A stretch of 64,000 bases of DNA from Podarcis erhardii. Its lineage: Eukaryota. Shown one piece after another: positions 1 to 64,000 of this stretch. The notes under the pieces were generated by a model. It saw nothing but the letters and a program-made list of their open reading frames with translations, did no database searches and was not told the origin of the DNA. How positions within the stretch are numbered: the first letter of the stretch is position 1; every line of letters begins with the position of its first letter. The position numbers and the translations under genes were made by a program. The DNA lies in assembly GCA_964252035.1 (NCBI GenBank), contig OZ176201.1; one strand, given 5' to 3'.

Positions 1-1317
1 GTTGGGAGCTCTGGAATTCACTTTTCATTAATTGAAAACATCTGCTCTGAGTAGCTGTTACTAGAAAGGATCTCTGAGACCAGGTAAAAGCTTTTTGGCA
101 GAAGCAGAGGAGATAAAGCAGAAGTCTGCAGAATGCAGAATATCCTCAGGTGGCTATTTGTGAACATTTGGCAAGCTAACATCAGCCTGCTTGTCAAATA
201 CCTAATTTATAATGTTGGTTTTGGCAGTCCTTACCTAATAAAGCCAAACTGAGGTGCTATTCTTTACTACTGTTTGGACAGTCCATCATACTGAGAGACG
301 TGCATCAAACAAAACAGCTGTTGGATAAACATAAACTTAACTCTGAACTTAAATCCTATGTCAGAATATTAAGGAACCGATCACTCTCCATACAGTTTAC
401 AGAGATTCAGCTATTTATCATGGCTCAACTAACACAGTTGCCAAAATTGGGCCTGGATATTAGGCCACATTTGGAAATCTGAGAAACTCTTGTGGGCACC
501 ACTATAAAATGGCTACCCTTGGGCATCTATCTAGTCACAGAAAAGCTGCCCAAGGGATCATAACTTTGCAAAAGAGAGAGGGAGAGCATGCCTATAAGAG
601 AGAAGTTGGCTCTGAATCCCAACTTTCAAAACAGACATTTCCCATGCCCCAAAGCACAACCACATAACCCATTTCAGAGAAGTAACACACATCCACCCCC
701 CAAAGCAGCTAAACAATTTTGGCAATTCCCCAAATCTGGAAAAGCTGTGGGGGCATTGGGAAAATCAGGGGAAATCCACTCACGACCTTAAGGCACAAAA
801 AACAGGCAAACTCTACTGAAGAAGTCAAACAAGTGAGACCCACCTATGTACCCCAAAAAGCAACACACATGTTGAAGGCAAAATCCATCAACACATACAA
901 GAGAAACATCCCACATGGGTCCCAGTGTCATTCTGGGGAAGGGGAAGGGAAGAGGGGTGATGTGGTTGGAGGCCTGTACTTGGTTTTCCTAGGAGCTCAG
1001 TGCCACCCAAAGCACAATAAAGGAAAATAAACTTTTTAAACAATGAGAAGGGCCAGGGTTCTCCATTGGGGCAATGGGCTGGGGACCCTAGGGATAAGGG
1101 ACTCTAAACAATGACTAAAATAAGACTTATTCAATGTTCATTGGCTGTTATTGCAGTTGATGTGTTTGGAAAATATCCTTCCTTGTTATCTTAACATTGT
1201 TGAGATTATTTCCTGGCTATAGTTCTAATAAAATTAAAATCATCTGTTGGTTGTGATTGTGAAATTTAGTGTTTTCCTGGCAGCTCTTCATTTATACCTT
1301 TTCTGTGACATTTCCAG

Positions 1318-25405
<24,088 letters not shown>

Positions 25406-25645
25406 TTTATCAGCACAGAGGAACTTTCAGGTACTGCTGTAATGGAAGTTTTCGAGCACTCCATGTGAAATGTGATCAAAGGATACCATCGTCTCTTTCC
25501 TTTCATTCCGAACAACACTCAATAGCGACTAATTGTCCTCATTCTGGCGGTAGCTTCATTGTGCATGGTTGAGTTTAAGTATCCTTGTGAATCATATGTA
25601 AATGACTTCCTCTGCAGTAGGGAAAATGTAAATTGTGTACGTGGT

Positions 25646-25657
25646 TACTTGAATGTA
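25646..25657 (+). promoter_or_regulatory. Overlapping miR-26 (TACTTGAA) and miR-181 (TGAATGTA) 8mer seed matches in PRKCD 3' UTR
   Basis: Sequence ttacttgaatgtagttatc at 25645-25663; seeds from known mature miRNA sequences. Confidence 0.7.
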
Positions 25658-25746
25658 GTTATCCGTTTGGGGGGGGGGGGAATTATGTATATGCTGTATA
25701 TTTTGCTCAAGAGGTAAAAGAGGTTATTGAAGGGTACTACCCTTCA

Positions 25747-25842
25747 AATAAAGTGAAATGGCTAGGCAGTTTTTAACGTCCATGAAACTAAATAATTTGA
25801 GTTGATTCTGAGCTTCAAATATTGCTATTTTTAATTAATAAA
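25747..25842 (+). terminator. Candidate PRKCD polyadenylation signals (AATAAA at 25747-25752 and 25837-25842)
   Basis: Canonical hexamers about 340 and 430 nt after the stop codon. Confidence 0.6.
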
Positions 25843-28342
25843 AAGTGGCATCAATTGATTATGGTGCTTCTCAGGCCCTCAGTCCAGCAGGTTTACAGCC
25901 TTTTAAGTTGTTCTTGCTTTGCTGTTCATGGATGAAGCCCCATCTAAAAGACAGTGAAAGTAGTATTTTTTTAATTTAAAAACATGTGGGCCTTTCCTTA
26001 TTAGACTACAGCTACCACAGGCCCCCTATCTGCAACTCAGTGAGTGAGGAAGTGAAGTGCTAGAGAACAAAGCTGCGTGTATGAGTGCCATTTAGTCCCC
26101 CGCCCCCTTTGAGGATGCTGTCCTGTCCTCAGTGTTGGAAGACAAATAGAACTCTCAACTTAGTTGTGTAAGTGGGGGAGGAGGTGCCATCTTGTCATTT
26201 ATTTTTCCAGGTATCAATCTGTATTGGGCACACAAGTGAGGTAGAATGCAGTTGGGCATGCATGAGACCGGGCAACACACCTTTAATGAAGGATGGTGGG
26301 CAGGTCTCATTTCAAAGAACCTGCCGTTAAAGACCTGTGTGGTTTGGGTCTAACTTTGGTCTCGTTGCCAGCCAATATAGATCTAGTCAAGCCTCAGCAC
26401 GCTTGAGAAGATGAAGGCTAGTTCCCGTAGGAGTATTTAAATACACAGTATGTGATAACTAATCATTGCTACCTTGTATCTTGATCCAGATAACAGATTT
26501 TTAGGCTAGGCACCCTACAACATGTACAGCATGTTGAAACTGTGGGGTGGGTGGGATGTGGGGTAACAGGGAAGGAATGCTGTCAAACCGATGTATTGAT
26601 TATGGATTGTTGAAAAACTTAGAAGGCTAAATAAAAATACATCTATTATCTGAAACGCTACCCTTCCTATTTTACCCTCTGAAAGCTAATGACCTGGACA
26701 CTAACCCACAAAGCAGGCTCTTTTAAGCACGAGCCACCACTGACTTGGTAGCTAGGGCCCCTCCAGGCTAGCAAGAATATCCTCCAAGTATTCCTACTTC
26801 CCCCACTCCACTACCATAAATATTGCCTTCCCTGCAATGGCTTCCCCTGAGGCCTAAAATGGATACCCCTTGGAATTAATCCTCAGGGTGTCGATGCCAG
26901 AGCAACACTCTCTTTTTAGCTCTAATGCCAACAGTGTTCTGGCATTGGTTCAGCCCTAGGCTTTGGAGGCACCAACATTAGAGCTCTGGTATCCATTAGA
27001 AAGGCTATGGTCCCCTGGGATGCTCTCTCAGGGACACATGACAGCATTTTTAAACATTCATGATTCGTTTTAAGATACACAGAATCTTTAGCTTTAATAT
27101 TTTTGCTTCTTGAAAGTTGGGTTATGCTTCAAGGCAGAAGCGCACCACTTGCAACTTGAAATATCCCTACTGCGGAAACTCTTTGTTTTGATAGCTACAA
27201 ATCTAGCCTTACTCTTGTTGAAACTCACATGATTTGTTAAGTCCAGCTTGCTGCAAGACGTATCTTTCCCATGTGCCAGGTTTCATAGGTTACTAAAAAT
27301 ATTTATTCTCTAGGCATCAAGAGCAGACACTTTGGCTAAAGAGTCAGGCAGTACAATACTTCCTAGGAGTTTGTTTTTATAGGCAAAAGCACAAGTTTCC
27401 ACAGCTACAAATACCACTATGTATTTGTAAACTACTTTTTTAACACTGAGGTAATACTAAATTAAATATAGGTCTGTCACGGTAGTCTACACGAGATTTG
27501 CCAGCTAGGACTCTGGGTGATTATCCAGATATTTCATGAAATTAAGAAGTTTAAAAATGACTCTGGGCTCAACACTGGCCTGATATAAACTGAATTCTCC
27601 TCAGGCAACTTCCTTCGTAAGAGCAATTTCTAAATCTTCCATAAATTCAGAATATACCTGTGGACATATTAGGCCACTTCCTAGAGCTACAAGTAAAAGT
27701 AAAACTGTATTAACTAAGGTATTTCCTATGGAATGTAGGTTTTATTATTTATTCCATAATTGATTTCCCTCCATCTGATTTAACACTGACTAACATTACA
27801 GAAGCATTACAGAAAATTGCCAACTGCCTTCTGTAACATTTAAACTAGTTCTTTATTTATACTGCCATCAGAAATCAGGAATCTTTTTCAGCTCAAGGGC
27901 CACACACCCTTCTTGGGGGTGCATGCGAGTGTTGGAAGGGGCAGAGAGGCAACTCAATTTAACTTTTGTAAATCAGGCTAGTTTCTACACACAGAGACAC
28001 ACACACACACACTTTCTATTCTTCATGCAGACAATCAAGAGGCATTAGGCTACAAGAACACAGTCTAATCAGACAAAAACACAGCATGTGCAAAGAAGGG
28101 CCAGTAGGAGGTCTGGACTAGAAAGTCCAGGGATAGTTTTGCCTCCCACCCAGGCCTAACTTTCCCCATTCCTGCACTACTTTGTCAGCTTATTTCCAAA
28201 CATCATAGGATGGCAAAGGAAACTGAAAATTCCTTGATCAGCTGAGAAAAGAAATACAATAATACTATGAATTACAAGACAGCAGCTGGTGATGTCTGCA
28301 AAACTACCTGGTTAAACAAGACAATTTGACACATCAACATTA

Positions 28343-28598
28343 CAGTGGTGCCCCGCAAGACGAATGCCTCGCAAGACGAAAAACTCGCTAGACGAAAGAG
28401 TTTTCCGTTTTTTGAGTCGTTCCGCAAGACGAATTTCCCTATGGGCTTGCTTCGCAAGACGAAACGTCTTGCGAGTCCTTGCGAGTTTTTTTCCTTTTTC
28501 TTAAAGCTGCTAAGCCGCTAAGCCATTAATAGCCGCTAAGCTGCTAATAGCCGTGCTTCGCAAGACAAGGATTAATTTCGTCTTGCGAGGCACCACTG
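28343..28598. mobile_element. Tc1/mariner-type MITE
   Basis: cagtggtgcccc...gaggcaccactg TIRs, TA TSD, internal cgcaagacga repeats. Confidence 0.88.
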
Positions 28599-30858
28599 TA
28601 TTTGAAACTGAAAGCTGGCCACACAGGAGAATGGGAAGTGGGAACATGAGAGCCAACCCTTTACTGGGTTTGGGGCACATAGTTTAATCCAGCTACTGAC
28701 ATACCTTAATTACATTAAATTATATTACTTTACATTTTTAAAATGAATTATTTGTGCCACGTTACCAAAGCATGGCTTGTACTTGCCAACTCAGTGTCCC
28801 ATTACTCATCATCAACATCAGGTACACAAACAAACATTCAAGAATTTGTAGTGTTAGATGCCTGGTAACTTTCAGGGAAAATAGAACACTTCTAGGCAGA
28901 TCTTTCCTAGCCACCAGTCTGTGGTTAATGCAGACTACACAAGATAGAGTGAGCAGGGCAGAATTGATCCCAGGATCATCCCATTGGTCCTAGGAGGAAA
29001 AGTACTGACTAGCAGGAAGGGTCATTTTCTGTTGTTTTGTTAAGAACAAAACAATCCTTCAAAAATAAGTTTGGAATAGGGTGAAAAAAGGATCCATCAC
29101 ACCATTTTCCAAGTTTTTAGATTTTTTCAATAACAAAGACTCAGACTAAGATAAAATAGGAGAGCTTTAAATACTGAGCAGGGTGGAGTTCAGTCTGCTT
29201 TAAGCATTTAAAGCCTCCAACTTGTGAGGAACAATTAACAGATTACTCTCTAACAGCAATTATCTCCATCCTAAACAAAAATGAAAAGAATCCATCATCT
29301 CAGCATCTTATAAACCCTGACTTTGTGGAACCAGCTGGCTAAAATCTGTTAAGCGGTTATTCTCTGTGGAGTGAAATCTCTCAGCAATTCAGTTTAAAAG
29401 GAATGATGCAAACACAGAGGAAGATGGAAAAGAAGGGATGGCAGAGGAAAGAGCGATGAGTGATGTCAGCTGGGAAAGTGATGAGAGTTATAGATTTGTT
29501 ACATAGCAGGGGGACCTAACTGCTGTTGTCAGCTCTAATTATTATTGGGCTCTACCCTAGTCACAGGCATTTTAAAAAAGCATACATTTAAGACAATGTA
29601 TTCTGGCCAAAGACTGCTACAATGACTTAAGAAAAGAGAGGGATGCATGTTGATAGAATTATCATACAGCAGTCATGAAGACAAGAGAGTTTGTGATTGT
29701 CCTAATGCTTTCCTTTTGTCCCAGCGGCTACAAACCATGTGGGTTCTATGCCCTATAAAATGGACATGCCAGGATACAGTGCTACACTTGCACCACTACA
29801 TTAAATAAATAGCACTCTTTGATGTAAAAAAATGTAGAAAGATAGCTAGAAATAAGGTTCTGATTCTCTTTGATCCAAATTAAACCAGCATTTTCAGGAA
29901 ACAACCCGAAACAATGACAGTGCTATTTAAATGCTGGCAATGGCAGCCTAAAAGAAGAGTCGTTTTATGAGTAATGGCAGGAGGTAAATAAATTATGGTT
30001 GAAGGAGGAGTAGGTGTTTAAAAGAAGCAGTCACCTGTTTCTGCTAGTCTCAAGTGCTAGTAACACTTCAAAAAGCATATGTAAATGTTGTTGTAGAATA
30101 TAAAAACCTGGAAATGACTCAATATTCATCAATAGCACTTGAAATATATGCTTGACCCAATCTGACAGATTTCAGTTTGAACATCGTTGCACTTGAGCTG
30201 GCCATGTTTGCACATACCTTAAGTGTAAAAAAAAAAAATCCAGGAGAGAGAAAAGTCAATTAGCATCCCTCACAATTTAAAACAATGTTTATTAGCTTGG
30301 ATAAATCTCATGTAAGATTAAATTGAAGGCCAAATATATCCTTAGAACTAGGTGAGTTAACAATCACATCCAAATTAGTCTCATTTAAAATCATTTGGGT
30401 CGACTATACATGTTATGACAAAAGGAAATAATTTTCATAACCTTTTCCATTTCTTGTACCTACTGAGAGGAATTTCACATAAGCAAAGCCACCAGCTATC
30501 ATTCAAGTGTACACTTAAAAGGAAACGGCTAGTAATGGCAACTCTCTGATAAATGTACCTGTCAGATCCATATTTTTAGAAACACTCTTCACACTTTCAA
30601 AAGTAGAGGATGAAGCAGTCCTGTGGATCAACAAATACAAGAGATCTTCTGGATTAGTTGATCACTAGAAACCCAGATGAAGCTGGTGGCACACCAACCA
30701 TCTAACATATCAGTTTTAAACTCATTTACTTTGAAGCAAGCAAACTCATTTCAAAGGGGCTCATTTCCAAATTGTGGAATTAGGATCACATTTTAAGTTA
30801 AATTAGAATCCAGAGCTTCGAAGTATTTTCATTTTCAAGTATCAACGTACATTTATAA

Positions 30859-30864
30859 TTTATT
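30859..30864 (-). terminator. Candidate distal poly(A) signal (AATAAA on - strand) for the exon-14b isoform
   Basis: tttatt on + strand in an AU-rich, UTR-end-like context about 2.6 kb past the 14b stop. Confidence 0.5.
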
Positions 30865-33453
30865 CTTGCACACAACGATTTTTTCAGTTATACAATCTTG
30901 TAAATAGAAACTACTGTTATCACAGTATATTTAGATGTAGCCTATAAAAATATCTACTATACATAAAATATTTAGCCACAGTTTTACAGCACGTTGAGAA
31001 ATATGAAGGGGGAGGGGGAGAGAAAGCAAATACTTCTGGTTAAGAAAAGGCTAGAAGAAAATGCTACACCCGCCAATGAAGGCTAACTTGCAGGCTTAGC
31101 TAACTCAGAGGAGAACATTTTCTTACAGGAATCACATTTACCACTTAAAATCCAAAGTTATACCTGCACAATTTCCTGCTCATTAATCCTCAACTTTACA
31201 AGGATGAAATCAAGCCCACTAAGTAGCCAATAATAATAATAATTACTTGTGGCTCACATCTAGAGAAGTTAGGGCTAGGCTGTTGACACGAATCATCTGT
31301 GATTTAAGCCATTACCCAAAATCCCCTTCTCCAGCTGACACTGTACTGTGGGCCAACAGCAGAATGCTCCCTTTTCATCTACTCCAGTAAGTAGTGATCT
31401 ACCTGAATAAATACATTATGATGTCAAGGCATATTATCTTAAAGGATGGAGTACAGCTAAAGCGCTTTTGAAGTGTTTGATAGTTTAACATAGTCCTTTT
31501 TATGTTTCTGAAATAAGGTTGGCTTTATGGCTTATCTCCAGAACGCTGAATATATTGCTAAGCTACCTTATTAAAGAAATAAAGAACACGGCAGTATGTT
31601 ATATTATAGCACCCAGCCACATAAACGAGTCCCCACTTGGCAAAGCTTACATAGTCCATTGCAGAGAACTCTTAACATTAACAGCATGGCAAGGTTTGAT
31701 GAGGTACCAGCACAGACAGCAAGGCAAAAAAGCATTCAAATCACACGGGACAAAGTTTTCTTCAGTTCAAGAACAAACAGGCACCTAATCTGCTGCTTGC
31801 TGATTTGTATCACATGGACAGATTATTTACACTACACGCTGGCTTAGTACAACAAACACAACTGGCCTAACATGCATGAAGTTTTATCACTAACAGGAAT
31901 TTCTTTCACATGCCTCCCATTCATTGCAACAGGATATATCTGGAGCGTATCCCTGTTGGGTTGTGACCCTAAAGCAGGACTGATCCAATTTCACAAGTTC
32001 ACTTATAGCATAGTATCCCTCTTTGCATATAAATACTTGAAAATCCTAGAGGGCCCTGTTCTTCACTAGGCTCTTGAGCTCCACTCAAGGAATGCACCGA
32101 GGCAAAGATGTGGCTGCTTAAGGTTCACGGAAAGAAAGAATCCTGAGTCCTCTTTTTTGGGGGGGACGGAAGATTGTTTCTATTTATGAATGTGCAAATC
32201 CTGTTCTCATCAATAAAGTAAAAGATATGCAATAAAGGATCGCTTTCATCTTACCCATCCAATGCATTTTAACTTAAATATCACCAATACATAATAAAAA
32301 CAAAAACCCAAAACAAGTAATACTTCATCTGTGACTTTGGTTCAAGAAGATGGGTAAGAACAAGCTTGCATTAATGCCAATAACTCAGGAGCGCTTCATA
32401 ATAATTTGGTCTCTCTAGTAATTTGTCTTATACCTTCCCTGCACTGTTATTGCCATTCACCTCTGGTAACCACCTAGCACCATGCTAATTGTTTTATTGT
32501 TATTATTATCTGCTCCACTTGGAGCAATGTTTACATTAGTGTCAATTAAAAATCCTCCCTTTTCATAGGCTTCTCTGCTTGGGGTTTGGAGTTTGAGGGG
32601 GTGTAAAAAGGGGAGGAGGACCAGGGAAAACAGTTAAGTAAAATATGCGGTTTTTAATAAGCAGACAAAATAGGTTTGCCGTGTGCATGATGTGGAAAGG
32701 AAACTATTCACATACTTCAAATAATAATAATAACCCAGGAGTTCTGGAACATTTCAAGATAGATGGAATGCATCTGGGAAAATATTACCTATTCTGGCTT
32801 TCCATTAAATGATGTGGAGCCTTTAGTAAAATTACCTAGAAACTAGTGCAGCTACCCAAAAAAAAGAAAGAAAATCAAATGTTTCACTGCAAAGCAATGA
32901 CCTGAAGTGGGCAACACTGCTTGTTGCTAAAATTGATATATTAACTGGATTAATATATCTCACAAGGAGACTGGTGGTACCTTTTGTTGTATACTAAAAT
33001 AAATAGTTGGAAGAATCCTCAGTTGAAGAAACACCTGTTCTATGTTCAGTAAAGATTTTATATATAATATAGGAATAAAACAGGAAATCACAGCAAGAAA
33101 GGCTTAGGAAAGTATTGCAGAAGAAAGTTAAGATACAGCATTAAGAGGGACACCAGCATTTCACACTTTTAACATCCACAGTCGAAGAACAACAGGATAA
33201 AGACAACATATATTAATTTAAAAGCAATTTCATTCTCTGTTCCACAAATACTTGGTCCATTTCAACCTTTAATGCCAACTTTGCCTTGTGCCAGACCCAG
33301 GCAGTTGAAACACCGTCTTCGAGAAGAGGAGTGCATGCATTTCTGTGTTGCTTGGTTTCCTTGAAGGCTGCCTTCATTCTCAGGTCCCTGAGTGGTTTCC
33401 TTAGCACTGCTTCAGCAGTTTGGGACGGTGCTGGCAAGGGGAGGTCAAAGGTG

Positions 33454-33513
33454 CTACAAATGATTAGGTACAGTCCTCAAAGCTTCTTCTCGAGAGCGGC
33501 TAACGCATACATT
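33454..33513 (-). CDS. PFKFB4: PFKFB4 candidate alternative (duplicated) terminal exon 14b (NVCVSRSREEALRTVPNHL*)
   Basis: Strong acceptor gctgtcttttctcttttcag, phase 0, 60 nt like exon 14a, 12/19 amino acids identical, stop at the same position. Confidence 0.85.
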   Translation of the reverse strand, partial: NVCVSRSREEALRTVPNHL

Positions 33514-34473
33514 CTGAAAAGAGAAAAGACAGCAAGCTTTATATACTTCACTCAAACACAATGCTTGCCCTTTGGCCAATTCCTGAACACTTCTCACTAC
33601 CTATAGGCTTTCCTTTGCTAGTTCATGGAAATATGGTGAAATTAAGGCTGTAATCCTATGCACATTTACTTTAGCAAAAGACCCACCAACATCAGTGAAG
33701 GCTTGCTTCCCAGAAAATGTGCATAGAGTTGGGTTGGATAAAATCACAATATTTTGTCTTATCTGGTTCCTCTATATATTCAAGCGTTGTAACAAGTTCC
33801 ATCATTCCGGAATACATTTCTCAATATGCATCTGTCTTCAGTTCCATTGTTCTGAAAACCAGCTTATCAGAAACTCAAAGAGATTCCAATGTGGGTTTAG
33901 TTGCACTTTGAATGCTTGGTCTTAGACCTCTGGGCCCCTCATGTAGCCCTAGGTATAAGTCTGTTTTTTTTCCAGTGTTCACTGGGAACTACCAACATAA
34001 GCACATGCTGCTAGCTGATTGGACAACCCAAATGAAGTGTTTTCATTATCACAGTCAGTGCAATGACACATGCACAAGTCCAGGAGGGAGAGATCCTTGA
34101 GAGTCACAAGTCTGAACCCAGCTACAATGCCTATACACAATACTCTTCCTTCCCTTTAAACCAATAACTTTATTAGGCAACAAGCTATGTAATACTACCA
34201 CCTCTCATCACAGATAAGATATGTCATGACACATTGAACACTCAACATACTAGTCTTCAGGCATTCCAGTGACATGTGAAAACAACAAGCAAGCAGAGGC
34301 AAATTGCTAAGCTCCGGCTCCATCACCCTCCATAAGTTGGGATGTTAAACATCTGAAGCAGACAACCTCCTACAGTCATGGAGGCTTCCAGCATGATTAA
34401 GGACCCAGGAAGATAAAGGTTTGAAATTGCTTAAAGAAGCCTCCACAGATACAAGAGGTTGTACATGTTAGAT

Positions 34474-34608
34474 CAGTTTTCTCAACCTTAGGTTTCCAGA
34501 TGTTGGACTACAACTCCCATCATCCTTAGCTAGCAGGACCAGTGGTCAGGGATGATGGGAGTTGTAGCCCAGCAACATCTTGGTGACTCAAGTGTTGAGG
34601 AAAACAGT
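34474..34608. mobile_element. Older copy of the short hAT-type MITE (actacaactcccatcatcc / gggatgatgggagttgtag core)
   Basis: Internal inverted repeats similar to 36050-36185; other decayed relatives near 21290-21420, 40650-40780 and 53000-53145. Confidence 0.7.
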
Positions 34609-34882
34609 GGGTGAAGCTTAGTGCACTTCTCCCCTCTTGCAAGTTGTTTTTACACACAAGTAGAATGTCTGAACAACCAGAAATTACCCTTCAGGGACTC
34701 AAAGGCTGCCAATTGCAAATCTCTATCCTAGAAGCTCAGTCTATCCTAGACTACAGTCATTCTAGCAGCTGCCATTGGATGCAAGTTGCTACCTGATCCT
34801 TGAGGTCAAGTTAAACCGCCCTACATAGTTTTTGCTCAGGCCAAAAAAAGCCATTTATATATAGGCTTTGTGTTACCAGATC

Positions 34883-35068
34883 AGGGCTATTGGACAAGGT
34901 AGATCCCATGCATTGTATGCAGAAGATCCCAAGTTCAATCCCTGAGATCTCAGCTAATGGGCAATACAAAATACCTCTGACTGTGACCTTAGAGAGCTAC
35001 TGCAATACTGGACTTACATGGACCAAGAGCCTGATCTAATATGCAGCAGCTTCCAACATTCCTTACAC
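34883..35068 (+). mobile_element. Decayed Squam-type SINE
   Basis: B-box-like cccaagttcaatccctg and tail similar to 39405-39568. Confidence 0.6.
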
Positions 35069-35881
35069 ATTTTCAAACTCCTATTGGAGTTTTCAAAGTT
35101 TGTCCTGTCCAACTGCATCCGATACTCAACTCTTCCGCACAATATGAACATTTTGTCCTGTTAATGAGCCAAACAGACATGTACCCAAGGAGCTCTAATG
35201 AGTGCCCCAATGATCTTTACCTACCATCAAGCACACCATCATTTTATTCTAAAAACCTGAACCAACTTTTCTCCACCATCAGAAGTGGTACATCTCCCCA
35301 AAAGCGAGATTTCCAGGTAACAGATTTGGGAGCAGTGAACTCATCTCTTTGCAGGAGAAATGAGTCATCCTACTCGTCAATGGAAGTATGAAACACAAAT
35401 GTGTAAGGCACCCTAATGATTATACCTGCTCCAGTGTAGGTTTGCATGGTTCGTGGCAACTTTTAAGAAAATTGCTGCTAATACGTTTTCCATTTATCTA
35501 CACATCAACTTCTACAAACTGACTACCTGGTGCAGAACAGAGATCAAAGAAGTAAGAAGATGACATTCATATGACCCCTGTGTTTTCCGCAAGGCCTGCT
35601 AGCCACTAGCAGTATAACAGTTGTTGTTGTTTTTCTCCTCCTCGGAGATTACAAAAAAAATGAGCTGTTATTCTACCCTTAAGTGAAATAGATAGGTTTC
35701 AGTTAACAAGAATGAACTAAATCTCTTAGAATGAAGACGTTGGTAGTATCCATACTCTTCAAACACAAAATGTGAGGTGAGAACACACATTCTTATCAAA
35801 AGGGCTCTTGATTTAATCTGCTAGGGTTTCATACTACATAGCCTGATCTTCCAGATCCTCTCTTCCCTGTATTACCTTGAC

Positions 35882-36185
35882 CAGGCATAGGCAAACTCGG
35901 CCCTCCAGATGTTTTGGTACTACAACTCCCATGATCATAACATCTTTCCACCCACCTGCTGGTGCCATTAAGTTAAAGAAAACAAAATGGAGAGAGTGAT
36001 ACCACCCACTTAGGCAGGCCAAAGTTCAGTGTCTCCCATCTTCTAGGGTCAGGTATCCCCAAACTCGGCCCTCCAGCTGTTTTGGAACTACAACTCCCAT
36101 CATCCCTAGCTAACAGGACCAGTGGTCAGGGATGATGGGAATTGTAGTCCCAAAACATCTGGAGGGCCGAGTTTGCCTATGCCTG
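35882..36185. mobile_element. Composite hAT-type MITE with internal third end
   Basis: TIRs caggcataggcaaactcggccctccagatgttttgg and its reverse complement; 8-bp TSD accttgac at 35874-35881 and 36186-36193; extra left-end-like sequence at 36050. Confidence 0.85.
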
Positions 36186-37203
36186 ACCTTGACTATTATC
36201 CAGGAAAGACATGAGATCCCTAATCAAAGCACTGTAGAGTGTTACAGGTCTTGCATCTGGCCTTTGAGATTGACATCACTTAAACATCTTAATGGAATCC
36301 AAGATATACATAGATACATAAGTCTTAACCCGTCCAGAAGAACAAAAAATCCAGTATTTAGGACCTTTTCTTTCCGTTCTCAAATGCAAGACCTGCTAGA
36401 GATTCACAAGGATATGTGCTCCTTTCCCTTACTTTGCCATGAGATATCACCATAATCATGATATCGATCTTACAAAACTAAAACTCCTGGATTTAAGCCA
36501 GGGGGGTTAACCTTTTCCAGCCAAGGGCTGCACTGACCCATGCCCAATGCTGTGAGAAGCATGGCAAAGTGGGCTAAGGCCAAAGAAGGAAATTAATCCC
36601 TTTTATTATCTTTCCATCTAAAATCAACCCATTTCTTTCCTTCCCCAATTCATTCTATTTGTATTTTCTTTTATATACTTTTAACTGATTGTTTTCCCTC
36701 AAAGTCCCACTTCCCCCACTCAAAATTCCCACAAATTCATTTTATTTATTCCCTGTGATGCTGATGCCATTGGTTTTCTTTGTTCTGTTGAAGCAGGGAG
36801 GGGAGAGAAATTGCCAAAAACGTTTCAAATAAGAAGCCATCAAATCTCTTAGCTGATGGGTTGGCCACTCCTGATCTAAGCAATGTAACCATCAGCACCA
36901 CCAAAGCTGATTCTCCAGCCCCAACCCCCAACATGATCTTAGTCTAGTGAAAATCGGTTGAACAAAGCAAGTGCCTCTGCTGGGGGAGAGGCTGTTCCTG
37001 GGAACATCTCTGGCCCCTATAATAGTTTTGTTTATATGTGGCAATGCAGGATTCAAGTGACAACCTTTTTCTAATCTACCAAACCTGTTTACAAGATGCT
37101 TAGAATTTAGAGTATGTAAGTTAGCAGCAGCTACACTGCTTTGGTTTGGTTTTGTGAATCACCCTGGGAATTATTTGGCTGGCAGGAAGTATGAAATGAT
37201 TTA

Positions 37204-37447
37204 CAGTGGTATACCTCGGATTACATATGCTTCAGGTTACATATGCTTCAGGTTACAGACTCTGCTAACACAGAAATAGTACCTCGGGTTAAGAACTTTA
37301 CCTCAGGATGAGAACAGAAATCATGCTCCAGTGGTGCGGCGGCAGTGGGAGGCCCCATTAGCTAAAGTGGTGCTTCAGGTTAAGAACAGTTTCAGGTTAA
37401 GAACGGAACTCTGGAACAAATTAAGTACGTAACCCGAGGTACCACTG
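37204..37447. mobile_element. Tc1/mariner-type MITE (same subfamily as 61830-62082)
   Basis: cagtggtatacctc...gaggtaccactg, TA TSD. Confidence 0.88.
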
Positions 37448-38966
37448 TATTTATTTTTTTAAGTATTGCAGTTTACTGGCCCACATATGGGAAAGCTCCA
37501 CCTTTTTCTTTTTGGAATTTTAGAGCATCATCTTGAGGCACAAATGCTATTGTGTGCACTAGAATGTTTCTTCTCAGCCCGCTGCTTTCAAATCTCCAAG
37601 GAGGTAGATTTATGTCAGGGGTTGGGAACTTTACGCCTGAGGGCTTCTCTGTCTGGGTCTCAAGACTCTCCTCAGGCTCCTCCTCTTCCTCCTCAGCAAC
37701 ATACCCTCTCTCCCCAGGCTACACCCCTGCCCAACTTTGCACCATCTACAGCAGCGGGGAAAGGAGTAGTTTTGTATTATTCCTTTCCACAAGTGCCATT
37801 TCTTTACTCCATATTGACAGTGGTTCTATCCAGAAGTGTTCCAAATGCATGTTTACCCTGGTATTAGTAATGTCTAGTAACTTCACGGGAGTAAGCAATA
37901 GCAGTTTGCCTCCGTTTGCCAAACCGTAGAAGAAATATATTTCTATGTTTCTACTTTATAAAGAAAACAAATAAAGACATTACGACTACGAGTCCTCATC
38001 ATATAAATTGTAAATTAGGGCTTCTACCCAATTAAAAATACCTTAGTTGACTGATTGAATCTTATTGATTAGCGGACTAAAATTCATGCCATTCCCAGAA
38101 ATTGCATCTGAACAGAATAAAAGAGTCCTGAAGCAAGAAACATATTTCTTTTGTTCTTATATAACGTTTAGCTTTGTTATAGCAGGCAACTTCTTAGAAG
38201 AGGCATTCCTTCTCGTGTGAACGAAAAGAGAAAGGCCTCTTTTAAATGGGTGTTTAAAACAGTCTTAACACCACCTGTAGTTTTTTTTTTTAAAACTAAC
38301 AATATTTTAAAAATAGCTTCTAAAAATTAGCTGTCAAAGTAATTAGAAGAACAAATTAAACTTTAAATAATCAATTAATCCCATAATAGATTAAATTTTG
38401 CAGAACTTTTTTTGAAATCACAGAAATACATCTTCCACAAAGTCAGGGGCAAGAACACTATTTCCCACAAGCTACTATTAAACAGCCATAGAATTCTATG
38501 GTTCTATGAATTAGCAGACTATCTACATTGCCGATACTATTCACTAGCTGTGAAACTAACTGTAGAAAGACTATTAATTATGCTCCTCTATGTAAAACAA
38601 TCCAATCACTCAAGAGAAAATAAAAATACTCATTAATAGACAACTGCCCCATATTATCTCCCAACAGGGTTTGAGTGTTTGATCAAGCTGTAATGGAGAT
38701 AAAACATCAGGTTTAAAATTAGCAATCACCAATTGATCAAGTGTTATATCAGAGAAGCCAGTAATCAGATGGCTCAGCCAATTAGTTCCAATGCAGGGGG
38801 TAGGGGACAATAAGATTTGATTGTTTCATTTCTAAAAGCCACGAGCTACACAAAAACTGGTATTATCTGTGGATGATTCCAAAGTGATTGGAACAATTGA
38901 AATAATTTTAATATAATATGATGAAAAGAAGCACCACACGTTTCATAGCTGATCAGGACACAGGCT

Positions 38967-60860
<21,894 letters not shown>

Positions 60861-61829
60861 TTACAATTAAGTCCATTTAGGAAACAGCTGTGTTTTTTTG
60901 GACAGGATATGAACATACTGTCATTCCCACTGCGGTTTTGTTTTGGTTTTTTGGTTTTTTGGTTGACACAACTCTTGATGTTTTCCCAGCAAAAAAAGCC
61001 TGCCTAACTGGATGAACTGTACAAAGCTACATTTTACTTTTATCAGAAGAGATGCTTAGAAATCTAACACATTCCTAATCCTTGCTATCAGTACTACATG
61101 TTTATTCTTAAATTTCTGTAAAGCCAAAGGTTTCCCCTTGAGTCATCTTTTCAGTTTTTCTCAATCCTGTAAAAGCAGGGTAGAAAACAGGCAGCAGCAC
61201 TGACAAATGGATTTAATCCACTTAAAAACTTTTGATTGCAACCAATACACTTATTATTCTTTCAGGAGTCCCTAGCCTGTGCTAATTGGCCTAAGTGAAC
61301 ATATATCTCTCTTCCTGACATAAACAGTCTTTTTCAGCATTCAAAATAATCACACAGTGTTCCAAATACAGCAGAAAGGTCAAACACACTGTTACGGCAA
61401 ACTTGAAAAAAGGGTTACTGAGAAACAACCACCAGCTGAAATTCTAAAGCAAACTTCAGCATCTCTGGTTACATTAACAAGCCCTTTGCTAAGGGCAAAT
61501 TCAGTGCAAGCAATCTAACTTTAGAACTTCTTAACAGAATTCAAAATTACAAAACAAACAATGTGTAACGCTATATCCATGTGTCAACCACTCGCTTAGG
61601 AAAGTGCCTGAAATGTTGTGCAACAGTCTTTTCAAATAATTTTAGTATGTGACAACAGAAGCATGTGTTGAGAAACAAAAACAAGAAGGAACAAAGTGCA
61701 AACATGTGAAAGACACATCGTGTCCCTAAACAGGTTAAGAAGCACTGGTTTATCAGTCCCATTTTAGTCTCCCTCACTAAGTACTTTTGTTGACTGAGTG
61801 TAAAGGAAAACACAAGAGAAAGCACACTA

Positions 61830-62082
61830 CAGTGGTACCTCAGGTTACATATGCTTCAGGTTACATACGCTTCAGGTTACAGACACTTCAGGTTACAGAC
61901 TCTGCTAACCCAGAAATAGTACCTCGGGTTAAGAAATTTGCTTCAGGATGAGAAACCGTGCTCCGGTGGTGCGGCAGCAGTAGGAGGCCCCATCAGCTAA
62001 AGTGGTGCTTCCAGTTAAGAACAGTTTCAGGTAAAGAAAGGACCTCTGGAATGAATTAAGTACTTAACCTGAGGTACAACTG
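61830..62082. mobile_element. Tc1/mariner-type MITE
   Basis: cagtggtacctcagg...cctgaggtacaactg, TA TSD. Confidence 0.88.
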
Positions 62083-62176
62083 TACTTTATACTGTAAGAG
62101 GTGCTGGAAGGAACTGTTCCGCAGTAGTCAGAAATTGCTGGTCAGCTTCCCTCAGGCTCCACAAAGGTGACTAGTA

Positions 62177-62432
62177 CAGTGGTACCTCTAGATACGAACG
62201 GGATCCGTTTCGGAGCCCCGTTCGCATCTAGAGGTAAAAGTAACTAGCGGTGGCACGTCTGCGCGCACGCACGCGTCGCTTTTTGCCGCCTCTGCGCATG
62301 CGCGTGACGTCATTTCGAGCGTCTGCGCATGCGGCGAAACCCAGAAGTAACAAGCTCCGTTACTTCCGGGTTGCTGCGGAGCACAACTCAAACGCGCTCA
62401 ACTCGAAGCGTATTCAACCCGAGGTATGACTG
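62177..62432. mobile_element. Tc1/mariner-type MITE
   Basis: cagtggtacctc...gaggtatgactg, TA TSD; a further partial copy ends at 62627. Confidence 0.88.
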
Positions 62433-63085
62433 TAGAAGCAGCAGCAGCATGTTTTCGAAGACTCTTTTGCCATTACTCAAGTCACCTCCATAGCTCTACT
62501 TACTTACAAAGAATGATGGCTGCAAGACAATATCCAGTTCTCAACTCGAGGTAACTCTTCCAGGTTAGCAAAGTTTGTAACACGAAGCATTCGTAACCGG
62601 AGGCATTTGTAACTCGAGGTACCACTGTACTGCAACTATTCTTCACATCAGAGGTGGGTAAACTGGGTTTGGCTATCACTTCCCCCCACCTCTCACGACG
62701 GAGCCACCCACCAGCCAATCCTTCAACGTAACCTGACTGTCTGGCCTTGAGAAGCCCTTTCAAGATACTATTATTACCCACAATGCTTTGCAAGAGGCTA
62801 AGCAAGTGATGCCTGCAAACTCCCTTTTGGCTGAGTGGCTGATATAGAAGCAAGAATATGATGAACTGAGAAACACAATGCATTCATTGCAATATGCGGG
62901 CGGGTGGGGGTGCTTTGAGCAACCAGAAATCAACTAAGGATTACACAAGGCACATATGACTAGGGAAAAGGCAATAGGAGCTTATCACAAAATGAAATGG
63001 GAATAAAAAAATTGGATTAACTAGGTGACGTCTAGGTGTGAAACCATGGTTACAGAAGCCTGCATGTTCAAAGCTGCCAGACTGT

Positions 63086-63348
63086 TTTTTTTTTTTTTAC
63101 AAATATCTTTATTGAACAGCTTTTAAAAAATATCATGAACAACACACACTTTGACAGATAAATATCGAATAAAGAAAGAAAGAACAAAAAAAACCCAGCT
63201 ACATACAAGAATAAAAGGGAAAAGAAAAAAAAGAAAAAAGAAAAAAGATTAAAAAAAAGAGGAGAGCGGAAAAAATCAACATCAGAATCTAACAGGTTTA
63301 CAAACAATGGACCTCCGTCCAACTCGGTTTAGAAAGATTAGAAGATTA
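63086..63348 (-). mobile_element. Poly(A)-tailed retroposed insert, probably an L1/Tx1-type 3' end
   Basis: 17-bp TSD caaagctgccagactgt at 63069-63085 and 63349-63365; poly(T) on + strand; AATAAA on - strand at 63108-63113; T-rich body. Confidence 0.88.
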
Positions 63349-63725
63349 CAAAGCTGCCAGACTGTAACCACTGAGTATCTAAAGCAGGCACAAGACTTGC
63401 ATATCACTTTCACTAGGACCATGTCTTTTATTCCAAGGGAGGAGGAACTCTGCATTTAAAGAGCAGGGTTTGAAATTAACAGGGCACATTTTGCACCCAA
63501 AGATTCTCCATTTGCAAGCACCTCAAAAAGTCTGGGTGCCAATTTTTTTTGCGCCTGGCTGACGCTCAAGTATTACTGAAATGTATGTGCTTTGAAGCCT
63601 CAAAGTATACGTTAAGGATAGACGCAATATGTTAAGGAATTTAACAATAAAGAGTAGAGTGCTTTGAAAACTAAAGTATGGTACCAATACAATTGTAGAG
63701 AACTAGGGGTCTTAGTAGACCACAA

Positions 63726-63910
63726 GGAAGAAGGTTCTGGCAGTAAGAGCTGTTCAACCGTGGATCGGTCTCCCTTGGGAGGTGGTAGACTCTTCTTCCT
63801 TTGAGGCTTTTAAACAGTGGTTGGATGGCCATCATCTAGTTGAGATTCCTGCATTGGAATAGATTACCCTTGGGGTCCCTTTCAATGCCGTAATTCTATG
63901 ATTCCATAAC
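63726..63910 (+). mobile_element. CR1 LINE 3' end fragment
   Basis: ttgagattcctgcattg...ggggtccctttcaatgccgtaattctatgattc CR1-type tail; a shorter copy lies at about 7040-7110. Confidence 0.75.
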
Positions 63911-64000
63911 CCCCTGCAAAGAAGGAATCTTTATTGATCTTTAAAGCAGCCTTCCCTAACTGGGTGCCCTCCTCATGTTTTGAGTACATCTCCTGTCAGG

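What the first reader, a model, noticed from the sequence alone, without database searches (positions are those of the whole stretch)
33454..33513. Duplicated, intact alternative terminal exon of PFKFB4 (14b) with its own putative 3' UTR
Seen: 5.5 kb downstream of exon 14a ([19 protein letters not shown]) is a second 60-nt unit behind a strong acceptor (gctgtcttttctcttttcag) in the same phase 0, reading NVCVSRSREEALRTVPNHL*. By hand count 12/19 residues are identical but only 34/60 nucleotides, and 7 of the 12 conserved residues use different synonymous codons, including Ser TCA vs AGC. It is absent from the ORF track. A putative UTR runs about 2.6 kb to AATAAA at 30859-30864. Inference: an ancient exon duplication kept under purifying selection, giving two alternative last exons that switch the C-terminal tail (new Cys, basic RSR, Ser) and the whole 3' UTR. 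Established: PFKFB C-terminal tails modulate the kinase/phosphatase balance. I do not recall this exon in human PFKFB4, but it may already be annotated in non-mammalian gene models.
Basis: partly seen in the sequence, partly recalled or inferred. Interest (0 to 1): 0.85.

Follow-up and report, generated by a model that had tools for sequence, protein, structure and literature searches.

The report
Known alternative last exon of PFKFB4
The lizard PFKFB4 gene has a second, expressed copy of its last coding exon that gives the glycolysis-regulating enzyme a different 19-residue tail, but this old exon is already in public gene models of lizards, snakes, birds, turtles, frogs and fishes.

Summary
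At 33454-33513 (minus strand) a 60-nt unit behind a strong acceptor reads NVCVSRSREEALRTVPNHL*. It matches the canonical last exon (38967-39026) at 12/19 residues and 34/60 bases, far beyond chance.

The reading as an old, selected alternative last exon is supported.
- RNA contigs from close Podarcis relatives cover the exon and about 1 kb of 3' UTR, and stop sharply at the acceptor. Their depth is 4-10 times that of exon 14a.
- The break points of the assembly graph fit a direct exon 13 to 14b splice. That junction itself was not read.
- Lizard versus hummingbird 14b differs at 13 of about 14 synonymous sites but only 3 of about 43 nonsynonymous sites.

It is not new. NCBI models already carry this tail: Ahaetulla XP_058030118.1 is identical, and Crotalus, Anolis, Sphaerodactylus, birds, turtles, frogs and teleosts have it too. 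The Podarcis, Crotalus and Calypte gene ranges end exactly at the 14b stop codon. None of 111 sampled placental-mammal models has it.

Two corrections. The UTR is about 0.9-1.1 kb, not 2.6 kb. In one run, 14a is also an 87-nt internal exon spliced to 14b, which then serves as UTR.

The scan has not noted this exon on other DNA.

The parts
44285..44349 (-). PFKFB4 exon 13 (...[22 protein letters not shown]). It ends in phase 0 with CAG|gtaggt and is the shared donor for both tail exons.
   Evidence: translation and flanking splice signals. tblastn of PFKFB4 proteins.
38967..39026 (-). Exon 14a coding part, the canonical type A tail [19 protein letters not shown], with stop TGA at 38967-38969.
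   Evidence: Identical to the tails of Podarcis and many other vertebrates.
38940..39026 (-). 14a-short: an 87-nt internal-exon form of 14a. The donor AAC|GTGTGG lies after 38940, 27 nt past the stop codon, and is spliced to 33513.
   Evidence: joint 33513/38940 with GT..AG on the minus strand. It rests on one 141-nt contig of depth 16.9 in run X15. One search gives the sequence. The donor is conserved in Podarcis but not in Crotalus or Calypte.
38337..39026 (-). 14a-long: the terminal-exon form with its own 3' UTR. The 3' end is not fixed.
   Evidence: contigs 38337/38376-39031, depth 6-8, in X6 and X25, plus 38386-38924 in X15. No canonical AATAAA lies near the contig ends.
33514..33533 (-). 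Polypyrimidine tract and AG acceptor of exon 14b (gctgtcttttctcttttcag).
   Evidence: RNA contigs stop at 33513 or 33516. The acceptor is conserved in Podarcis.
33454..33513 (-). Exon 14b coding part, the type B tail NVCVSRSREEALRTVPNHL, with stop TAG at 33454-33456.
   Evidence: Identical peptide in Ahaetulla prasina XP_058030118.1 (P0277) and in the Podarcis loci. Purifying selection.
32396..33453 (-). 3' UTR of the 14b exon, about 0.8-1.1 kb. Candidate poly(A) signals are ATTAAA 32653-32658 and AATAAA 32493-32498.
   Evidence: RNA runs hold 0.33-0.37 of 30800-33520, about 1 kb. (signals). (contig lengths place the ends near 32634, 32691 and 32396). (sequence).

Best explanation
Exon 14b is a genuine, expressed alternative last coding exon of PFKFB4. 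It arose by an ancient tandem duplication of the terminal exon and has been kept by selection on the peptide it encodes. Splicing exon 13 (donor at 44285) to the acceptor at 33513 skips 14a. The enzyme is then identical through ...NTHRDKPQ but ends in the type B tail NVCVSRSREEALRTVPNHL instead of the type A tail [19 protein letters not shown], and it has a different 3' UTR of about 1 kb.

The choice is made by competition between two routes. One is the proximal 14a acceptor with its own 3' end. The other is the distal 14b acceptor. In lacertids a third outcome exists: 14a is kept as an 87-nt internal exon, with its stop 27 nt before the junction, and 14b then serves only as 3' UTR.

By inference, the tail swap retunes the C-terminal regulatory end of the bisphosphatase domain. 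The conserved core E-E/D-A-L-x-T-V-P-x-H is kept. The Pro-Pro of type A is replaced in type B by a conserved hydroxyl or basic pair (R-S-R-E, R-S-S-E, R-T-T-E), which may be a phospho-acceptor.

Shown here: the sequence, expression, the acceptor boundary, the 14a-to-14b joint, conservation, selection and existing annotation. Inferred: the direct 13-to-14b junction in this lineage and the biochemical effect.
For: Sequence and statistics.

Expression:
- Contigs of depth 87, 33 and 28 in X6, X15 and X25 cover 33080 up to 33513/33516 and end there. The intron just upstream is at 0-9.
- Exon 14a has depth only 6-8.
- That intron and other silent stretches at zero depth argue against DNA contamination.

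Assembly-graph evidence for the exon 13 to 14b junction (sequences):
- All three 14a contigs carry exactly 24 nt of exon 13 (19 unaligned plus 5 matching by coincidence).
- A 31-mer graph breaks there only if a second junction sharing the first 6 nt AATGTA exists, and 14b starts with AATGTA.
- The 14b contig ends at 33516 (CAG is shared by exon 13 and the intron) in X6 and X25.
- It ends at 33513 in X15, the run where the 14a-short to 14b joint is present.

Annotation:
- B-type tails occur in NCBI models of Ahaetulla (identical), Crotalus tigris X2, Anolis sagrei X1, Sphaerodactylus X2, many birds and turtles, Xenopus, Bombina, Pelodytes, Ambystoma and teleosts.
- Isoform pairs are identical up to the tail.
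- The gene ranges in two Podarcis genomes, Crotalus and Calypte end exactly at the 14b stop, with 14a lying 3-5.8 kb upstream.

Selection:
- Lizard versus hummingbird: 13/14.2 synonymous against 3/42.8 nonsynonymous differences.
- Lizard versus rattlesnake: 3 synonymous against 1 nonsynonymous.

Background: PFKFB terminal regions hold the regulatory parts, and C-terminal splice variation is known in PFKFB2, PFKFB3 and rat PFKFB4 (PMC4178209; PMC13446353).
Against: - No read or contig spanning exon 13 to 14b was seen directly. The 6-kb limit kept exon 13 off the laid stretch, and the junction is inferred from contig break points, depth and relatives' gene models.
- The RNA runs come from close relatives (about 1-2% diverged; X6 matches Podarcis locus L001 at 8 of 9 variant sites), not from the window's own species. 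They are labelled 'RNA?'.
- The one splice actually seen into 33513 comes from 14a-short, where 14b is untranslated.
- Contig word depth is a poor measure of isoform ratios.
- Gene models from automatic pipelines are not protein evidence.
- Nothing here measures enzyme activity.
Confidence: 0.85

Rival explanations
1. The 33513 exon is mainly a 3'-UTR exon. Transcripts keep 14a (stop included), use the weak donor after 38940 and splice to 33513, so the protein is always type A and the B reading frame is rarely translated.
For:: the only splice directly seen into 33513 is 38940 to 33513 (GT..AG, depth 16.9 in X15). The stop lies 27 nt before the junction, so such an mRNA should escape nonsense-mediated decay (the established 50-55 nt rule).
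Against: The joint appears in one of four runs. In X6 and X25 the 14b exon has depth 87 and 28 while 14a has only 8 and 6, with no joint. The 14a donor is GA in Crotalus and TT in Calypte, yet 14b is kept there. A pure UTR exon would not show 13 synonymous against 3 nonsynonymous changes, a fixed 19-codon length and a conserved stop from fishes to birds. The 24-nt break point fits a 13-to-14b junction.
Confidence: 0.08
2. 14b is an unused relic of an old duplication (a pseudo-exon) that merely still looks intact.
For: Nucleotide identity to 14a is low (34/60). No B tail was found in sampled placental mammals, so the exon can evidently be dispensed with.
Against: It is transcribed with a sharp exon boundary at 4-10 times the depth of 14a. 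Frame, length, stop and acceptor are kept in squamates, birds, turtles, amphibians and teleosts. Substitutions are nearly all synonymous.
Confidence: 0.02
3. The exon belongs to a separate transcription unit downstream of PFKFB4, for example a non-coding RNA or a transcript related to the convergent PRKCD gene, and only mimics a PFKFB4 tail.
For: PRKCD lies convergently a few kb downstream in Podarcis and Calypte. The upstream partner of most 14b contigs was not read directly.
Against: The exon is on the PFKFB4 strand, in phase with exon 13 and homologous to 14a. It is physically joined to 14a plus 24 nt of exon 13 in one contig. Public models join it to PFKFB4 in many species.
Confidence: 0.02

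Closest known systems
NCBI gene-model isoforms of non-mammalian PFKFB4 with the B-type tail, for example Ahaetulla prasina XP_058030118.1, Crotalus tigris XP_039204140.1, Anolis sagrei XP_060621878.2, Calypte anna XP_030314161.1 and Xenopus laevis isoform X1
   Same: The same exon. The peptide is identical (Ahaetulla) or differs at 1-4 residues. It sits 3-5.8 kb downstream of the type A exon, follows exon 13 in the same phase, has the same 19-codon length, and the gene ranges end at its stop.
   Different: Nothing essential. The window is simply another lacertid copy. Its own species' annotation was not seen, and the lacertid-specific 14a-short to 14b splice cannot be read from the protein records.
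C-terminal alternative splicing of PFKFB3 (ubiquitous versus inducible forms, exon 15) and PFKFB2 (58 versus 54 kDa, exon 15)
   Same: Isoforms share the catalytic core and differ in the C-terminal regulatory end and 3' UTR through alternative 3' exons (PMC4178209; PMC13446353).
   Different: Those variable exons are not homologous duplicates of each other, and they add or remove long tails carrying known phosphorylation sites. Here two homologous 19-residue tails are swapped one for one.
Rat and human PFKFB4 splice variants with altered C-terminal parts (cited in PMC4178209 and PMC7926708)
   Same: The same gene, with variation at the C-terminal end.
   Different: The mammalian models seen here end in type A or in intron read-through or other non-homologous tails. 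None of the 111 sampled carries a B-type tail.
Rat testis PFKFB4 crystal structures 1BIF, 2BIF and 3BIF
   Same: These are the closest solved relatives of the lizard protein (E about 1e-288, aligned end to end). They carry the mammalian type A tail.
   Different: No structure with a B-type tail was found by sequence search. Which tail residues are ordered was not examined.

Membership tests
PFKFB4 gene (6-phosphofructo-2-kinase/fructose-2,6-bisphosphatase 4) | A 6PF2K kinase domain followed by a His_Phos_1 bisphosphatase domain, with the Walker A motif GLPARGK and the catalytic RHGES motif | tested here: met
   One search finds the motifs in minus-strand exons at 60753-60773 and 53274-53288. 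One search aligns window exons at 78-100% to PFKFB4 proteins. The homologues carry PF01591 and PF00300.
PFKFB4 gene (6-phosphofructo-2-kinase/fructose-2,6-bisphosphatase 4) | Orthology to PFKFB4 rather than PFKFB1, PFKFB2 or PFKFB3 | tested here: met
   The best hits are all named PFKFB4. The window is collinear at about 90-96% identity with the Podarcis PFKFB4 loci. The type A tail is identical to Podarcis PFKFB4.
Alternative last exons from a tandem exon duplication | Two homologous exons in tandem, in the same phase, each with its own acceptor and stop codon | tested here: met
   12/19 residues shared, both preceded by AG, both phase 0, both 19 codons plus a stop.
Alternative last exons from a tandem exon duplication | Each exon has its own 3' UTR and polyadenylation site | tested here: inconclusive
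   RNA contigs run 0.8-1.1 kb past the 14b stop, near ATTAAA and AATAAA signals, and about 0.65 kb past the 14a stop. No poly(A) ends were read, and no canonical signal lies near the ends of the 14a contigs.
Alternative last exons from a tandem exon duplication | The shared upstream exon is spliced to either exon | tested here: inconclusive
   For 13 to 14a, contigs carry 24 nt of exon 13. For 13 to 14b, the evidence is only indirect: the 24-nt break point, the ends at 33516 or 33513, a depth of 87 against 9 for the unspliced intron, and relatives' gene models. The junction was not read.
Alternative last exons from a tandem exon duplication | The two exons are mutually exclusive in mature mRNA | tested here: not met
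   one contig in X15 joins 14a (87 nt) to 14b, so both can occur in one mRNA. In that case 14b is untranslated.
Conserved B-type tail exon of vertebrate PFKFB4 | Orthologous exon with the pattern NV-x-[VI]-x-R-[ST]-x-E-[ED]-A-L-[RQKC]-T-V-P-x-[HN]-[LF]-stop, lying downstream of the type A exon | tested here: met
   (tails). (order A then B in Podarcis, Crotalus and Calypte). (same-gene isoform pairs in Tachysurus, Anolis, Crotalus and ducks).
Conserved B-type tail exon of vertebrate PFKFB4 | Purifying selection on the encoded peptide | tested here: met
   window versus Calypte pS 0.92 against pN 0.07; window versus Crotalus dN/dS about 0.09. The exon is only 57 nt, so the numbers are small.

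The most novel reading that the evidence does not exclude
PFKFB4 of jawed vertebrates has always had two interchangeable C-terminal tails. The B tail is the major form in some lizard tissues. It differs functionally from the A tail, for example through a conserved [ST]-x-E-[ED] acceptor that replaces the Pro-Pro of type A. It was lost in placental mammals, which would explain why it has never been studied biochemically. In lacertids a new donor inside 14a adds a third outcome, in which 14b acts as UTR.
Probability: 0.45. Interest if true: 0.45.

Novelty: already known. Interest (0 to 1): 0.25.

Why it matters
For genome annotation it matters little, because public pipelines already call this exon in many non-mammalian vertebrates, including the window's close relatives. 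It has some value for PFKFB biology. All enzymology and structures of PFKFB4 come from mammals, which in the sampled models have only the A tail. In lizard RNA the B-tail exon appears to be the more abundant 3' end. Three full-text searches found no paper describing the B tail. A direct comparison of the A-tail and B-tail enzymes is therefore an open and easy question about how the kinase/bisphosphatase balance is tuned outside mammals.

Tried and rejected
- Chance resemblance was rejected by the six-frame scan.
- A 2.6-kb UTR was rejected in favour of about 1 kb.
- The representative search mostly returned fragments and mis-spliced models. It served only to obtain a full-length id (P0005).
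- The look-up of encoding contigs found nothing on record for P0277, P0280, P0274, P0273, P0185, P0171 and P0168. It returned no DNA for Bombina and Carcharodon because the genes exceed 100 kb.
- As a result no mammalian, amphibian, fish or shark locus could be inspected at the DNA level. Absence from mammals rests only on protein models.
- Three literature searches found no description of this exon. PMC3294252, on the C-terminal function of PFKFB3, is not held.
- Structure prediction was considered and dropped, because the tool returns no coordinates from which tail contacts could be read.

Full report
**What is in the sequence**

On the minus strand the window carries PFKFB4. The Walker A exon (GLPARGK) lies at about 60.77 kb and the RHGES exon at about 53.28 kb. 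Exon 13 (…[21 protein letters not shown]) ends in phase 0 at 44285 with CAG|gtaggt.

The canonical last exon 14a is 39026-38967 and reads [20 protein letters not shown] second unit lies 5.5 kb further down, at 33513-33454, behind gctgtcttttctcttttcag. It reads NVCVSRSREEALRTVPNHL*.

- 12/19 residues are shared;
- 34/60 bases are shared;
- 7 of the 12 shared residues use different codons.

A BLOSUM62 scan of all 127,882 six-frame positions gives 14b a score of 56 against 22 for the next best hit, and there is no third copy.

**Expression**

Seventeen runs labelled 'RNA?', from three coded organisms, hold 0.33-0.37 of the sampled words of 30800-33520. That is about 1 kb. A similar set of such runs holds 0.15-0.23 of 37400-39030.

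These runs come from close relatives, not the window's own species. Contigs differ from the window by 1-2% in the UTR, and the variants of run X6 match Podarcis locus L001 at 8 of 9 sites.

I laid four runs on 33080-39069.
- In X6, X15 and X25 a contig of depth 87, 33 and 28 covers 33080 up to 33516, 33513 and 33516 respectively, and ends there.
- The intron immediately upstream has depth 0 in X15 and X25. In X6 it has depth 9, from one unspliced contig.
- Other intronic stretches are silent apart from interspersed repeats. The signal is therefore spliced RNA, not DNA.
- Exon 14a with about 650 nt of its own UTR has depth only 6-8.
- Contig lengths put the distal ends of the 14b exon near 32634, 32691 and 32396. 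These lie beside ATTAAA 32653-32658 and AATAAA 32493-32498.

**An unexpected splice**

In X15 one 141-nt contig (depth 16.9) joins 38940 to 33513, with GT..AG on the minus strand. It consists of 24 nt of exon 13, 87 nt of 14a and 30 nt of 14b. So 14a can act as an internal exon. Its donor AAC|GTGTGG lies 27 nt after the stop codon, and 14b is then only 3' UTR.

By the established 50-55 nt rule, such an mRNA should not be a target of nonsense-mediated decay. The donor is conserved in both Podarcis loci. It reads GA in Crotalus and TT in Calypte, so this route looks lineage-specific.

**Is exon 13 spliced directly to 14b?**

I could not read that junction. Exon 13 lies 10.8 kb from 14b, the tool takes 6 kb, and there was only one call. 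Three indirect lines support it.

(a) Break points in exon 13. Logan contigs come from a 31-mer graph and break where paths diverge. All three contigs that enter 14a carry exactly 24 nt of exon 13: 19 unaligned plus 5 that match the intron end by coincidence. A break at 24 rather than 30 nt is expected only if a second junction shares the first six bases after exon 13. 14a and 14b both begin with AATGTA.

(b) Break points at 14b. The 14b contig ends at 33516 in X6 and X25, because the intron and exon 13 both end in CAG. It ends at 33513 in X15, where the 14a-short path, which ends in AAC, is also present.

(c) Depth. In X6 the depth entering 14b (87) cannot be supplied by the unspliced path (9) or by 14a (8).

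**Conservation and existing annotation**

A representative search gave a full-length turtle PFKFB4 model. Two database searches and two cluster look-ups followed. The B-type tail is widely annotated:

| Group | Example | Tail |
|---|---|---|
| Snake | Ahaetulla prasina X3, XP_058030118.1 | NVCVSRSREEALRTVPNHL (identical to the window) |
| Snake | Crotalus tigris X2 | ...TVPNNL |
| Lizard | Anolis sagrei X1 | NVCVNRSRDEALRTVPNHL |
| Gecko | Sphaerodactylus X2 | NVCITRSREEALKTVPNHL |
| Birds and turtles | many | NVGVDRSREEALRTVPNHL |
| Frogs | Xenopus, Pelodytes, Eleutherodactylus | NVDVDRSSEDALQTVPNHL |
| Salamander | Ambystoma | NVDVDRTTEDALQTVPNHL |
| Teleosts | several | NVNVHRTTEDALQTVPPHL and variants |
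| Shark | Carcharodon | related but longer tail |

Isoform pairs of one gene are identical up to the tail. This holds for Tachysurus X3/X4, Anolis X1/X2, Crotalus X1/X2 and a duck pair.

At the DNA level, two Podarcis genomes, Crotalus tigris and Calypte anna all have 14a followed 3-5.8 kb later by 14b, each behind an AG. In all four the annotated gene range ends exactly at the 14b stop codon.

Type A is almost invariant from shark to mammals. Type B varies more but keeps its length, its stop and the core E-[ED]-A-L-x-T-V-P-x-H.

**Selection**

Nei-Gojobori counts are as follows.

| Comparison for 14b | Synonymous differences | Nonsynonymous differences |
|---|---|---|
| Window vs hummingbird | 13 of 14.2 sites | 3 of 42.8 sites |
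| Window vs rattlesnake | 3 | 1 |

Between 14a and 14b within a species, synonymous sites are saturated (pS 0.65-0.82) while pN is 0.34-0.37. This is the pattern of an old duplication with both peptides under constraint. The exon is short, so these are small numbers.

**Mammals**

No B-type tail ranked among the best 120 cluster representatives when only the last 42 residues of a B-type protein were scored. Of 111 sampled members of ten placental-mammal PFKFB4 clusters, 66 end in type A, 45 in read-through or truncated forms, and none in type B.

I could not obtain a mammalian locus. 'Lost in placental mammals' is therefore a tentative statement based on gene models only. Monotremes and marsupials remain unchecked.

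**Mechanism**

Shown: there are two homologous terminal coding exons, and both are expressed. The distal one has the higher contig depth in three runs. There are at least three mRNA forms: 13-14a-long, 13-14a-short-14b, and by inference 13-14b.

Inferred: the outcome depends on whether the 14a acceptor is used. If it is, the outcome then depends on whether cleavage or the weak internal donor follows.

The protein consequence is a one-for-one swap of the last 19 residues. Reviews place the regulatory regions of PFKFB enzymes at the N- and C-terminal ends. They also describe C-terminal splice variation in PFKFB2, PFKFB3 and rat PFKFB4 (PMC4178209; PMC13446353; PMC7926708).

From the alignment of tails, type B replaces the Pro-Pro (or Met-Pro) of type A by R-S-R-E, R-S-S-E or R-T-T-E. 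That gives a conserved Ser/Thr with an acidic residue at +2 or +3. Whether it is phosphorylated, or changes the kinase/bisphosphatase balance, is untested speculation on my part.

**Novelty and verdict**

It is also already present in public gene models of the window's nearest relatives and across non-mammalian vertebrates. The finding is therefore 'already known' at the annotation level.

Three full-text searches found no paper that describes or characterises the B tail. The lacertid 14a-short to 14b splice and the apparent dominance of the 14b 3' end in lizard RNA are minor additions.

Nothing on PFKFB4 had been noted elsewhere.

Noticed in passing
window 43868-44053: A run of 186 N in intron 13 of PFKFB4, about 230 nt downstream of exon 13.
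   Followed up: no
window 34480-34679, 35880-36279, 37080-37479 (also 40791-41140): Segments of the 14a-14b intron have contig depth of 10^3 to 10^5 in all four RNA runs, with many chimeric joints and loose ends. They match many other places in the Podarcis loci at 74-92% identity. These are interspersed repeats that are abundant in transcriptomes, not part of the PFKFB4 mRNA.
   Followed up: partly
window 30800-33079 (run X17, organism C): X17 holds 0.33 of the sampled words of 30800-33520 but has zero depth on 33080-33679 and on 14a. What it holds must lie further downstream. This is unexplained.
   Followed up: no
L001 85344-87194, L002 84536-86632, L004 63350-68071: A convergent protein kinase C gene (685 aa; C2, C1, Pkinase and Pkinase_C domains; PRKCD-like) ends about 5-8 kb beyond the 14b stop in Podarcis and in the hummingbird.
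   Followed up: partly
window 38938-38940; L003 about 85557; L004 about 53457: The donor used by the 14a-short form (AAC|GT) is kept in both Podarcis genomes. It reads GA in Crotalus and TT in Calypte, so the 14a-to-14b splice may be a lacertid novelty.
   Followed up: partly
protein clusters (P0433, P0483, P0486, P0500, P0505, P0507, P0513): Mammalian PFKFB4 clusters at 90% identity also contain collagen VII-PFKFB4 fusion models and shisa-5 proteins. These are probably read-through or merged gene models of neighbouring genes.
   Followed up: no
proteins P0311-P0353 (tails): Fish 'PFKFB1-like' tails (NVDVDREPEEALLTVPDHI and similar) score closer to the PFKFB4 B tail than the A tail does. The two tail types might therefore predate the split of the PFKFB paralogues. 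With only 19 residues this is too short to decide.
   Followed up: no
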